From: Bacteroidetes bacterium SB0662_bin_6
GTDB taxonomy: Bacteria; Bacteroidota; Rhodothermia; Rhodothermales; VXPQ01
Reading direction: 5' to 3'
NCBI GenBank assembly: GCA_009839485.1
Contig: VXPQ01000038.1
Coordinates: forward strand, 9,153 to 73,152
Length of the DNA stretch: 64,000 nucleotides
The notes beneath the pieces were generated by a model, which was not told where the DNA came from, ran no database searches, and saw nothing but the letters and a program-made list of their open reading frames with translations. Shown piece after piece: positions 1 to 64,000 of the stretch. The position numbers were made by a program, and so were the translations under genes. Numbering within the stretch: position 1 is the stretch's first letter; each line of letters starts with the position of its first letter.

Positions 1-1
1 C

Positions 2-1417
2 GACCGACAGAATATCCCGAACGTTACCGACATCGACTGCGACGGCATGCCGGATTTGTTCATTGGACGCATTGACGGCACCGTCATGCGGTATGAAGCC
101 GTCGAAACCGAGCCCGCGCCCGTATTTCAACTCGTTACGGAAAACTTTGAGGACATTCGGATTGTGGCTCAGTTCGGGCAACCCGGCATGCCCGCCCCGG
201 CAGCCCTTCCGAATATTCCGGGGACTAATGACGACTTTATGAACGAGGGGCCGTCTCCGGGAAAAGATGTTTTTGCCGAAGACACGCAAAACCGCTCCGA
301 TCCGCTGCATGGAGCCAATACCATGACCTTTGCCGATATCGACGGCGACAACGACCAGGATCTGTTCTGGGGAGATTTCTTCGAGCCCGGCCTGCTGTAC
401 ATCGAAAACACAGGAGCCTGCGCCCGGCCTCGCCTGCGCACTACGCCCGTTCCCTTTCCGATCGACGATCCGCTCCAGTCCAGTGGATACAATGCTCCTT
501 CCTTCGGAGACCTCGACAACGACGGGGATATGGATCTGCTGGCAGGAGTCCTCGGGGGAGCGTTCAACCCGAACAGGACCGCGCAATCCAATCTGTATAT
601 GTACGAACAGCTTCCCGAAGAACGGTTTGCGCTGCGCACGACCCGGTTCATGGATCAGATCGATGTGGGAAGCGAAAGCTATCCCGTACTGGTGGATATG
701 GATGCGGACGGCGACGAAGACCTGCTCATCTCCAATAAAATCTCATCGGAAGACGGGCGCACCGCCTCGCTGGCATACTTCGAAAATGTGGACGGCGCAT
801 ACCGTACCGGAGAAGCGCCTGCCTTCTTTCCCGCCTATCATTACGCGCCGGCCTTCGCAGACCTGGATGCCGACGGGGACCACGATCTTCTGCTCGGGAC
901 ATGGAACGACGGCATCGCATGGTACCGCAACGAAGGCGCCCCCGGAACACCGGACTTCGTTTTGCAACAGCGGGCATACATCCGGTTGACCCGCGGCAGC
1001 CACACCACGCCGGCCCTGGTGGACATCGACGACGACGGCGATCTGGACCTGTTCGTCGGCGAAACATCCGGGACCATCAATTTCTACCGGAACGCAGGAA
1101 CCGCTTCCGCCCCGGTCTTCGAATTCGTTTCCGACGAATACGCCGGGATCGATGTCGGACGCCGCAGCGTGCCGACGTTTATCGATACAGACCGCGATGG
1201 GGACCTGGACATGATTGTCGGAAGCGAGCATGAGGGGCTTCTCCTGTTCCGCAATCTGGGAGACCGGACCACCCCCCTGTTCGGGGAGAGCGAACCACTG
1301 CCGTACGATGTGCCCGAAGCAGCCGTCCCGTCCTTCGGTGACCCGGATGGCGACGGCGCCCTCGAACTCATGGTCGGCGGATACAGTGGAGGACTGCTGT
1401 ATTTTGACGGACCGTGA
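2..1417 (+). CDS. FG-GAP/VCBS repeat protein, 5' end outside the window
   Basis: The frame is open back to the window edge (pos 2-46 read ...DIDCDG before MPDLFIG). Seven or more copies of the Ca-binding signature DxDxDGxxDLxxG occur at regular spacing: DIDGDNDQDLFWG, DLDNDGDMDLLAG, DMDADGDEDLLIS, DLDADGDHDLLLG, DIDDDGDLDLFVG, DTDRDGDLDMIVG, DPDGDGALELMVG. Confidence 0.8.
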   Translation, partial: DRQNIPNVTDIDCDGMPDLFIGRIDGTVMRYEAVETEPAPVFQLVTENFEDIRIVAQFGQPGMPAPAALPNIPGTNDDFMNEGPSPGKDVFAEDTQNRSDPLHGANTMTFADIDGDNDQDLFWGDFFEPGLLYIENTGACARPRLRTTPVPFPIDDPLQSSGYNAPSFGDLDNDGDMDLLAGVLGGAFNPNRTAQSNLYMYEQLPEERFALRTTRFMDQIDVGSESYPVLVDMDADGDEDLLISNKISSEDGRTASLAYFENVDGAYRTGEAPAFFPAYHYAPAFADLDADGDHDLLLGTWNDGIAWYRNEGAPGTPDFVLQQRAYIRLTRGSHTTPALVDIDDDGDLDLFVGETSGTINFYRNAGTASAPVFEFVSDEYAGIDVGRRSVPTFIDTDRDGDLDMIVGSEHEGLLLFRNLGDRTTPLFGESEPLPYDVPEAAVPSFGDPDGDGALELMVGGYSGGLLYFDGP

Positions 1418-1491
1418 CCTCTCAGCGAGAGCGGATATCCGTAACGATCCGCTACCGAACATAAACAGGCTTCCGTATACAAAGCAGCCCG

Positions 1492-2712
1492 GTGAAAACT
1501 TTCATTTCGTTTCCGGAAGCGCGGGACATCGTCCTGGATCATCTGCCTGATCCGCATGAAGACGTCACGGGCCTCGACAGGGCCCTTGGCAAAACGCTGG
1601 GCCGACCTGTTGCCGCCGCCGAAAACATTCCTCCGTTCGACAACTCGGCGATGGACGGTTTTGCCGTGCGGGCACAGGATGTGCCTGCACCGGGCGTATG
1701 TCTGCCGCTCGCCGGCGAAATCTCTGCAGGATGCAGCGATACGCACCCCCTTGCACCGGGCACCTGTGTCCGCATCATGACGGGCGCCCCCTTGCCGGAA
1801 GGAGCGAACGCCGTGATCCCCATCGAGGTCGCAGAAGTGCATGCTGAGGAAAACTCCGTAACGTTCCTTAAGGCAGCAAGCCCCGGCGATCATGTGCGGT
1901 CGGCCGGGCAAGACATGCCCCGGGGCCGCACGGTGCTGGAAGCAGGAAACGTATTGAGCCCTGCCGACATTGCCGTGCTCGCCTCACTGGGCCAGGTGCA
2001 GGTTCCGATTGCGCGCCCACCTGAAGTATCTATCGTTACGACGGGCAACGAACTGATCGAACCATCCGAAGCGCTGCGCCCCGGCAAGATCCGCAACGCG
2101 AACGGCCCGGCGCTGGCAGCGCAAATCGCTACGGCAGGCGGACAAGTATATGGTCAATTTCACGCCCGCGACACACGGGAAGCCGTCCGCAATGCGCTCG
2201 AAGCCGCCTGCAAGGGCGATATGCTGGTTATATCCGGAGGCGTTTCCGTGGGAGACTACGACTTCGTGAAGGAGGTGCTTGAAGACATGGGGCTATCCAT
2301 GCTGTTCTGGCGGGTACGCCAACGGCCCGGCAAGCCGCTCGTCTTCGGGCTACTTGGAGATATCCCTGTCTTCGGACTGCCCGGCAATCCGGTTTCCTCC
2401 GCGGTCTGCTTCGAGGCGTACGTGCGTCCTGCCCTTGCCGGCATGCTGGGACGGCAAGACACGTTGCCCCGGCTCGAATCTGCTGTGCTGGGCAAGGACA
2501 TTCCCAAAAAACGGGGACTGCATCATTTCGTGCCGGGACGGGCGCGCTGGACAGAACGCAGGTTGATCGTTGCGCCTGCGGGGCCGCAAGGATCCCATAT
2601 CGTTTCGTCGCTGGCGCTGGCGGACGGCCTCATTCATCTTCCGGAATCCCTCGATGAAGCGCCTGCAGGCATGCCCGTTTCCTTTGAACGCCTGCATTGG
2701 GAACACCCATGA
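1492..2712 (+). CDS. moeA: Molybdopterin molybdenumtransferase MoeA
   Basis: 406 aa with MoeA/gephyrin-E hallmarks: PPFDNSAMDGFAV, IMTGAPLPEGANAV, ISGGVSVGDYDFVK, GLPGNPVSS. Lies next to moaA. Confidence 0.88.
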   Translation: MKTFISFPEARDIVLDHLPDPHEDVTGLDRALGKTLGRPVAAAENIPPFDNSAMDGFAVRAQDVPAPGVCLPLAGEISAGCSDTHPLAPGTCVRIMTGAPLPEGANAVIPIEVAEVHAEENSVTFLKAASPGDHVRSAGQDMPRGRTVLEAGNVLSPADIAVLASLGQVQVPIARPPEVSIVTTGNELIEPSEALRPGKIRNANGPALAAQIATAGGQVYGQFHARDTREAVRNALEAACKGDMLVISGGVSVGDYDFVKEVLEDMGLSMLFWRVRQRPGKPLVFGLLGDIPVFGLPGNPVSSAVCFEAYVRPALAGMLGRQDTLPRLESAVLGKDIPKKRGLHHFVPGRARWTERRLIVAPAGPQGSHIVSSLALADGLIHLPESLDEAPAGMPVSFERLHWEHP

Positions 2713-2764
2713 CGGCAACAGAGATGTTTCTTTCGGCCGGTCCGGGGCCGGAACCGCCTGCCGC

Positions 2765-3754
2765 CTATCCCCCGATCAGGATCATGGGGCGATTTTCCTG
2801 ATCAACCAGTTGGAGCATACCCGCGTGCGCGGCCTTCTTCCGCAACACGGCGCTCCGGATCGCCTCTTCCAGTTCCCCATCCGAAGCCCCGGCACGAAGC
2901 AAATCGCGCAGGCTTACCTCAGCATGCCCGAAAAGGCATACCTTCAACGATCCGTCGGCGGTAAGACGGAGCCGATTGCACGTCCCGCAGAATTTTTCGC
3001 TCATCGACGTGATAAACCCCACCGTGCCCCGGTACCCCGGAACACGCCAGGTTTTCGACGTGGCATGCGGTCCGTCTTCCAATCGAACCAGTCCGGGATG
3101 AACCATGCGGATGCGCTCCAGCATGTCTGCATACGGAACAAATCCGTTTTCGGACCAGCTATTGCCCTGAAAAGGCATATATTCGATAAACCGGACTCCG
3201 ATCGGGGCGTCTCGCGTCAACTCCACGAAATCGGGTACCTCGTCGTCGTTCACCCCGTGCATGACTACACAATTCACCTTCACCGGGCTGTAGCCGTACG
3301 CAATCGTCAGGTCGATGGCTTGCAATACCTCTTCGAGGCCTTTGCGCCGGGTAATCGTTTCAAATCTCTCCGGCACGAGGGTATCCAGACTGATGTTGAT
3401 CGCATTGACTCCGGCGGCATGGAGACGGGGCAGTTTTTTCGGCAACAGCATGCCGTTCGTGGTAAGAGCCAGCGTCCTGAGCCCGGGCAAGCGTCCCAGC
3501 CTTTCCGCCAGGTCTTCCATATGCTTACGCACAAGGGGCTCACCGCCCGTGAGTCGAATTTTATCGACGCCGCGGCAAACGAAAATGCGCGCGAGTCGTT
3601 CGATCTCCTCGAAAGTAAGCAATTCGCTTCGGGGCGAGAGGTCTACCCCTTCCTCCGGCATACAATACCGGCAGCGCAAGTTGCACCGCTCCGTAATGGA
3701 AATGCGAAGACAGGTATGCCGGCGTCCGAAGCGATCAGTGAACATAACAGACAA
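2765..3754 (-). CDS. moaA: GTP 3',8-cyclase MoaA (radical SAM)
   Basis: N-terminal radical-SAM motif CNLRCRYCMP, GGEPL, and C-terminal second-cluster motif CGTCNRLRLTADG. 329 aa is the typical length. Confidence 0.92.
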   Translation of the reverse strand: MSVMFTDRFGRRHTCLRISITERCNLRCRYCMPEEGVDLSPRSELLTFEEIERLARIFVCRGVDKIRLTGGEPLVRKHMEDLAERLGRLPGLRTLALTTNGMLLPKKLPRLHAAGVNAINISLDTLVPERFETITRRKGLEEVLQAIDLTIAYGYSPVKVNCVVMHGVNDDEVPDFVELTRDAPIGVRFIEYMPFQGNSWSENGFVPYADMLERIRMVHPGLVRLEDGPHATSKTWRVPGYRGTVGFITSMSEKFCGTCNRLRLTADGSLKVCLFGHAEVSLRDLLRAGASDGELEEAIRSAVLRKKAAHAGMLQLVDQENRPMILIGG

Positions 3755-3825
3755 GAATAAACGAGCATCCCTGCGGACAAAATCAAACGCTCCGGCGCAG
3801 GTTTCGATCCAGAGGTAAACACTCC

Positions 3826-5253
3826 TTGTCCCCCAAGAAACCTTCTCTTATCAATCTCTCCCAACGTCCCGGCACTTGGGGACGCGCCGTACTCGAAGCC
3901 ATTCGCGGAACGCATCAGGACTTCACTTCCGGCAGCCTCGTGCGCGCCGTCGTGCTGCTGTCCATTCCGATGGTGCTGGAGATGCTCATGCAATCCGTCT
4001 TCGAGTTTGCAGACATTTTCTTTGTCAGCCGGCTGGGAGCGGATGCAGTGGCGGCGGTGGGTATCGGCGCCTCGCTGCTGATTTTCGTATTCGCCACGGG
4101 CATTGGCCTGAGCATGGCGGTCACTGCCATGGTGGCCCGGCGAATCGGGGAAAAGAATCCCGAGGCAGCGTCCGCCACGGCCTGGCAAGCCATCATTGCG
4201 GGCGTTGCGATTTCCATCCCGTTCTCCGTGGTCGGCATCGTGTTCGCCCCCGATATGCTCCGCCTCATGGGCGCCACGGAAGAGGTGGTGGAATACGGTA
4301 CCACGTACGTCGCCATCCTCTTCGGCAGCAACATCACCATCCTGCTTCTTTTTCTCATCAACGCCATTTTCAGGGGGGCCGGCGACGCCGTATTCGCCAT
4401 GCGGGCACTGGCCATTGCAAATCTTCTGAATATTGCACTCGACCCCCTGTTCATTTTCGGTTTGGGACCCATTCCCGCCATGGGCATCACCGGAGCGGCC
4501 ATCGCAACGGCTATTTCACGAGCCACGGGCATCGCCTATCAACTCCTCGTGCTGTTCCGGGGCAGCGGACGATTGACGATACGGCGCAAAGCGATGCACA
4601 CGAACAGGAAACTTTTGCAGCGCATGCTGAAAATTTCCGGACCGGGTATCGTGCAATACCTGATCGCTTCAGCCAGCTGGATCGCCATCATACGTCTTGT
4701 AGCGGTATTCGGCAGCGAGGCGGTAGCGGGGTATACGATCGGGGTACGTGTCGTCATCTTCGCCATTCTGCCCGCGTGGGGCATGGCCAATGCAGCCGCC
4801 ACGCTGACCGGGCAAAACCTCGGCGCCGGGCAGCCTGACCGGGCTGCACGATCCGTGTGGATTACTGCCGGCGCCAGCGCGTCCATTCTTGCACTCGCAG
4901 GGATCGGTCTGATCATGACATCCAACAGCATCATGTGCCTTTTCACCGACCAACCCGGGGTGATCGAGGTCGGGGCGCTGCTCTTGCGCTATCTCGGCGG
5001 CAGTTACCCCTTCCTGGCGCTCGGCATGACCATGCTGCAGGCCTTCAACGGGGCCGGTGACACCGTTACGCCTACATGGATCAATTTCTTCTGCGGATGG
5101 CTCTTCCAGATTCCCACAGCGTTGCTTCTGGCGCATACGCTGGGCCTTGGTACAGAAGGTATTTTCATAGGCGTTGCAGCTACCCAGGTAGTGTATGCCG
5201 CAGTGGGGATCGCATGGTTCCGGCGCGGACGCTGGAAGCTGAAGGTGGTGTAA
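3826..5253 (+). CDS. MATE family efflux transporter
   Basis: 475 aa, polytopic and hydrophobic (about 12 TM segments by eye). The N-terminus SIPMVLEMLMQSVFEFADIFFVSRLG is typical of NorM/DinF-type MATE proteins. Confidence 0.8.
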   Translation: MSPKKPSLINLSQRPGTWGRAVLEAIRGTHQDFTSGSLVRAVVLLSIPMVLEMLMQSVFEFADIFFVSRLGADAVAAVGIGASLLIFVFATGIGLSMAVTAMVARRIGEKNPEAASATAWQAIIAGVAISIPFSVVGIVFAPDMLRLMGATEEVVEYGTTYVAILFGSNITILLLFLINAIFRGAGDAVFAMRALAIANLLNIALDPLFIFGLGPIPAMGITGAAIATAISRATGIAYQLLVLFRGSGRLTIRRKAMHTNRKLLQRMLKISGPGIVQYLIASASWIAIIRLVAVFGSEAVAGYTIGVRVVIFAILPAWGMANAAATLTGQNLGAGQPDRAARSVWITAGASASILALAGIGLIMTSNSIMCLFTDQPGVIEVGALLLRYLGGSYPFLALGMTMLQAFNGAGDTVTPTWINFFCGWLFQIPTALLLAHTLGLGTEGIFIGVAATQVVYAAVGIAWFRRGRWKLKVV

Positions 5254-5379
5254 ATAAAAATCGCGGGCGATGGAATGACGCACGGGTTCGAAGCATCCAA
5301 CTTCCGAAAGCCGACGGAAATTCGGAAACGATGCGGCTTTGCATCTCAGGTCCATTCATCACCATACGGTATTCCTATA

Positions 5380-5817
5380 ATGAAACGCCTTCTGCATATC
5401 CTGACAGGCATCACGACCATGACTGCCTGTCTATTGCTCACCCCGCCTGTGCTTGCACAGGACAGCGCCGTCCAGGACACCACGGCAAAGAAACACGCCT
5501 CGGACCGTATGGACCGGAACCTCAAATGGATGACAGAACGACTCGACCTTACGGACGAGCAAGCCGCCTCGGTGAAAGCCATCCTTGCGGAACACAGACA
5601 ATCCCTTGAAGAACTCGGAGAACGTCGACGCGCCTTGCAAGACGAATTAAAAAACTCCCTCGGAGAAGTATTGACCGAAGAGCAAATGGAAAAACTGGGC
5701 AAGGGCAGTTCCAGAGGCAAAAACGGGAGAGGAAAAAACATGAGGGGCAAACGCGGCGGAGATCGGGATCGGGGTAACCGCATGCGCGGCGGACGGGGAG
5801 GCGGACGCGGGCGATAA
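5380..5817 (+). CDS. Spy/CpxP-like periplasmic protein (LTxxQ motifs) with Arg/Gly-rich tail
   Basis: The ORF-track start (5275) was trimmed to the internal ATG at 5380, which gives a signal peptide MKRLLHILTGITTMTACLLLTPPVLAQ. LTxxQ-type helices LDLTDEQAASV and LTEEQMEKL are present. C-terminal tail GKNGRGKNMRGKRGGDRDRGNRMRGGRGGGRGR. Confidence 0.6.
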   Translation: MKRLLHILTGITTMTACLLLTPPVLAQDSAVQDTTAKKHASDRMDRNLKWMTERLDLTDEQAASVKAILAEHRQSLEELGERRRALQDELKNSLGEVLTEEQMEKLGKGSSRGKNGRGKNMRGKRGGDRDRGNRMRGGRGGGRGR

Positions 5818-5838
5818 CATACCCGCAGAACCCGGAAG

Positions 5839-5892
5839 CGCCGCAGTGGTACGAATGGCTTGGCAACTGTTCGTACCGCTCGGCGTTTTTTT
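5839..5892 (+). terminator. Intrinsic terminator after the Spy-like gene
   Basis: Arms 5839-5855 and 5870-5885 pair over about 16 bp (one bulge, one G-U) around a 14-nt loop. They are followed immediately by T7 (5886-5892). Confidence 0.7.
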
Positions 5893-6696
5893 ATGGATAT
5901 GCCATACCTTCAACGCACCATGCACGCACTCCTCTCTCTTAGACAAACGTTTGCCCTCACGGTGCTGGCTGCTACCCTGTTCACAGGATGTGGAAGCGCC
6001 GCCCTTGTGACGAGTTCCGAGCCCGGCGAGCCGGTCGTTGTGGACGCCCAACTGAATGAATGGGGCGGCAAACTGCAAACACTCAGCAGCAAAGACGGTC
6101 TGCTGGCCGGCGTGCAGAACGACGACAAGCACCTGTACCTTTCGCTCAGTACGAGAGATGTGGCGAGTATCGGGAGCATTATGCGCGCAGGATTGATTAT
6201 CTGGGTTGATCCTGCCGGCGGCAAGGAACAAACATTCGGGATTCGCTTTCCGCTTGGTCTGTCCATGGATGACGCCGGCGAACGCCGCCTCAGCGAAGGC
6301 GCGGCAGCCGACCGGGTTCGCATCGAGCGCTCAACACAGGAGGTGGAAATCATCGGGGCAGACGGACAAGCAATCCGCAGGCACAAAGACTCCATTCCAG
6401 GTATTGTCGCAGCGGTCGAGGCGGACCAGGGCGTACTCACCTACGAAATTCAGGTGCCTCTTGCGCACGCCGACGGGGTGTTGTATGCTATCGGGGCAAA
6501 ACCGGGCCAGGAAATAGGCGTCGGCATTGCTACCCCGGACGAGTTCGTCGTCAATGCGGCGCAGCAGCCCGGTTTCGGGGGGTTGCCGGGCGGTCGTATG
6601 GCCAGTGCGGAAGAACGGGGATACCGGGGAGTTCCTCAAGCGGGCCTTGGCATCAGCACATTCAAGGAATGGATGCTTGTAACGCTGGCGGAATAA
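5893..6696 (+). CDS. Hypothetical lipoprotein
   Basis: Lipobox LAATLFTGCGS follows a hydrophobic leader. Start set after the terminator (ATG 5893; alternative ATG 5920). No family recognised. Confidence 0.55.
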   Translation: MDMPYLQRTMHALLSLRQTFALTVLAATLFTGCGSAALVTSSEPGEPVVVDAQLNEWGGKLQTLSSKDGLLAGVQNDDKHLYLSLSTRDVASIGSIMRAGLIIWVDPAGGKEQTFGIRFPLGLSMDDAGERRLSEGAAADRVRIERSTQEVEIIGADGQAIRRHKDSIPGIVAAVEADQGVLTYEIQVPLAHADGVLYAIGAKPGQEIGVGIATPDEFVVNAAQQPGFGGLPGGRMASAEERGYRGVPQAGLGISTFKEWMLVTLAE

Positions 6697-6731
6697 CACA
6701 CGATACTTTTACGGGGCGCCCGCCTGCACGT

Positions 6732-7802
6732 ATGACCTCTCTCTCCCTCCTGACGCCCCGCCGCTCCCCCATCCTGCCGCGCATAGTATCGTACGCAGTT
6801 CTTGGCATAGCCTTTCTGGCGTCCCGCCCCGCGTTTGCGCAGCAACTCCCTGACGTCATCGCCGATGTCGGGGCGGAATATGCCGAATTATACCTCCAGC
6901 CCGTGGTGAACGCCTTCGGGGCGGATATCAATGCCGGACTGATCCACACTGCTAAAGTGGGTGGCGGGGCCCTTCCCTTCGACCTGTTTCTCGGCGTCAA
7001 AGTGATGGGCGCACTGATCCCGGAGGTCGACCGGACCCTCGATATCGCATACGAAACCCCCTACACATTCCACGCTCCGGACGGCAACCGGTACGACCTG
7101 CCCGTAACCTTCCGTATAAACGACGGCCCCACCGTATTCGGCGACACGTCGCCGGGAATCGTCACGGGAACTGTCCGGCAAACGGTACATCCCGGTGCGG
7201 ATGGACTGGACAACACCCCCGACGACATCGTCGTTGACAGTACCCTTTCATTCAACGTGCTGCCCGGTCTGTACGACGGATCGATTGCCCCCCTCGCTAT
7301 CCCGCAACTCGGCATCGGCTCACTGGCGGGTACAGACCTAATCGTCCGCTACCTTCCCCGTGTCAGCGACGAAAACTATGGTCACCTCCAATTCGTCGGC
7401 ATCGGATTGCGTCACAGCGTCGACCGCTATATACCGGGCCTGCCTTTCCGGATCGCCGGTCATTTCATGATGCAACGTCTTTTGATCACCAACTCAGCCA
7501 GTGAGGAAATCCTCACAACCTCCTCGATAGCTGCCGGTGTTGCCCTTAGCAAAACGTTCGTCTTCCTGACACTGTACGCAGGGATACAAACGGAAGAAAC
7601 TACCGTGAACGTGGATTACACGTTCGGAGAAGAGCTATCGGCGGTCGAAGGCGAGAATGTCTCCTTCGAATTGGCGGGAGATACGACGCTGCGTGGCATG
7701 GCAGGCGCTTCGCTCAAACTCGGCCCATTCCTCGTAAACGTGGAGGCAAGCCAGGGTAACCACAGAACCGTGCTCACCGCCGGCGTAGGGCTCGCGCTGT
7801 AA
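6732..7802 (+). CDS. Hypothetical secreted/outer-membrane protein
   Basis: The internal ATG at 6732 gives a signal peptide ...IVSYAVLGIAFLASRPAFAQQ. The C-terminal half has alternating beta-strand-like sequence. No family recognised. Confidence 0.5.
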   Translation: MTSLSLLTPRRSPILPRIVSYAVLGIAFLASRPAFAQQLPDVIADVGAEYAELYLQPVVNAFGADINAGLIHTAKVGGGALPFDLFLGVKVMGALIPEVDRTLDIAYETPYTFHAPDGNRYDLPVTFRINDGPTVFGDTSPGIVTGTVRQTVHPGADGLDNTPDDIVVDSTLSFNVLPGLYDGSIAPLAIPQLGIGSLAGTDLIVRYLPRVSDENYGHLQFVGIGLRHSVDRYIPGLPFRIAGHFMMQRLLITNSASEEILTTSSIAAGVALSKTFVFLTLYAGIQTEETTVNVDYTFGEELSAVEGENVSFELAGDTTLRGMAGASLKLGPFLVNVEASQGNHRTVLTAGVGLAL

Positions 7803-8197
7803 GGCTACGCCTCCGGTATTTGAAACCGGGGAACTATGGTACAGGATCAAGGGAGGAGCATAGCAACTCCTGCCCGGTTAGCTTCCTCTGTCCCATTCCC
7901 CCTATTGAGACAAACCCGAGCAGGTTCAGAAGAACCTGTCAGGGAGGAAGTAACCGGAGCAAGGAGTATGTGGCCCTGTTATAATGCCAAGGTAGATACG
8001 CCAAGAAAAACAACTTGTTTGTTTTTTAACTCTTAACAATTAAATAATGCATGATGTAATTTTATTGATTATTAGAAAAGAATGTGGTTTTATTCCCTTA
8101 TATAAAGGGATCTATTTTGTCACCTGCATAATAAACAGTATTTAGATAAATGAATTCGCGATGTTAAGATTTAATGAAGGGATGGCCCGTACCTACC

Positions 8198-9169
8198 TTA
8201 CAACGCCGCCTGCATCCTTTTCAGCGTGGCCATCGAAGCCGTTGCGATCAACTCAGGCCCGGGTTCAAAGTCGAACACCTCAAGGGATATCCACTTGTCG
8301 TAGCCATTATCCCGGAAGGCTTGTAACGCCGGCACGTACGTCTCAACGGCATCGCCGGTACCAAGGTACGTGCCGTCCATCTCCTGAATCTGGATGTGCC
8401 CGATATGATCGTAATAGGTATGGACCAGTTCGTCAAGCGGACTCGTTTCGTCTGCCGTGTTGTGAAAATCGAACATGGTCGAGACAGCCGGGTGGTTGAC
8501 CGCCTCGACCACAGTCAGCGCTTCGCCCAGCGTATTGATCACATCCGTCTGATCGCTGGACAACGGTTCAAGCAGCAACTGCACGCCATGCCCGGCAATG
8601 GACGGCGCCACGTCACGCAATCCGTTCGTCAGGTGCTCGACCGCCTCCCCGGTTGAAATACCCACCGAAGAACGCTGTCCGGGCGAACCGAAAATCATCA
8701 CCTTACCGCCAAGGTTCGCACAAAACTCCGCAAGTTTCACCATGTACTCCCAGCTCCTGCGGCGAATGGCCTCGTCGGGCGTGGTGGTATGCAGGCCTTC
8801 CGGCGTCACAAGCAGCCAGTGTAATCCCAGAATATCCACACCGGCTTCCTCGGCAATGCCCCGAAGTTCGGCCCGACGATCCGTCGATATGTCGTCTACA
8901 TGATCGCCCAGCGTAAAGGGCGCTACCTCAATCCCCTCATACCCCGCCTCGGCGGCGTACCTGCACTGCCGCGCCCAGTCCCAATCCTGCATGATCTCGT
9001 TGCAGATGGCGTATTTCCAGGAAGGTTGTACAACCGTTCCGGCGCCTTCTCCCGTCCCGGCGCCTTCCCCACCGCACCCGGAAACAAGTCCCCCGAAAGC
9101 GAATCCTCCGAGAGCAATGGATGAAGTTTCTAAAAAACGGCGGCGGTCCATGCGCTGCATAGCTGACAA
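8198..9169 (-). CDS. TAT-exported lipoprotein, sugar phosphate isomerase/epimerase (xylose-isomerase-like TIM barrel)
   Basis: Twin-arginine motif MDRRRFLETS followed by lipobox LVSGCGG. An 18-bp duplicated linker encodes GEGAGT GEGAGT. The body resembles AP-endonuclease-2/xylose-isomerase-like TIM barrels (HWLLVTPEG, MFDFHNTADE, HIQIQE). Confidence 0.7.
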   Translation of the reverse strand: MSAMQRMDRRRFLETSSIALGGFAFGGLVSGCGGEGAGTGEGAGTVVQPSWKYAICNEIMQDWDWARQCRYAAEAGYEGIEVAPFTLGDHVDDISTDRRAELRGIAEEAGVDILGLHWLLVTPEGLHTTTPDEAIRRRSWEYMVKLAEFCANLGGKVMIFGSPGQRSSVGISTGEAVEHLTNGLRDVAPSIAGHGVQLLLEPLSSDQTDVINTLGEALTVVEAVNHPAVSTMFDFHNTADETSPLDELVHTYYDHIGHIQIQEMDGTYLGTGDAVETYVPALQAFRDNGYDKWISLEVFDFEPGPELIATASMATLKRMQAAL

Positions 9170-9209
9170 AGGGTTTACACAGAAAAAATGCGATACGGGT
9201 AAGCGGTTA

Positions 9210-9283
9210 AGGATACTCTGATTAAGTCCGCAAAGCTCAGAGGCTGAAAGGGATTCGCTGGCAAGGAATGACGAAGCAGTGGG
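9210..9283 (+). repeat. Solo arm of the GGATACTCTGAT repeat family
   Basis: 9211-9283 is the reverse complement of 13176-13248 with scattered mismatches. Compare ggatactctgattaagtccgcaaagctcagagg...gctggcaaggaatgacgaag with cttcgtcattccttgccagcg...cctcagag..cttaatcagagtatcc. Confidence 0.8.
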
Positions 9284-10399
9284 CTATTCCGCAAAATCCC
9301 GGTAGGCGGCCTCTACATCCTCAGGCGCCGGATGCCCGGAAAAAAGCAGAACCCGATGGCGCAGTGTGGCAGACGCCCCCGGCGCCAGCGCGAAATGCAG
9401 GGCTTCCGCTCCTTCACTGAAAACAGCCTGTCCAAATGGATTGGCCGCAAACAGGCCATAGTCGCGCGCATGCCAGTAGGTCGGAAACCCCGGGTTCCGG
9501 GGATGATCGAGCACCGCGACCGTCACCGGACGATCCCGGATCGTTCCGGAGAGCGTCATCCAGCGGGCGCGCTTCCCCCAGACATCAGGATATCCCGCAA
9601 TCCCCTCGCTGTTGCGGTATTGCCCGGTCACATGTTCGTTGTCCGTCGTGCTCATTACAGAACCGTCATTCGCAAGCACATCCACAGGACGGCCCGAAGG
9701 CATTTCCAGCGCGCGCGTGACCCGTAAACCAAGGGCTCCTTCCTTGTTGTCGTCGAAAGACACCTCCCGGTCCAGCGCGGTCAGCGTCGTGATGCGATCG
9801 ACGACACGGAGATCGGCCTCGGCGTGAAACACGAAGCGGGTATCCTCGCGAAGGAGCACCGTGCCGTCCGGAGCGAGCCAATCCATCGTGACATGAAGCG
9901 CGCCGCGTCCCTCCCCGCTTTCGGCTTGCGTGACCGCCCGGTGACGAATCGTGCCCATCGAAGCGGCGCGCTCGGCGGATACGGCATCCGAATTGTTCCA
10001 GAAATCCAGCCCGTTGATATCGCCGTAATTGAACCACAGGCCAATATGATGCGGGTGATCCACGCGCTCGCCCGCTGTCTGCTCCAGGGGATACCCCCGC
10101 GTCACGGCGATGCCGGATGCCGTCCGCAACGGATACAGCACCGGCTTCTTAAGCACGGAAAGCGTGTCCGCATACAGGTACGCGGTGAACACCTCCCCAT
10201 CGACCAGCACATCCACGCGCTGCGCCGCCGAATCCGGCACTACAAGAACCTGCGGCGTATCGAGATCCTGCCCAACCGCGAGGCCGGGGAAAGCGCCCGA
10301 CACAGGAATCAATGCCGCAAGAACGAACCATGCCCCCCACCCGAAAAAGAGCCGTCTGCGCAAGAGTCCCCCGACGCCGTGTACAGCCATGAAACCCAT
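9284..10399 (-). CDS. PmoA-like DUF6807 family protein (secreted)
   Basis: Has an N-terminal signal sequence. The motif DHPHHIGLWFNYGDINGLDFWN is characteristic, from memory, of the DUF6807/PmoA-like family that accompanies Gfo/Idh/MocA oxidoreductases. Confidence 0.6.
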   Translation of the reverse strand: MGFMAVHGVGGLLRRRLFFGWGAWFVLAALIPVSGAFPGLAVGQDLDTPQVLVVPDSAAQRVDVLVDGEVFTAYLYADTLSVLKKPVLYPLRTASGIAVTRGYPLEQTAGERVDHPHHIGLWFNYGDINGLDFWNNSDAVSAERAASMGTIRHRAVTQAESGEGRGALHVTMDWLAPDGTVLLREDTRFVFHAEADLRVVDRITTLTALDREVSFDDNKEGALGLRVTRALEMPSGRPVDVLANDGSVMSTTDNEHVTGQYRNSEGIAGYPDVWGKRARWMTLSGTIRDRPVTVAVLDHPRNPGFPTYWHARDYGLFAANPFGQAVFSEGAEALHFALAPGASATLRHRVLLFSGHPAPEDVEAAYRDFAE

Positions 10400-10402
10400 T
10401 GT

Positions 10403-11788
10403 TCAACTCACGACGACATCCATCTTCTGCATATCGAAGGTGATCCGCTTGCCGGTATGCAGCGCGGCGATCGTCATGCAGAGCGCCACGGAATGGTTCC
10501 AGGCAGCATGAATGTCCGCATTGGGTGTCTCGCGAGAGCGCACGCATTCCATCCAGTTGCGCATGTGCGCCATGGTGGCGTCATCGCCGCCGGTGTTTGC
10601 CGCCGTGGCCACGCCCCCCACCTCGTCCAGCTTCATTTCATTGAGCTGGAACGGCTGCATACCCATGGTAACGGCATGGCGCTCGGTCAGCCCTCCGTCC
10701 GGACTCACGGTGTTCGTATCGAGGTTCAGGGTGCCCCCGTTGGAATAATAGAGTTCCCGGACCCCGCCGGCCGCGTTCGTCTGCCGGGAAGAATACACCA
10801 CCTGAAACCCGCCGGTGGCGTCATCCAGCGGACCGTAATCATAGACCGCGGTCATCGTATCGAAATTCTTTCGCCCGTCCTTCCACAGGTAAATGCCGCC
10901 GTTGCCGACTACGCTGCGGGGATACGGCAGGCCGCTAAACCAGTGTACGGTATCGATCTGGTGCACCATCCATTGACCGGGAATACCGGAGGAGTACGGC
11001 CAGAATAACCGGTATTCGAGATATTTCCGCGGGTCCCATGCCTCATACGGGCGGTTCATCAGATAGCGCGTCCAGTCCGTATCCGATTCCTTGATGGACG
11101 CCACCAGATTCGGACGCCGCCACCGTCCGGGCTGGTTTACATTCCAGGTCATATGCGCCGCCACAATATCGCCGAACTTTCCGGAGCGGATATACTCGTT
11201 GGCGGCCATGTAATTCGAGGCGCTGCGGCGCTGGGTACCCACTTGCAGCACGCGATCCGACGCCGTAATCCTCTCCAGGGCCAGATTGGCGTCCCCCATC
11301 GTGTTGGCGAACGGCTTTTCGACATACACGTCGCATCCGGCTTCGACAGCTTCAATGGCATGCAGCGCATGCTGAAAATCCGCGGTGGAGATGACTACCG
11401 CATCGACCATGCCGGAGTCGTACAGTTCCTCGTTGTTGCGCATCGCCTTGACCCCGTCGCCTCCCTCAAGACCGGCTTCCGCGCGCTGCGCTTGCACAAA
11501 TGCCGTTCCCTCTTCGCGCCGGCGGTTCCAGATATCGGACACGGCCACGATATCGAAATTCATGTCCCTGGCGGAAGCAAGCAGTGACGGAATGAGCGAT
11601 CCGCGCGCCCGATCGGAAAAGCCCACGACACCGACGCGGACGCGATCGTTCGCCCCGAGGATGCGTCCGTAACTCTTCGAGGTCATACCGCTCGTAATGA
11701 TGCCACCCCCAAGCATGCCGCCGGCCGCACCGGCGGTCATGGTTTTGAGAAAGCTCCTGCGAGATGATGAGGTTCGCTTGTGCGTCAT
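10403..11788 (-). CDS. Gfo/Idh/MocA family oxidoreductase with TAT signal
   Basis: TAT motif SSRRSFLKTM. Rossmann N-terminal domain VRVGVVGFSDRARGSLIP, and EKPFANT typical of the Gfo/Idh/MocA family. Confidence 0.8.
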   Translation of the reverse strand: MTHKRTSSSRRSFLKTMTAGAAGGMLGGGIITSGMTSKSYGRILGANDRVRVGVVGFSDRARGSLIPSLLASARDMNFDIVAVSDIWNRRREEGTAFVQAQRAEAGLEGGDGVKAMRNNEELYDSGMVDAVVISTADFQHALHAIEAVEAGCDVYVEKPFANTMGDANLALERITASDRVLQVGTQRRSASNYMAANEYIRSGKFGDIVAAHMTWNVNQPGRWRRPNLVASIKESDTDWTRYLMNRPYEAWDPRKYLEYRLFWPYSSGIPGQWMVHQIDTVHWFSGLPYPRSVVGNGGIYLWKDGRKNFDTMTAVYDYGPLDDATGGFQVVYSSRQTNAAGGVRELYYSNGGTLNLDTNTVSPDGGLTERHAVTMGMQPFQLNEMKLDEVGGVATAANTGGDDATMAHMRNWMECVRSRETPNADIHAAWNHSVALCMTIAALHTGKRITFDMQKMDVVVS

Positions 11789-11828
11789 GATGATTCCGGA
11801 AAGGTATGTTCAGTAAATGCCTGTTTCG

Positions 11829-12713
11829 TTACGCCGCCATCCCGGCAAGCACGCCCCGCATGTATGCAAAGGATTGCTTCATACCCGGTAACGGGTCCCT
11901 GGCGTCAATCTCGTATTCGAGGTTCACGTAGCCCTGATAGTTCATCTCCACCAGCTGCCTGAAAATGTCGGCTACAGGCATGGCGCCTTCACCCACAATG
12001 CACTGGCTGTCCCGATCGCTCATGTCCCGCAGATCCTTCATATGGACATCCAGCAGGCGGTCACCCGCTTCGGCAATGGATTCCACCACATCCACGCCGG
12101 TTCGGGCCGTATGCCCGACATCGATGCACAAACCCACGCGCGGGTCCATATCCCGGATCACTTCGAGACCATCCCGCGGTCCCGGGAAATGCGGGTCTTC
12201 CGGGCCGTGGTTGTGAATGGCTACGCTAATGTCGTATTCCTTGACGAATCGTTCGATCCGGGGCATGTTTTTCGCAGTCGGGGCGATGACCAGCATAGGA
12301 ATGCCGACGGCCCTGGCGTATTCGAAAAACATGCGGACATGATCATCGTCGTCTTTATCGATCGTATTGTTTCCTCCGCTTACGAGTTCGATACCCGCCC
12401 GCGCAAATTCCCGCACACCCGACGCCAGGTCTTCCGGGGAATCTTCATAGGGCATGTGGAACGACTTGACGCTGACATGCTCCACATGCAATGCCTGGAC
12501 CATGGAGATGGCCTCGGTCCGGTCGAATCTGCGCAGCGAATAGGTGGCTACGCCAAGGGTAAAAGGTATGTGTCCATCGGAACGCTTTTCCCTGAAAGGG
12601 GAAGCGGCGCCGGCGGCGTACGGAGCAAATCCGACCCCTGCGGAAGCGAGGGCGGCTGTTTTGACGAATCGACGACGGGTCAGATCGCGAAAAGACATGA
12701 CAGGTACCTGCAC
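11829..12713 (-). CDS. TAT-signal sugar phosphate isomerase/epimerase (xylose-isomerase-like TIM barrel)
   Basis: TAT motif LTRRRFVKTAALASAG. TIM-barrel body with IHNHGPED, CIDVGHTARTG, HMKD, NLEYE. Confidence 0.72.
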   Translation of the reverse strand: MQVPVMSFRDLTRRRFVKTAALASAGVGFAPYAAGAASPFREKRSDGHIPFTLGVATYSLRRFDRTEAISMVQALHVEHVSVKSFHMPYEDSPEDLASGVREFARAGIELVSGGNNTIDKDDDDHVRMFFEYARAVGIPMLVIAPTAKNMPRIERFVKEYDISVAIHNHGPEDPHFPGPRDGLEVIRDMDPRVGLCIDVGHTARTGVDVVESIAEAGDRLLDVHMKDLRDMSDRDSQCIVGEGAMPVADIFRQLVEMNYQGYVNLEYEIDARDPLPGMKQSFAYMRGVLAGMAA

Positions 12714-12928
12714 TTGTTAAGAAAACAGTCCGGCCCGCACAGAAACACGAAGCGGAACGGGCTCGCTCGTCCTGTACGAACACTTTTTTACCGGAGGCCT
12801 TATAGCCTGATCCCCGACCGCGAAAAATACCGGACAGAGACGGAAGTATAACCATCGGAGCATTGTCCGTAAAGAGCAGAACGCCGCTAATAACCGGGCA
12901 AACGCGCTGTTTTCACAAATACCTTATC

Positions 12929-13249
12929 AGGATACTCTGATCAAAGTCGCTGCGTACAGTATCTTTCGACCTGTTCCACAGTGCTTTCAGTACAGGATAC
13001 TCTGATCAAAACCGCTTCCCTCAGCGCGTCACGTTCGTGCGTAAAGGATTCATGATCGCATTGTTGAAACCAGCAGAAAACACTGTAGATTCGGTACGTT
13101 GTGGACGTGACGCGCCCTTCGGGAGACTGCGAGGGGTGCGCTGGCTGTGTCATTCCTCATTACGTGGGGCCTGCCACGCTTCTTCGTCATTCCTTGCCAG
13201 CGCACCCCTCGCAGTCTCTGAGGTTTGAGGACTTAATCAGAGTATCCTG
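12929..13249. mobile_element. MITE-like element(s) with CAGGATACTCTGAT terminal inverted repeats
   Basis: caggatactctgatcaaa occurs directly at 12929 and 12994, and inverted as cttaatcagagtatcctg ending at 13249. The spans are therefore 321 bp or 256 bp. Inside is a perfect 23-bp inverted repeat (13124-13146 and 13197-13219) with a 50-nt loop. No coding capacity and no clear target-site duplication. Confidence 0.6.
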
Positions 13250-13280
13250 CAAAAAATCCAGCAAAAAACCTGCCTGTTCC

Positions 13281-14081
13281 ATGCACAGCGCCCCCCGCTT
13301 CCTCGTGCCCCTCTTCCTTGTTGCGGCTTTTTCGCTCGTCACCAGCGGCAGCGCCGACGCCCAAGGGTGGAGCGTCACGGAAGTACAATATCAGGTGGGC
13401 TCCGCACTCGAGGAGCACGCCGTGAGCCCCACCGGAACACAGCACCTGATCACATTCCAGCATGCCAGCGGCTGGAGTCTTGGCGAGAATTTTTTCTTTG
13501 TGGATATGGCGTGCTGCAAAGGCGCCGGGGGCGCTAACCGGGATATATATATGGAATGGTATCCATTCCTCAGCCTCGGGGCGCTCACGGGGCACGAAAT
13601 TGCATGGGGGCCCATCCGGGGCGTAGGTCCGCTGGGAGGAATAAACTGGGGAGCGCAAGGAAAGGTACTGAAGATCACACCCGGGTTCCGGCTGCAACTG
13701 GATCTGCCTGGCTTCGCCTTCGCAAACCTCGACTATGTGTATCTCGTGGATCGCAGTGCAGGACTCACCGAAGGCGGCGCACCCAAAGACGACAACAGCC
13801 ACCTCATCGATTTCAACTGGGCGCTGCCGTTCAATATCGGCGGCGGCGCATTCTCCCTGGAAGGACATGCCGAGTGGCAAAGCAGCCGGAATACCGAAGT
13901 CGGTGATGCGCCGTACTGGATCCTGATGCAACCCCAGCTACGCCTCGATGTCGGCAAGGCGCTCGCCGGAAGCCCGGGACGCTTTTTTGCAGGAACCGAA
14001 ATGCATATCTGGATCAACAAGTTCGGCTTCGAGGACGCCGACGAGGTCATTCCCCAGTTTCTCGCGGTATTTCGTTTTTAG
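13281..14081 (+). CDS. Outer-membrane beta-barrel protein, possibly Tsx/OmpK-like
   Basis: The ORF-track start (13101) runs through the repeat element. The ATG at 13281 gives the signal peptide MHSAPRFLVPLFLVAAFSLVTSGSADAQ. Has aromatic-rich beta-strand periodicity and a C-terminal ...FLAVFRF. The family call is tentative. Confidence 0.45.
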   Translation: MHSAPRFLVPLFLVAAFSLVTSGSADAQGWSVTEVQYQVGSALEEHAVSPTGTQHLITFQHASGWSLGENFFFVDMACCKGAGGANRDIYMEWYPFLSLGALTGHEIAWGPIRGVGPLGGINWGAQGKVLKITPGFRLQLDLPGFAFANLDYVYLVDRSAGLTEGGAPKDDNSHLIDFNWALPFNIGGGAFSLEGHAEWQSSRNTEVGDAPYWILMQPQLRLDVGKALAGSPGRFFAGTEMHIWINKFGFEDADEVIPQFLAVFRF

Positions 14082-14105
14082 GCTCTGTTACCACTATGCA
14101 GCAAT
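14082..14105 (+). repeat. Copy of the second repeat module (CTGTTACCACTATGCAGCA)
   Basis: ggctctgttaccactatgcagca lies directly after the stop codon. It is the reverse complement of 46830-46852 (tgctgcatagtggtaacaggccc) apart from a 2-nt substitution. Confidence 0.7.
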
Positions 14106-14235
14106 GCTCTGTTCCGTCAGGCACGGCGTCAATCAAGGCGCGAGGAGTGAAGTTTGGTGGTTCCAAATGAGCGACGAGCAACGAAGAGTGACGCCGTGAC
14201 CGGCGGAACCCGAAGGGCGGGGCCTGTTTTCCCCG

Positions 14236-15813
14236 TCAGCGGACATCCTCCCGGATCCACTTCATAAAGGACACGGCGAGGATAACCAGAATCGCCATCA
14301 ACGGGATGGATACCAGGATCGAGGACGCCTTCAAAGCATCTATGCTCTGCTGTCCCCCTGCGAACATCAACGCAAGAGACACGCACGCCAGTACAATGGC
14401 CCAGAAAATGCGATGCCACCTGGCCGGCTCGACAACCCTTCCTTGCTCTTTCGTGGCCACCGCAGCCAGCACATAGGCCGCGGAGTCCAGGGTGGTCGCC
14501 CCGAAAATGAAAGCCAGCGCAACAAAAAGCGCCACGAGGGGCGCGGCAACCGGGAGCACCCGCCCGCCTACTGCGGCAATGGTTGCTATGATCGCCTCGG
14601 GCGCCTGACCGATTGCCACCATCTCCGTCAGGTTTTGCGATCCCTCCAGATCGAAAAACATACCGGTGTTGCCGAGCACGCCGAAAACGAGCCAGCATCC
14701 CAGCGACCCGGCAATCATCTCGCCCAGAATCACTTCGCGGATGGTGCGCCCCCTCGATATGCGGGCGATGAAGAGCCCCATGAACGGCGCATACGCCACC
14801 CACCAGGCCCAGTAAAAAATGGTCCATTCTTCGGCAAAGGTGGCGCCGGACTCCGCAGAGGCCACGCCGGACGCCGCAATCGCACTGCCGGCCTTGGCAA
14901 CCGAATCGGCATAGAAACTCATCTTGATGAAATTCTGAAATATCAGTCCGACGCTATGCGTGAAGGAATCGATAATGAACATCGTCGGACCAAACACGAA
15001 CACAAACGCCATCAGCGCAGTGACCAGCCAGACATTGATGTCGCTCAGGACCTTGATCCCCCTTTTCAACCCGGAATAGACACTGAATCCAAACAGGGCG
15101 CTCCAGATCACTATGACGAAGGCGTCGAGCAGGAAGGTGCGCTCGAGGCCGAACAGGTCTGCAATACCTGCGGAAATGAGGGGCGTGCTGAGCCCTATAG
15201 AAGTCCCCACCCCGCCGAGCAGGCCCAGAATGAACACGATGTCGATGATCTTGCCCGGCAGGCCCGCAGCCGCCCGGGCGCCGATCGCCCCTTCGCACGC
15301 CGCCGAAAGACGCAGCACGGGCCGCCCCCGGTTCCAGTACAGATACCCGAGAGGAAGTACCGGCACAGTATAGATGGCCCAGGCGAGCGGCCCCCAATGG
15401 AACATGCCATAGGCGGCGGCCCACTCTATGGCTTCCTTGGACCGGGGCTCGATATCGAACGGGGGTTCCGTGTAGTAATAGGCCCATTCGATCGTGCCCC
15501 AATAGATGACACTGGCCCCGATGCCGGCGCAAAACAGCATGGCGCCCCAGCTGAACAACGAAAATTCCGGCGGGCTGTCGGGACCGCCGAATCGGACACG
15601 TCCGTATTTCCCCAGAGCCACGTAGAGCAGAAAACCGAAGACGACCACGAAAAACCACAGATGCAGCCATCCGAGGGTCCGGGTCATCCAGTTCATGGCG
15701 TTGCCCAGCACCTCAGCGCCGCCGGACGGAAACATAATCAGCGGGACGATCAGGCAAAGAACCCCGCCGAAGGTAACCCAGAAAATGACCTTCTCTATCT
15801 TTGGCCCTTGCAC
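14236..15813 (-). CDS. BCCT family (betaine/carnitine/choline-type) transporter
   Basis: 525 aa and polytopic. Contains the BCCT signature region WTIFYWAWWVAYAPFMGLFIARISRGRTIRE. Confidence 0.88.
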   Translation of the reverse strand: MQGPKIEKVIFWVTFGGVLCLIVPLIMFPSGGAEVLGNAMNWMTRTLGWLHLWFFVVVFGFLLYVALGKYGRVRFGGPDSPPEFSLFSWGAMLFCAGIGASVIYWGTIEWAYYYTEPPFDIEPRSKEAIEWAAAYGMFHWGPLAWAIYTVPVLPLGYLYWNRGRPVLRLSAACEGAIGARAAAGLPGKIIDIVFILGLLGGVGTSIGLSTPLISAGIADLFGLERTFLLDAFVIVIWSALFGFSVYSGLKRGIKVLSDINVWLVTALMAFVFVFGPTMFIIDSFTHSVGLIFQNFIKMSFYADSVAKAGSAIAASGVASAESGATFAEEWTIFYWAWWVAYAPFMGLFIARISRGRTIREVILGEMIAGSLGCWLVFGVLGNTGMFFDLEGSQNLTEMVAIGQAPEAIIATIAAVGGRVLPVAAPLVALFVALAFIFGATTLDSAAYVLAAVATKEQGRVVEPARWHRIFWAIVLACVSLALMFAGGQQSIDALKASSILVSIPLMAILVILAVSFMKWIREDVR

Positions 15814-15873
15814 AGGGATATCCCTTCTTTCCTTGCCATACTTTCCGGAATCGGGGCAAATCCGGTCATGACC

Positions 15874-18555
15874 TTACCTGCCGCCGAGCGCAATCGCGTT
15901 GGATAATATACGGAATGCGCCCGGGACCCCGTACGGCACCTGGCGGTGAAGCGCCAGCGAAAGGTAGCTGTAGTGCCCTGACCCCACTTCCGAGGCCAGC
16001 CATATGCCCTGCTGCGGCGCCTGCCCGGTATCCTGTGTTTCCACGAGCGGGGTATAGGCAGCATCCCACTCCGTGAAGAACTTGGAGCCCCGCTGCTCGA
16101 TCCAGTGGTCGAAATCGGCCAGGGTAATCGCGTTGGGCGTGGTCAGGAGGGGATGATCCGGCGCAAGAATACGCACGGGAGAATCCTGTTCGGAGACTTC
16201 CTGCGCCCCCCGGGGCAATTCGGCAGGATGCGCCGCCATGTCGTTCGGCACGAACTCCTGGGTCTGATACAGGATGATCAGGTTGCCGCCCGCCGCCGCA
16301 TAATCCAGCAGGCGCCGGTTATGCTCTACAAGGTCCTGCCGCACGGCATACGCCCGCGTCCCTACAACGATGGTATCGAAGTGATCCAGAGAACCGCTCG
16401 CCAGATCCCCCTCGCCAAGCAGTTGCACAGAGGCGCCGAGGTTTTCGATCGCAGCGGGCACCTCGTCACCCACGCCCATGACGTACCCCACCTGCATGCC
16501 GTCCAGCCGGGCGACCGGCACGGAGAGGATGGTGATTTCCGCCGGCATCCGGAGACGGGCAAGCGGCAAATCCCGATGCTCGATGACCTGGTAGCCATTC
16601 CGGTATTGCCGGCGGTCTTCCCCTTCCCCGGATTCGGCCATGGCCTGGATCGTTGCTTCACCGGACCAGTCCGCAGGAGGCTGTACCATGAAACGCGCCT
16701 CGACGACTTCGCCCTGGTTCCCGAACGCATGCTGTATGGAAGCCGGATCGCTCGTCCAGCCCTCAGGCAGTTCGATGGCTATGTCCGCAACCACTGAATC
16801 CGCAATAGCCTCGACGCGCACGAGCACCGGAACCGCCTCCACCGCCCCGATATCCTCCATGTCCATCGGAAGGACATGTACACGCGGACTGATCGAAACG
16901 GACAAATCGGGAAGAATTTCCACCCGGCGGGCAAGGAAACCGAAAGGTAAGCGGGATACGTATCCGGTGACAGGCATCGTCCGCACGATCTCCACCCCGT
17001 CCACCTCCAGAAGCACCTGCACGGACAAGGCCATGGGGCGCCAGGGCAAGTGCATCGCCGAAGAAGGCTCCAGAATCCGATACATATTTTCGGTGGGGCT
17101 GCTGCGCTCGAAATACGGGCCGTCGAAGAGCGGATCCCCCGATCCGACCCTGGCCACGAGCTCCACCTCGTTTCCGGCCCCTTCGTCCGACCGGGCCAAT
17201 TCGGCAACGCCTCCCTTGTCCCGCTCAAGAACCAGCACTTCGCGCACCGCAATACGATCAGGCAGTTCGCTCTCCACAGCGACGGCAATAGCGGCTTCCT
17301 GATTTCTCACCAGCGAAGCGCCCAATGCCTGATCGGCCAGTTCGGCGCGTATGCGCACGCCCGCTGCGGCTATGATCGCATCTTCGAATTGCTGCGCCTT
17401 CACGGACAATTCAAAGGCCGTTTCCGGAAGATCCGCCGCAGCCTCGATGGTGGAGCGCACCAGGCCCAGGCCGCGTACGAGTTCGGAAACCACCTGCTCC
17501 GGCGCCAGAAAATCGAAATCCTGCATCACCCCGTCGATCAGGGTCTGAAGTTCGGCAAGGGATGAAGCAACCTCGAGAGACGCCTCTTCCCCTACAAGCG
17601 CCGGAAACCCGGGCAGACTCGTATCGATTCCCTCAAAAAAGGTGTCGGATACCCGGTTCTCCGCATCGCTGGCCGAGTCGCCGAGCAGTTCATAGCGGTA
17701 CGTACGGCCTCCCCAGTTCCGGAACCGCCCCGATGTCTGGGAACGCTGGAGACTCAGGCCATAGCGCCCATAGTCTCCGTACGAGACGCCGAGAAGCGGG
17801 CTGTATGCCGTGGCGTCCAGAACCACATGGTGCGGCTCGTCGTCAGCGGCCCCGCCCCGGAAAAGCAGCGGAACGGACCAGGAGCGGAGCCCTTCTTCCG
17901 AAATCTGTTCCGGGAAGCGGTTGGGGTCGGCTGCGGCAGCTACCGCCTGGGGGGTAAGCACCCCGGAAGCCTGGTGGTGTCCATGTCCGTCCCGTAAGCC
18001 GGCATAGAACCGGGAAACGACAGCAATCGGACGATTCAGGCGAATGACCCGCACGATGTCCTCCAGTACGACTTCGGGGTCCCAGCTACTCATCGCTTCG
18101 TCCAGCGTCTTGGAATACCCGTAATCGACAGCGCGGGTAAAGTATAAATCGTCCAGGCCGTAATACCGGCCCGACAGTACCAGTTCCCGTGTTCGAATCA
18201 ACCCCAGCGCATCGAACAGTTCCGAGCCGATGGCATTGGCGCCCGCTTCACCTCTGTTGATGCTCAACTCGGACGTGCGTGCGCCCCATGCCCGGGAAGA
18301 CAAGGCAAGCATGCCCGCGTGTTCGTCGTCGGGATGGGCCAGCACATGAAGCAACGAAGCGGTCGTGCCCAGTTTGTTGATGCGATGCCAGGCGCCAGGC
18401 GCTCCCTGATCAGACGGTAAAACCTCGCCTGAAACGGGAGACGGAAACGCCAGCACACGATCAGGAGCCGACTGGCCTGTAGCAGGATGGGCCGTCAGGA
18501 TGAACACAAAGGCGGCAAGCAAAGAAATGGAGCAGGAACTGTGGAAGAAGCGCAT
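15874..18555 (-). CDS. PIG-L/LmbE-family deacetylase fused to a large C-terminal region (ThuA/GATase-like end)
   Basis: Start trimmed to the ATG that gives signal peptide MRFFHSSCSISLLAAFVFILTAHPATGQ. LmbE zinc motif LHVLAHPDDEHAGM and HGHHQASG. C-terminal DTIVVGTRAYAVRQDLVEHNRRLLDYAAAGGNLIILYQ resembles ThuA-like class-I amidotransferase folds. Confidence 0.7.
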   Translation of the reverse strand: MRFFHSSCSISLLAAFVFILTAHPATGQSAPDRVLAFPSPVSGEVLPSDQGAPGAWHRINKLGTTASLLHVLAHPDDEHAGMLALSSRAWGARTSELSINRGEAGANAIGSELFDALGLIRTRELVLSGRYYGLDDLYFTRAVDYGYSKTLDEAMSSWDPEVVLEDIVRVIRLNRPIAVVSRFYAGLRDGHGHHQASGVLTPQAVAAAADPNRFPEQISEEGLRSWSVPLLFRGGAADDEPHHVVLDATAYSPLLGVSYGDYGRYGLSLQRSQTSGRFRNWGGRTYRYELLGDSASDAENRVSDTFFEGIDTSLPGFPALVGEEASLEVASSLAELQTLIDGVMQDFDFLAPEQVVSELVRGLGLVRSTIEAAADLPETAFELSVKAQQFEDAIIAAAGVRIRAELADQALGASLVRNQEAAIAVAVESELPDRIAVREVLVLERDKGGVAELARSDEGAGNEVELVARVGSGDPLFDGPYFERSSPTENMYRILEPSSAMHLPWRPMALSVQVLLEVDGVEIVRTMPVTGYVSRLPFGFLARRVEILPDLSVSISPRVHVLPMDMEDIGAVEAVPVLVRVEAIADSVVADIAIELPEGWTSDPASIQHAFGNQGEVVEARFMVQPPADWSGEATIQAMAESGEGEDRRQYRNGYQVIEHRDLPLARLRMPAEITILSVPVARLDGMQVGYVMGVGDEVPAAIENLGASVQLLGEGDLASGSLDHFDTIVVGTRAYAVRQDLVEHNRRLLDYAAAGGNLIILYQTQEFVPNDMAAHPAELPRGAQEVSEQDSPVRILAPDHPLLTTPNAITLADFDHWIEQRGSKFFTEWDAAYTPLVETQDTGQAPQQGIWLASEVGSGHYSYLSLALHRQVPYGVPGAFRILSNAIALGGR

Positions 18556-18766
18556 GACGGTTATAAGGAGTGGCTTTGCAGGAAAAGGGCAGTATCGCAA
18601 ATAATCAAAAAATGGCGTGAGGCGCAAGAAAAATGCGACCGGCAGAGACCGGCATGGCTTCTATACCCGGCAGGGCCGTTGATCGTTCGCTGCCCTGCCC
18701 GTATCTTCGTATACGCCATCCCTCCTGAAAACAACGCTGCATATTCAGCGAGCATTCGACGCATTC

Positions 18767-19318
18767 ATGACCGATCGCACCTCTCCTTCCCGATTCCTCA
18801 CGCTACGATTCGGCGCGCTCTGCGCGTTCGTGCTTGCGGCGGCGCTGTTGCGCTTTCTCCCTCACCCTCCCAATGTCGCTCCCATAGGCGCCATGGCGCT
18901 GTTTGGAGGCGCGCTCTTCGCCAGAAAGGGGGTGGCCGTCGCCATGGTCTTCACCGCCATGCTTATCAGCGATATTCTCCTGGGCTTTCAGCCGGTGCCT
19001 ATTGTGTATTTCGCCTTCGCAGGAGTGGTGGGCATCGGATTTCTGTTGCGCAAAAACCGCAGTCCGTGGCGGATCGCGGGGGCTTCCGTAACCGGGTCCG
19101 TACTTTTCTTTATCGTGACGAATTTCGGTGTCTGGGCGGGCGGCGCATTATTCCCGCAGTCGATGTACCCGCAAACCTTCGAGGGGCTCATAGCATGCTA
19201 CGTCGCCGCGATCCCCTACTTCCACAATACCCTCCTCGGAGACGCGTTATTCACGGCCGTGCTCTTCGGCGGATTCGCCTTCGCGGAAAAGAGATTTCCT
19301 GCGCTGCGGACCGGTTGA
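18767..19318 (+). CDS. Small integral membrane protein (about 5 TM, DUF6580-like?)
   Basis: 183 aa and almost entirely hydrophobic helices (PNVAPIGAMALFGGALF...). The family name is only a guess. Confidence 0.5.
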   Translation: MTDRTSPSRFLTLRFGALCAFVLAAALLRFLPHPPNVAPIGAMALFGGALFARKGVAVAMVFTAMLISDILLGFQPVPIVYFAFAGVVGIGFLLRKNRSPWRIAGASVTGSVLFFIVTNFGVWAGGALFPQSMYPQTFEGLIACYVAAIPYFHNTLLGDALFTAVLFGGFAFAEKRFPALRTG

Positions 19319-19379
19319 AGAGGTTCCTGCTCATGGAATGGGCGTCGCGGGTTTCCACCCCCACTTCAAGGCCGTCATC

Positions 19380-20546
19380 ATGACGAAAGCCTTATTGCCG
19401 CTAATCGTTAACGCAACCCTCTCGGTGTGTGTACAGGCGCAATCCGGAGAAGCCATTTATCAAATCGTTGAAACCGAAGACTACGCGCTCAAGGTTGAAA
19501 AAGTGATTACCGAAGGATTAAATGGGCCGTGGGCTATCGATTTTGTTGACCAGAACCTGGCCTACATCACCGGCTATCAAGGGGAACTCTACAGGATGGC
19601 GGATGGCAAACCGGATGAGCAATCCATTGCCGGGCTGCCTCAAACATATGCGTATGATGCGGCTGGCGGGATGATGGGCCTTGCAGTAGATCCTGACTAT
19701 TCGGACAATGGCTGGATTTATATCGCGCTGAGTCACAATCCGGACAACGCTACGGACAGGACGGCTCCGGGTATGACGAAAGTCGTGCGGGGCAAAATAA
19801 GCGGCCATGAATGGGTCGAAGAGCAAACCCTGTTTCAGGTTCACGACTCCCTGCTGGTAAGCGGTGGAGCGCGCTGGGGTAGCCGGGTCATATTTGATGA
19901 CCAGGGCTATCTGTATTTCACCATTGGCGATATGGAGCGAAGTATACAGGAAAGTAATAACCCGCAACTATTGGCAAGGCCGGAAGGAAAAATTTATCGA
20001 ATCCGTCCGGATGGTTCTATACCGGAAGATAATCCCTTGTATGGCCGGCATGATGTGCTGCAGGCCATCTACGCCTGGGGTACTCGAAATGTACAAGGCC
20101 TGGCGCAGCACCCTGAAACGGGTGATATATACTTTACGGATCATGGCCCGCAAGGAGGTGATGAACTGAACATATTATGGAATGGAGCCAATTACGGGTG
20201 GCCGGTGATTACCTACGGCATCAATTATGACGGCAGCACCATCACAGACCAGACCCGGAAAGAGGGGATGGAACAACCGATCACCTATTGGACCCCCTCT
20301 ATTGCCGTGAGTGCTACAGCATTTGTAACGGGAGACCGGTTTCCGGCATGGCGGAATGATCTGCTTGTGACAGCACTCCGAGCTGAAGAAGTAAGGCGCC
20401 TGGTCGTTGAAGAGGGACGAGTTGTGAAACAGGAAATTTTGCTAAAGGGCCATGGCCGCGTCCGGGACATCGCCATGGGGCCGGATGGAGCCATCTATGT
20501 GCTTACTAACGCTCCTGATGAACTGCTGCGGATTACGCCGCAATGA
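19380..20546 (+). CDS. PQQ-dependent sugar dehydrogenase (soluble glucose/sorbosone dehydrogenase family)
   Basis: The ATG at 19380 gives a signal peptide. Beta-propeller motifs GLAVDPDYSDNGWIYIALSH, RNVQGLAQHPETGDIYFTDHGPQGGDELN and GANYGWPVITYG. GC is visibly lower than in the flanks. Confidence 0.8.
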   Translation: MTKALLPLIVNATLSVCVQAQSGEAIYQIVETEDYALKVEKVITEGLNGPWAIDFVDQNLAYITGYQGELYRMADGKPDEQSIAGLPQTYAYDAAGGMMGLAVDPDYSDNGWIYIALSHNPDNATDRTAPGMTKVVRGKISGHEWVEEQTLFQVHDSLLVSGGARWGSRVIFDDQGYLYFTIGDMERSIQESNNPQLLARPEGKIYRIRPDGSIPEDNPLYGRHDVLQAIYAWGTRNVQGLAQHPETGDIYFTDHGPQGGDELNILWNGANYGWPVITYGINYDGSTITDQTRKEGMEQPITYWTPSIAVSATAFVTGDRFPAWRNDLLVTALRAEEVRRLVVEEGRVVKQEILLKGHGRVRDIAMGPDGAIYVLTNAPDELLRITPQ

Positions 20547-20637
20547 TTGTAGCCCATCCGTGCCCGGCGCGCGCATCGCCGCACACCCCCGCAACCAACA
20601 CGGTATAACGGTGCGGATAAATCCCCTCTCTCCTTCC

Positions 20638-21387
20638 TCAATACGAATAAATCACGCTTGCGCTCCAGAGAAACGTGTCACCGGGGACGTCGGTGCGGAA
20701 GGCTCTGTTGATCATGGCCGACAGGGAAAACGGAAAACCCCTTTTGGCCAATACGGCGCTCGGGGAAAAATACGCCCCCTCCTTTTCGTCTATTCTCAGG
20801 TAGTAGACTTGCGAGTTTAAGGTGACGGTCCATTCGTCGAGCACTGCAATATTGGATAGTCGGGTCGTGAATCTGATAAAATGCATGTTTCGAAAGGTGG
20901 ATTCTTCGATACCGCGCGAATACAGATAGTGCATTCCTGCATTCAGATTTTTCGCAAGGGAATAATCAGATAGGACCTGCCCGCCTATGAATCGCCGGGC
21001 TTCGATGGCGTCCCGCTGGACATCGTCTTCCGTGACGGACGACGTGATGAAGGAAAGCACCGGGCTGAGCACGACGCCAAGCCGAAACCTCTCGGTTTGC
21101 AGCATTCGGTAGCGCAACCGGAATAAAAAGGCCCAGGGTTTCCCTCTTGTGGAAAATTGAAGCCGCGGCTCGAACGCCAATTTTCTCTTTCCGACGCTCA
21201 AGTTAAAAATAACGGCAGGCTTACCGAGGGTGAAGCTGGGTATGTGGGAAACGCCTTTGTGGGTAAGACCGACCGTCCCTGTGAAGGCTTTCCTCTCCTG
21301 CCCGATCTCTTGAGCAAACGCAAAACGGGCAGGTATCGTTAACGAAAGGAACAGGATCGCGCCCGTGATCAGATAGGTGGGTTTCAT
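20638..21387 (-). CDS. Hypothetical outer-membrane beta-barrel protein
   Basis: The ATG at 21387 gives the signal peptide MKPTYLITGAILFLSLTIPARFAFAQE. Alternating beta-strand pattern with an aromatic C-terminus ...SASVIYSY. Lower GC than the surroundings. Confidence 0.5.
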   Translation of the reverse strand: MKPTYLITGAILFLSLTIPARFAFAQEIGQERKAFTGTVGLTHKGVSHIPSFTLGKPAVIFNLSVGKRKLAFEPRLQFSTRGKPWAFLFRLRYRMLQTERFRLGVVLSPVLSFITSSVTEDDVQRDAIEARRFIGGQVLSDYSLAKNLNAGMHYLYSRGIEESTFRNMHFIRFTTRLSNIAVLDEWTVTLNSQVYYLRIDEKEGAYFSPSAVLAKRGFPFSLSAMINRAFRTDVPGDTFLWSASVIYSY

Positions 21388-21487
21388 TTTCTTCTCAGGA
21401 GACGAAGGGACACCCCCTGTAAAGATAGGCAACCGGGACCAGCTTTCCAGTTTAGAGCACAAGCTCCTTACACATGAACAGCATATC

Positions 21488-21637
21488 TATTCGACGCATT
21501 TTTTGCGGTGAATATCCGTGTAAGCCCTCTTCTTCATGAGCGGGACAACTATTTACCGCATTTTTTGCGGCGAATATTTAGACAGGTTTCTTGCACATGG
21601 GCTACATGACTATTCTCCGCGTCTTTTGCGGTGAATA
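21488..21637. repeat. Three 27-nt imperfect palindromes (TATTCACCGCA-T4/5-TGCGGTGAATA type) at about 61-bp spacing
   Basis: Copies at 21488-21514 (tattcgacgcattttttgcggtgaata), 21550-21576 (tatttaccgcattttttgcggcgaata) and 21611-21637 (tattctccgcgtcttttgcggtgaata). The sequences between them are also weakly related (cacatgaacagcatatc / catgagcgggacaac / cacatgggctacatgac). Confidence 0.75.
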
Positions 21638-21809
21638 GCTACACAAAGCCCCTTGCGTCCGGGTAGCACACCGTGCAAAACAGCCTATTGCTGTAAAATC
21701 TGAACTACAAGCTGCGCCAATACGCCTGCGGCTGACGGCTGCGCCAAAAACCCGAATTTTTTCCTACATTAATTTTTCATTCTATTCCCCACCCCCACCC
21801 CCCACTATC

Positions 21810-22775
21810 ATGAATCGCCGCCATTTTCTGTACCGCATGGGAGGCGCCGCTGTCGGCGGCCTGACACTGAGCAGCCTGGGCCTTCCGGCAAAAAGCATGG
21901 GCCTCCTGCGCCCCGGAGTCTCCGGCGTCCAAATTGGAGCTATTTCCTACAGCTTTCGAGAAATTCCCGCCAGCGCCGAGCAAATCCTCGAATACATGGT
22001 CGAACTCGGTCTCGATACGATCGAACTCATGGGTCAGCCGGCGGAGGAATTCGCCGGTGGGCCGGCAGGGCCGACGTGGCCTCTCAACTGGAGCGAATTG
22101 AGCGAGGATGAACGCGACGTTTTCAGAGCCGAACGGGCCGCGGCAGACAGAGACGCCGCCGAATGGCGCTTGTCGGCCCCTATGGACAAGTTCGAAGCCC
22201 TCGGCAAGATGTACCGCGACGCCGGGGTCCATATCGACATTCTCAAACTGGGCAGGCCGGTGTGGTCCGACGGGGAACTCGACTACGCCTTCCGGGCAGC
22301 CCGGGCGGTGGGCGCACGCGGCATCTCGTTCGGAATCTCGAATGAAGCCGGCGAACGAATAGGGCCTTTCGCCACGAAGCACAAGATGGTCACGGGCATG
22401 CATAACAATGTCCAGGTGGCCGATGAGGGTTTCAGTTTCGACATTCCGCTCTCCTACTCGCCCTATAACATGCTCAACCTCGACATCGGGCACTACGTGG
22501 CGGGCCTGGGAACCTCTCCGATATCGGTGATCAAAAAGTACCACGACCGGATTACGCACCTGCATCTAAAGGATCGGAAAAGTCCGGAAAACGGCGGGGG
22601 TAACGTTCCCTGGGGTGAGGGTGACACGCCGATTGCCGAGGTACTCCGGTTTCTCAGGGACGAAGCGTATCCGATTCCGGCATTGATCGAACTGGAATAT
22701 CCGACACCGGAGGGCTCGACGGTTATGGAGGAGATGAAGAAGTGCGTGGACTACTGTCGAGAGGCGCTTTCCTGA
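21810..22775 (+). CDS. TAT-signal sugar phosphate isomerase/epimerase TIM barrel, paralogue 1
   Basis: TAT motif MNRRHFLYRMGGAAVGG. 321 aa and collinear with 23628-24593. By eye about 40 of 321 residues differ. Confidence 0.75.
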   Translation: MNRRHFLYRMGGAAVGGLTLSSLGLPAKSMGLLRPGVSGVQIGAISYSFREIPASAEQILEYMVELGLDTIELMGQPAEEFAGGPAGPTWPLNWSELSEDERDVFRAERAAADRDAAEWRLSAPMDKFEALGKMYRDAGVHIDILKLGRPVWSDGELDYAFRAARAVGARGISFGISNEAGERIGPFATKHKMVTGMHNNVQVADEGFSFDIPLSYSPYNMLNLDIGHYVAGLGTSPISVIKKYHDRITHLHLKDRKSPENGGGNVPWGEGDTPIAEVLRFLRDEAYPIPALIELEYPTPEGSTVMEEMKKCVDYCREALS

Positions 22776-22927
22776 GAGATCGTTGACCGTTTCGTGCTTG
22801 TTACAAGACTTCGGCCATAGCGGCAACGCCAAGCGGGGCTTAAACCTGCCGGAAGATTTCGTCTAGGAGGGGAAGAGAAATCACATCCATTGAAGGAGCG
22901 TTCTTCGCGGAATCCTCGCAAAGCAGG

Positions 22928-23335
22928 CTATTGCTGTAAAATCTGAACTACAAGCTGCGCCAATACGCCTGCAATAGCCCCGAAGCCCAACCCCATTATC
23001 CAGCGAAGAAGGGCATTGTTTTGCTCCGTCAGGTCGGCATGGAGTTTGCCCATTTCGGCCCATACGGAACCTATTTCGACGCCTATTTCGGATCGCAGGG
23101 AACCTATTTCGGCGCGTACGGAACCTATTTCGACGCCTATTTCGGATCGTAGGGAACCTATTTCGGATCGTACGGCGCCTATTTCGGATCGTACGGCGCC
23201 TATTTCGGCGCGTACGAAATCTTCCGAAGCCGCGTACCCCTGCCCGTTACGGATAGCTCTTGCTATCGCTTCGGCCGGGCGCTGTTCAAGGCCCGCTTCC
23301 ACAAGAGCGTGTGCGGTGGCAAGGGTATCGATCAT
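22928..23335 (-). CDS. DUF1640-like tail-anchored coiled-coil protein with expanded EIGxxRx repeats
   Basis: N-terminus MIDTLATAHALVEAGLEQRPAEAIARAI resembles the DUF1640 'FDTHxFVxxLxxAGxxxxQAEA' start. It is followed by a repeat block and then LLRWIMGLGFGAIAGVLAQLVVQIL, a C-terminal TM helix. Confidence 0.6.
   Translation of the reverse strand: MIDTLATAHALVEAGLEQRPAEAIARAIRNGQGYAASEDFVRAEIGAVRSEIGAVRSEIGSLRSEIGVEIGSVRAEIGSLRSEIGVEIGSVWAEMGKLHADLTEQNNALLRWIMGLGFGAIAGVLAQLVVQILQQ
23048..23216. repeat. Nested in-frame tandem repeats inside the DUF1640-like gene
   Basis: CCTATTTCG occurs 8 times (23070, 23082, 23103, 23124, 23136, 23157, 23178, 23199), with spacings of 12, 21, 21, 12, 21, 21 and 21 nt. 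This is a 54-nt unit twice followed by a 21-nt unit twice. A degenerate copy is at 23049. Confidence 0.9.
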
Positions 23336-23627
23336 GGCTTTGGAAAAGGTTCAAGAATTAATATGCCGTTTTCGGCGCTCTGTTTCAAGCGTACCCGCAT
23401 TGTTTCCATGAAAGGTCAAAATGGAAAAAGCGCCTTGCAACGTCCCCCATCCGGGCGATTTTTCTCTGGCGGTCTCCCTTATTGCATGCCGGCCCGGTTC
23501 CGCACATATAGACACATAGCCCGTCAAAATATAACCCTGGCTACCAGCGGCTGACGGCTGCGCCAAAACCCAAATTTTTTCCTACATTAATTTTTCATCC
23601 TATTCCCCACCCCCACCCCCCACTACC

Positions 23628-24593
23628 ATGAATCGCCGCCATTTTCTGTACCGCATGGGAGGCGCCGCCGTCGGCGGCCTGACACTGAGCAGCCTGGGCT
23701 TTTCAGCAAAAAGCATGGGCCTCCTGCACCCCGGAACCTCCGGCGTACAAATTGGAGCTATTTCCTACAGCTTTCGTCAGATTCCCGCCAGCGCCGAGGA
23801 AATTCTCAGCTACATGGTTGAACTCGGCCTCAATATGGTCGAACTCATAGGCAGCCCCGCGGAAGAGTTCGCGGGCGGCCCGGCAGCACCGCCGTTTCCC
23901 CGCAACTGGCGGGAGTTGAGCGAAGAAGAGCGGGCCGAACTCAGGGCCGAGCGAGAAGCTGCGGACAAAGACGCCGCCGAATGGCGCTTGTCGGCCCCTA
24001 TGGACAAGTTCGAAGCCCTCGGAAAGATGTATCGTGACGCCGGGGTCGATATCGACATTCTCAAGCTGGGCAATCCGGGGTGGTCCGACGGGGAGATCGA
24101 CTACGCCTTCCGGGCTGCTCGGGCAGTGGGCGCGCGCGGCATCTCGTTCGAAATCTCGAATGAAGCCGGCGAGCGAATGGGACCTTTCGCCACGAAGCAC
24201 GAGCTGGTCACGGGCATGCATAACCATACCCAGGTGGCCGATGAGGATTTCAGTTTCGACATTCCGCTTTCCTACTCGCCCTACAACATGCTCAATCTCG
24301 ACATCGGGCACTACGTGGCGGGGCTGGGCACCTCTCCGATCCCGGTGATCCAACAGTACCACGACCGGATTACGCACCTGCATCTGAAGGATCGGAAAAG
24401 CCCGGAAAACGGCGGAGATAACGTGCCCTGGGGCGAAGGCGACACGCCGATCGCCGAGGTGCTCCAGTTGCTCCGGGACGAAGCGTATCCGATTCCGGCA
24501 ATGATCGAACTGGAATACCCCATCCCGGAAGGCTCGACAGTCATGGAGGAAATGAAGAAGTGCGTAGCCTACTGCCGGGAGGCGCTTTCCTGA
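23628..24593 (+). CDS. TAT-signal sugar phosphate isomerase/epimerase TIM barrel, paralogue 2
   Basis: Same length and architecture as 21810-22775. The upstream 80 nt (ggctgacggctgcgccaaaa...ccccacccccaccccccacta) is also duplicated. Confidence 0.75.
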   Translation: MNRRHFLYRMGGAAVGGLTLSSLGFSAKSMGLLHPGTSGVQIGAISYSFRQIPASAEEILSYMVELGLNMVELIGSPAEEFAGGPAAPPFPRNWRELSEEERAELRAEREAADKDAAEWRLSAPMDKFEALGKMYRDAGVDIDILKLGNPGWSDGEIDYAFRAARAVGARGISFEISNEAGERMGPFATKHELVTGMHNHTQVADEDFSFDIPLSYSPYNMLNLDIGHYVAGLGTSPIPVIQQYHDRITHLHLKDRKSPENGGDNVPWGEGDTPIAEVLQLLRDEAYPIPAMIELEYPIPEGSTVMEEMKKCVAYCREALS

Positions 24594-24634
24594 GGGTTTT
24601 TTTCCGGGGATTTCGGCAAGGCAAAGACTGTTAT

Positions 24635-26221
24635 ATGGCTAAGGTATCCCGTAAGGTATGGCTCGGCGTCGCATGGTTGAGCCTGCTCCCGCTTATCGCA
24701 ACGGCGCAAATCACGGAGCCGCTCCATCTTGAGAGTGGTCTGCTCACAGGCATATCCGGCTCGGATCCGACTGTCCGGGTGTACAAAAGCATCCCCTATG
24801 CCGCGCCGCCCGTTGGCGCGCTGCGCTGGCGCGCTCCGGAACCGCCTTCTTCATGGGAAGGAGTTCGCGAGGCGGACGCGTTCGGTCCCGGCTGCATCCA
24901 GAATGTGGCGGGATCGCGACCGCCGTGGACCGAAGAGTTCATGCACCAGGGCAGTGTGAGCGAGGACTGCCTGTATCTCAACGTCTGGACGGCGGCGGCA
25001 GACGCCAGCGAACGGCGGCCGGTCCTGATGTATATCCACGGCGGCGGCTTCAGCGAAGGATCCGGTTCCGTAGCGGTCTATGATGGAGAAAAGTTGGCAA
25101 CGAAGGGATTGGTGGTAGTCACCGTCAACTACCGGCTGGGGGTGCTCGGCTTTCTGGCCCATCCGGAACTGACCGCCGGGTCCGGCGGCAATGCTTCGAG
25201 CAACTTCGGCCTGTTCGATCTGGTCGCCGCCCTCCAGTGGATAAAAGAGCACATTGCAGCCTTCGGCGGCGATCCGAACAACGTCACGATCGCCGGGCAA
25301 TCGGCCGGAGCTATGGCGGTATACCTGCTCACGGTCGCTCCGCCTGCCGAAAATCTCTTCCATCGCGCGATCGTACAGAGCGGACCGGGAGGGCTGGCCT
25401 CGTTCGGCCTGAGTTCCACGCACACGCTGGCGCGCCCGCTGTCCGAAGCGGAAGACGCTGGCGCCGAATTCGCCACGGCAACAGGCGCATCTTCGCTCCA
25501 GGAACTGCGCGAGATGACCGTCGACGAGTTGACCGCCACACCCGCGTCCGGGGGCGGCCCCCTGCGTTTCGGGCCGGTGATGGACGGCTACTTCGTGCCG
25601 GACAGCGTCCCCGCGATCTACACTCGGGGAACGCAACACGATGTGCCTATGCTTATGGGCTTTAATGCCGACGAACCGAGCGCCTTCCCCGGGTATGGAA
25701 AAGCCACGGTCGAATCGTTTCGCGAGGCAGCGGGCGAACGCTACGGCGAGTCGGCGGAAGCGTTTCTCGCGCTCTATCCGACAAACACGGACGAAGAAGC
25801 GGGCCATGCCCAGAAAACCAGCCAGCGCGATCTGGCCGCCGTGGCTCTGGAGTTGCTGGCTGCAGAGCGGGCGCAGACGGCGAAAACAGACCTCTACCTG
25901 TATTATTTCGAACGGGGCATACCCTGGCCGGAGCGCCCGGAATTCGGGGCGTTTCACACTGCCGAGGTGCCGTATTTCTTCCACAACCTCGATATGCTGA
26001 ACCGCCCGTGGGAATCCCTGGATCGGCGCCTCGCCGACACGATGTTGTCGTACTGGGTCCAATTCGCTACCCACGGGAACCCGAACGGCGCGGGCTTACC
26101 CGAGTGGCCGGCCTGGAACGGGCAAGACATGCACTTCATGCGTTTGGGCGATCCCGTTGAACCCGGGATGCTGACGGACCAGTCCACACGCGATTTTTTT
26201 GAGGCGTATCTTGCAGAGTGA
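24635..26221 (+). CDS. Carboxylesterase/lipase type B (para-nitrobenzyl-esterase-like), secreted
   Basis: The ATG at 24635 gives a signal peptide. Motifs EDCLYLNVW, HGGGF, and the nucleophile elbow GQSAGA. Confidence 0.85.
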   Translation: MAKVSRKVWLGVAWLSLLPLIATAQITEPLHLESGLLTGISGSDPTVRVYKSIPYAAPPVGALRWRAPEPPSSWEGVREADAFGPGCIQNVAGSRPPWTEEFMHQGSVSEDCLYLNVWTAAADASERRPVLMYIHGGGFSEGSGSVAVYDGEKLATKGLVVVTVNYRLGVLGFLAHPELTAGSGGNASSNFGLFDLVAALQWIKEHIAAFGGDPNNVTIAGQSAGAMAVYLLTVAPPAENLFHRAIVQSGPGGLASFGLSSTHTLARPLSEAEDAGAEFATATGASSLQELREMTVDELTATPASGGGPLRFGPVMDGYFVPDSVPAIYTRGTQHDVPMLMGFNADEPSAFPGYGKATVESFREAAGERYGESAEAFLALYPTNTDEEAGHAQKTSQRDLAAVALELLAAERAQTAKTDLYLYYFERGIPWPERPEFGAFHTAEVPYFFHNLDMLNRPWESLDRRLADTMLSYWVQFATHGNPNGAGLPEWPAWNGQDMHFMRLGDPVEPGMLTDQSTRDFFEAYLAE

Positions 26222-26271
26222 GTAGCATCCTGGACACACTCTTCCCATATCTGAAAACCCGCGGACGAACG

Positions 26272-26658
26272 ATGGACAGACGCCATTTTATCACGTGTGC
26301 GGCGGCAGGCGCGCTGGCTCTCGGCCTGCCGGGTGCAGCGTGGCAAACGGGCCCTTCCGCGAATCTGCAAACCCTGGCCCGGCCTGCTTTACTCGACATG
26401 CTCGGCGAACGCCGTGTTCGCGACCTTGGAATGCATTATCGAGAGGTGTATCCCGCAGAGTGCGATGTGGATATCCTGCGTGCGGCCATCCTGGGCAGCG
26501 ATATGCCGGCCCTGACGGATGCCAGAACACTGCACTCTCACCTGGAGGCAACGATCCGAAGCGACTTTGCCGCCGGACGAACGGTTCTTCTCAAGGGATG
26601 GGTGCTCTCCGTCACCGAAGCACGCCAGTGCGCTCTCTTCTCGCTCGTCTACTCATAA
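26272..26658 (+). CDS. TAT-signal small subunit (gluconate 2-dehydrogenase subunit-3-like)
   Basis: The ATG at 26272 gives MDRRHFITCAAAGALALGLPGAAW. It is a small protein immediately upstream of a signal-less GMC flavoenzyme, which is the usual arrangement. Confidence 0.55.
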   Translation: MDRRHFITCAAAGALALGLPGAAWQTGPSANLQTLARPALLDMLGERRVRDLGMHYREVYPAECDVDILRAAILGSDMPALTDARTLHSHLEATIRSDFAAGRTVLLKGWVLSVTEARQCALFSLVYS

Positions 26659-26670
26659 TCGTCATCGGAT

Positions 26671-28218
26671 ATGCATACAGATGCCCGAACCCTGGAGGAC
26701 GGCGCCCTCATTGAAGGCGATCTCTGCATCGTCGGCGCCGGCGCCGCCGGCATCAGCATGGCGATGGAATGGATAGGAACGCCCTACACCGTAATTTTGC
26801 TTGAAGGCGGCGGGTTCAACTATGAACCGCAGATGCAGGCCCTCTATGCCGGCAAAAGCATTGGCGATCCGTATAAGGTGCCCCTGGAAGCCGCCCGGCT
26901 CCATTACTTTGGCGGCACCACCGGGCACTGGGGCGGCTGGTGTGCGCCCATGGATCCCATCGATTTCAAAAAACGCGACTGGGTGCCCCATAGCGGCTGG
27001 CCGTTCCAAAAAGAACATCTCGACCCGTTCTATGAACGTGCACAAGCCTATGTTGAACTGGGGCCTTATGTATACGACGTGGCCGACTATGAAGCCAGGT
27101 ATCCCTCGTGGAAACGGCTGCCATTCGACGAAGAAAAGATATGGACGAAGATGTGGCAGTTCAGTCCGCCAACACGATTCGGGACGCAGTACCGGGATAC
27201 GATTATCGATGCGGAAAACCTTCATCTTTACACCTACGCCAACGTCACGGAGATCGAAGCGAACGAGTCGGTACGGGCCGTGGCCGGATTGCGGGCGCAA
27301 ACCATCGACGGCAAGCGTCACCGTGTCCGGGCCCGGCATTACGTGCTGGCCTGCGGATCGATTCAGAATGCACGGATTCTGCTGGCCTCCAATGCGCAGG
27401 CGCCCGCCGGGCTGGGCAATGACCACGATCTGGTGGGACGCTTTTTCATGGAACACTTCGAGATGGGCGGAGCGCAGTTGATCCTGGAAAAGCCGGACCC
27501 TATGCCTATGTACGCGTTCCGATTGGGCGGGGAACGGCCGCCCAGTGGAGAACTGGCCCTGGCCGAGCAGGCTCAGCGGAAGCATCGTATTCTCAACGGC
27601 ACTGCCTCGCTCCGGCCGGGGACCTTTCCCGAAGAGATGAGGAGTTTTTTTCAGAGATTTTCGGACGACGACCTCAGGCAATGGATGCGCAGTGACGAAC
27701 AGGAAGGGGAACAGCCGCGGCGCCCACCCAACCGACCTGCTGCACCTGACGAGGGACGTCGTGATTATCAACTCCAGTCACGCGCCGAGCAAATGCCTAA
27801 TCCCGCCTCCCGCGTAGTGCTCAGTACCGAGAAGGATGCGCTGGGAATGCCCTATGCCGATTTGCACTGGAAACTGTCGGAGTTGGACAAAAGGTCGATG
27901 CGAATCTTTTTCGAAATGGTGGCGCATGAATTCGGCCGGACCGGGCAGGGGCGGGTTCAAATCCTGGATTGGTTGCTCGAAGACGATACCACCTGGCCAT
28001 CCTTTCTGGGTGGAGGGTTTCATCACATGGGCACCACGCGCATGCATGATGATCCCAGGCAAGGGGTGCTCGACGCCAACGCAAAGGTACATGGCATCGA
28101 GAATCTGTATGTAGCCGGCGCCTCGACTTTCCCGACTTCAGGGGCTCCGAATCCAACGTTGACGTTGATCGCTTTAAGCTTGCGATTGTCGGATCACCTC
28201 AAGCATACCATCGGGTAA
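26671..28218 (+). CDS. GMC family FAD-dependent oxidoreductase
   Basis: FAD-binding motif DLCIVGAGAAGISMA and C-terminal GMC signature GGFHHMGTTRM...NLYVAGASTFPTSG. Confidence 0.85.
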   Translation: MHTDARTLEDGALIEGDLCIVGAGAAGISMAMEWIGTPYTVILLEGGGFNYEPQMQALYAGKSIGDPYKVPLEAARLHYFGGTTGHWGGWCAPMDPIDFKKRDWVPHSGWPFQKEHLDPFYERAQAYVELGPYVYDVADYEARYPSWKRLPFDEEKIWTKMWQFSPPTRFGTQYRDTIIDAENLHLYTYANVTEIEANESVRAVAGLRAQTIDGKRHRVRARHYVLACGSIQNARILLASNAQAPAGLGNDHDLVGRFFMEHFEMGGAQLILEKPDPMPMYAFRLGGERPPSGELALAEQAQRKHRILNGTASLRPGTFPEEMRSFFQRFSDDDLRQWMRSDEQEGEQPRRPPNRPAAPDEGRRDYQLQSRAEQMPNPASRVVLSTEKDALGMPYADLHWKLSELDKRSMRIFFEMVAHEFGRTGQGRVQILDWLLEDDTTWPSFLGGGFHHMGTTRMHDDPRQGVLDANAKVHGIENLYVAGASTFPTSGAPNPTLTLIALSLRLSDHLKHTIG

Positions 28219-28299
28219 GGAGGGGGCGCTCCATGATGTGCAGGCGATGGTTGGCAGGTCACCAGAATGGTTACGAACCTCCGGCAGGCGCATTTCCGG

Positions 28300-28375
28300 T
28301 GGAGCCAACGACCGGACTTGAACCGGTGACCTGCTCATTACGAGTGAGCTGCTCTACCAACTGAGCTACGTTGGC
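28300..28375 (-). tRNA. tRNA-Thr (anticodon CGU), CCA encoded
   Basis: The reverse complement folds as a cloverleaf: acceptor gccaacg/cgttggc, D arm gctc-agttggta-gagc, anticodon arm gctca-CTCGTAA-tgagc, T arm accgg-ttcaagt-ccggt, discriminator t, then cca. Confidence 0.9.
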
Positions 28376-28538
28376 CGATTAATAGAGATAATAGATGCGC
28401 CGCTTGCGCCTGCGAAACGCGCCCCTCTCACGCATTACCTTCGGACTTGATCCCGGCATGATTCATATTGCCGACCGTCCCTGAGCACCTTCTGGAAAAC
28501 GCATCAGCCCTCATGAAACGCGATGGGTTTCCGGGCGT

Positions 28539-29963
28539 TTGCGTGTATCTTGCGTATATTTCGCCCCGTATCCCTGCATTTCATCGGACGTGCCCCTCTC
28601 CCCTGCCATAACAGATTGGAGTCCTGCGTCCTGGCGCGAGCGGCCTGCTGCGCAGCAAGCCACGTACCCCGATCAGGCCGCATTGTCCGAAGCGCTGGAG
28701 CAAGTACACAGTTTGCCCCCGCTTGTGACATCCTGGGAAATCCATGTGCTCAAGAAACAGATTGCGGAAGCGGCGCAAGGGCGGCGTTTTATCCTTCAGG
28801 GCGGCGAATGCGCAGAGCACTTCGACGAATGCAGTGCGCAGATTATCGCCAATCGTCTGAAGGTGCTCCTTCAGATGAGTCTCGTGTTGATCTTCGGGAT
28901 CCGGACCCGTGTGGTGCGGATAGGCCGCTTTGCGGGCCAGCATGCCAAGCCCCGCTCCGCCGATACGGAGACCCGCAATGGAGTAACGCTCCCAAGCTAC
29001 CGGGGCGACATCGTGAACGGCGCAGAGTTCACCCCCGAAGCGCGCGAACCGGATCCGAAGCGCATGCTGCGCGCTCATGCGCATTCCGCAATGACGCTGA
29101 ATCTCGTCCGGGCGCTCATCAATACGGGCTTTGCGGACCTCCACCATCCGGAATACTGGAACCTTGATTTCATCCGCCGCACGCCCCTGGAAAAGGAATA
29201 CCGGCAGATTCTGGAATCCATTCGCGAGACCGTTTCATTCATTGAAACCGTCTCGGGCAACCCGCTTCACAGTCTGGAGCGCACCCAGTTCTTCACCAGC
29301 CACGAAGCATTGCACCTGCCGTACGAAGAAGCCTTTACGCGCAGCGTGCCGCACAATGAAGGCATATTCAATCTGGCGACCCACTTCCCGTGGATCGGCG
29401 CCAGAACGTCGGACTACGAGGGAGCGCACATCGAATACGCAAGGGGGCTTGTCAATCCCATCGGCCTGAAAGTCAGCCCCTTCATGTCGCCGGAGGATCT
29501 GGTGCGCATCGTACGCATCCTGAATCCCGAAAACGACCCCGGCCGACTCGTGCTCATTCATCGTCTGGGCGCCGGCTGCATTGCCGATCTCCTGCCTTCC
29601 CTGATCCGGGCCGTGAAGGCTTCGGGGACGCCCGTGTTGTGGATGAGCGATCCCATGCACGGAAACACCGAGTTGACGGAGACAGGCATCAAGACCCGGC
29701 GTTTCGAAAACATCCTGGACGAACTCGAACAGGCATTCGATATCCATGCTGCGGAGGACTCGCATCTCGGCGGCGTACATTTCGAACTCGCGGGAGAAGA
29801 CGTTACCGAATGCACGGGCGGCGCAGGAGGCCTGGAAGACACGGATCTGGCGCGGGCCTACAAATCGCAAGTGGACCCGCGGCTGAATTATGAACAAGCG
29901 CTGGAAATGGCCTTTCTCATCGTGAGAAAGAAAAATCGCATGGAAAACAATTCGGCCCAATGA
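28539..29963 (+). CDS. Class II 3-deoxy-7-phosphoheptulonate (DAHP) synthase
   Basis: N-terminus WSPASWRERPAAQQATYPD, LPPLVTSWE, IGRFAGQHAKPRS, SYRGDIVNG and HMSDPMHGNT-type (WMSDPMHGNT) motifs are typical of plant/actinobacterial-type AroA(II). The start is uncertain; GTG at 28590 is possible. Confidence 0.85.
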   Translation: MRVSCVYFAPYPCISSDVPLSPAITDWSPASWRERPAAQQATYPDQAALSEALEQVHSLPPLVTSWEIHVLKKQIAEAAQGRRFILQGGECAEHFDECSAQIIANRLKVLLQMSLVLIFGIRTRVVRIGRFAGQHAKPRSADTETRNGVTLPSYRGDIVNGAEFTPEAREPDPKRMLRAHAHSAMTLNLVRALINTGFADLHHPEYWNLDFIRRTPLEKEYRQILESIRETVSFIETVSGNPLHSLERTQFFTSHEALHLPYEEAFTRSVPHNEGIFNLATHFPWIGARTSDYEGAHIEYARGLVNPIGLKVSPFMSPEDLVRIVRILNPENDPGRLVLIHRLGAGCIADLLPSLIRAVKASGTPVLWMSDPMHGNTELTETGIKTRRFENILDELEQAFDIHAAEDSHLGGVHFELAGEDVTECTGGAGGLEDTDLARAYKSQVDPRLNYEQALEMAFLIVRKKNRMENNSAQ

Positions 29964-32224
29964 TCGCACCTCTGCCACGGAACGTTTGTATCCTTCTCGG
30001 GCTTATCGGGTGCGCGCTATTGTTCATGCCAGACCGTGTCCATGCGCAGCAGTATGCCGCCGTACGCGGATTCGTCACCGCGCTGGACGATGGGCAACCG
30101 CTCCAAGGCGTACACGTCATCCTGACCCGGGACGACACCGTGCTTGGCGGGGTAACCGATCCGGACGGAATATACCTGATCGGCCGCGTCCCGGAAGGGC
30201 GGTACATACTACAGGCCTCCTTCATCGGATTCGAAACGTTTACGGATACCCTCGATCTCGCGGCGGGCGATTCGCGGCACCTCGACATCGCACTGGCCGG
30301 GCAACAAGCCGAAATAGACGAGGTCGTCGTCGAGGCCGAACGGGAAACCGGCGCCGCCCGCGTGACCGCGGGCCAGCAACGAGTGCTTCCGCAGGACATC
30401 GAATTGATCCCTTCGCCCAGCGTTTCCGGCGATCTCGTCAACTACCTCGCCGCCCAACCCGGCGTGGTATCCATGGGAGACCGCGGAGGACAGGTCTTCA
30501 TCCGGGGCGGGGAGCCCTCCCAGAACCTTACGCTGCTCGACGGCATGTACATCTACCAGCCGTTCCACCTGCTGGGGTTCTATTCGGCGTTTCCGTCGGA
30601 CATCATCAATAACGCGGATATCTACGCAGGCGGATTCGGCGCAGAATTTTCCGGACGTCTTTCCTCCGTGATCGACGTGCAAACGCGCAACGGTAACAAA
30701 CGAAACTACGAAACGGGCATTGCGCTGACGCCCTTCGTCAATTCCCTCCGGCTCGAGGGACCGCTTGTAGGAAATATTTCATTCCTTGGATCGGCCCGCA
30801 TCTCGACGCTTGAAGAAGTGGCGTCCCTCTATGTGGCGGACGACCTGCCCTACCGGTTCGGCGACCTGTTCGGCAAGGTCCACATCCCCATCGCACGGAA
30901 TCACCAGACCTCCGTTTCGTCGGTGCATACGTTCGACCGGGGCACGTTGGCGGAACCGAATCTCTTCAGTTCCAATAACGAGATTCGCTGGAAAAACACC
31001 GCGCTCGGCGTGCGGCACCTCGTGCTCCCCAGAGCGCTTCCCATCCTCGGCGAAGCCATGTTTTCCTGGTCGCGCCTCCAGACGGAATTCGGGCCGAGCG
31101 AAGAACCGTCGCGAACCACCGATGTGGACAATTACAACCTCGAGGTCAATTTCACCAACTTCGGGCAACGCGTCGAAGTGGGATGGGGATTCTTCGTGCG
31201 CAATGTGGAACTCACGGCGGACCTCGGAGGAACCTACCAGAATATCGTGGACAATTTTGTCCGCTCGACCAATGCAGGCGGCTGGGCGGAACCGGAATTC
31301 GACTTTGGAAACGGCCTCCGGCTGCGGGCCGGCGCCGTCGCGCAGTTTTTCGGCAATTCAGGCTTCTTCGTGGAGCCGCGTATCCGGGGCGTCTTCGAAC
31401 GGGGCAGGCACCAGTGGAGCATGGCCGGCGGTATCTACCGGCAAAACATCATCGGATTAAGCGACCGGCGCGACGCCGCCAGTATCTTTACGGCTTGGGC
31501 AGAGGCGCCGACCGGAGAAGTTCCGTTTGCGCTGCACGGCCTTGCCGGATACCGGATCACACTGTCTTCGTCGCTCGAAATCTCGGCGGAAGCATTCTAC
31601 AAGAATCTCCGCAACCTGTTTATTGCGGAATGGACCTCCTTCCCTCGTTTCACGACGCGGCTTCAGCCGGCGGACGGCCAGGTCGGGGGTATGGATCTGC
31701 GGGTGGAGTTCCGCCGCCCCAACTTCTACGCCTTCCTCAACTACGGCTACTCCTCGACCCGGTACGACGCTATGCAGGAATCACTGCCTGTATGGTTCGG
31801 CACCGACCGGCTCTCCTTCCGCCCGCCGCACGACCGGCGCCACCAGTTCAACCTGATCCTGAGCGGTTCCGTATACGGATTCGACATGAGCGCCCGCTGG
31901 AATATCGGATCGGGTCTTCCCTATACCCGGGTCCGTGCTTTCGACGGATTCATCCTGATGGACGGGGTGGTGGATGTGGAAAGGATCCAGGGCTTTCCGC
32001 GCGTGATCTATGATCGGCCCTTCGAAGGCGTGCTCCCTGCATACCACCGGCTCGATGTAACGATCGAGCGGCAAATGTCCGCAGGTTCGGCGGACATCAC
32101 CGTACAGATCGGCGCCATCAACACCTACAACCGGCCCAATCTTTTTGCTCTGGATCTTTTCACCCTGCAAAGAACCGACCAGCTCCCCTTCGTTCCCACC
32201 GCGGGCATCGAGATCGAATTCTGA
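29960..32224 (+). CDS. TonB-dependent-receptor-like outer-membrane protein with CarboxypepD_reg N-domain
   Basis: Signal peptide, then VRGFVTALDDGQPLQGVHVIL...GRYILQASFIGFETF (carboxypeptidase-regulatory-like fold). A plug-like segment follows (VFIRGGEPSQNLTLLDGMYIYQPFH), then a long beta-barrel ending ...TAGIEIEF. The ATG overlaps the DAHP synthase stop (ATGA). Confidence 0.75.
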   Translation: MIAPLPRNVCILLGLIGCALLFMPDRVHAQQYAAVRGFVTALDDGQPLQGVHVILTRDDTVLGGVTDPDGIYLIGRVPEGRYILQASFIGFETFTDTLDLAAGDSRHLDIALAGQQAEIDEVVVEAERETGAARVTAGQQRVLPQDIELIPSPSVSGDLVNYLAAQPGVVSMGDRGGQVFIRGGEPSQNLTLLDGMYIYQPFHLLGFYSAFPSDIINNADIYAGGFGAEFSGRLSSVIDVQTRNGNKRNYETGIALTPFVNSLRLEGPLVGNISFLGSARISTLEEVASLYVADDLPYRFGDLFGKVHIPIARNHQTSVSSVHTFDRGTLAEPNLFSSNNEIRWKNTALGVRHLVLPRALPILGEAMFSWSRLQTEFGPSEEPSRTTDVDNYNLEVNFTNFGQRVEVGWGFFVRNVELTADLGGTYQNIVDNFVRSTNAGGWAEPEFDFGNGLRLRAGAVAQFFGNSGFFVEPRIRGVFERGRHQWSMAGGIYRQNIIGLSDRRDAASIFTAWAEAPTGEVPFALHGLAGYRITLSSSLEISAEAFYKNLRNLFIAEWTSFPRFTTRLQPADGQVGGMDLRVEFRRPNFYAFLNYGYSSTRYDAMQESLPVWFGTDRLSFRPPHDRRHQFNLILSGSVYGFDMSARWNIGSGLPYTRVRAFDGFILMDGVVDVERIQGFPRVIYDRPFEGVLPAYHRLDVTIERQMSAGSADITVQIGAINTYNRPNLFALDLFTLQRTDQLPFVPTAGIEIEF

Positions 32225-32226
32225 TT

Positions 32227-33252
32227 ATGCGCCTTGCATCCCTTCGAAATACAACGCTTGGCATCCTGATTGCCGCCGCTTTTCTCGCCTCCTGCGAAAG
32301 CGCGGTCAACCCACTGATCGGCGAACCACGCCCGTTCACGATCTGGGGGCTTCTGGACGCCGCGGCAGACACCCAGCGCGTGCGCATCTTTTCTATCGAA
32401 GGAGAGCCCGGCATCGACCGCCCTGGCACGCTGGATGCTTCCGTAACCACTACGAACCTTGAAACCGGAGAAACGTTCGTCTGGAGGCCCTACCAGGTAA
32501 CGTACGGCGATAGCGTTACGGCGCATCTCTTCGAAGCAGTATTTCGCCCTGTACATGGACACCGGTACCGTCTCGACGTCACCCGCTCGGACGGCGCCGT
32601 ATCCACCGCCACGGTGAAAGTACCGCCCGAAGTGGATTTTACCATCGAACGCTCGGACTTAAGCCCGAGAATACATGTCTACGTACGAGGAAATCCTCTT
32701 CCCAACCTGCTGGGGGTCGAGATGCGGTACGAAGCCACCAACGTACCCCCCGCCCAGGTCTGGCCCACCGACCTGAAGCTCCATCCGGTCGTGAATTACC
32801 CGGTGGAAGTGTCCTATCAGGGGACAGAGCAAAGAGCGCCCGGCGTCGTACGGTACGACATCAACATGACAGACGATTTTGCAATCGTGGAGGAGGTATA
32901 CAAAAGCAGATGTCTGGTGACCGAAGGCAACCCCAATATCGCCCTGCGCCGCGTCGAGTTTCATTTTGTAGCGGCGAACGAAGAATGGAGTCCTCCGGGG
33001 GGCATATTCGATCCTGAGGTGCTCGTCGAACCCGGCACCCTTTCCAACATCGAAAACGGATACGGCTTCTTCGGCGCCGGCGTGGTGGTCGCCGAACGGT
33101 GGACCCCTGTGAAAGGCCTGCGGGACTTCATCGGATACAGTTCGGAGCAGGGATGCTCTCTGGTGCCGAGCGCCACCAACCCGTCATGCACTTCTCCGCC
33201 CGTTCCGTGCCTCGACGATTTCAGCGAGGATATCTGGGGCCTCTATTTTTGA
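32227..33252 (+). CDS. Lipoprotein, DUF4249-like partner of the receptor
   Basis: Lipobox AAAFLASCES. It starts 2 nt after the receptor stop. This position and size match the DUF4249 lipoproteins that follow CarboxypepD_reg receptors (recalled, not searched). Confidence 0.5.
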   Translation: MRLASLRNTTLGILIAAAFLASCESAVNPLIGEPRPFTIWGLLDAAADTQRVRIFSIEGEPGIDRPGTLDASVTTTNLETGETFVWRPYQVTYGDSVTAHLFEAVFRPVHGHRYRLDVTRSDGAVSTATVKVPPEVDFTIERSDLSPRIHVYVRGNPLPNLLGVEMRYEATNVPPAQVWPTDLKLHPVVNYPVEVSYQGTEQRAPGVVRYDINMTDDFAIVEEVYKSRCLVTEGNPNIALRRVEFHFVAANEEWSPPGGIFDPEVLVEPGTLSNIENGYGFFGAGVVVAERWTPVKGLRDFIGYSSEQGCSLVPSATNPSCTSPPVPCLDDFSEDIWGLYF

Positions 33253-34400
33253 AACTCCAGAGAAGCATCAGGTTGGACTGACTCGCCCACCTGCTCTATC
33301 CATCCGCCGCCCACCACATCGTCGCCCTCGTACAGCACCACGGACTGCCCGCGCGTAATAGCCTGACGCGGCGCGGCAAAAGCCACGTGGAGTTCATCCG
33401 GCCCTTCCTGCCGGACCATGCCGGGCACCCCCGGATCGTTGTAACGAATCTTCACGTCCACCGGCAGTTCGTCGTCAAGATGTTCGTACTTCACGAGATT
33501 GATCTGCCGGGCCGTGAGCGCACCGCGGAATAACTCGTCGCGCGCACCCAGGACAATGGTATTCGTTTCGGCGTCGATATCGATCACATACGCCGGATAC
33601 CCGAGCGCCACGCCAAGACCCCGGCGCTGTCCGACCGTGTAAAACGGATACCCCTCATGCCTCCCGACGACAGTCCCGTCCGAGGTGACGAACAACCCTC
33701 CCGACACGTCCTCCGCCAACCCCTCTACGCGGTCTTTCAGGAACCGCCGGTAATCATTGTCCGGGATAAAACATATCTCGTAGGAATCGGGCTTATCCGC
33801 CACGCGGTCCAGCCCGTACGCAGCAGCCATCTCCCGGATGGCCGGCTTCTCGAATACGCCCAGGGGCAGCATGGTGCGGGCCAGATGCTCCTGGGACACC
33901 CCCCACAAGGCATAACTCTGATCCTTGCGGGCATCGCGGCCCTTCATCAGTACGATCCGGCCCGTGGCTTCTTCGCGCCGGAGCCGGGCGTAATGCCCCG
34001 TAGCAATGTAGTCGCAGTCCAGCTGGTCTGCCCGGCGCATCAGCGCCGCCCACTTTATATGCGTATTGCACAATACACACGGATTGGGCGTGCGACCGGC
34101 GAGATATTCGCCGGTGAACCGCTCGATCACCCAATCGCCGAATTCCTCGCGGATGTCTACGATAAAATGCGCAAAGCCATACTTCACGGCGACGGAGCGT
34201 GCATCGTTCATGGATTCGAGCGTGCAACACCCTACTTCCTTGCCCCCATGCTTTCCGGTACGCCCGCCGCTGCGCGCGTAATCCCATGTCTTCATGGTGA
34301 CGCCGACCACCTCGTATCCCTGCTCGTGCAGCATGACCGCCGCAACCGACGAATCCACGCCGCCGCTCATGGCCACCAGTACCCGTCCCTTCCTGTTCAT
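33243..34400 (-). CDS. mnmA: tRNA 2-thiouridine(34) synthase MnmA
   Basis: PP-loop VLVAMSGGVDSSVAA. Also contains CCTLESMNDA, NPCVLCN and the catalytic Cys context. Confidence 0.92.
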   Translation of the reverse strand: MNRKGRVLVAMSGGVDSSVAAVMLHEQGYEVVGVTMKTWDYARSGGRTGKHGGKEVGCCTLESMNDARSVAVKYGFAHFIVDIREEFGDWVIERFTGEYLAGRTPNPCVLCNTHIKWAALMRRADQLDCDYIATGHYARLRREEATGRIVLMKGRDARKDQSYALWGVSQEHLARTMLPLGVFEKPAIREMAAAYGLDRVADKPDSYEICFIPDNDYRRFLKDRVEGLAEDVSGGLFVTSDGTVVGRHEGYPFYTVGQRRGLGVALGYPAYVIDIDAETNTIVLGARDELFRGALTARQINLVKYEHLDDELPVDVKIRYNDPGVPGMVRQEGPDELHVAFAAPRQAITRGQSVVLYEGDDVVGGGWIEQVGESVQPDASLEFQK

Positions 34401-34416
34401 GGTTTGTCCTATGCTG

Positions 34417-35244
34417 CTACAATACGTGCTTCGACCACCCGCCGTCCACGGGAAACCCTGTGCCGGTTATGTACGCGGCCCGCTTGCTTACCAGAAAAGC
34501 CGCTGCCGCCGCAAACTCCTCCGGTTCCGCAATGCGCCGCAGGGCATTGTTTTCGGCCCATCCGGCCTCGATCTCTTCGACAGGAGTCCCTGATGTCGAG
34601 GCAAGGTGCGCCGCCAGTTCCTTCAACCGTTCCGTACGCGTATACCCCGGCAAAATGGTATTGACCGTAATACCCGCCGGACCCAATTCCTCCGAAAGGG
34701 TCTTTGCAAAGCCTTGTACCCCGGCGCGGGTCGCATTCGAAAGGTACAGGCTGGGAATTGGGCGTTTGGCTGAAATCGACGTGATCATCAGAATGCTGGC
34801 ATGCGGATCATCGGCCGCCGCAGCCGCCCGCAAATGCGGCAGCGCCGCCCGGCACAACTGGATAGTGCTTACCAGATTCAACTCAATCGCCGCACGCCAC
34901 GTTTCGAGGGACAAATCGTCGATATAGCCCGGGGGCGGCCCGCCGGCGTTCGTCACCAGGATATGCAGCCCGCCGAAATGCGCGCAAGTCCGCTCGATCG
35001 CATCGTCCACATCACGTTCTTTCGTCACGTCACACGCAAGCGGAAGAATACGTTCCCGATCGACGCCGGCTTCCTGCGCCACACGGTCGGCAGCCGCTGC
35101 AATACGCCCCTTATTCCGGGAACAGATCGCTACGCGAGCCCCTTCTCCGGCAAGCGCGACAGCCACGGCACGCCCCAGCCCGCTGCTGGCGCCGGCTATA
35201 AATGCGATCCGTCCTTCGATACCCAGGTCCATGGTCTTTGACAA
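34417..35244 (-). CDS. SDR family oxidoreductase
   Basis: Contains TGxxxGxG-like IAGASSGLGRAVA, NAGG, and the catalytic region S...YxxxK context (YLSNATRAG). Confidence 0.8.
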   Translation of the reverse strand: MSKTMDLGIEGRIAFIAGASSGLGRAVAVALAGEGARVAICSRNKGRIAAAADRVAQEAGVDRERILPLACDVTKERDVDDAIERTCAHFGGLHILVTNAGGPPPGYIDDLSLETWRAAIELNLVSTIQLCRAALPHLRAAAAADDPHASILMITSISAKRPIPSLYLSNATRAGVQGFAKTLSEELGPAGITVNTILPGYTRTERLKELAAHLASTSGTPVEEIEAGWAENNALRRIAEPEEFAAAAAFLVSKRAAYITGTGFPVDGGWSKHVL

Positions 35245-35316
35245 ATATTCGCTTGTGAAAACCGATACAATTACGAAAGTTAGGGATACTCCTCATTTTT
35301 TAACAGCAGCGGCTCC

Positions 35317-35724
35317 ATGACCCACCACAACTCCGACCAATCGACATCCCGTCGCGCCGTCAAGACGCCGCTGGCTCCGGCAGCCATAGGCCCTTACAAT
35401 CAGGGCATTCTCGCCGGAAACACCCTCTATTGCTCCGGACAGCTGGGAATCGATCCCGAAACGGGGAGCATGGTGTCCGGCGGTGCAGAGGCCGAAACGG
35501 AACGCGTACTGCAAAACCTCGGCGCCGTGCTCAAAGCCGCACAAATGGATTACAGAAATGTCGTTCGGTGCACGGTGTTCCTGGCGGACATCAACGACTA
35601 TGGAATCGTAAACGATGTATACGCCCGGTATTTTTCGGAACGCCCCCCTGCCCGGGAAGCAGTGGAAGTTGCCGCACTTCCGAGGGGCGCCCGGGTGGAA
35701 ATCTCCTGTATCGCGGTCCGTTAG
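35317..35724 (+). CDS. RidA/YjgF family reactive-intermediate deaminase
   Basis: 135 aa with APAAIGPYNQG...LYCSGQLGIDPETG...ARVEISCIA, typical of RidA. Confidence 0.88.
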   Translation: MTHHNSDQSTSRRAVKTPLAPAAIGPYNQGILAGNTLYCSGQLGIDPETGSMVSGGAEAETERVLQNLGAVLKAAQMDYRNVVRCTVFLADINDYGIVNDVYARYFSERPPAREAVEVAALPRGARVEISCIAVR

Positions 35725-35756
35725 CCCTGATTTCGGGGTTGTCTGCCCGCCGGGCC

Positions 35757-36305
35757 CTACGCGTTGAACCGGAGCACAGATCCGATCACCGCATCGCTTT
35801 CGAGGCGCTCCCGGCCTGAGAGGTAATCCAGCTCGACAAGGAATGAAAATCCGGCAAGCTCGCCGCCGGCCTCCCGGATCAGTTTCGCCGTCGCCGCCGC
35901 CGTGCCGCCCGTAGCGATTACATCGTCATGGATAAGAATTCGGTCTCCCTCCGAAATGGCGTCCATGTGCATCTCGACACAATCCGTGCCATACTCCAGA
36001 TCGTATTCCATTCGGTACGTCCGCCAGGGCAGTTTGCCCTGTTTTCGAATGGGGACAAACCCTGCATCGAGTTCCTCGGCCAGAGATAATCCAAACAGGA
36101 AGCCGCGGGCTTCGATCCCCGCTACCTTTGTGACGCCGGCATCCCGAAAAGGCTCTGCGAGCGCCTCGACAGCCTCTCGAAACAGGACGGGGTCCAGCAA
36201 AATCGGCGTGACATCCTTGAATGCAATCCCCGGTTGAGGAAAATCCGGCACGGTGCGAATCGCATCATGCAAGGACTGTACAGACGTTTCGGCGGAAAAA
36301 TGCAT
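35757..36305 (-). CDS. apt: Adenine phosphoribosyltransferase
   Basis: Contains IRTVPDFPQPGIAFKDVTPIL and the PRPP motif ILIHDDVIATGGTA. Start trimmed to the ATG at 36305. Confidence 0.9.
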   Translation of the reverse strand: MHFSAETSVQSLHDAIRTVPDFPQPGIAFKDVTPILLDPVLFREAVEALAEPFRDAGVTKVAGIEARGFLFGLSLAEELDAGFVPIRKQGKLPWRTYRMEYDLEYGTDCVEMHMDAISEGDRILIHDDVIATGGTAAATAKLIREAGGELAGFSFLVELDYLSGRERLESDAVIGSVLRFNA

Positions 36306-36372
36306 TCGAAAGAAAATTGAAAAACGGAAAACGAACTGCACGGCCGAATGGAAATTCTTCCGTCCGGGCGCA

Positions 36373-37761
36373 TTAGGGAAGGCTCACCTGCGGACCGAGA
36401 CCCCTGTCATACTGCTCCTTGTACGCGCGAACCGCCCTGAAGATAGCACTTGCCAGATAATCCTGCCCGCGTTCGCTTGCCAGAAACGCCGCTTCGGACC
36501 TATTGCTGATAAATCCCAATTCGACCAGCACGGCGGGCATGGAAGCGCCCCAGAGCACATAGAAACCGGCCTGCTTGACGCCCCGGTTCTTGCGCTTCAC
36601 CCGTTTCTCGAACTGATCCTGGATCAGCACGGCGAGTTCCTGGCTCTGTTGCATGTATGCACTTTGCGTAAGCGCCATGCGAATGAGGGCTTCCTCGGTC
36701 ATGTCCTCGTATTCCTGCTGGGAACTCTCCATCTTCACCACCTCGTTCTCCCGCTCCATCGTATTGCGGGCAGCATCGGTCTTGTGCAGGCCGATGAAAA
36801 AGGTTTCGGCGCCGCTCGCCGCCTTATTGCCCGCCGAATTCGCATGGATCGAAATGAAAAGCTTGCCCCCCCGCTCGTTGGCGATCCGCCCCCGATCCTT
36901 GAGTTCGATAAAGCGGTCGTCCTGACGCGTATACTCGACATTCACGCCAAGACGCTCCTCGAGGTACGCTCCGAGTTTCAGCGAAACGGCAAGGGCGATG
37001 TCTTTTTCGCGGAGGCCGTGTCCTTCCGCCCCCGGGTCCTTGCCGCCATGCCCAGCATCGATCACCACGGTGTCCAGAAGCCAATGCCCGCCCGCCGGAG
37101 CCGGTTCGCTTGACGGTAATACCGCTTCTCGCGTCAGGCCGGTCGTTCCTCCTCCGATAGCGGGCAACTGATTGGTGGAAGGCGTGGCCAGCAGCGATAC
37201 CGACCGAACGGGAATCTGCCGGACTTCCCTGTCCGCTTCACGGCGCGAAGCAATCCGCCCGGATGCATACGCAAGTCCTACAAGAATATCGTTGGAGCCT
37301 CCGTCGCGGTAGGTCGAGGCATCCACAGGCTGTCCGGCATCCAATGTAAACCGGAAAAACAGATGGCCTTCCTCTTCCTCCCCGGAATACCGGAGGACGG
37401 GCCCTGCGGCATCATCCCTCATGTGATCGGAGGAAAGCCGCGTATTGAAAAGAATCACCTCCAGTTGCCCGTCGGCAAGCATGCGTGGCTCGCTATAGGC
37501 AGCTACCGGGCCATCCGTATGAAATCGAATAACGTAGCCCTCGCCGTCGGATCGCTCGGTCAGCGAAACACGCTCCACCTGCGGGACGGCGCGAAGCGCA
37601 ATCGCGTTTGAGGAAGCAAGCGGGGCGCCGGCAGCCCCGCTTGCATGAGAAGCCGCCCCCACCGCAGAAGCGGCAAGAACGATTATGGCGCAAAACCGGA
37701 CCATTCCCCCTACGGGAAATCCGTTGCGCAAAAAAAAGCCCGAACGCAAACGATGCATCAT
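36373..37761 (-). CDS. N-acetylmuramoyl-L-alanine amidase (Amidase_3/AmiC-like) with N-terminal AMIN-like region
   Basis: Catalytic domain VVIDAGHGGKDPGA...FISIHANS...PAVLVELGFISN. The start is uncertain (alternative ATG at 37704). Confidence 0.85.
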   Translation of the reverse strand: MMHRLRSGFFLRNGFPVGGMVRFCAIIVLAASAVGAASHASGAAGAPLASSNAIALRAVPQVERVSLTERSDGEGYVIRFHTDGPVAAYSEPRMLADGQLEVILFNTRLSSDHMRDDAAGPVLRYSGEEEEGHLFFRFTLDAGQPVDASTYRDGGSNDILVGLAYASGRIASRREADREVRQIPVRSVSLLATPSTNQLPAIGGGTTGLTREAVLPSSEPAPAGGHWLLDTVVIDAGHGGKDPGAEGHGLREKDIALAVSLKLGAYLEERLGVNVEYTRQDDRFIELKDRGRIANERGGKLFISIHANSAGNKAASGAETFFIGLHKTDAARNTMERENEVVKMESSQQEYEDMTEEALIRMALTQSAYMQQSQELAVLIQDQFEKRVKRKNRGVKQAGFYVLWGASMPAVLVELGFISNRSEAAFLASERGQDYLASAIFRAVRAYKEQYDRGLGPQVSLP

Positions 37762-37892
37762 GGTTACGGAAACGGTCTAACAGGATCGCCTCCTCTGCAT
37801 CTTGCGCCGGCGAAAAGGGTGGGTGGTGGATAGGCAGAAAAGCAAATCGCAGCGCAAAACCCCACACTATCTATAAATATACAAAAAACTGT

Positions 37893-37928
37893 CGAAAAAG
37901 CATAGGGGGAGGCCTTGCGGCTCCCCCC
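37893..37928 (-). terminator. Intrinsic terminator downstream of 37949-38863
   Basis: The minus strand reads ggggggagccGCAAggcctccccc, a stem of about 9 bp with a GCAA tetraloop and one bulge. This is followed by tatgcttttt. Confidence 0.55.
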
Positions 37929-37948
37929 GGCCTTTCAAAAAAGCTACG

Positions 37949-38863
37949 TTACCAGTCCAGGGTATCGTTGCCCAGCAACTCCTGCAGGCGACGGTCCACG
38001 ATCTGATCGCCGAGGCGCTCGCGCTCGGAAACCGCCTTTTGCAACTCCTGCAGTTTCTCCTCGAGTTGCTCCACCTCGCGGCGGCGGTTCTCCTGCTTGA
38101 GTTCGAAAATCTCGGTCAGTCGTTCCCGCAATACCGCTATGCTGTCCCGGCGCGCCTTCCCCTCCTCCATCGCAGCGAGCTTGCGAGCCATGTTCACCGT
38201 CTCATGCTCCATGCGCCGCTCGCTCATCAACCGGTCGAAAAGCCCCCTGTCGTTGTCCTGTATGTCCGAGAGATAGTGCTGCATCTGAATATGCGGAAAC
38301 TCGCTCGCCGTACGGGCCGCTTCCGCCGCGTGCATCGTCATTTCCTCCAGCATTTGCTGCAATTCGTTCGTCTGCGATTCATCAAAACGATGTTGCAGGT
38401 CCTGGAGACGCCTCGCTTGTTCGCGCAGGTCGTCGGCCTTCCGCGCCAGAATGGCTTCGGGCGGTGCGGTAACGATAAACAAAGTGGCGTCCGCTTCCAT
38501 GTCTGCACAAGCCCCATCCAGCAAAATGCATTCGAAATCGCCCATGTGGGTTTTCAACCACAGACTGTCCCCTTCCAGAGTATACCGCCGCCCGTCTTGC
38601 AGTTGAATAATCAGGTTCTCGTCAGAAGAAGACATAGTATAATTCACGGAAGCGCCTTTCGGCGGGAAGTCTTCCGGCAGTTTTTCGGGTGGAATTTGCC
38701 GCCCATTTATGGACACCACGCCATCCTGGATGTTAAAGGAACGAAGCGTCGGGTCATCGCCTCGAAGCGAATCCGGTTGCTGCGCCGCCGCCGTTCCGGC
38801 AGCAAGAATCAGGATCGGCAGGGCAAGCAACCAGCCTTTGAAGTACAGGGAAAGAGAGGTCAT
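37949..38863 (-). CDS. Secreted coiled-coil protein, third gene of the ECF sigma cluster
   Basis: Has a signal peptide. The C-terminal half is heptad-rich and charged (EIFELKQENRRREVEQLEEKLQELQKAV), reminiscent of Spy/CpxP-like periplasmic proteins. Confidence 0.55.
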   Translation of the reverse strand: MTSLSLYFKGWLLALPILILAAGTAAAQQPDSLRGDDPTLRSFNIQDGVVSINGRQIPPEKLPEDFPPKGASVNYTMSSSDENLIIQLQDGRRYTLEGDSLWLKTHMGDFECILLDGACADMEADATLFIVTAPPEAILARKADDLREQARRLQDLQHRFDESQTNELQQMLEEMTMHAAEAARTASEFPHIQMQHYLSDIQDNDRGLFDRLMSERRMEHETVNMARKLAAMEEGKARRDSIAVLRERLTEIFELKQENRRREVEQLEEKLQELQKAVSERERLGDQIVDRRLQELLGNDTLDW

Positions 38864-38940
38864 GGCTTTACGGTATTGGTTGAGCAGGGTGCGTTACCTC
38901 CAGTTTCCAGTAATGAATAGCATAGTTCCGACGCACATCG

Positions 38941-39798
38941 TCAGCGGCGTTCCGAGGCGGGCGTCAACCCGGTATTCCCCGATCCGGCAGGGAGCATCTC
39001 AAGAGGCACCGCGGGCGTTTCCCAGCCCGTGGCCACCCCATCGCCGATACTCCGGATGCGCTGTTGCAGGGATATGACATCGCTCTGGTCGTCCCAGGCC
39101 GGTATTTCCACCAAAATGAATCCCGGCTGGGCCAGCGTGCCGTCCTCGGCCTGTTCGGACGCAGCAGCAGCCGATTGCAGCGGTCCGGCAGCATCAGCGG
39201 ACGATGCGCCCGCAAGAACCGTTGGAGAGGGAGCTTCCACTGCTGTTTCCGAGGGCGGGGCGCCGGCAGAAGCCGGAAGATCAGGAGAAGGGGCCGCAGC
39301 GAGCCCCGCATTCCCGGGCTGTACATCCGCCCCACGATCCTCAGCCTCTCCGGCTGGAGAAAGCGTTTCGGGAGAAGCTTCGGCGGGGACTGCTTCCGTA
39401 GATACGGATGCATCGGGACGGAGCGCTACCGGTTCGGAATCGGTCAGAGCCGGAGCAAATACATCCGCCCGAAACAATCCGACAATCGCGACCACCGCCA
39501 GCATCGCGGCGATGGCTCCGCCTGCAATACGTCTCGGCAACCGCCACACCACTCGTTTACGGGACAGGGCAGGGCGATTTTGTCGGGCGCCAGCGGGCTG
39601 GGCAGACTGTGCTGCCGCTTGCAGTACAGCCTCTACGGCCTCCGGATCGGGCCGTGCGGACCGGATCGCGGATCGCGCATCCAGCCAGTCCTTCATTTCG
39701 CGCAGGGAAGCGGCCTCTTCCGTATTCCCGGAGCCGGGATCCGAGGGCTTCCCCGAACCCTCGTACAGTTCGAGAAGCCAGGCGTCTTTCTTGTCCAT
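38941..39798 (-). CDS. Putative anti-sigma / membrane-anchored Pro-Ala-rich protein
   Basis: Start trimmed to the ATG at 39798 (MDKKDAWLLELYEG), 14 nt after the sigma gene stop. It has one TM segment (IAGGAIAAMLAVVAIVGLF) followed by a low-complexity periplasmic region. Confidence 0.55.
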   Translation of the reverse strand: MDKKDAWLLELYEGSGKPSDPGSGNTEEAASLREMKDWLDARSAIRSARPDPEAVEAVLQAAAQSAQPAGARQNRPALSRKRVVWRLPRRIAGGAIAAMLAVVAIVGLFRADVFAPALTDSEPVALRPDASVSTEAVPAEASPETLSPAGEAEDRGADVQPGNAGLAAAPSPDLPASAGAPPSETAVEAPSPTVLAGASSADAAGPLQSAAAASEQAEDGTLAQPGFILVEIPAWDDQSDVISLQQRIRSIGDGVATGWETPAVPLEMLPAGSGNTGLTPASERR

Positions 39799-39812
39799 AC
39801 CGGTTCGTTGTA

Positions 39813-40418
39813 TCAGGTGGTTCGTATTCCGTCGGCCTCCTCGCCGAGTTCTATCCGTATCATCTTTTGCAGGTTGAGAAGCGCATAACGCATCCGCCCC
39901 AGTGCTGTATTTATGGATACATTCGTAAGCTCCGCAATCTCCCGGAACGTCATACCGGTTTCGTGACGCAGCAGCAGTACCTCGCGCTGCTCGCCCGGCA
40001 ACCGTTCGATGCATTGCTCCATAATGTCAATCCGGTGGCGCAGGTCCACCTGCTCGTCAGCAGGCGCCGGTGTACCCGGCAACCGGTCCCAAAAGGAGCC
40101 GTCCTGCGCATCGTTCGTTTCCACATCGGTCCATTTTTTCCGCTCGCGCATATGGTCGAAGACCGCATTGCGGGCAATGCGCATCACCCAGGCCAGCCAT
40201 TTGCCCTGCGACGCGTACGATCCGCGTTCCTTCTTCATCGCGCGGATCGCGCGAAAGAAGGTTTCCTGAAACAGGTCGTTCGCTACGTCCCGATCACGTA
40301 CCATACCCATCACATAGCCGAATATGCGCTCCTTATGCCGTTCCACCAACTGGCGGAACGCCTCCTGATCGTCTTCTTCAATGTATGCGACCGCAAGGGC
40401 CTCATCCGTACGATGCAT
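39813..40418 (-). CDS. RNA polymerase ECF-type sigma-70 factor
   Basis: Region 2 FRQLVERHKERIFGYVMGMVRDRDVANDLFQETFFRA and region 4 HTH REVLLLRHETGMTFREIAELTNVSINTALGRMRYAL. Confidence 0.9.
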   Translation of the reverse strand: MHRTDEALAVAYIEEDDQEAFRQLVERHKERIFGYVMGMVRDRDVANDLFQETFFRAIRAMKKERGSYASQGKWLAWVMRIARNAVFDHMRERKKWTDVETNDAQDGSFWDRLPGTPAPADEQVDLRHRIDIMEQCIERLPGEQREVLLLRHETGMTFREIAELTNVSINTALGRMRYALLNLQKMIRIELGEEADGIRTT

Positions 40419-40766
40419 TCGGAATGACGGAACGGACGGGATGCAGAAAAACTATCCTGTTCCAGCCGCGCAATCCTTACAGAGAACCAATTTCCTTTGC
40501 AAGAACGGGGCAGGAGCGGAATTATTGTATCACAAGCGGATTAGGCGGATAGTCTGATTGAAACCGCCCGCTGCCGGGAAAGATCGATCCGGGAGACAAG
40601 GAACCATTCGGGCGTTATTTTCATAAGGATTTGGTTGCCGAAGACAGTCGCAAAGGCAGATTCCCGTTCGAAAACGCCACGCGACATGCCGTGCGCAGCG
40701 GCATCACTACCCATTACTCCCCGTACCGCTACCGCCACCTTCTTCGTTCGATTTCCGCCGCGCACG

Positions 40767-41528
40767 ATGACGTACACGCTTACCTGGTTTCTGCGTCCCT
40801 TCACCATCCTGGGGAGATATTCGCTATTGATCTTCCAGGCGTTTGTATCGCCGGACGATTTTCGCACGTACCGCAAGAACATCTTCGACCAGATGATGCG
40901 CATCGGCGTGGAATCCATCCCCATCGTTGCGCTGGCCGCCGCTTTTTCCGGCGCCGTGACCACGGTACAGGTGTCTTACCAGCTCGTTTCGGTCTTCCTG
41001 CCCGCCACCGTCATCGGATCGGTCGTGGCGCCCTCCATGATTCTGGAGCTCGGGCCTGTAGTCACGGGATTCATCCTGGCAGGGCGCGTCGGCGCGCGCA
41101 TTGCCGCCGAACTGGGGACCATGCGCGTCACGGAGCAGATCGACGCCCTCGAGGCAATGGGTCTCAACTCAATAAGCTACCTCATCGCGCCCCGGATCCT
41201 CGCGGGCATCATCATGTTTCCGATGCTCTACGTGGCGGCCTGCGCCATCGGCATCGGAGGCGGTATCGCCGTAGCCAACCTCGGCGGTTATCTGACCACG
41301 CAGGAATTCGTACAGGGCGCCCGGGACTTCTTTCGTCCATTCGATCCGTACTTCGGCTTGAGCAAGGCATTCGTTTTCGGATTTATCATTACCTCCGTAT
41401 CCTGTTATATGGGGTATTTTACGGCCGGCGGCGCCGAGGGCGTCGGCAAAAGCACCACGCAGGCGGCCGTGATGAGTTGCGTTTTTATTCTCATTGCAGA
41501 CCTGGTCCTCGCCGTCACGCTGCTGTAA
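40767..41528 (+). CDS. mlaE: MlaE-family ABC transporter permease
   Basis: The start at ATG 40767 gives about 253 aa. Contains GVESIPIVALAAAFSGAVTTVQ and RVTEQIDALEAMGLN, the conserved MlaE motif. Confidence 0.82.
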   Translation: MTYTLTWFLRPFTILGRYSLLIFQAFVSPDDFRTYRKNIFDQMMRIGVESIPIVALAAAFSGAVTTVQVSYQLVSVFLPATVIGSVVAPSMILELGPVVTGFILAGRVGARIAAELGTMRVTEQIDALEAMGLNSISYLIAPRILAGIIMFPMLYVAACAIGIGGGIAVANLGGYLTTQEFVQGARDFFRPFDPYFGLSKAFVFGFIITSVSCYMGYFTAGGAEGVGKSTTQAAVMSCVFILIADLVLAVTLL

Positions 41529-41543
41529 AGGCTTTCACGCGCC

Positions 41544-42317
41544 ATGATCCGGCTCGAACATATCACCAAGCAGTTCAACAATACCGTCGTGCTTCGCGAC
41601 GTTTCCCTCGACATTCCCGAGGGAGAAACGCTGGCGGTCATCGGCCGGTCGGGTTCCGGTAAAAGCGTACTCATCAAACATGCGGTGGGCCTGCTCACAC
41701 CCGACGAGGGGCGCGTGCTTGTGGACGGCGCCAATATCCATGAGGTGTCCTACAAGGAGTTGCGGCGTATCCGACGCAAGTTCGGTGTGCTGTTTCAGGG
41801 TGGAGCGCTGTTTGATTCGATGTCCGCTTTCGAGAACATTGCTTTTCCGCTGCGCACCTTCACAGGAAAATCCGATGAGGCTATCCGGAGCCGCGTCGAA
41901 GAGTGCCTCGACATGGTGCAATTGCCCGATATCGATAAAAAAATGCCGTCCGAACTGTCGGGAGGCATGCAGAAGCGCGTAGCACTGGCCCGGGCCATTG
42001 CACTGGAACCCAAATACATCATATACGACGAGCCGACGAGCGGCCTCGACCCTGCAACGTCCAACCGTATCGATGAGCTCATTCTGTCACTGAATGAGAA
42101 GTTGCGCGTAACCAGTATCGTGATAACGCACGACATGCATTCGGTACTTGCCATTGCTGACCGGGTCGCCTTTATCCATCAGGCCCGGATCGCCTGGACC
42201 GGAACTGTAGACGATATCCACCGAAGCGATCACGAATCTCTGCTTGATTTCGTCCGGGCCAACGAATACGTGATCGGAGAACAGACTTCCGCATCGGAAG
42301 TATCCCTGCATCCCTAA
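41544..42317 (+). CDS. mlaF: MlaF-like ABC transporter ATP-binding protein
   Basis: Walker A GRSGSGKS, signature LSGGMQKRVALARA, Walker B IIYDEPTSGLD. Confidence 0.88.
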   Translation: MIRLEHITKQFNNTVVLRDVSLDIPEGETLAVIGRSGSGKSVLIKHAVGLLTPDEGRVLVDGANIHEVSYKELRRIRRKFGVLFQGGALFDSMSAFENIAFPLRTFTGKSDEAIRSRVEECLDMVQLPDIDKKMPSELSGGMQKRVALARAIALEPKYIIYDEPTSGLDPATSNRIDELILSLNEKLRVTSIVITHDMHSVLAIADRVAFIHQARIAWTGTVDDIHRSDHESLLDFVRANEYVIGEQTSASEVSLHP

Positions 42318-42320
42318 CGA

Positions 42321-43262
42321 ATGTCCATCCCTGTGAAGTACTCCAAAGAACTGATCGTCGGTCTGAGCCTCGCCGCTGCGGTGGTTGTTTTTGCACTGGG
42401 CATCCGTTTCCTGCAGGATGTGCCGCTTTTCCGCAGCACGTACGTACTCTACACCCATTTCGAATCGGCCGGTGAGCTTTCAGGAAGCAGCTCCGTACGC
42501 ATCAATGGGGTCAATGTGGGCACGGTGGGAAATGTCCGGCTGGACACGGATAATCGGGTGCGCGTCCGGTTGCACCTCGATGACAGTATCCATATCCCGG
42601 AGGGATCCCATGCCGAAATTGGCGGCATTTCCGCCTTGGGTAATAATTATGTGGTTATTTTCCCCGGCCCTCCGGGCAACCCGCCGATAGCCGACGGCGG
42701 ATACATCGAGGGTATCAGTGCGCCGGATGCCTTTGAAGCGGTGACGGAACGAAGTGTCCGCCTTACCGAAAATGTCGAGGAAGCCCTGGCGAACGCAAAC
42801 CTCCTCCTTGAAGATACCGGCCTCCTGATCGGGGAAACCGGCGCCGATATCCGTCCGACGCTCCGGGCTTTGCGAGAAGTCACGGATGCCCTGGCCCGCA
42901 CGCTGCGCGAGGAACAGGAATCCGTAAGAGAGATCATCAGCAACGTCGAGACCGTTTCAGAGGACCTTTCCAGAATCTCGGGCGCCAGTGCGGACACACT
43001 GGCTCAGACGCTGCAACGCCTCGACCATATAGCGATGTATCTCGAAAATTCTCTGGAAACGCTCGAAGGCACCACGCACAACCTGGACGAGATTCTGGAT
43101 AAAATCAATAACGGCGACGGCACAATAGCCCGGCTGCTGAACGATCCGACCTTGTACATCCAGATGGGCTCCACGCTCGGGGCGCTCGACGCCCTGCTGA
43201 AAGACCTGCAGGAGAATCCTCGCAAGTATTTGCGGCACATGGACATTGTGGACGTTTTTTAG
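42321..43262 (+). CDS. mlaD: MCE/MlaD family protein
   Basis: N-terminal TM followed by an MCE domain (VRINGVNVGTVGNVRL). A long helical C-terminal region follows. Third gene of the mla-like operon. Confidence 0.8.
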   Translation: MSIPVKYSKELIVGLSLAAAVVVFALGIRFLQDVPLFRSTYVLYTHFESAGELSGSSSVRINGVNVGTVGNVRLDTDNRVRVRLHLDDSIHIPEGSHAEIGGISALGNNYVVIFPGPPGNPPIADGGYIEGISAPDAFEAVTERSVRLTENVEEALANANLLLEDTGLLIGETGADIRPTLRALREVTDALARTLREEQESVREIISNVETVSEDLSRISGASADTLAQTLQRLDHIAMYLENSLETLEGTTHNLDEILDKINNGDGTIARLLNDPTLYIQMGSTLGALDALLKDLQENPRKYLRHMDIVDVF

Positions 43263-43370
43263 CGGAAGGCACACCCGGAAGACAAGATTCTCCTCTTCCT
43301 GTTCTCACGCGCCGACGCCGCCGTTTTTATTTTTGGCGCCACACCACACCAGAGTCTTCGTACTTATCCG

Positions 43371-44531
43371 ATGCTGATTGAATACATCCGGCGCCACCTG
43401 CCCGCTCTTCCTGCGCCAGATCGCACGGAATTCGAACCCGCACGCCAGGAACGAGGCCGTATGCTGTCGCTTGTACTGCTTCTGCTGCGCAGCGTACCGC
43501 CGTTGCTCCTCGCTGCGTTCGTCTTCAGTTTCTGGTGGGATGTGCCGGTTGGCGACCGCACGTACTTCGGCATAACGTACCGCTTCGAAAACCTCCTCCG
43601 CATCATCTCCGTGAGCGGGTTGATCGGGTACCTCACGAACTGGCTGGCCATCACCATGCTGTTCCACCCGAGGCGGAGGCGCCCCCTGCTGGGACAAGGT
43701 CTCATTCCTGCGCAACGGGAACGCGTGATATACCGGCTGGCGAAGACCGTCTCCGAAGAACTCATCAACGAAGAAATTATCAAGGAAAAGATCGAGGCGT
43801 CGGGACTCCTCCGGAAATACCGGGAAACGGCCTTCCTGGTCACGCGCAACATCGTCGAGGACCCTGAGTTCCGGCACGAACTGAAGACATTTGTATCCCG
43901 CTACGTCAACGAGGCGCTCTCCTCACCGGAAGTACGCGATCAGATCGTAACCTTCATGGAAGACAAACTCCGGCTCCTGGCCGGCAGAGGCGTGGCGGGC
44001 CTTGCGCTGCGCAGCTGGCGTTTCTGGAATCAGGACGATTTCCGGCGGCGGCTGGAAGAAATAGTCAAGGAAATTCCTGCCTCGATGGATACGATCCTGG
44101 ACGAACTGGACCCCGTACTTGATCAACTGCCGGACAAAATCGAGGCCCGTGCCGAAGACATCGAGAACTGGTCTGCGCGCATTGTACTCGGGTTTATTGA
44201 ACGGCTCGACGTCTACGGCATCGTCGTGTCGAACATGCAGAAGTACAATGAAGACAAACTGGAGGCGCTCATTCTGAACGCTTCCAACGAACAACTCCGA
44301 TACATCAAATATCTCGGGGGCGTGCTCGGCACCGCGGGCGGGCTGGTGATCTGGGAGCCGTTCACAACCCTGATATTGTTCGTGGCCGGAGGAGGCTCCA
44401 TCTATGCCCTGGACAGCCTGCTACTGAGTCGATCCCGCGCTCGAGCGCGCCGGCGCGCCGGAAAGAGACTCGACGGAAACGCCCCGAACCGTCCGGGGCA
44501 GGACGGAACGAACGGGGACCTTCCTGCGTGA
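43371..44531 (+). CDS. DUF445 family membrane protein
   Basis: GLIGYLTNWLAITMLFHPRRRRPLLGQGLIPAQRERV matches the DUF445 N-terminal signature. The C-terminal motif LRYIKYLGGVLGTAGG is also present. Confidence 0.7.
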   Translation: MLIEYIRRHLPALPAPDRTEFEPARQERGRMLSLVLLLLRSVPPLLLAAFVFSFWWDVPVGDRTYFGITYRFENLLRIISVSGLIGYLTNWLAITMLFHPRRRRPLLGQGLIPAQRERVIYRLAKTVSEELINEEIIKEKIEASGLLRKYRETAFLVTRNIVEDPEFRHELKTFVSRYVNEALSSPEVRDQIVTFMEDKLRLLAGRGVAGLALRSWRFWNQDDFRRRLEEIVKEIPASMDTILDELDPVLDQLPDKIEARAEDIENWSARIVLGFIERLDVYGIVVSNMQKYNEDKLEALILNASNEQLRYIKYLGGVLGTAGGLVIWEPFTTLILFVAGGGSIYALDSLLLSRSRARARRRAGKRLDGNAPNRPGQDGTNGDLPA

Positions 44532-45533
44532 CGCAAGGGACCGGACAGGCACCCGGACATACGGCGTGCGCTCTTCGAAATTCAGAAGCGTTTCGAGCGT
44601 GTCCTCCATGGTGTTCTGCTCCATAAGTGCCGTACGCAGCGCGCCTGCATTCCGGAATCCCTTGAAATAGCCTCCGTAATGCCGCCGCATCTCAAGCACT
44701 CCCTTCCTCTCGCCCAGCCATTCGCATTTCAACGCAAGATGCTCGGCTACCACGGCGAGACGCTCCTCCCATGTGGGCGGATCCATCTTCTCGCCCGTTT
44801 CCAGCCAGGACTTCGTTTCCCGGAAAATCCATGGGTTGCCGATCGCGCCGCGCCCGATCATCACGGCATCCACCCCCGTCTCGGCGAACATATCCCGTAT
44901 TCTGACCGGATCGGTGGCGTCTCCGTTTCCGATGAGCGGAATGTCCCGGACACCCTCCTCCCGGATACGGCGCAGCCACTCCCAGCGGGCTTCGCCCCGG
45001 TACATCTGACTGCGCGTACGGGCATGCACCGCCAGTGCAGCAATACCGGCTTCCTCCAGCATGCGCGCCACTTCTATGATCCGGATAGAGTCGTCATTCC
45101 AGCCCAGGCGCGTCTTGACCGTCACAGGCCGCGTGGCGCCCTCGATCACCGCCTCGGTGATCTGCAGCATTTTTGGCAGATTGCGCAGAATCCCGGCCCC
45201 GCCGTCCTTGCATACCACCTTGCGCACCGGGCATCCGAAATTGATATCGATCAGGTCCGGATTGGACCGGTCCACGACAGATACCGCTTCCCGCACCTGT
45301 TCGACATCGCCGCCGAACAACTGTATGCCGACCGGTCGCTCCTCTTCATAGATATCCAGCTTTTGCAGGGAATCCCTGGCGTCGTAGACCAATCCCCCGC
45401 TGGAGATAAACTCGGTGTAGAGCAAATCCGCCCCGTACCGCTTGCACAGGATGCGAAACGGCGGATCGCTCACATCCTCCATAGGCGCAAGAAACAGGGG
45501 ATACCTGCCGAATTCGAGAGAACCGATGCGCAT
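44421..45533 (-). CDS. tRNA-dihydrouridine synthase (DusB-like)
   Basis: The start at ATG 45533 gives MRIGSLEFGRYPLFLAPMEDVSDPPFR. Contains INFGCP and RGAIGNPWIF. The basic low-complexity C-terminal tail overlaps the convergent DUF445 gene. Confidence 0.85.
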   Translation of the reverse strand: MRIGSLEFGRYPLFLAPMEDVSDPPFRILCKRYGADLLYTEFISSGGLVYDARDSLQKLDIYEEERPVGIQLFGGDVEQVREAVSVVDRSNPDLIDINFGCPVRKVVCKDGGAGILRNLPKMLQITEAVIEGATRPVTVKTRLGWNDDSIRIIEVARMLEEAGIAALAVHARTRSQMYRGEARWEWLRRIREEGVRDIPLIGNGDATDPVRIRDMFAETGVDAVMIGRGAIGNPWIFRETKSWLETGEKMDPPTWEERLAVVAEHLALKCEWLGERKGVLEMRRHYGGYFKGFRNAGALRTALMEQNTMEDTLETLLNFEERTPYVRVPVRSLASRRKVPVRSVLPRTVRGVSVESLSGAPARSSAGSTQ

Positions 45534-45750
45534 GGTCAGGCGGAAAAAGGAAAAGGATCGAGCCTTCGACAGCGAAAAACAGGAAATACCGGCCGAAGAT
45601 TTTCTCGCAAAAACGTAACCGGACCGCATGCGTTCCCGTAGCACAAGCGTAAGGCCGGCTTTTTATCCGGGCAAAAACCCGCATAGCGCCCTGTTACCCG
45701 GAAAGCTTTTTTGCCGAAACACTCCCTTGAAATTCCTATTTCCCCACGCC

Positions 45751-46035
45751 ATGCATAACCCCGCGCGCCGCCCGATCCCGCTTGCAGCCTCTGCACCGCT
45801 TGCGCTCGCCGCAACCCTTTTCCTTGCCGGATGCGGCCCGAATCTATTCGAACGCGCCGGTAATTTCGGATCACTGACGTGTTTCGGGGTCATCATCGTC
45901 ATCCTCAACATCATCGCGCTGGTCGAATTGATCGGCAGTTCAAAATCCGTCGGCAACAAGGTGGGATGGGCCCTCGTTATCATTTTCTTCCCGGTGCTGG
46001 GCTGTGTGTTGTATTTTGTCTTCGGACGGTCGTAG
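45751..46035 (+). CDS. PLDc_N-domain small membrane lipoprotein
   Basis: Lipobox LFLAGCG. The sequence VIIVILNIIALVELIGSSKSVGNKVGWALVIIFFPVLGCVLYFVFGR is typical of the PLD-nuclease N-terminal (PF13396-like) family. Confidence 0.65.
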   Translation: MHNPARRPIPLAASAPLALAATLFLAGCGPNLFERAGNFGSLTCFGVIIVILNIIALVELIGSSKSVGNKVGWALVIIFFPVLGCVLYFVFGRS

Positions 46036-46067
46036 GCACCTGATCCGACGCCCCTTGCCGAAGACGT

Positions 46068-46766
46068 ATGAACCCGGACCTTTCGCCCGCGCCGCCTTTC
46101 GCAGCGATCGTATTCGATATGGACGGCGTGGTCATCGACTCCGAGCCGATACACGACCGGTCGCACCGGATCATTTTCGGCCTGCACGATTTGCCCGTCC
46201 CGGCCGAAGCCTATCCCTCCTTCAAGGGCATCCCTGAGCGCAAACTGTTCGAACGGGTCGTGTCCGAGTTCGGATCGGACGAGCACGATGTGGACACGCT
46301 CACCGTATCGAAGGAAGAAACCTTCCTGAGTCTCATGCCCGATATGCGCCCCATTCCGGGCGTACTGGATTTTATACGCCTGGCGAAATCGCAAATGCGC
46401 CTTGCGTTGACGACTTCCGCAACAAGCAGATACCAGCGCTTCGCCTTCGACCGGTTCGATCTGGATCGCTTTTTCGAGGTCGTCGTCACGGCGGAGGATA
46501 TACACCGCCACAAACCCGATCCCGAACCGTATCAGGAGACCGCAAAACGTCTCGGTCTGGCGCCGGAGATGTGCTTCGTTATCGAGGACTCGGTGAACGG
46601 AGTGCGCTCGGCGTACCGGGCCGGGTGTCATGTAGCGGGAATAACCACATCGTTCTCCGCCGGCGAACTCGAAGAGGCCGGCGCACACATCGTGATTGAC
46701 ACGTTCGAAGAACTGGCGGAGCGTCTCGGCATGGGAAAAAACGGCGCGGCGCGCACCGCCGACTGA
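46068..46766 (+). CDS. HAD-IA family hydrolase (beta-phosphoglucomutase-like)
   Basis: HAD motif I AIVFDMDGVVIDSE, motif II LTTS, and motif IV VIEDSVNGVRSA. Confidence 0.85.
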   Translation: MNPDLSPAPPFAAIVFDMDGVVIDSEPIHDRSHRIIFGLHDLPVPAEAYPSFKGIPERKLFERVVSEFGSDEHDVDTLTVSKEETFLSLMPDMRPIPGVLDFIRLAKSQMRLALTTSATSRYQRFAFDRFDLDRFFEVVVTAEDIHRHKPDPEPYQETAKRLGLAPEMCFVIEDSVNGVRSAYRAGCHVAGITTSFSAGELEEAGAHIVIDTFEELAERLGMGKNGAARTAD

Positions 46767-46800
46767 CATAAGCCGGCCCAGTCCCTCACCGGCCCTTTCC

Positions 46801-46877
46801 GGATACTCTGATTAGGCCCCGCAGAGTGCTGCTGCATAGTGGTAACAGGCCCTGAGTCCGCGAAGTGAGAGCACCCT
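46801..46877 (+). repeat. Composite intergenic repeat (GGATACTCTGAT terminus plus TGCTGCATAGTGGTAACAGGCCC module)
   Basis: It fills the gap between two convergent genes. The terminus matches 9211, 12931 and 12996. The internal module matches 14082-14105 (reverse complement) and, more loosely, 53147-53166, 52507-52520 and 50431-50446. Confidence 0.75.
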
Positions 46878-47939
46878 TTACTCCATGCCGCGGTCCGCAA
46901 GATACGCAGCGCCGCGCCCCTTGATGTTCTCGTCCCAGTACTGCATCCATTCAGGGCCTTCCCCGGCAAGACGTTCCCAATCGATCTCCATGGGTTGGAT
47001 ATCCACCCCGGTCATCCATTCCGGAAGATCCGCATCCGGGATGGTATTCCGGACCGGGATGCGATAAAACCGGTGCGCCTGATCGACCAGGGCGCTATCG
47101 GACGTGACGAACTCATAGAAAGTCCGCGCAATCTCCGGGTTCGGCCCCCCCGCCACAAGCGCAATGCCGTCCGTAAGGACCGGCGTTCCGGAAGAAGGCA
47201 CCACATAGTCGAAAGGATACCCGTTGTCCTGCGCCTGGATATACGTATCCGGCATATTCCACAGCGTTACATCGCCTTCCTCGCGGGCCAGTTTGAGATA
47301 AAGCTGTGTCGGGTCGGCGGTATAGGTCTCCACGTTGCGGTCCAGACGGGCCAGCCATGCATACCCTTCCTCTACGGTAGGCTGCCGGAGAATCATCGCT
47401 CCCCAAATGGTCCGCATGGTGCTGGAAGCCAGCGGATACCGGATGATCACCCGGTCGTGCCATTGCTCCTCAAGCATTTCATCCCAGTCCTGCGGAGGCG
47501 CTTCGCCCGTCAGTGCAAGAGAACGGGTATTGTACGTAATCACTTCAGGGGTCAGAAAGGTGCCGTACCATGTGTCTCCGGCCCCGGACGCGTGCGGAGG
47601 CGCTTCCGCGGCCCAGGATGGCGTATACGGATCGAGCAGGCCCTCCCGGGCCGCCCGGTCGAACGCCATCCCGGCGCCGCCCCACCAGACGCTTGCCTGC
47701 GGATTCTGCCGTTCGGTCCGGATCCGGTCGTACGCATCCTGCCCTCCCATGTCTATCCATGCGATATCCACATCAGGATAGCGGGCCTCGAACAACTGCT
47801 CATAGGCTCCGAGCATTTCCTTGCCGTGCGGCGAATACACCAGCACGCGGGTACGCTCATCCTGGGAAGAACACCCGACAAGCCATGCGAGAGCCGGAAA
47901 CAGAAGCAGCGTATGCCGAAAAACGTGAAAATTCTTCAT
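46878..47939 (-). CDS. ABC transporter substrate-binding lipoprotein (Fe3+/polyamine-type PBP2), orphan
   Basis: Lipobox AWLVGCSS. Periplasmic-binding-protein-like body (VLVYSPHGKE...WWGGAG...). No adjacent permease or ATPase. Confidence 0.65.
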   Translation of the reverse strand: MKNFHVFRHTLLLFPALAWLVGCSSQDERTRVLVYSPHGKEMLGAYEQLFEARYPDVDIAWIDMGGQDAYDRIRTERQNPQASVWWGGAGMAFDRAAREGLLDPYTPSWAAEAPPHASGAGDTWYGTFLTPEVITYNTRSLALTGEAPPQDWDEMLEEQWHDRVIIRYPLASSTMRTIWGAMILRQPTVEEGYAWLARLDRNVETYTADPTQLYLKLAREEGDVTLWNMPDTYIQAQDNGYPFDYVVPSSGTPVLTDGIALVAGGPNPEIARTFYEFVTSDSALVDQAHRFYRIPVRNTIPDADLPEWMTGVDIQPMEIDWERLAGEGPEWMQYWDENIKGRGAAYLADRGME

Positions 47940-47963
47940 ACCAAAGGGGGTTAATGCAGGAAA

Positions 47964-50294
47964 TCAATGTTCCACGAGACGCAATTCAGCGAATTTCAGC
48001 ATGACCTTTTTCCGGCCCGCTTCCCGAAAGGCAATAACAGCCCTTGCTTTCTCGCCGCGGCCTTCCACGGAAAGCACCTCTCCTTCGCCGAAATGGGGAT
48101 GATTCACACAGCACCCCGGGATAATGGCGCCCTCCCCCTGATCGTAGACCACCGTACGACCGCTTTCCTTGCGGGCGGGCGCGGCCAGGTTCTGCCGGTA
48201 ATAATGCGGCGCCATCCGGTCGTACGACGGACCTCCGGAGAAGCCGGAAACCACTTCAGGATCCGGAAGAAAGCGCCCCGCCTCCTGCCGGACAGCTTCC
48301 CCGGCTTCGGTGCGCACGACGCTGCCATCGATCTCGTCCAGGAAGCGGCTGCGTACCGTCGGCGCCGAACTGCCGAAGCGAAAGCGGGTCCGGGCATAAG
48401 AAAGGTGTAACCGTTCCGCCGCGCGCGTAACGCCTACATAGAAAAGCCGGCGCTCCTCCTCCACGGCGGCAACCTCCCCGATGGCCATGGATACAGGAAA
48501 GAGCCCTTCCTCCAGACCGGTAACGAACACTACGGGAAATTCGAGTCCCTTGGAGGAATGCAGCGTCATAAGCGTTACGCGCGACTCGCTGTCCATCTCG
48601 TCGAGATCCGTCCGGAGCGCCGCCTCCTGCAGGAATGTACTGAGCGTATGCTCCCCGGGGCTTTCCGCAGTATACTCCGCGATAGCCCCGATCAATTCCT
48701 GCACATTTTCCCACCGCATGAGATTCTCAGGCGTCTGGTCCTGGCTAAGGTTTTTGACTATGCCTGTTTCCTGCACGACGGAACGCGCAATATCCTCCGC
48801 CGGCAGGCCCTGTTCGACCTCTTCCATGTGCCTGCGCATCATCTCCCGAAACGCCACGACGGCGCGCCCGGCCTGCGGCCCGAGCCCCACCGACTCAGCC
48901 TGCTCGATCGCCTCCCAGACCGTCCCTTGATGCTCTTCCGCAAAAGCCATGAGCCGTCCGAGCGTTCTGTCCCCGATGCCTCGCGTTGGATAATTGATGA
49001 TGCGGCGCAAACTCGCCAGGTCTCCGGGATTGACCAGAAGGCGCAGATAAGCAAGAATGTCCTTCACTTCCTTTCTCTGGTAGAAAGACAGCCCGCCTAC
49101 GATACGGTACGGAACGCCTCCGCGGCGCAGCGCATCCTCGATCGAGCGGCTTTGCGCATTGGTCCGGTAGAGTACCGAAAAATGCTCGTAGCCGTATCCG
49201 AACCGGGCCTGCAGGCTCCGGATCGCCCGCTCGATTTTCTGCGCCTCATCCCGCTCCGACAGCGCCTCCATGAGCACAATAGGATCCCCGTCGGCGTTTT
49301 CTGTCCACAGCTTCTTTTCAAGGCGGTCCCGATTGTGTTCGATAATGGAATCGGCCAGTCGCAGGATGCTTCCCGTAGAGCGGTAATTCTGTTCCAGCCG
49401 TACGGTAACGGCTTCCGGATAATCGCGCCGAAAAGAAAGAATGTTTGCAATGTCGGCGCCTCGAAAAGCGTAGATGCTCTGGGAGTCGTCGCCCACGACG
49501 CAGATGTTCCTGCGCCGCCCGGCAAGCAGTTTCGCCAGCATATACTGGGAACGATTCGTGTCCTGATATTCGTCGATGTGCAGATATGTCCAGCGCTCCC
49601 GGTATTTTTCGAGTACATCCGCACATTGTTCAAACAGGAGGATCGGTTTCAGGAGCAAGTCGTCGAAATCCATGGCGTTCGCGGTGCGAAGCGCCTGTTC
49701 GTAGGGGCCGTAAAGCTGCGCCGCTACCTGCTGCAGGGGCCCGAAAGCGGAACGCTCGTATTGATCCGGGGACACCATTCGATTCTTCGCACCGGACAGG
49801 ATATGCCGGACGCTGCGGGGGCTATGCTGCTTCGCGTCTATCCGAAAACGCTCCATCAACTGGCGCAGAATCCGCTCCGAATCATCCGTGTCATAAATGC
49901 TGAAATCCCGCGCATAACCGATCCGCTCCCCTTCCACACGCATGAGACGGGCAAAGATCGAATGAAACGTGCCCATCCACAGATCGCGGGAAGCGTCGCC
50001 CGCAAGCCGATCGATGCGGTCGCGCATTTCGCGGGCCGCTTTATTCGTGAACGTCAGCGCAAGAATCTGCCAGGGTCTGGCGCGTTCCGTCGCAAGCAAA
50101 TACGCAATCCGGTGCATGAGCATCCGGGTCTTGCCGGAACCCGGGCCGGCCACGACAAGCACAGGCCCCTCGGCCGCCCGCACCGCTTCCTGTTGCGAAG
50201 CATTCAGCCCCCCCATAATAGCCTCGCCGGCCTCCCCGTTGGAAACGGGTTGTCCGGAAGAAGCGGGCGGGCCGGAAGAATCGGAAAAAAGCAT
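47964..50294 (-). CDS. UvrD/PcrA/Rep family ATP-dependent DNA helicase
   Basis: Motif I AGPGSGKT, with TFTNKAAREM, DEYQDTN, VGDDSQSIYAFRGA, LEQNYRS, TLHSSKGLEFPVVF and YVGVTRA. The start is uncertain (50294 or 50216). Confidence 0.92.
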   Translation of the reverse strand: MLFSDSSGPPASSGQPVSNGEAGEAIMGGLNASQQEAVRAAEGPVLVVAGPGSGKTRMLMHRIAYLLATERARPWQILALTFTNKAAREMRDRIDRLAGDASRDLWMGTFHSIFARLMRVEGERIGYARDFSIYDTDDSERILRQLMERFRIDAKQHSPRSVRHILSGAKNRMVSPDQYERSAFGPLQQVAAQLYGPYEQALRTANAMDFDDLLLKPILLFEQCADVLEKYRERWTYLHIDEYQDTNRSQYMLAKLLAGRRRNICVVGDDSQSIYAFRGADIANILSFRRDYPEAVTVRLEQNYRSTGSILRLADSIIEHNRDRLEKKLWTENADGDPIVLMEALSERDEAQKIERAIRSLQARFGYGYEHFSVLYRTNAQSRSIEDALRRGGVPYRIVGGLSFYQRKEVKDILAYLRLLVNPGDLASLRRIINYPTRGIGDRTLGRLMAFAEEHQGTVWEAIEQAESVGLGPQAGRAVVAFREMMRRHMEEVEQGLPAEDIARSVVQETGIVKNLSQDQTPENLMRWENVQELIGAIAEYTAESPGEHTLSTFLQEAALRTDLDEMDSESRVTLMTLHSSKGLEFPVVFVTGLEEGLFPVSMAIGEVAAVEEERRLFYVGVTRAAERLHLSYARTRFRFGSSAPTVRSRFLDEIDGSVVRTEAGEAVRQEAGRFLPDPEVVSGFSGGPSYDRMAPHYYRQNLAAPARKESGRTVVYDQGEGAIIPGCCVNHPHFGEGEVLSVEGRGEKARAVIAFREAGRKKVMLKFAELRLVEH

Positions 50295-50480
50295 ACAGTG
50301 CAGGGGAAAAAAGCCGCAACCGGAACGACAGGCCTCATTACAGATCAGAGTACGACACCCGGCACAGAACAAGATACCGCAACGCAAGCGGGGATTCGAC
50401 CCTTTGCATGTGAGATACGCGGGAAGAAATCAGGGCCCGTTACCATAACCGCGAAGTTCAGCGTATCCTGAAGCGGGCGG

Positions 50481-50978
50481 CTACGAAGCAGATTCTTCCA
50501 GATTCGCCAACCGCACAAAGAACCGGCGGCGATCCATGGCCACGACGCGCACGTTGCTTCCGGCCGCAATAAAATCCCCTTCCGTAGCCACTTCGATGCG
50601 TTCTCCGTCGATGCGGGCTACACCGGTAGGGCGCAAGGGCGTTACTGCAACCCCGGTCTTGCCGAGATACTTTGCACGGCGCTCCGTTTCCCGGTCTTCC
50701 CCGGGCCGTTCTCCTGTAATCGTCGTACCCAGTACAAATCGATCCCAGGCTCCCGAGGTCCACATCCAGTAAAAAAGGCCGCCCCCCGCTATCGCCGTGC
50801 CCACAATGACATAGATTCCGCCCAGCAACCCGGATTCCGTGAAGGTGTAGCCGATAGCGAAAAGAATGACAATGAAACCGAAGATGCCCACCACATTGAA
50901 ACCGGGCACGAGATACACTTCCACGGCAATCAGACCGAGACCCACCAGAATGAGTGCTATGGGAAGAAAAAATTCCAT
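50481..50978 (-). CDS. Short NfeD family membrane protein
   Basis: N-terminal TM helices followed by a C-terminal OB-like NfeD domain GKTGVAVTPLRPTGVARIDGERIEVATEGDFIAAGSNVRVV. Confidence 0.8.
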   Translation of the reverse strand: MEFFLPIALILVGLGLIAVEVYLVPGFNVVGIFGFIVILFAIGYTFTESGLLGGIYVIVGTAIAGGGLFYWMWTSGAWDRFVLGTTITGERPGEDRETERRAKYLGKTGVAVTPLRPTGVARIDGERIEVATEGDFIAAGSNVRVVAMDRRRFFVRLANLEESAS

Positions 50979-51011
50979 CAGGTAATCAGGGGTATTGCTG
51001 GAGGAAAAAAG

Positions 51012-52427
51012 TCATGTGGCGGCAGGCGCCGCACGTACGATCACGCGGCTGCCGCGCACCCGGATTATTTCCACCCTGGTTCCGGGCAAAACAAACTCCC
51101 CGCGCGTCACCACATCGATGCGTTCCCCCTCGATGTCCGCCATGCCCGCGGGACGCAACGGGGTCAGAGAGACACCCGTCCGGCCAACCAGCTCTTCCAT
51201 GGTTTCAGACGAAACGTAGCCGGAGGCGCTGGCAAGTTCCGGGGCCAGCACCAACTGGCCGAACCGCTCCGATTTTGGAAGATATTTACTGAGAGAAAAC
51301 ATGAGAACGATCAACAGGACCAGTGTGGCCGCCATCGTACCCACCGCGGGCGCCAGCGCGGCAAAAGGCGGAAACGAAAGCCCGACATTACCGACCAGGG
51401 CCGCAAAAAGCGAACCGGCCACAAGCACCAGCCCGCTGATGCCCGCCACGCCAAAACCCGGAATCACGAAGATCTCGGCAAGCAGGAGCAGCACTCCGAT
51501 GCCGAAAAGCACGATTTCCCAACTCTGGACAAGGCCGATCATGTAATGCGGCGCAAAAAACATGGTGGCGCCGATAGCAGCGATAGCCCCGGGAAACCCG
51601 ACGCCGGGCGTTTGCAATTCGAAGTACAGCCCACCCATCATCATCAGCATGAGGAGGGACTGCAGAACCGGTGAACTGAGAAACCGCAGCGCCCGTTCGA
51701 GGGTCGAGGCACGGTGCGCCACCGAAGCGGTCGAGGCAAGACCGGCTTGCTCCGCCACCGCATCGATATCGGAAAGAATAGCGTCCGCAACACCCAGCCG
51801 AAGCGCTTCCTCGGAAGAAAGCGTCAACACGCTGCCGGCCTCGGACACCCCCTCGACTTCCAGTTCTTCATCCACCATGGCTTCCGCAATGCGCGGATCG
51901 CGCCCATTGGCCTCCGCAGTGGCCCGCATCAACCCCCTCATGTAACTCTGGTACTTGTCCGGCGCCGCCTCTCCCGAACCGCCCTCCACCACCGTGGCCG
52001 CCCCGATGGAAGCGCCCGGAACCATCACGATCCGGTCGCTGGCATAGGATATGAGCGCACCGGCGGAAGCCGCGTTCTTGTCGATAAACGCTACCGTGGT
52101 CGGCTCGAGGTCCAGAATCGTTTTGCGAATCTTGTCGGCAGCGTCCACCAGCCCGCCGAACGTATCCACGTGAAAGATGATCAGCGATGCGCCCGCCGCT
52201 TCCGCATCGCCGGCGGCTCGCCCCACGTACCGGGCGAGCACATTGTCGATAGGGCCCTGAATCGGAACAATGTACACGGGCCCGTCGGCCAGCGGCGCTT
52301 CGAACAGCGCGTCCGGGGACGACAAGGAGGAAGTCTGTTGCGACTGACCGGACGCGGGAAAAAACAGGCCGAACAGCAAGCCTGCCGGGATAAGAAACGG
52401 AACGAAGCGCCTTGCAAGGCTATTCAT
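51012..52427 (-). CDS. Long NfeD protein (ClpP-class serine protease domain + TM + NfeD OB domain)
   Basis: Signal/TM region, then a ClpP-like domain (FIDKNAASAGALISYASDRIVMVPGASIGAATVV). Several TM helices follow. C-terminus GRTGVSLTPLRPAGMADIEGERIDVVTRGEFVLPGTRVEII. Confidence 0.82.
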   Translation of the reverse strand: MNSLARRFVPFLIPAGLLFGLFFPASGQSQQTSSLSSPDALFEAPLADGPVYIVPIQGPIDNVLARYVGRAAGDAEAAGASLIIFHVDTFGGLVDAADKIRKTILDLEPTTVAFIDKNAASAGALISYASDRIVMVPGASIGAATVVEGGSGEAAPDKYQSYMRGLMRATAEANGRDPRIAEAMVDEELEVEGVSEAGSVLTLSSEEALRLGVADAILSDIDAVAEQAGLASTASVAHRASTLERALRFLSSPVLQSLLMLMMMGGLYFELQTPGVGFPGAIAAIGATMFFAPHYMIGLVQSWEIVLFGIGVLLLLAEIFVIPGFGVAGISGLVLVAGSLFAALVGNVGLSFPPFAALAPAVGTMAATLVLLIVLMFSLSKYLPKSERFGQLVLAPELASASGYVSSETMEELVGRTGVSLTPLRPAGMADIEGERIDVVTRGEFVLPGTRVEIIRVRGSRVIVRAAPAAT

Positions 52428-52514
52428 GGCGGCGCACAATCATGGAAAAAGGTACCTGACTGTTTTACGGAGATTCCTTGAAATAAGATTCACGCCGCAG
52501 GCGCTTAGGGCCTG

Positions 52515-53051
52515 TTACCGCAAGACCGTATCGTCCCGTTCGAACGGCGTCCCGGCGGGTTTCAGGCCGTACTTTGCGAATGCCTCGTCGAGCTCCGGCA
52601 TGAACCGGGATCGAATCGGGCGGGTCAGATACTGAATCTTGCTTGCCCTGCCGAAGATGTATTTCCGGAACGGATGTATGTAGATGCGCACATGATCGCG
52701 CCCCAGCGGAGTTACTTCCATATACACAGTAATCCGGTACAGACCCCACTGGCGCAATACACGCTCCTTCGTTGCAATGGCGTGGGGCAGGTCGGTGGCC
52801 GTCGTATCCCATCCTGCTTCGTTGAGCGCGGCGACGATCCGTTCGGGGACGGTGCTTGCGACAGCGCCCTCATCCGGCGTCATGCCGGACGGCGCGCCCG
52901 GTGGATCTACTGTTCCGGAAACGGCAATCGCAAGAAGCGTATCCGAAGACGGCCTGTCATAATCCCGGTACAGAGGGGCAAGGGACGGGGCGCACGCCGA
53001 AATAAAAAGAGAAGCGCCGAGAAGCGCCGCCGGTGCGCATAATCGTTTCAT
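52515..53051 (-). CDS. Hypothetical lipoprotein
   Basis: The ATG at 53051 gives MKRLCAPAALLGASLFISACAPS (lipobox). No family recognised. Confidence 0.5.
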   Translation of the reverse strand: MKRLCAPAALLGASLFISACAPSLAPLYRDYDRPSSDTLLAIAVSGTVDPPGAPSGMTPDEGAVASTVPERIVAALNEAGWDTTATDLPHAIATKERVLRQWGLYRITVYMEVTPLGRDHVRIYIHPFRKYIFGRASKIQYLTRPIRSRFMPELDEAFAKYGLKPAGTPFERDDTVLR

Positions 53052-53166
53052 GATCCCTCGGCTTGCAGGGCAAGGATAACGAACGTCCTTGTACGTACGC
53101 ATGAAAGGCAACCGGGATCTTCGGCGCGGCCGGGCGCCATATCCCTGTATAGTGCTAACAGGCCCT

Positions 53167-53994
53167 TTATACCGCCAGGGTAGCAGTGCTCACGCGCTCC
53201 CGAAGAAAATGCAGCATGATTTGGTTGAACGTCTCCGGATGTTCGAGCATCGGGGCATGACCGCACTTGTCGATGAAGTGCAACTCGGTATCCGGGATGA
53301 GTTCTTCGAACTCCCTTGCCACATCCGGCGGCGTAATCGCGTCATTCGCCCCCCACACGAGCAGCGTCGGCACCTGGATCTCATGAAGACGGGTACGAAC
53401 GGTCTCGTTTTTCGACGCCCTTGCCATCTTGATCAGTCTGATCGCACAGGCGCGATCTGCGACGACTTCCAGCATCTCGTTCACCAGATCTTCCGTCACC
53501 TGTTCCTTTTCGTAGAAAGTGATGGCTGCCCGTTCCCGGACGAAGTTCGGATCATACCGGCGCGGGCTGCCCGTACCCATTTCCACCTCGTACAAACCCG
53601 AGGAGCCGGTGAGTATCAGTGCACTTGCACGCTGGGGGTGGGAGAAAGTATACAGGATGGCGAGTTGGCCTCCGAGCGAGTTGCCCGCAAGCGTCACGAA
53701 ATCAAGCTCCATCGCGTCGAGGAATGCATGCACGTACTCCACCAGGCCTTGCATGCTGGTCTGCCCCACAGGAAGGGTGTAGACCGGCAGAAAGGGAACG
53801 ATGGCGCGATATCCGTTAGCCGCTACGGACTGGACGGCGTCCGTCCAGTTCGTCAGATTTCCCAACATGCCATGCAGGAAAACGATTGGAGGGCGCTCTG
53901 TCACGGGCCCTTCGTCCAAATACCGGAAATCGCCCCGCTCCTTAACGTTGTAGAGGGATTTCTCTATAACCGTGTACATGCACTCTGCATTCAA
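53167..53994 (-). CDS. Alpha/beta hydrolase
   Basis: Oxyanion region VFLHGMLGN, nucleophile elbow GNSLGG, and a C-terminal His context GHAPMLEHPE. Confidence 0.85.
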   Translation of the reverse strand: MNAECMYTVIEKSLYNVKERGDFRYLDEGPVTERPPIVFLHGMLGNLTNWTDAVQSVAANGYRAIVPFLPVYTLPVGQTSMQGLVEYVHAFLDAMELDFVTLAGNSLGGQLAILYTFSHPQRASALILTGSSGLYEVEMGTGSPRRYDPNFVRERAAITFYEKEQVTEDLVNEMLEVVADRACAIRLIKMARASKNETVRTRLHEIQVPTLLVWGANDAITPPDVAREFEELIPDTELHFIDKCGHAPMLEHPETFNQIMLHFLRERVSTATLAV

Positions 53995-54280
53995 TGACTC
54001 GCAACGACTTGATAAGATACGGCGTAAAGGCTTTCAATAAAAATGGGGCGGTCACCTCTCCCGCTTCCCGTTCGTGAAGTGTCGTGCAGGAGTCCTGAAA
54101 ATGTTTCCCCCAGGTGCTGACCGGAATGTTTCGTATTCCGAGCCGGTTATGGAGCAGGTTATGTGTTGTCCGGATTGAAACTTTGCGCCCGGATCCGTGT
54201 AAATACTTGTTCACCTCGCAGGAGCCCTGTAAACAAGCTGCTGAACACTACTACCGTATTTACGACAGGAGATCGTCATT

Positions 54281-54376
54281 ATGCCATGCGGACGTAAACG
54301 AAAGCGACACAAGATCGCTACCCACAAAAGAAAAAAGCGTCTTCGTAAGAATCGCCACAAGAAGAAAGGAAGATAA
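54281..54376 (+). CDS. 31-aa Lys/Arg-rich protein, bS22 / AURKAIP1-COX24-domain-like
   Basis: Absent from the ORF track because it is under 60 aa. The sequence is MPCGRKRKRHKIATHKRKKRLRKNRHKKKGR, preceded by aggag 9 nt upstream. It closely resembles, from memory, the roughly 30-aa Bacteroidota proteins of form MPSGKKRKRHKxATHKRKKRxRxNRHKKK. Confidence 0.65.
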   Translation: MPCGRKRKRHKIATHKRKKRLRKNRHKKKGR

Positions 54377-54404
54377 ACGCGGGCTTGACCTGAGCATACA
54401 TCGA

Positions 54405-54740
54405 ATGAAGCACTACACACTGGGTAATATCGTTCGAGCAGGGGTATGGGGCCTGATAGCCGGTGTATCCGCAGGTTTTGCTGTTGGGCTTCTGCTGGCG
54501 CCGGGAGAGGGGCGGAAGCTGCGCCGCCGCCTTGTTTATCAAGTGGAAACACTGGCGGATCGGATCGGATCGGCCGTTGAGGACTTCTCCAGCCCGGAAG
54601 GCGATAGCGAAGCCCGCCGCACGGGAAATCGACTCGTCGAGGACGCCGAGGAAGAGGCCCGCCGGATCCGGGACGAAATAGACGCACTGCTTGGAGACGC
54701 CCGCGGCGCCTCTTTGCCTTCTTCCGAGGAGGAAAAATAA
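54405..54740 (+). CDS. YtxH domain protein
   Basis: The ATG at 54405 gives an N-terminal TM GVWGLIAGVSAGFAVGLLLAPGEGRKLRRRL, then a helical charged region. This is the typical YtxH layout. Confidence 0.7.
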   Translation: MKHYTLGNIVRAGVWGLIAGVSAGFAVGLLLAPGEGRKLRRRLVYQVETLADRIGSAVEDFSSPEGDSEARRTGNRLVEDAEEEARRIRDEIDALLGDARGASLPSSEEEK

Positions 54741-54794
54741 CAATAGTATTAGGGTCTCCGGCACGATGCACCCCGCCGGAGCACTTCCTGTCTC

Positions 54795-55607
54795 ATGCCG
54801 AACTTTTCGATCCTTCTCCCCCCTTCAGAAAAATCGCAACCGGGGGGTAATCCTTTCGTTCCGGACATGTTCGACTACCGCACGCCGAACACGTTCAACT
54901 ATTTCAACGAATTGAACCCCGAGCGCCGGAAGATCATCGGCGCCGTACAGGAAGCGATCGAAGCCGGGGGGGATCTCGAAAAACTGTTTGCGGTCAACGG
55001 AGAAGAGCTCGCACAAGCCATCGAGTTGAATCAGGAAATCTACGACGCGCCGCTCATGGCTGCGCTGGAGCGCTTCAGCCCGGGCGTGATGTACGAAGCC
55101 ATGGATTTCCCGGGATTGCCCACGGGCGCGCAACGCCGCCTGCTCGAAAACGGCGTCATTTTCTCCGGATTTTTCGGACTGTTGCGCCCGGACGACCTTG
55201 TTCCCGACCACCGGCTGCCCATCGAGTCGGAGGTACCGAATATCGGTGCGCTGACCGATTTCTGGCGCCCCTTCGTCAGCCCCGCCCTCAACCGGACTAT
55301 CGCCGGGGCGTTCGTATGGGACATGCTGCCCGATTCACACCTTGCCGCCTGGGAAGACGACCACAGCTATGAGCAGATCGTGCGCGTAAGGTTCTACGAC
55401 GAAAAGAACGGATCGCGGCAGGAATCGGGTGAAAGCCTGGCGCCGCTCAGGGGAAAACTGGTCAATTTCATTGTGCGTGAATCGCTGGAAGATCTGGAGC
55501 CGTTGCTGCACTGGACCCACCCGGACGGATATACGTACGACCCGGACGGGACGACGGAAAATGCCGCATCGAAGGAAATAAAGATTGTCTTCGTACGGCG
55601 CGCCTGA
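54795..55607 (+). CDS. yaaA: YaaA/DUF328 family peroxide-stress protein
   Basis: N-terminal ILLPPSEKS motif. The size (about 270 aa) fits the family. Confidence 0.7.
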   Translation: MPNFSILLPPSEKSQPGGNPFVPDMFDYRTPNTFNYFNELNPERRKIIGAVQEAIEAGGDLEKLFAVNGEELAQAIELNQEIYDAPLMAALERFSPGVMYEAMDFPGLPTGAQRRLLENGVIFSGFFGLLRPDDLVPDHRLPIESEVPNIGALTDFWRPFVSPALNRTIAGAFVWDMLPDSHLAAWEDDHSYEQIVRVRFYDEKNGSRQESGESLAPLRGKLVNFIVRESLEDLEPLLHWTHPDGYTYDPDGTTENAASKEIKIVFVRRA

Positions 55608-55625
55608 GCGCATATCGGCGCATAG

Positions 55626-56414
55626 CTACCCTGTCTCCGCCTCATCATTCAGCGCCATGAGAAGGCGCACGCCTCTCAGCACCAGATATTCGTCTGCCCG
55701 ATCGACTTCCGGCGCCTGTTCTGCGAGCAGGTAACTCCATCCGCCGGTAGCCACTGCAAACGCTTCCCCCTGCAGTGTTTCCCGAATTCGGCGGAGGAGG
55801 CCGCGTACGCCCTCCACGAATCCGTACATGATTCCGGATTGCATGGCTTCCGCCGTCGACCGGCCGACAAGAATGCGCGGCCACTCCGGAGCCACATCGG
55901 GAAGTTGCGCCGTGCCCCGGTGCAATGCATTCAGGGCAAGTTCCGGGCCGGGACCGATCGTGCCCCCGGCATAGACGCCGCTCCGACGCACGACCTCGCA
56001 GGTAACGGCGCTGCCCGCATCGACGACGATCACGTGACGGGGATCGCCGTCCTGCGACGATTTTCCGTATTCGAACCAGGCGGCGGCAGCGGCGGCAAGA
56101 CGATCGACTCCGAGGGTATCCGGGCTGGTGGAGTCCAGTTGGAACGGCAGCCGCATCGTAGAACGAATTTGTACCGTAGCGTGGCCTCGATCCTTGAGGA
56201 GACGGGTCAGACATGCGGCGGAATCCGGCACGACGGACGCTATCCCGGCCCGGTCTATGCTATGTCCGGCATCACGCACCCGGCTTATAGCTGCGTCCAG
56301 CCGGGCTTCCATCCCTGCAGGGTCGTGCGGCAGTGAGAACGCATGGCGCAGCAGGTCTCCCTCGAACGCGCCCCCCTTGATCGCGCTGTTTCCTATGTCG
56401 AACGTGAGCCACAT
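55626..56414 (-). CDS. coaX: Type III pantothenate kinase
   Basis: MWLTFDIGNSAIKGG (DxGNT/S motif), VDAGSAVT, and GGTIGPG. Confidence 0.88.
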   Translation of the reverse strand: MWLTFDIGNSAIKGGAFEGDLLRHAFSLPHDPAGMEARLDAAISRVRDAGHSIDRAGIASVVPDSAACLTRLLKDRGHATVQIRSTMRLPFQLDSTSPDTLGVDRLAAAAAAWFEYGKSSQDGDPRHVIVVDAGSAVTCEVVRRSGVYAGGTIGPGPELALNALHRGTAQLPDVAPEWPRILVGRSTAEAMQSGIMYGFVEGVRGLLRRIRETLQGEAFAVATGGWSYLLAEQAPEVDRADEYLVLRGVRLLMALNDEAETG

Positions 56415-56433
56415 GGATTTCGCTGGTTAATAC

Positions 56434-56472
56434 AGGATACTCTGAGCGAAGTGGTTTTGATCGGAGTATCCT
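56434..56472. repeat. Minimal hairpin made of two GGATACTC(T/C)GA termini
   Basis: caggatactctga-gcgaagtggttttga-tcggagtatcctat. The two arms are inverted copies of the family terminus. It lies between coaX and birA, and its right arm touches the birA stop codon. Confidence 0.75.
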
Positions 56473-57334
56473 ATCCCGTGGTCACTTCGCCGGCATGAAA
56501 GGTCCGCATACCCTCGTCGGTGGCGAGCAGAAGACCGCCGGTCTCCCCCAGTCCTGCTACAATGCCCTGCACAGAACCGCTTCCGTGCGCAAAACGGAGT
56601 TCCGCCGGAGCATTCAGGTTATACATACGGCGCATGTACCGCTTCCCCACGGCGACGGCATCTTCTTCGAGGCGGTCAAGCGCTTGTTCGAGGCGATCGA
56701 ATACGGCGGCGAGCAGATGAGCGCGGTGAATCGTGCGCCCGGTGGCCAGCAAAAGCGATGTAGCCTGTGGTTCGATATCGGTCGGGAACGTGTCCTCGTT
56801 GACGTTTATGCCGATGCCGAGAATGACCGCGCGGGATGCATGGGAAGCCTGTCCCGCTCCGGCGGATTCAAGTAACATCCCGCAGCATTTCCGCTCGTCG
56901 ATCAGGATATCGTTGGGCCATTTTATCTGCGTGCATACGGGCGCCGTAAAGCTGTCGACGGCTTCCGACGCCGCCACGCAGGCAGCTATCGTAATGAGGT
57001 TCCAGCGATCAGGCGCCAGCACCGGACGCAGGATCACGGAAAAGGTCAGATTGAGACCGCTGCGCGCCGACCACGCGCGCCCCATGCGTCCCCGCCCTTT
57101 CGTCTGGAGCTCCGCGTACACGACCGCCCCGTTCGGCGCTCCCGCCGTCGCCCAGTCCAGAGCAAGATCGTTCGTGGAAGTCACGGTATCGTACGCCCGG
57201 ATTTCCTTCCCGATATAGCCTTGCCGGCCGGCGTACTGCGTATCGAGCAGACGGCGGGCCTCATGAGCAGGGCCGCCCGTTATCTCTCGCAGAGACGTGA
57301 CCATGGGGCGCATCGGTCTTTCCCGGGCATTCAT
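56471..57334 (-). CDS. birA: Biotin--[acetyl-CoA-carboxylase] ligase
   Basis: Contains the GRGRxGRxW motif (KGRGRMGRAWSA) and KWPNDILI. No obvious N-terminal HTH. The start may be an internal Met. Confidence 0.88.
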   Translation of the reverse strand: MNARERPMRPMVTSLREITGGPAHEARRLLDTQYAGRQGYIGKEIRAYDTVTSTNDLALDWATAGAPNGAVVYAELQTKGRGRMGRAWSARSGLNLTFSVILRPVLAPDRWNLITIAACVAASEAVDSFTAPVCTQIKWPNDILIDERKCCGMLLESAGAGQASHASRAVILGIGINVNEDTFPTDIEPQATSLLLATGRTIHRAHLLAAVFDRLEQALDRLEEDAVAVGKRYMRRMYNLNAPAELRFAHGSGSVQGIVAGLGETGGLLLATDEGMRTFHAGEVTTG

Positions 57335-57455
57335 GAATCGAAGAATGAAAGGACCCTTTCGTCGAACAGGGTTAAAGCGGATTGCAAAAAATAACCACGA
57401 TGGTCATGGCTTGCACACCCGGTCTGTTTCCCGCCGACAGGCCTTTCCCGAACAT

Positions 57456-58298
57456 TCAGCCGCTACGGTCCGGGTCGTCGCGATTCGACGCCTGAACCAT
57501 TTCCCCGAAATCGTAATACTCCGCACTGCTCCGGAAACGCTGCGCAGGACGCAACAGGAGTTTGATGCGCGTCTCGAAACGGGTATGGTCCGGCGCCCAC
57601 GTGCCGGAAGGGAGACGAACCGTGCTCAGAAAAAAGGCGCTTTCCTCCCGGAACCACAACGCAGTATGCACACGCTCGATGTATATGCCGACGAGACGAT
57701 CCGATGTCCGGTCCAGATACAGGCGTACGCGCCGGATGGACCGGGACACTTCGAAACCCGGACGGGCAGTAATCCTGATGACCCGCACAGGGCGGTCGGA
57801 CAACATGGAATCGGGGGCGAATTCGTACCGCCAGGCTTCCCGGTTCCGGGCTACGGCATACGGCGGATCTTCCGGAATGATATACTCTGCCAGATCGGAT
57901 GCGGCGAAGCCGGCTTCCTCCAGGTCATCGTCCGCTGAAACGAAACGGCGCAGATAGCCGAAATCGAACGTTCCGGAAGACTCCGAGTAGATCGTGCGCG
58001 GCCCTTCCGCATCGTGCCGTACTTCCTGTTCACGGGAAGCGAGAAGCGCACCGCCCTCGTCAAATTGCCCGGTGCGGGTTCGTTGCGTGTACGCACGGGT
58101 CGAAACGCTCTGAAAGGCAGAGCGCAGCGCCGTCTCGTCGATGCGCTCCAACAAGGCGCCGATGGAATCGGCAGCGGCCGATTCCTCCGGCGTCAGGGGC
58201 AGCGTCGGGTTCCGGTCCGCGCATCCCGACGCAAGGAATACCAGACACACGCTCCATGCAAGGACCGATCCATGCGAAACCCGTCGGAGGGGTCGCAT
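57456..58298 (-). CDS. Hypothetical lipoprotein
   Basis: The 671-aa ORF in the track was trimmed to the ATG at 58298 (MRPLRRVSHGSVLAWSVCLVFLASGC, a lipobox). The upstream part overlaps fabI in antisense. Confidence 0.55.
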   Translation of the reverse strand: MRPLRRVSHGSVLAWSVCLVFLASGCADRNPTLPLTPEESAAADSIGALLERIDETALRSAFQSVSTRAYTQRTRTGQFDEGGALLASREQEVRHDAEGPRTIYSESSGTFDFGYLRRFVSADDDLEEAGFAASDLAEYIIPEDPPYAVARNREAWRYEFAPDSMLSDRPVRVIRITARPGFEVSRSIRRVRLYLDRTSDRLVGIYIERVHTALWFREESAFFLSTVRLPSGTWAPDHTRFETRIKLLLRPAQRFRSSAEYYDFGEMVQASNRDDPDRSG

Positions 58299-58499
58299 TT
58301 TCCGGACAAAGAGCAAAGAGCGGGACATCAAATGCGGCATGACACAGCGGCAAAAACCGATCAGAACGGATACAGTAGCGAATAAAACCCCGGATTTCTT
58401 ACATTTCAGGCGCGCATCCCGGATACGCTGCATGCGCCGCGCATTCCGGAAGCGATCAAAAAACGCCTCGGTAATATAGTACGCATAATCCACAGGAAG

Positions 58500-59330
58500 A
58501 TGACCGGAAACGGGTTGTTGCAAGGAAAAAGGGGGCTTGTCTTCGGCGCCCTGAACGATCAGAGCATCGGATGGGCTATTGCGGAAGCCGCGCACCGGGA
58601 AGGAGCGTCTCTCGTGCTTTCGAATGCGCCGGTGGCCCGACGCCTCGGTACGCTGAACAGTCTGGCCGAAGAAACCGGGGGGCAGGTTATATGGGCAGAC
58701 GCCACCAGTGACGACGACCTGACTGCACTGTATGCACAGGTCAAGGAAGACGGCCCGCTTGATTTTATCGTGCATTCCATCGGGATGGGCGTCAATCTGC
58801 GGAAGAACGTGCCGTATCCGGAACTCAACTACGCGTGGTATCAGAAAACGCTGGACATTTCCGCTATCAGCCTGCACCGGATCGTGCATCATGCGCTCGA
58901 AGCCGGCGTCCTCACGGACGGCGCTTCCATCGTCGCGCTCACGTACATCGGCGCCCAGCGCGTGTTCTCGAAATATTCGGAGATGGGCGACGCGAAGGCC
59001 CTGCTGGAAAGCATTACGCGTTCGTTCGGCTACCGGCTGGGCAAGCGGGGGATTCGCATCAACACGGTTTCGCAGAGCCCAACCCGCACGGTGGCGGGAT
59101 CGGGGATTGACGGATTTGATGCGATGTTCGAATTCGCGGAGCGTATTTCCCCCCTCGGCAACGCGGATGCGGCGAGTTGCGCGGATTATACCGTCACGCT
59201 CCTGAGCGACTATACCCGCATGGTGACCATGCAGACGCTGTACCATGACGGGGGCTTCAGCGCCATGGGTATTTCGGACGAGGTCGTCGAGGGGCTCGCA
59301 AAAGCATTTCCGCCAGGACAGGAAGAATGA
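58500..59330 (+). CDS. fabI: Enoyl-[acyl-carrier-protein] reductase FabI
   Basis: GKRGLVFGALNDQSIGWAIAEA (FabI-type dinucleotide fold) and the Y...K catalytic context (FSKYSEMGDAKALLES). About 276 aa. Confidence 0.8.
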   Translation: MTGNGLLQGKRGLVFGALNDQSIGWAIAEAAHREGASLVLSNAPVARRLGTLNSLAEETGGQVIWADATSDDDLTALYAQVKEDGPLDFIVHSIGMGVNLRKNVPYPELNYAWYQKTLDISAISLHRIVHHALEAGVLTDGASIVALTYIGAQRVFSKYSEMGDAKALLESITRSFGYRLGKRGIRINTVSQSPTRTVAGSGIDGFDAMFEFAERISPLGNADAASCADYTVTLLSDYTRMVTMQTLYHDGGFSAMGISDEVVEGLAKAFPPGQEE

Positions 59331-60076
59331 GAGCTGCGTTCTTTCCGATCTTTTTTGCACTGGTTTTTGGAATATCCGGGGCCGCTCCTCCGGACCGGGA
59401 CGCTTCGCCTCCACTCTACTACTCCATCGAACGGGACGGCACGCTGTATGCACGTCCCGACCGGACCGCACCGCTGCCCGATTTTCGTCCGCTCGCCCTG
59501 CAGGAACCGCTCTTTATGCTGGATGCGCAGGACGGATGGCTGCATGTCCGAACGATGGATGACGTGACCGGCTTCGTACCCGAGGAAGCCGTATCGAACG
59601 TGTGGCTCCGCATTTCAAAGAAGCAGCAAACGCTTTTTGTGTACCGGGGGGCGGATCTGGCAATGCGGATTTCGGTCGATCTGGGTCTCAATGCCATCAT
59701 GGACAAGGTGCGGAGAGGCGGCACGCTGGAACCCGATCACTGGCGTACGCCCGAGGGAAACTTCCATATCGTGGCGAAAAACCCGAACAGCAAATTCTAC
59801 AAAGCGCTGGTGCTGAACTATCCCTCGGCGGAAGACGCCGAACGGGGAATCAGATCGGGCCTGATTACCGAAGAGGAATATGACGCGATCATGGAGGCGG
59901 ACGAAACGCTCGAAATGCCCCCGATGGGCACCCTGCTGGGCGGGTTCATCGAAATTCACGGCAACGGTACAGGGGGCAGTGTAAACTGGACGCAGGGGTG
60001 TATCGCCGTAACCGACTGGTGGATCGACCGGTTATGGGAGATAGTGCATGTGGGTACGCCGGTGCTGGTGGAGTAG
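59327..60076 (+). CDS. L,D-transpeptidase (YkuD) family protein with N-terminal SH3-like region
   Basis: Catalytic motif IEIHGNGTGGSVNWTQGCIAVT (His...Cys). The ATG overlaps the fabI stop. Confidence 0.75.
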   Translation: MRAAFFPIFFALVFGISGAAPPDRDASPPLYYSIERDGTLYARPDRTAPLPDFRPLALQEPLFMLDAQDGWLHVRTMDDVTGFVPEEAVSNVWLRISKKQQTLFVYRGADLAMRISVDLGLNAIMDKVRRGGTLEPDHWRTPEGNFHIVAKNPNSKFYKALVLNYPSAEDAERGIRSGLITEEEYDAIMEADETLEMPPMGTLLGGFIEIHGNGTGGSVNWTQGCIAVTDWWIDRLWEIVHVGTPVLVE

Positions 60077-60437
60077 GGAGTTATACCAAATCCGCCCCTA
60101 CACGCGTTACCAGTTCAGCGTTGGATGAATACACCTCCTCATCCAAAAAAACAAGGTCAACAAACCAGGGTAGAGCCATGAAAAAGATCGCCATCCTGCA
60201 CCTGCTGGTTAATCTGGCAATCCTTGGGATACTCGTTCACGTGTTCTATTTGAATTGGTAGTTTTGGGGGAACGGACATACCGCGGCAAGAAACCTGCCT
60301 GAGGGCGTTCCGTAGAACGGGTTAAGGGGGTTTCTGTCCCAGCCGCAAACGGGCAACCCCGGTTTGGACGGGTGCGTACGATGCGTCGGGACAGTAGCCT
60401 TGCGCGGCCATACGGCGGCGCTGTTCTTTGCACATAT

Positions 60438-60802
60438 GGGGATGACATGGTTTCGACGGGTGGTATTCGCGCTGCAAGTTGCGTGTCGAGCTCCTCAGTC
60501 CAGCTCGTTAATATGACTGGGAACTGGTAAATGCGAACGATTACTCGTACGCGATGGCGGCGTAAGCCCCATCTGTCCAATGCATTGCTCGTTCATCGGC
60601 ATGCATTAGGGCACCGACTCAGATGAACCCGCTGCGGTCCGTACCGGCTGAACAGGCCGCAGTCAAAACAATCAGCCTTTGCTTGCATCCGGCTCTTGTC
60701 GGGCGGCTCTTGATGCAGGTGAGCACGAAAGACCGACTACACACGTAGACGCTTGTCGGTACGGCCATTCGGACGCGGGTTCGACTCCCGCCATCTCCAC
60801 CA
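60438..60802 (+). ncRNA. ssrA: tmRNA (SsrA), one-piece, tag ANDYSYAMAA
   Basis: The 5' end ggggatgacatggtttcgacggg pairs with the 3' end catctcc-a-cca (one G-U). T-arm ggacgcgggttcgactcccgcc. The tag ORF is gcg aac gat tac tcg tac gcg atg gcg gcg taa (60533-60565). Confidence 0.9.
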
Positions 60803-60822
60803 CAGTATGTCAGGAAGTATGG

Positions 60823-60865
60823 AAGCGGGTCCCGAGGATTTCTCCCGCTCGCTTCTGCGGTTTTT
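60823..60865 (+). terminator. Probable terminator of ssrA
   Basis: The agcggg...cccgct stem and ccgc...gcgg stem are followed by ttttt (60861-60865). Confidence 0.5.
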
Positions 60866-60982
60866 CGAACGGACAAGGTTATATTGCGGCTGCGTGCGTA
60901 TCTTGTACCTGTCGCTGGGAAACACCACCCTCATTCTTTTTCCTTGCTTCGCTCATGGAAGCAGCTTGAAATCGAAGAGAAA

Positions 60983-61210
60983 TTGACTGTGGACACGCAC
61001 GCTATACATAACCGTCTCACTCAAGCTGGTTTCGCTCCAGGTCAGGCGGACGAGATCGTATATGCAGTGCAGGAATCCCGTAAGGGGATGGCGACAAAAG
61101 ACAAAATAGAAGCGATCGTCGAGCGGCAAACTCGCATAATAATTCTGGCGACAGTGGGTATTGTGGCAGCAATGAACGCTGTTCTGTTCGTCGCACTGCG
61201 GTTTTCGTAG
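60983..61210 (+). CDS. DUF1640-like tail-anchored small protein, paralogue A
   Basis: The likely TTG (60983) or GTG (60989) start gives (L)TVDTHAIHNRLTQAGFAPGQADEIVYAV...IIILATVGIVAAMNAVLFVALRFS. This shares the N-terminal DTHxxxxxLxxxGFxxxQAxxIV motif and a C-terminal TM with 61243-61461 and 22928-23335. Confidence 0.55.
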   Translation: MTVDTHAIHNRLTQAGFAPGQADEIVYAVQESRKGMATKDKIEAIVERQTRIIILATVGIVAAMNAVLFVALRFS

Positions 61211-61242
61211 GATACGCCCATATCGAATGGCGGAAATCGGTC

Positions 61243-61461
61243 ATGGATACGCACCGCATCTTCAACACCTTGACGGCCTCCGGATTCAGCGAAACGCAAG
61301 CGAACGCTATTGTGGAGTCGTACACGGTATCGCAAGATGACCTCGTAACGAAGGATTTTCTGCGAGCCGAGATAACCGGTTCGGAAAACCGGTTGCTGCG
61401 TTGGGTGGTGGGAAGTGCGGTCGTGATCACGGCCGCCATTATCGCCGGATACTTCGTGTAA
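61243..61461 (+). CDS. DUF1640-like tail-anchored small protein, paralogue B
   Basis: MDTHRIFNTLTASGFSETQANAIVESY...LVTKDFLRAEITGSENRLLRWVVGSAVVITAAIIAGYFV. Compare FVRAEIG...LLRWIMGLGFGAIAGV in 22928-23335. Confidence 0.6.
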   Translation: MDTHRIFNTLTASGFSETQANAIVESYTVSQDDLVTKDFLRAEITGSENRLLRWVVGSAVVITAAIIAGYFV

Positions 61462-61464
61462 CGG

Positions 61465-61533
61465 CTACCTCACGTCTCCTGTAGAATACTCCCTATCCAC
61501 AAGGCGCCGGATGCCGCGTTCGTTCCGGTCGCG
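61465..61533 (-). pseudogene. Orphan 3'-terminal fragment of an aldehyde dehydrogenase gene
   Basis: The minus strand reads RDRNERGIRRLVDREYSTGDVR*. The intact gene end at 62858-62926 reads RDRNERGIRRLVDGEYSTGDVE*. By hand alignment 58 of 69 nt are identical, and there is no upstream coding continuation. Confidence 0.75.
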
Positions 61534-61589
61534 TCCGTTTACCCGATGACATAATCAACGCTTTGATAATCCACCAGCGAAGGCAACGA

Positions 61590-62192
61590 ATGGCAGACGA
61601 TAGAATTACCGAACTCGAACGACAGATCGGCGAGTTGATCGCGGAACTGAACACCCTGCGAAAGGCCAGCCTGGGGGCGCCCGTCCGCAATTACACCTTT
61701 GCGACGCTGACCGGTGACACCACGCTGCTCGACCTGTTCGGCGAAAAGGACAAGCTGCTTGCGATCCACAACATGGGACAGGGCTGCCGCTATTGTACGC
61801 TGTGGGCGGACGGCTTCAACGGATTACTTGCCCATCTGGAGTCGGCCTTGTCTGTAGTACTCCTCTCGAAGGACCCGCCGGAAACCCAGCGCCGATTCGC
61901 CAATGCCCGCGGTTGGCGGTTTCGACTGGCCTCGCACGGCGGCGGGGACTACATTCGCGAGCAATCCGTCGTAAACGGCCAGAGCAATTATCCTGGCGCT
62001 GTGATCTACGAACGCAACGGCGACGCCATACTGCGCAAGAACGCGTGCGTGTTCGGGCCCGGAGACATCTATTGCGCAATGTGGAGTCTGCTCGGCCTCG
62101 CCGGACTGGGCGAAAAGGAATGGACGCCCCAATACGCTTATTGGAGCCGCCCGGGTAAGCTGGACGACGGCGGCTTGAACGTGCTCGAATAG
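61590..62192 (+). CDS. DUF899-like thioredoxin-fold protein
   Basis: An N-terminal coiled helix is followed by LLDLFGEKDKLLAIHNMGQGCRYCTLWADGFNGLLAHL, similar to the DUF899 CxxC region. Start at ATG 61590. Confidence 0.55.
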   Translation: MADDRITELERQIGELIAELNTLRKASLGAPVRNYTFATLTGDTTLLDLFGEKDKLLAIHNMGQGCRYCTLWADGFNGLLAHLESALSVVLLSKDPPETQRRFANARGWRFRLASHGGGDYIREQSVVNGQSNYPGAVIYERNGDAILRKNACVFGPGDIYCAMWSLLGLAGLGEKEWTPQYAYWSRPGKLDDGGLNVLE

Positions 62193-62321
62193 TGCTATTG
62201 CACCCGGCGTGGTTGCGGCCGGATAAACCGGAGTTCGTGGATTTGCGATCAAGGCAGAGACAGATTACATTCCATCCGGTTTCAAGCCCACTCGATCCCA
62301 GGAACACCCACATACCACACA

Positions 62322-62741
62322 ATGAACTTCACCATTTATTTAGTCTTCGACAAAAACTGCCGGGAAGCATTCGAATTATACCGCACGGTATTCGGCGGCG
62401 AGTTCACGGAATTTCTCACCTATGGCGAGGGACCGCCGGAAATGAATGTGCTGGAAGGCGATCGCGACCTCGTCATGCATATGTCGCTGCCTATAGGATC
62501 CAACGTCCTGATGGGCTGCGACATCGACTCGCAGACGCCTCCGCTCATCCCCGGCAACAACTTCGCCGTTTCCGTCAGCCCTGACAGCAGGGAAGAAGCC
62601 GACCGGCTATTTTCCGAACTGTCCGAAGGAGGCGCCGCGGTGATGCCCATGGCAGACATGTTCTGGGGTGGCTACTTCGGTATGTGCGTCGACAAGTTCG
62701 GCATCTCGTGGCAGATAAACTTTGGACCTCCGGCGGATTGA
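62322..62741 (+). CDS. VOC family protein (PhnB/glyoxalase-like)
   Basis: 139 aa, with MNFTIYLVFDKNCREAFELY...VMHMSLPIGSNVLMGCD...FWGGYFGMCVDKFGISWQINF typical of PhnB-like VOC proteins. Confidence 0.7.
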   Translation: MNFTIYLVFDKNCREAFELYRTVFGGEFTEFLTYGEGPPEMNVLEGDRDLVMHMSLPIGSNVLMGCDIDSQTPPLIPGNNFAVSVSPDSREEADRLFSELSEGGAAVMPMADMFWGGYFGMCVDKFGISWQINFGPPAD

Positions 62742-62857
62742 GGCCGGTCAGGATACCCGTGCAAGGCCACAAAGGGGCTTGCGTGACAAGAAAAAGCCCC
62801 TTCGCGTACGGATTTTGCGTATGAGGCAGCCGGAATAGTCCTCACTGCCTTGACGCC

Positions 62858-64000
62858 TCACTCCACATCCCCTGTCGAATACTCCCCATCCACAAGGCGC
62901 CGGATGCCGCGCTCATTGCGGTCGCGCAGTTCCGGGGGCAATGCGGACGAGGGAAAATTCTGCCAGGCTACGGGCCGCACGAACCGTTGAATCGCGGTGT
63001 CTCCCACGGCTCCGGTACGCACATCGGTCGTGGCCGGATAGGGGCCTCCATGATGCATGGCAGGGCATACCTCCACGCCCGTGGGAAATCCGTTGAATAT
63101 GAACCGGCCCGCCTTTCGCCGCAACACATGAACGAGCCTGTCATAGCGGGCAATATCTTCTTCATCGCCGTGAATCGCCGCGGTGAGCTGCCCTTTCAGA
63201 CTGTGGGCAACGCTTTCCAACTCAGCGGTATCCCTCGCCACCACGACCAGGCTCGACGGCCCGAACACCTCTTCGGACAGCATATCGTTCGCCAGGAAGG
63301 TCTGCACATCTGTGCGAAAGAGGGCTCCTCCCCCCTCCGTACGCGCCGGGTCCGCCTCTCGCTCCGAAGCCGCCACGCGCTCGACCCCTTGCGCAGCAGC
63401 CAAGCGGTCGGTGCCGGCGCAGAACCGGTCGCGGATGCCCCGGTGGAGCATCGACGCCGGTTCGGCCCGGCGGATGTGTTCGCCCAAAGCCTGCAGGAAG
63501 GCTTCCATCGCTTCCCCGCCGACCCCGAACACCAGCCCCGGGTTCGTACAGAACTGCCCCACGCCCAGCAGAATCGACCCCGCCAGTTTTTCGGCAAGGG
63601 CCTCCGCCCCGTTCTCCAGGGCGGAAGGCAGGATGAACACCGGATTGACGCTCCCCATCTCGGCATACACAGGTATTGGCACGGGGCGCGCGGCCGCCGC
63701 ATCGAAGAGCGCACGTCCTCCCTGAAGCGATCCGGTGAATCCCACTGCCTGCACCAGCGGGTGCCGGACCAGCGCCAGCCCTACCTCGTAGCCTTGTCCA
63801 TGCACCAGCGAGAACACGCCGGCAGGCATTTTTTCGGCTTCGGCGGCCCGGAGAATAGCGTGGGCCACCAGTTCGGAGGTGCCGGGATGCGCCGGATGCG
63901 CCTTGCAGATTACCGGGCAACCGGCGGCCAGCGCAGAGGCGGTATCGCCCCCCGGCGCCGAATAGGCCAGCGGAAAGTTGCTGGCCCCGAATACGGCCAC
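62858..64000 (-). CDS. NAD(P)+ aldehyde dehydrogenase, alpha-ketoglutaric-semialdehyde-dehydrogenase-like; N-terminus beyond the window
   Basis: FGASNFPLAYSAPGGDTASALAAGCPVICKAHPAHPGTSELV and EMGSVNPVFI with GQFCTNPG (catalytic Cys). The ORF is open to the window edge. Confidence 0.85.
   Translation of the reverse strand: MAVFGASNFPLAYSAPGGDTASALAAGCPVICKAHPAHPGTSELVAHAILRAAEAEKMPAGVFSLVHGQGYEVGLALVRHPLVQAVGFTGSLQGGRALFDAAAARPVPIPVYAEMGSVNPVFILPSALENGAEALAEKLAGSILLGVGQFCTNPGLVFGVGGEAMEAFLQALGEHIRRAEPASMLHRGIRDRFCAGTDRLAAAQGVERVAASEREADPARTEGGGALFRTDVQTFLANDMLSEEVFGPSSLVVVARDTAELESVAHSLKGQLTAAIHGDEEDIARYDRLVHVLRRKAGRFIFNGFPTGVEVCPAMHHGGPYPATTDVRTGAVGDTAIQRFVRPVAWQNFPSSALPPELRDRNERGIRRLVDGEYSTGDVE

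Follow-up and report, generated by a model that had tools for sequence, protein, structure and literature searches.

Insertion sequences (IS) such as IS5 duplicate their target on insertion, the target of IS5 being YTAR (CTAA) and its ends reading GGAAGGTGCGAATAAG. REP and BIME sequences are imperfect palindromes of 20-40 nt that are linked to a RAYT gene and have neither terminal repeats nor a target duplication. The PATEs of IS200/IS605 lack terminal inverted repeats and a duplication as well, and insert on the 3' side of one fixed motif of four or five nucleotides. Repeats that are active as RNA include the Correia elements of Neisseria, ERIC/IRU of enterobacteria, RUP and BOX of pneumococci, and bcr1 of Bacillus cereus. 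Another MITE from the Bacteroidota-Rhodothermota lineage, in Porphyromonas gingivalis, reportedly contains an embedded minisatellite. MITEs of type II are those whose similarity to an autonomous IS is limited to the terminal repeats (PMC10969869; review PMC3184786), and the same two sources make general statements on RNA-active repeats.

The family described here resembles type II bacterial MITEs in that its members are small, encode no protein, carry terminal inverted repeats and are flanked by a short target duplication, in its A/T-rich intergenic targets and many copies, and in transcripts predicted to form very stable stem-loops. It differs from them in an unusually uneven interior, with conserved loops and a variable arm, and in an orientation bias to genes. 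Like the RNA-active repeats it is repeat-bounded or palindromic and intergenic, with long hairpins, possible promoter-like sequences and compensatory changes. Those repeats are co-transcribed with their neighbours but have no sequence similarity to the family, and the likeness is one of functional analogy alone. The P. gingivalis MITE represents a different sequence family with a tandem-repeat minisatellite interior, whereas the interior here is predicted to form nested hairpins, and no tandem repeats occur in it in the repeat listings examined.

Here we analyse one member of this family in a 64-kb stretch of Rhodothermales DNA (64,000 nucleotides; hereafter the window). We put the probability at roughly 0.9 that 12995-13247 is a type II MITE, belonging to a high-copy family of an uncultured Rhodothermales clade and mobilised by an IS5-type transposase. 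Our literature search found no description of this family or of its source accession; the family is new to the searchable literature, while its kind, the bacterial type II MITE, is well known.

Results and Discussion

Anatomy of the element

The complete copy is 253 bp long, with ends GGATAC...GTATCC (Table 1), and 257 bp (12993-13249) if one counts the two covarying bases outside each end. It matches the family profile at model positions 2-257 (nhmmer, E=3e-82) and aligns over its full length with 40 other copies. The 14-mer CAGGATACTCTGAT has exact matches in the window at 12928-12941 (+), 12993-13006 (+) and 13236-13249 (-). A preliminary description of this DNA had correctly reported two direct and one inverted occurrence, but with starts at 12929 and 12994 instead of 12928 and 12993, and its spans of 256 and 321 bp are in fact outer spans of 257 and 322 bp. 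When up to two mismatches are allowed, the window holds eight matches against 0.17 expected, a number reached by none of 100 shuffles.

A 12-mer core, GGATACTCTGAT, is found at both element ends, and the arms reach about 30 nt. With the two outer bases, the terminal inverted repeat comprises 12993-13024 and 13218-13249 (32 nt, 78% complementary), and 12995-13024 pairs with 13218-13247 over some 20-30 nt. Between the termini, the variable arm is followed by the CCCTTCGGG hairpin and then by a 23-bp stem. The perfect 23-bp inverted repeat and its 50-nt loop had been recognised before, although the repeat lies at 13123-13145 and 13196-13218, not at 13124-13146 and 13197-13219. Two GTCATTCC repeats (13149-13156 and 13186-13193) and an apical hairpin (13163-13178) occupy the loop. 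The interior would fold into nested hairpins in a Y shape, with one variable and one conserved arm on a terminal stem, which would explain the perfect internal repeat.

Table 1. Coordinates in the window of the element, its parts, related copies and flanking genes.
Feature	Position	Strand	Basis or remark
Complete MITE copy	12995..13247	+	nhmmer profile; end-to-end alignment; missing at orthologous L149 site
Left target-site duplication copy, TACA	12991..12994	.	L149 empty site; family-wide TNNA flanks
Right target-site duplication copy, TGCA	13248..13251	.	3/4 identical to left copy
Left terminal inverted repeat and subterminal stem, GGATACTCTGATCAAAACC...	12995..13024	+	Resembles IRR of partner IS
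Right terminal inverted repeat, GGATACTCTGATTAAGTCC... read inwards	13218..13247	-	Resembles IRL of partner IS
Variable hairpin module	13024..13115	+	Stem 13024-13034 / 13105-13115, an 11-bp perfect inverted repeat
CCCTTCGGG junction hairpin	13115..13123	+	C(UUCG)G tetraloop if + strand transcribed
Conserved core hairpin	13123..13218	+	23-bp stem, 50-nt loop
Solo left-terminus remnant of older or truncated copy, CAGGATACTCTGATCAAAGTC	12928..12948	+	Direct repeat of element left end
Truncated right-end fragment of another family member	9210..9285	-	Between two minus-strand genes
41-bp minimal member, only the two terminal repeats	56433..56473	.	
Tsx/OmpK-type nucleoside-specific outer-membrane channel, 266 aa	13281..14081	+	Signal peptide
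Xylose-isomerase-like TIM-barrel protein, divergent upstream gene	11829..12713	-	PF01261, E=1e-18

The second direct 14-mer, 65 bp upstream of the element, had raised the idea of a 321-bp element or of two nested or abutting copies. The sequence at 12949-12992 (GCTGCGTACAGTATCTTTCGACCTGTTCC...) aligns to all four orthologous regions and is native intergenic DNA; only about 12928-12948 is element-derived, and the orthologs carry unrelated sequence there (CGCACCGGCATAAAAC in L149). The reading as one element of 322 bp is therefore wrong, and the locus consists of one complete element and a solo terminus of about 21 bp, with 44 bp of native DNA between them. The upstream 14-mer would be the stump of a second, older copy. 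Together the element and the solo terminus take up about half of the divergent intergenic region, not most of it as had been stated.

Related copies elsewhere in the window, which the preliminary description had also noticed, are the fragment and the minimal member listed in Table 1, and weaker terminus-like matches at 46799 and 50457. The fragment is 76 nt long, matches model positions 182-257 (nhmmer, E=5e-21) and is 88.6% identical to 13179-13248. It is missing from the syntenic intergenic region of one relative (L272), while another (L273) has copies elsewhere.

Size and distribution of the family

We scanned one genome per species for the terminus pattern AGGATACTCTGATYAARNYC and counted the matches in eight-kb blocks. 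The pattern occurred in at least 120 blocks, among them 115 from 10 Rhodothermales MAGs, six of which are chromosome-level; the remaining five listed blocks are single matches in unrelated taxa. The related genomes that carry the family are all titled "MAG: Rhodothermales bacterium". An nhmmer profile made from 41 full copies gave at least 194 matches in these 115 blocks and the window, including 53 near-full copies. Metagenome contigs, scanned independently with the core 21-mer, yielded at least 120 further loci and at least 230 further matches, and among the matches listed the 21-mer always lay within a terminus-bounded element. In viral contigs the terminus pattern gave 22 single chance matches and the core pattern none, and on these counts we rejected carriage by phages.

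When + and - termini are paired, the distance from GGATAC core to GGATAC core has a sharp peak at 253-256 bp. Further size classes are pairs of 36-37 bp (termini only), assorted intermediate lengths and a few long pairs. The short members are internal deletions that take out whole hairpins and always keep both termini; seven further examples of the minimal class (40-41 bp), to which the copy at 56433-56473 belongs, were found in other genomes. Near-full copies are intergenic in 132 of 132 cases listed (53 + 79), though about 85% of the DNA is coding, and many copies are only a few tens of nucleotides away from a start or stop codon.

The family is thus dispersed, as had been proposed from the window, with high copy numbers in at least 10 Rhodothermales genomes and further copies in metagenome contigs. 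Inverted 14-mers in a divergent promoter region would also suit an operator bound by a transcription factor whose regulon includes the porin gene. We consider this scarcely credible, because the motif is always the terminus of a 40-260-bp element with defined boundaries, keeps no fixed distance to genes, adjoins unrelated genes in 10 genomes, and does not occur in the corresponding promoter region of four close relatives that retain the genes.

Target-site duplication and empty sites

Family-wide comparison defined the ends of the element and revealed a 4-bp target duplication, two points that the preliminary description had proposed to check. The 4-mer on the left flank follows T-N-N-A, with T in 62 and A in 76 of 79 copies, as does that on the right flank (T in 71, A in 59); farther out there is no such pattern. 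Positions 2 and 3 agree between the left and right flanks in 51 and 43 of the 79 copies, where permuted flanks give 29.7 and 28.6 (p<2e-4). In the metagenome set, the exact flanking 4-mers agree in 19 of 71 copies, compared with 5.3 expected and a maximum of 13 in 5000 permutations, and bases beyond the 4-mer match at only about 30%. Identical 4-mers in only about a quarter of the copies suggest that many insertions are old. The duplication at the window copy is itself imperfect (TACA/TGCA).

Four syntenic loci were found via Tsx orthologues with 90, 86, 79 and 77% identity, in the gene order TIM-barrel gene (-), tsx (+) and BCCT transporter (-). Comparison of orthologous loci, as proposed earlier, showed that the element is missing at this site in all four relatives (L149, L145, L146 and L148). 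In L149, the relative with the 90% identical Tsx, the site is cleanly empty and reads TTTCAG-CACA-AGAAACCCAGC, where the window has TTTCAG-TACA-[253 bp]-TGCA-AAAAATCCAGC. Judged from this alignment, the insertion appears to postdate the split from that relative. Neighbouring family copies likewise differ among syntenic relatives.

A probable partner IS with an IS5-type transposase

The search for an autonomous element with the same terminal repeats led to an IS with an IS5-family DDE transposase in related genomes. The IS at L122:1151-2331 (OZ252093) is 1181 bp long, has the same 12-mer termini, is flanked by TATA/TATA, and contains a 315-aa ORF with the domains DDE_Tnp_1 (PF01609, 8e-32) and DUF772 (PF05598, 7e-21); a second copy, whose 12-mer termini are identical, is present in L074. 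The IS in L150 (1171 bp, TTAA/TTAA) encodes a transposase with 92% identity and has identical 12-mer termini, and that in L151 (TTAT/TTAT) encodes one with 68% identity and has diverged ends, GGAACCTCTGAT. Many proteins that bear the name IS5 family transposase or InsH share about 60% identity with the partner transposase. A tblastn search of the 64-kb window found no gene for such a transposase.

In its length of about 1.18 kb, ends that start with GG, 4-bp duplication, T-rich target ending in A and single 315-aa transposase with DDE_Tnp_1 and DUF772 domains, the partner IS resembles the IS5 group (E. coli IS5 / InsH). The targets here are TWWA (TTAA, TATA, TAAA), and the YTAR of the IS5 group is not strictly followed. 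The window element differs from that group in having no transposase and only 16-20 terminal bases in common with the IS. The L122 IS ends in GGATACTCTGATCAATCC distal to the transposase start and in GGATACTCTGATTAAGGCC at the transposase start, the latter being GGATACTCTGATTTAATACC in the L150 IS. The asymmetry of the MITE ends (GATCAA on the left, GATTAAG on the right) parallels the difference between IRR and IRL of the L122 IS.

Similarity between MITE and IS covers the terminal 16-20 bases and nothing beyond, so the element is a type II MITE by the published definition (PMC10969869), and it is matched to the transposase by its termini and the type of duplication. Descent from the IS by deletion was rejected for the same reason. 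An IS5-family (IS5-group) DDE transposase from the IS of about 1.18 kb would bind the 16-20-bp ends (GGATACTCTGAT[C/T]AA) and move the MITE in trans into T-N-N-A tetranucleotides, and repair of the staggered cuts would then duplicate the 4-bp target. In this lineage, the MITE would have entered a (C/T)ACA site downstream of a conserved native intergenic block, with 31 nt left to the start codon of the tsx-like porin gene, an event of a well-known kind. Both the mobilisation in trans and a source of transposase in this genome are presumed from these comparisons.

An intergenic, palindromic repeat with many copies might also be a REP/BIME-like palindrome served by a RAYT (tyrosine, IS200/IS605-like) transposase or an IS200/IS605 PATE moving as single-stranded DNA. 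This is very improbable: terminal inverted repeats of 16-30 bp and a 4-bp duplication are foreign to REPs and to IS200/IS605 derivatives, the autonomous element with matching ends codes for a DDE transposase and not for a Y1 HUH enzyme, and about 257 bp far exceeds the length of a REP. The preferred reading as a miniature transposable element, which the preliminary description had reached in outline, gained support from every check that it had proposed. The tested features exclude REP/BIME sequences, IS200/IS605 derivatives, an operator and known RNA families.

Structure and conservation of the interior

Folded as a single strand, the element has a minimum free energy (MFE) of -131.7 kcal/mol (z=-10.7), and the other strand is about as stable. 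Mean pairwise identity among the 41 copies is 0.89 in the terminal repeats, 0.93 in the junction, 0.90 in the core loop, 0.85 in the core stem and 0.66 in the variable arm. The sequence CCCTTCGGG is kept in 112 of 132 near-full copies, and the two GTCATTCC repeats in 106 of them. Paired positions covary: at alignment columns 37/126 in the variable-arm stem, U-A is found in 20 copies and G-C in 17, and in the core stem G-C to A-U compensations occur at column pairs 146/242, 150/238 and 151/237. Compensatory double changes number 97 cells against 40 in shuffles, none of 500 shuffles reaches 97, and controls with slid pairings collapse.

The preliminary description had denied the element any coding capacity, and this holds for the one recurrent candidate, a minus-strand ORF (MTKQCGRPHIMRND...) present in most of the 41 copies. 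We rejected a small protein encoded by it on a synonymous fraction of 0.23 (0.24 at random) and the lack of codon periodicity; there is also no surplus variation at codon position 3.

These data raise the question whether the element is a mobile structured-RNA module, with or instead of selfish DNA. Copies co-transcribed with their neighbours in the + orientation would give a Y-shaped RNA featuring the terminal stem, the C(UUCG)G hairpin and a conserved loop, 64 columns long, that holds two GUCAUUCC repeats. This RNA would act on the mRNA, for instance on its stability, processing or translation, which would be why copies are retained. The stable fold, the excess of compensatory changes, the retention of CCCTTCGGG and predicted loops as conserved as the terminal repeats, beside a variable arm that is not, are consistent with such a role; copies only a few tens of nucleotides from start or stop codons must moreover be transcribed. 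Covariation alone would, on the other hand, also arise without selection through arm-to-arm correction in DNA palindromes, and at the covarying positions mismatched intermediates occur about as often as compensated pairs. Deletion derivatives show no preference between core and variable arm in what they lose, yet both termini are always kept. Rfam 15 offers no matching family: in the window only a tmRNA and a tRNA pass the gathering threshold, and on the element at E<=10 only sub-threshold matches to miRNA hairpins, which are generic hairpin matches, were obtained.

The strand that would act is ambiguous. The C(UUCG)G hairpin forms on the + strand only, a weak hint in favour of that strand, but the minus strand folds better, both in the consensus (alifold -75.7 vs -63.7) and in single copies (lower MFE in 33 of 41). 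Counts of G-U against A-C pairs did not separate the strands, as the predicted fold of each selects its own wobble pairs. Between genes that run in the same direction, copies are preferentially co-oriented with their neighbours, by 16:7 in the genome contigs and by 26:9 in those from metagenomes (42:16 combined, p=9e-4), a point in favour of an RNA function. This bias is confounded with a possible bias in replication direction, as reported for some IS5-type elements (PMC3971601), and a test with local GC skew for gene against replication direction gave 7 vs 5 discordant cases. On balance we regard the RNA module as an unlikely reading, and its stricter form, in which an IS5-type transposase would have scattered the Y-shaped interior as a functional, strand-specific RNA module beside dozens of genes, as more doubtful still. 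The type II MITE remains the reading that we prefer for the element as a whole.

As an observation in its own right, the uneven conservation (0.90 in the loops, 0.66 in the variable arm) and the orientation bias do not fit a purely selfish, neutrally decaying element.

Same-site copy pairs and assembly of the repeat

Nine pairs of copies at the same site were compared. In two pairs the flanks are 88-89% identical but the elements 99-100%, whereas in pairs with flanks of 98.5-100% identity the elements are 96-98.5% identical, save for one identical 79-nt fragment. The two conserved copies are unique, their next relatives being about 88% identical, and parallel insertion from an active subfamily was considered unlikely on that account. 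In every same-site pair, one or both contigs come from the metagenome scan, and the identical flank tracts of about 20-30 nt are roughly of k-mer size, so the contradictory pattern may plausibly stem from chimeric assembly through repeats. As the pairs contradict each other, we draw no conclusion from them on selection after insertion.

The window itself is identical to contig VXWD01000050.1 (GCA_009836085.1) over the parts compared. In an independent assembly of run SRR9841433 (Logan), contig L002 breaks inside the element, as expected of a repeat, and many metagenome contigs end within a copy.

Position of the element relative to tsx

The element ends 31 nt, and not 32 nt as first reported, before the ATG at 13281 of the outer-membrane protein gene. 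Homologues of its product are named nucleoside-specific channel Tsx and carry PF03502, while the window protein itself scores under the Pfam threshold. ORF calls are lengthened by the family, with a 324-aa call for a 266-aa porin and another ORF pick that starts at 13101, inside the element. The deposited call for the divergent TIM-barrel gene (L001) starts at 12698.

With the element between the conserved block and the tsx ATG, either the tsx promoter would lie in the element or the element in the leader. The tsx transcript would accordingly start inside the element or carry a highly structured leader derived from it, and the insertion may have altered tsx expression. A sigma-70-like sequence, TTGAAA-16-TAGATT at 13064-13091 (+), is located in the variable arm and is the only intergenic match facing tsx; on visual inspection of the alignment, it does not persist across subfamilies. 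The same scan found no match to the sigma-70 consensus at the empty-site locus, although this consensus may not fit Rhodothermales promoters.

Implications

The family breaks short-read assemblies, and once it is recognised, gene starts and intergenic regions of these Rhodothermales MAGs can be annotated more cleanly. The locus described here offers a clear and datable case of a MITE that landed downstream of a conserved block and ahead of the start codon of a nucleoside porin gene, and the window and L149 form a natural pair with and without the insertion for studying its effects on expression. Uneven conservation and orientation bias make the family a reasonable candidate for studies of possible RNA-level selection on MITE interiors in bacteria. 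If the interior does act as a strand-specific RNA, its functional part would be the C(UUCG)G hairpin together with the 23-bp stem and its near-invariant loop with two GUCAUUCC repeats, and the variable arm would give single copies a specificity of their own. Many transcripts would then be under one post-transcriptional control, or would share a common protein-binding platform.

Terminal and minimal forms of the MITE family

Some copies of the MITE family carry the terminal variants GGAGAC...GTCTCC or GGACAC...GTGTCC (12 + 4 termini overall). Both arms are altered together in these copies, so that end-to-end pairing is preserved even within the transposase-binding core. The minimal member of the window comprises nothing but the two termini. 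It is located 17 nt upstream of what is likely a start codon on the minus strand (CAT, 56413-56415), and seven further examples of 40-41 bp were found in other genomes. The right-end fragment at L146, the tsx locus of a relative, adjoins the TIM-barrel gene start; it occupies a different position in the same intergenic region as the window MITE, so this region was struck independently. In the relative L273, a ∼35-nt G+C-rich unit (GCGGCGGCTTCGGGGCGGCGCGACCGGAATGCGC) occurs three times in tandem (5950-6080), adjoining a weak family match in the intergenic stretch that precedes the DUF6807 gene.

The tsx region and its surroundings

A block of native DNA upstream of tsx (12949-12992, GCTGCGTACAGTATCTTTCGACCTGTTCC...) could be aligned in all four orthologous loci, in contrast to the remainder of the intergenic region, which is poorly conserved. 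This block, a candidate for a native promoter or operator, contains TATCTTTC, a sequence similar to the Bacteroidota -7 box TAnnTTTG. Open reading frame calls for tsx extend too far upstream in two cases. The deposited protein at the orthologous locus L145 (3001-3975, P0002) has 324 residues, with an N-terminal extension relative to the 266-residue orthologues, and our own heuristic placed the window start at 13101 (13101-14081), within the MITE. Spurious N-terminal extensions can arise from the family. Gene order in the upstream minus-strand run of sugar-modifying genes is kept in every relative examined. No Rfam families were found in the window beyond one tmRNA and one tRNA.

Features of the window and of related loci
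Feature	Location	Details
Sugar-modifying genes	window 8198-12713 (-)	xylose-isomerase-like TIM barrel, DUF6807, GFO/IDH/MocA oxidoreductase, second TIM barrel
tRNA	window 28303-28375	Rfam
Minimal member	window 56433-56473	41 bp
tmRNA	window 60438-60802	standard one-piece; Rfam, 185.5 bits
Diverged right-end fragment	L146:2622-2678	Tsx 79% identical
Orthologous MITE pair	L127:961-1213, L264:10150-10402	L127 copy: two-arm variant
Orthologous MITE pair	L165:2871-3128, L265:6319-6576	L165 copy: two-arm variant

Identity of same-site copies and their flanks

In two orthologous pairs on other contigs (L127/L264 and L165/L265), identity between the MITEs is 99-100%, but several kb of flanking sequence, genes included, share only ∼88-92% identity. 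Most near-identical strain pairs show the reverse, with flanks at 98.5-100% and MITEs at 96-98.5%. The mismatch in the orthologous pairs possibly reflects chimeric assembly of repeats. If MITEs are truly more conserved than their flanks, this would imply strong constraint or localised gene flow.

What the first reader, a model, noticed from the sequence alone, without database searches (positions are those of the whole stretch)
61465..62926. Two-gene cassette flanked by diverged direct copies of an aldehyde dehydrogenase 3' end, with almost only synonymous differences
The last 22 codons plus stop of the aldehyde dehydrogenase gene (62858-62926, minus strand) recur at 61465-61533 in the same orientation. 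No upstream coding sequence accompanies the second copy.

By hand alignment 58 of 69 nt match. Nine of the 11 differences are third-position synonymous changes (for example cgg/cgc, aac/aat, gaa/gag, tct/tcg, gga/ggg, gac/gat). Only two amino acids and the stop codon differ.

That pattern is what two independently functional homologues look like. It is not what a duplicated fragment decaying neutrally looks like.

Between the copies lie a DUF899-like gene and a VOC/PhnB-like gene, a plausible small detoxification cassette, about 660 bp downstream of ssrA.

The simplest reading is replacement or insertion by recombination with DNA from a diverged relative, or integration of an element carrying its own copy of the gene end. 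Either would leave the resident 3' end stranded. No integrase is present.
Basis: partly seen in the sequence, partly recalled or inferred. Interest (0 to 1): 0.6.

Follow-up and report, generated by a model that had tools for sequence, protein, structure and literature searches.

The report
Stranded relic of an aldehyde dehydrogenase end
The second copy of the aldehyde dehydrogenase gene end is a real but dead 69-base leftover of one old recombination accident, shared and slowly eroding in a whole group of related sponge-associated bacteria; it is an ordinary scar in a busy rearrangement hotspot next to the tmRNA gene.

Summary
The repeat is real: 61465-61533 and 62858-62926 match at 58 of 69 nt, with a 24-nt identical core. 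The synonymous count was overstated (6 third-position synonymous differences, not 9).

It is not a recent event in this genome. Related metagenome genomes (ALDH 88-92% nt) carry the same relic, joined to the DUF1640b stop codon by the identical junction. It was originally 26 codons plus stop. It is now cut back to 22 codons here, 9 codons in L092-97, 7 nt in L101 and nothing in L090.

More distant relatives (ALDH about 80%) have ssrA-DUF1640a-DUF1640b-DUF899-ALDH with no relic. DUF899 is therefore ancestral here, not cargo. VOC was gained in the relic-bearing clade and lost repeatedly.

The reconstructed ancestral relic equals the ancestral gene end, so today's differences arose afterwards. 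Sister relics carry mostly non-synonymous-type changes.

One relative (L102) has a full ALDH abutting DUF1640b through that same junction, without DUF899 or VOC.

Best reading: one homologous crossover plus one illegitimate join 26 codons before the stop stranded an ALDH end. No integrase or att features were found. This is a known kind of scar, of low to moderate interest.

The parts
60438..60802 (+). ssrA (tmRNA), one fixed border of the variable interval
   Evidence: ARAGORN finds a tmRNA with tag ANDYSYAMAA. It is 92-97% identical in all relatives.
60989..61210 (+). DUF1640a-like small membrane ORF (73 aa from GTG)
   Evidence: ORF and weak PF07798 match. Homologous 73-aa ORFs occupy the same place in L092, L093, L096-L099, L101 and L102.
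61243..61461 (+). DUF1640b-like small membrane ORF (72 aa); its stop codon is the fixed neighbour of the relic
   Evidence: 94-97% identical proteins P0121-P0124 exist in relatives. The same DUF1640b-relic junction is present in L091-L097, L101 and L102.
61462..61464 (.). 3-nt junction (CGG) between the DUF1640b stop and the relic's TAG
   Evidence: The junction sequence GTGTAACGGCTAC is identical in W and L091-L097, and in L101 (7-nt remnant). L102 has the same junction, where it ends a live ALDH.
61465..61533 (-). Non-coding relic of the ALDH 3' end (22 codons + TAG); the original was 26 codons + stop
   Evidence: Orthologous relics of different lengths are seen in relatives. There is no ORF start and no further ALDH homology.
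61534..61589 (.). Remodelled spacer between the relic and the DUF899 start; the roughly 270-nt leader seen in relatives is largely missing
   Evidence: Alignment A2. Only the last 10 nt match the L085/L091 spacer significantly. No consensus promoter or terminator was found.
61590..62192 (+). DUF899/thioredoxin-like gene, ancestral at this position
   Evidence: PF05988, E = 1e-18. It is present between DUF1640b and ALDH in L100 and L098/L099, which lack the relic. It also lies next to ALDH in L087 and L090.
62322..62741 (+). VOC/PhnB-like gene, gained in the relic-bearing clade and lost repeatedly
   Evidence: PF06983/PF00903. Present in W, L091 and L101. Absent in L085, L090, L092, L095-97 and in the more distant group. 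Flank remnants in L085 and L090 point to independent deletions.
62858..62926 (-). Last 22 codons + TGA of the live ALDH gene, the partner of the relic
62858..64000 (-). ALDH gene (NADP-dependent, 2,5-dioxovalerate dehydrogenase-like), running off the window; 531 aa in full
   Evidence: PF00171. The full gene is at L081:10537-12132. Homologues are named aldehyde dehydrogenase (NADP+) / 2,5-dioxopentanoate dehydrogenase by their sources.

Best explanation
The 69-nt copy is a dead relic of the neighbouring ALDH gene's last codons. It was created once, in the common ancestor of a clade of related sponge-metagenome bacteria (the source names them 'Bacteroidetes bacterium SB06xx').

**Ancestral state (shown).** The gene order was ssrA, DUF1640a, DUF1640b, DUF899, then ALDH pointing back towards them.

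**Step 1 (inferred).** One variant of the locus lost the DUF899 interval. ALDH then ended 3 nt from the DUF1640b stop. L102 shows that arrangement today.

**Step 2 (inferred).** That variant recombined with closely related DNA that still carried leader-DUF899-VOC-ALDH end.
- One crossover was homologous.
- The other end joined illegitimately 26 codons before the ALDH stop. This is homology-facilitated illegitimate recombination, or equivalently integration of an illegitimately closed circle by a single homologous crossover.
- The result was a complete ALDH, DUF899 and VOC, plus a stranded 26-codon ALDH end stuck to DUF1640b.
- Which partner was donor and which was recipient cannot be told.

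**Since then (shown).**
- The relic has no function and decays by point changes and 5' deletions.
- VOC, DUF899 or the whole interval have been lost in different lineages.

**Role of the direct repeats (inferred).** The two repeats probably serve as substrates for unequal recombination.
- L102 may be the deletion product.
- The L085 relic, which has regained a native TGA and flank, may be the duplication product.

No site-specific recombinase is involved.
For: **Relic shared through one junction.** W, L091-L097 and L101 all have the DUF1640b stop, then CGG, then the reverse complement of TAG and the ALDH end.

**One 5' junction in the longest copies.** L085 and L091 share ...GAGAATGAGAG|CCCGCAGAGCTGCACGACCGC, 26 codons before the stop.

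**Erosion series.** About 92 nt remain in L085, 81 in L091, 69 in W, about 27 in L092-97, 7 in L101 and 0 in L090.

**DUF899 is ancestral.** L100, L098/L099 and L087 have it in place. None shows a relic in the sequence examined; for L087 only the 174 nt upstream of DUF899 could be checked, and these match the relic-free L100 spacer. Their divergence is ordinary: DUF899 85-87% against ALDH about 80%.

**No diverged donor is needed.** Every site where the relics differ from one another has one state equal to the inferred ancestral gene end.

**The predicted partner arrangement exists.** L102 has a full 531-aa ALDH ending in TAG, 3 nt from DUF1640b.

**The junction looks as if it formed in a live gene.** It keeps both ORFs intact and gives an in-frame stop. 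This fits formation in a live gene better than formation in junk (inference).

**Coincident novelty.** The relic-bearing clade also has a new leader upstream of DUF899 and VOC downstream of it. This fits import of a block.

**These lineages exchange DNA.** W is 92-94% identical to L101 over the first 1000 nt of ALDH but only 86% in the last 150 nt. Against L090 and L095 those last 150 nt are 94-95% identical, compared with 88-89% for the gene as a whole.

**No mobile-element features.**
- No integrase is called within about 10 kb on either side in W, nor in any of the fetched relatives' loci.
- There is no ssrA 3'-end repeat.
- The core is absent from viral contigs.
Against: - No genome retains the illegitimate partner sequence, so microhomology at the codon -26 join cannot be checked.
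- On the ALDH tree L102 is sister to W (92% bootstrap) and nested among relic-bearing lineages. It also carries Tyr>Ser at a Tyr conserved in all 13 others, inside the repeat. L102 may therefore be a later pop-out rather than a survivor of the pre-insertion state, which removes part of the support for step 1.
- Identity between the ancestral relic and the ancestral gene end is just as well explained by an in-situ duplication.
- The L085 relic, with its native TGA and about 10 nt of native flank, needs an extra event.
- The argument from the tidy junction is qualitative only.
Confidence: 0.45

Rival explanations
1. In-situ tandem duplication followed by collapse. A segment running from the DUF899 leader to ALDH codon -26..stop was duplicated in tandem. 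An illegitimate deletion then removed the upstream DUF899(-VOC) copy exactly up to the stop codon of the first ALDH end, leaving the relic. L102 arose later by recombination between the two repeats.
For: - The ancestral relic equals the ancestral gene end, which is exactly what a self-copy predicts.
- The geometry fits: relic, then leader, then DUF899, then ALDH.
- L102 is nested as sister of W.
- Tandem duplications are the commonest spontaneous rearrangements (established knowledge).
Against: - Two identical copies of about 1.7 kb would normally collapse by homologous recombination long before a precise illegitimate deletion could fix the remodelled state (inference from known duplication instability).
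- None of about 15 related loci shows two DUF899 copies.
- The deletion would have had to end inside the stop codon and regenerate an in-frame TAG 3 nt from the DUF1640b stop purely by chance.
- The clade-specific leader and VOC would need separate events.
Confidence: 0.22
2. Site-specific integration, one of the first reader's options. An integrative element carrying DUF899-VOC and its own copy of the ALDH end inserted into an att site inside the ALDH 3' end. The relic would be attR, and the integrase was later lost.
For: - Direct repeats of a gene 3' end flanking extra genes are the classical signature of such elements.
- An apparently empty site exists in L102.
- The locus lies next to ssrA, which genomic islands frequently use as an integration site (PMC11915505, PMC3146451).
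Against: - No recombinase is called in this interval in W or in any relative fetched.
- DUF899 sits at the same position in lineages that never had the repeat.
- Homology covers the whole 81-92 nt rather than a short core.
- The identical core is not significantly long.
- The core is absent from 2.9 million viral contigs, and in JGI metagenomes it occurs only in the orthologous ALDH.
- Defence islands in relatives sit at three different points of the interval, not at one att site.
Confidence: 0.07
3. The relic is retained because it does something. One possibility is a promoter or leader element for DUF899. Another follows from its orientation: it would be transcribed antisense to ALDH inside a DUF1640-DUF899-VOC transcript, so it could act as an RNA segment that pairs with the ALDH mRNA 3' end.
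For: - The relic branch in W shows a mild excess of third-position changes (4:2, p about 0.04).
- Pooled relic changes are 7:6 against 26% expected to be synonymous-type (p about 0.03).
- Divergence between the W and L091 relics is 9 of 66 nt (counted from the sequences). ALDH third-position divergence between W and the group containing L095 is 22%.
- No terminator is predicted between DUF1640b and DUF899, so read-through is plausible.
Against: - The relic is truncated to 27 nt, to 7 nt, or absent in close relatives that keep DUF899 or ALDH.
- The sister relics L085 and L091 carry mainly non-synonymous-type changes.
- No promoter, terminator or Rfam hit was found in or near it.
- The statistical signals are marginal. 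Gene conversion with the live copy, or GC-to-AT decay at third positions, explains them equally well.
Confidence: 0.05

Closest known systems
Homology-facilitated illegitimate recombination (HFIR). Described for natural transformation in Acinetobacter, Pseudomonas stutzeri and Streptococcus, and for conjugation in E. coli (PMC3240628; primary references listed in PMC5361080: PMC122324, PMC122325)
   Same: One end of the incoming DNA is anchored by homology and the other joins illegitimately. Extra genes are gained next to the anchor. Resident sequence beyond the illegitimate joint stays in place.
   Different: Here it is inferred only from comparative anatomy. Donor, recipient, uptake route and junction microhomology are all unknown. 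The imported segment appears to restore genes the lineage had lost rather than bring in foreign DNA.
C-terminal displacement, with 'orphaned 3' regions', in rhs, CDI and T6SS effector-immunity loci (PMC5361080; Jackson et al. 2009, PMC2935791, as cited there)
   Same: An incoming module with its own gene 3' end is inserted, and the previous 3' end is shifted downstream as a non-expressed orphan in the same orientation.
   Different: In those systems the displaced ends are diverged toxin domains with immunity genes, and selection acts on the turnover. Here the two ends were essentially identical, the gene is a metabolic dehydrogenase, there has been a single displacement, and the orphan is simply decaying.
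Integrative elements that target the 3' end of a gene (tRNA, tmRNA or protein-coding) and carry a replacement end
   Same: Direct repeats of a gene's 3' end bracket the extra genes, and an empty-looking site exists in a relative.
   Different: There is no integrase, no short conserved core with defined edges, and no independent occurrences. The bracketed DUF899 is ancestral to the locus.
ssrA-linked genomic island and defence-island hotspots (PMC3146451, PMC11915505)
   Same: The interval downstream of ssrA is highly variable among relatives. It holds BREX, CRISPR-Cas and methyltransferase modules in some of them.
   Different: No ssrA 3'-end direct repeats or integrases were seen. The insertions lie at several different intergenic points between ssrA and ALDH.

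Membership tests
Pseudogene fragment / decaying duplication relic | No intact ORF or start; homology limited to a gene piece | tested here: met
   There is a stop 10 codons upstream and no in-frame start. Only ALDH residues 506-530 are detectable, in any genome.
Pseudogene fragment / decaying duplication relic | Orthologous copies in relatives are variably truncated or lost | tested here: met
   The copies retain about 92, 81, 69, about 27, 7 and 0 nt respectively, and those retained next to DUF1640b share the same junction.
Pseudogene fragment / decaying duplication relic | Substitutions not restricted to synonymous-type positions | tested here: inconclusive
   Synonymous-type to non-synonymous-type counts are 2:4 for the L085 relic, 1:3 for the L091 relic and 4:2 for the W relic (p about 0.04). 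Pooled they are 7:6 against 26% expected.
HFIR / displaced 3' end scar | Sharp non-homologous junction inside the resident gene | tested here: met
   L085 and L091 share the junction ...GAGAATGAGAG|CCCGCAGAG at codon -26.
HFIR / displaced 3' end scar | Inserted block is colinear with the arrangement found in relatives (a plausible donor) | tested here: met
   DUF899 lies next to the ALDH 3' end in L100, L087 and L090.
HFIR / displaced 3' end scar | A pre-event arrangement exists (gene abutting the outer flank) | tested here: inconclusive
   L102 has exactly this arrangement. However, it is sister to W on the ALDH tree (92% bootstrap) and could be a secondary pop-out.
HFIR / displaced 3' end scar | Microhomology at the illegitimate joint; donor tract detectable in the anchor gene | not testable with these tools
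   No partner sequence survives. ALDH identity is mosaic near the 3' end, but this cannot be assigned to the event.
Integrase-mediated integrative element (att duplication of a gene 3' end) | Tyrosine or serine recombinase gene at one end | tested here: not met
   None is called in this interval in W or in any related locus (precomputed Pfam listings).
Integrase-mediated integrative element (att duplication of a gene 3' end) | Bracketed genes absent wherever the repeat is absent | tested here: not met
   L100, L098/L099 and L090 lack the repeat but keep DUF899 in place. L087 likewise, in the part of the locus that was sequenced.
Integrase-mediated integrative element (att duplication of a gene 3' end) | Short identical core with conserved repeat edges, recurring elsewhere | tested here: not met
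   The 5' edge differs between genomes. The core run is not significant (p = 0.066). The core is found only in orthologous ALDH ends.
ssrA-targeting genomic island | Direct repeat of the ssrA 3' end at the distal island border | tested here: not met
   No ssrA-derived repeat was found in 58000-64000.
Tandem duplication remnant | Second copy, or remains, of the intervening genes | tested here: not met
   Every locus has a single DUF899.

The most novel reading that the evidence does not exclude
The two ALDH-end repeats may make the DUF899(-VOC) segment an integrase-free, RecA-dependent cassette in this symbiont population.

- It would be lost by pop-out (L102-type genomes) and duplicated by unequal exchange (the hybrid relic in L085).
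- It would be regained by a single crossover of the excised or imported circle with any ALDH end.
- The relic would be periodically refreshed by gene conversion from the live gene. That would explain its intact frame and its synonymous-looking differences.

More broadly, the ssrA-ALDH interval would be a defence-island hotspot that works by homologous or illegitimate exchange rather than by site-specific integration.
Probability: 0.15. Interest if true: 0.45.

Novelty: new member of a known kind. Interest (0 to 1): 0.25.

Why it matters
The main value is as a worked example. A short 'synonymous-only' duplicate in one genome looked like evidence for a diverged functional donor. Comparison with about 15 related loci shows instead an old shared scar whose differences arose after the event.

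It also documents a small hotspot in uncultivated sponge-associated bacteria:
- DUF899, VOC, DUF1640 genes, BREX, CRISPR-Cas and methyltransferase modules come and go next to ssrA without visible integrases.
- 70-90-nt repeats probably drive both loss and duplication.

Nothing here changes what is known about mechanisms. It adds a housekeeping-gene case to the 'displaced 3' end' scars known from toxin loci.

Tried and rejected
- **Chance similarity: rejected.** The 24-mer has 0 expected matches.
- **Assembly artefact: rejected.** Four independent assemblies carry the identical sequence, and long-read relatives carry the orthologous structure.
- **Longer degraded ALDH paralogue upstream of the relic: rejected.** tblastn finds only residues 506-530 in W, L085, L091 and L092.
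- **Species-representative genome collection: no use.** The nearest ALDH was 61% identical.
- **Relic as a hitch-hiked flank of an ssrA-side island, my first alternative: set aside as a separate idea.** Relatives showed that the DUF1640 pair is ancestral in both groups. The idea survives only as the mirror-image donor/recipient version of the best explanation.
- **W's 5' edge as a deletion between ACGAC repeats: not demonstrable.** W's 56-nt spacer is not significantly similar to the L085/L091 spacer.
- **'Empty' L086 as the ancestral state: rejected.** The L086 spacer is native ssrA-downstream sequence, so L086 is a deletion. L089 likewise lacks DUF1640 and DUF899 and is probably also derived.
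- **Promoter or terminator role for the relic: no hits**.
- **Known RNA family in the conserved DUF899 leader: none**.
- **Leader 25-mer in JGI metagenomes: no hits**.
- **Core sequence in viral contigs: no hits**.
Full report
**Observation**

- The direct repeat is real. The repeat finder gives 61471-61533 / 62864-62926, 63 nt at 89% identity, and MAFFT aligns the same block with no similarity outside it.
- In the ALDH reading frame, 58 of 69 nt match.
- The 11 differences are:
  - 6 third-position synonymous changes;
  - 1 first-position change (Gly/Arg);
  - 2 in the last sense codon (GAG/AGG);
  - 2 in the stop codon (TGA/TAG).
'Two amino acids and the stop differ' is correct.
- The 24-nt core occurs twice in the window, against 0 expected.
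- The second copy has no start codon, has an in-frame stop 10 codons upstream, and shows no further ALDH similarity.
- Gene calls hold: ALDH, DUF899, a VOC/PhnB-like gene and two weak DUF1640/CCDC90-like ORFs. tmRNA is at 60438-60802.

**Source and relatives**

- The window is VXWD01000050.1 of GCA_009836085.1. Its ALDH is named by NCBI as from 'Bacteroidetes bacterium SB0662_bin_6 / SB0668_bin_1'.
- The identical locus is present in four independent assemblies, covering at least two sequencing runs.
- The species-representative genome set held nothing closer than 61%.
- The large protein collection gave close relatives through ALDH, DUF1640b and YkuD. Their contigs are L085-L101.
- One JGI metagenome contig, L102, came from a scan with the repeat core.
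- ALDH nucleotide identities define two groups:
  - the 'W-clade': W, L102, L101 and group I (L085, L090, L092, L095-97), mutually 88-95% identical;
  - 'group II': L100, L087, L086, L088 and L089, about 80% identical to W.
- L091 and L098/L099 have no ALDH in the fetched locus. Their other genes place L091 with group I and L098/L099 with group II.

**Arrangements found**

All are written from ssrA towards ALDH. '<ALDH' means ALDH on the opposite strand, pointing back.

| Locus | Group | Arrangement |
|---|---|---|
| L100 | II | ssrA, DUF1640a, DUF1640b, 339-nt spacer with a TTGACA-17-TATACT promoter, DUF899, <ALDH; no relic |
| L098/L099 with L088 (two contigs from related samples; continuity inferred) | II | ssrA, DUF1640a, DUF1640b', DUF899, BREX, <ALDH; no relic |
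| L087 | II | BREX, 174 nt of the L100-type spacer, DUF899, <ALDH |
| L086 | II | ssrA directly followed by <ALDH; a deletion, since its 61-nt spacer is native ssrA-downstream sequence; CRISPR-Cas I-C on the other side of ssrA |
| L089 | II | ssrA, 288 nt, <ALDH |
| W | W-clade | ssrA, DUF1640a, DUF1640b, relic (69 nt), 56 nt, DUF899, VOC, <ALDH |
| L091 | W-clade | BREX, DUF1640b, relic (81 nt), about 270-nt leader, DUF899, VOC, then unrelated genes |
| L092-94, L095-97 | W-clade | ssrA, DUF1640a, DUF1640b, relic (last about 27 nt only), about 150-nt leader, DUF899, <ALDH |
| L085 | W-clade | <ALDH, DUF899, about 270-nt leader, relic (about 92 nt) with native TGA and about 10 nt of native flank, then an inverted ssrA unit and a methyltransferase/SMC island |
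| L090 | W-clade | ssrA, 85 nt, DUF899, <ALDH; no relic |
| L101 | W-clade | ssrA, DUF1640a, DUF1640b, 7 nt of the junction, VOC, <ALDH |
| L102 | W-clade | ssrA, DUF1640a, truncated DUF1640b, 3 nt, full <ALDH ending in TAG |

**What the comparison shows directly**

1. DUF899 lies between DUF1640b and ALDH in group II genomes that have no relic (L100 and, on separate contigs, L098/L099 with L088). Its divergence is ordinary. It is therefore ancestral to the locus, not cargo delivered between the repeats.
2. VOC occurs in three W-clade sublineages (W, L101, L091) and nowhere in group II. L085 and L090 each keep a different flank of it. It was gained at the base of the W-clade and deleted several times.
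3. All relics next to DUF1640b share one junction...GTGTAA CGG CTA C....
4. L085 and L091 also share one 5' junction, 26 codons before the stop. There was therefore a single founding event, older than the roughly 10% ALDH divergence inside the W-clade.
5. The 61533 edge in W, the roughly 27-nt stubs (a deletion between CCCCA repeats) and the 7-nt stub in L101 are later erosion.
6. W's 56-nt spacer is not demonstrably homologous to the leader of the others, apart from the ribosome-binding region.

**Substitution pattern**

- I compared six W-clade gene ends and the three long relics.
- At every site where the relics differ from one another, one state equals the inferred ancestral gene end.
- The relic at birth was therefore indistinguishable from the resident gene end over the 66 nt compared.
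- W's 9 coding differences split as follows:
  - 6 on the relic branch (4 third-position, 2 first-position);
  - 3 on the live-gene branch (2 synonymous, 1 not).
- The raw comparison looks selective (6:3, Fisher p = 0.007).
- The relic branch alone is marginal (p about 0.04). The L085 and L091 relics show 2:4 and 1:3.
- The 24-nt identical run is not unusual for 11 differences in 69 nt (p = 0.066).
- There are hints of gene conversion or retained old alleles:
  - The W relic shares CGG (codon 3) with the live ends of L101 and L102.
  - It shares GAC (codon 20) with L101.
  - ALDH identity is mosaic near the 3' end.
- These hints are not strong enough to build on.

**L102**

- A full ALDH abuts DUF1640b through the very junction that carries the relic elsewhere.
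- It could be a survivor of the pre-event state. Or it could be the product of homologous recombination between the relic and the live end (a pop-out).
- The second reading is somewhat favoured. L102 is sister to W on the ALDH tree (92% bootstrap).
- Its ALDH also carries Tyr>Ser at a Tyr invariant in the 13 other sequences, inside the repeat. That is what one would expect if this end had spent time as junk.

**Mechanism**

- Any model needs one illegitimate join at codon -26.
- Site-specific integration is disfavoured:
  - no recombinase in any locus;
  - no ssrA repeat;
  - variable repeat edges;
  - ancestral 'cargo';
  - no occurrence of the core outside orthologous ALDH ends.
- Two models remain.
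  - (i) Recombination between a variant in which ALDH abutted DUF1640b and closely related DNA carrying leader-DUF899-VOC-ALDH end, through one homologous crossover and one illegitimate join (HFIR type).
  - (ii) A tandem duplication remodelled by a second, precise deletion.
- I prefer (i) for these reasons:
  - The junction preserves both converging ORFs with an in-frame stop 3 nt from the DUF1640b stop. That is natural if it formed while the ALDH end was live.
  - The clade-specific leader and VOC appear together with the relic.
  - An intermediate with two 1.7-kb identical repeats should collapse before it is remodelled.
  - The lineages visibly exchange DNA.
- None of these points is decisive. 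I give (i) 0.45, (ii) 0.22, integration 0.07 and a functional element 0.05. The remainder is unassigned.
- The hybrid L085 relic is relic-like to codon 21, then has a native TGA and flank. It fits the duplication product of unequal exchange between the two repeats, and L102 fits the reciprocal deletion product. Both are inferences.

**Comparison with known systems**

- The closest described mechanism is homology-facilitated illegitimate recombination (PMC3240628).
- The closest described outcome is 'C-terminal displacement' with orphaned 3' regions in rhs, CDI and T6SS loci (PMC5361080 and references there).
- This case differs from those in four ways:
  - the displaced and incoming ends were essentially identical;
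  - the gene is metabolic;
  - there has been only one displacement;
  - the orphan is decaying.
- The neighbourhood behaves like an ssrA-linked variable region (PMC3146451, PMC11915505), but without the usual integrase and att signatures.

**Verdict**

- It is partly wrong: this is not a cassette insertion, not recent, not evidence for a diverged functional donor, and not att-like.
- It is a new example of a known kind of scar. Interest is low to moderate (0.25).

Noticed in passing
L087:10567-17593; L088:11684-16816 with L098:12766-20762; L091:1-9812: BREX systems sit at three different points of the same ssrA-ALDH interval in three lineages. In L087 it is just upstream of DUF899. In L098/L088 it is between DUF899 and ALDH. 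In L091 it is upstream of DUF1640b. All have the same orientation and no integrase is in view.
   Followed up: partly
L086:10200-17593: A CRISPR array of about 11 repeats and a type I-C cas operon (Cas2, Cas1, Cas4, Cas7, Csd1, Cas5d, Cas3) abut the promoter side of ssrA, in a genome where ALDH directly abuts the ssrA 3' end.
   Followed up: no
L085:11367-14299 versus L096 (between sulfatase and ALDH, L096:12991-15987); also L092 and L101: A two-gene module (a 263/288-aa ORF plus a 733-aa N6_N4 DNA methyltransferase) occupies two different sites. It lies upstream of ALDH in L092, L096 and L101, and downstream of ssrA in L085. The two versions are 81% identical at the nucleotide level.
   Followed up: partly
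L085:10696-11200: The ssrA unit (about 130 nt of upstream sequence plus the tmRNA gene) is inverted relative to every other genome examined. It is joined directly to the ALDH relic.
   Followed up: partly
L091:10420-10577 and the equivalent in L085, L092 and L095-97 (lost in the window, 61534-61589): A leader of about 150 nt upstream of DUF899 is 95-96% identical across genomes whose coding genes are 92-93% identical. It contains a GGGTGT...ACACCC hairpin and has no Rfam match. The window genome has lost it, so DUF899 here may depend on read-through from the DUF1640 genes.
   Followed up: partly
window 62858-63007, compared with L101, L090 and L095: ALDH identity is mosaic. W is 92-94% identical to L101 over the first 1000 nt but 86% in the last 150 nt. 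Against L090 and L095 it is 94-95% identical in the last 150 nt, compared with 88-89% overall. This suggests homologous exchange of the gene end between lineages.
   Followed up: partly
L102:4742-4744 (ALDH codon -8): Tyr>Ser (TAT>TCT) at a tyrosine that is invariant in the 13 other ALDH sequences. It lies inside the stretch homologous to the relic.
   Followed up: no
L102:4808-4957: DUF1640b is 5'-truncated to 49 aa in L102. The same 49-aa protein (P0125) is recorded on 9 contigs, including one of 2.8 Mb. The L102-type arrangement may therefore be a widespread lineage rather than a rare variant.
   Followed up: no
L095:6861-9037; L096:6975-9038; L097:5225-7288: A 614-687-aa Ig/LRR protein gene with a Por secretion tail is inserted between YkuD and ssrA in these genomes only.
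   Followed up: no
window 46813-46862 versus L081:13837-13886 (about 2.2 kb beyond the window end): A 50-nt stretch, 86% identical and in inverted orientation, links a site 15 kb upstream in the window with the region beside a PIN/FitA-like toxin-antitoxin pair just past the window end.
   Followed up: no
L100:12143-12200: The DUF1640b-DUF899 spacer of group II contains a remnant similar to part of DUF1640a. This suggests there was once a third copy of the small-ORF family.
   Followed up: no
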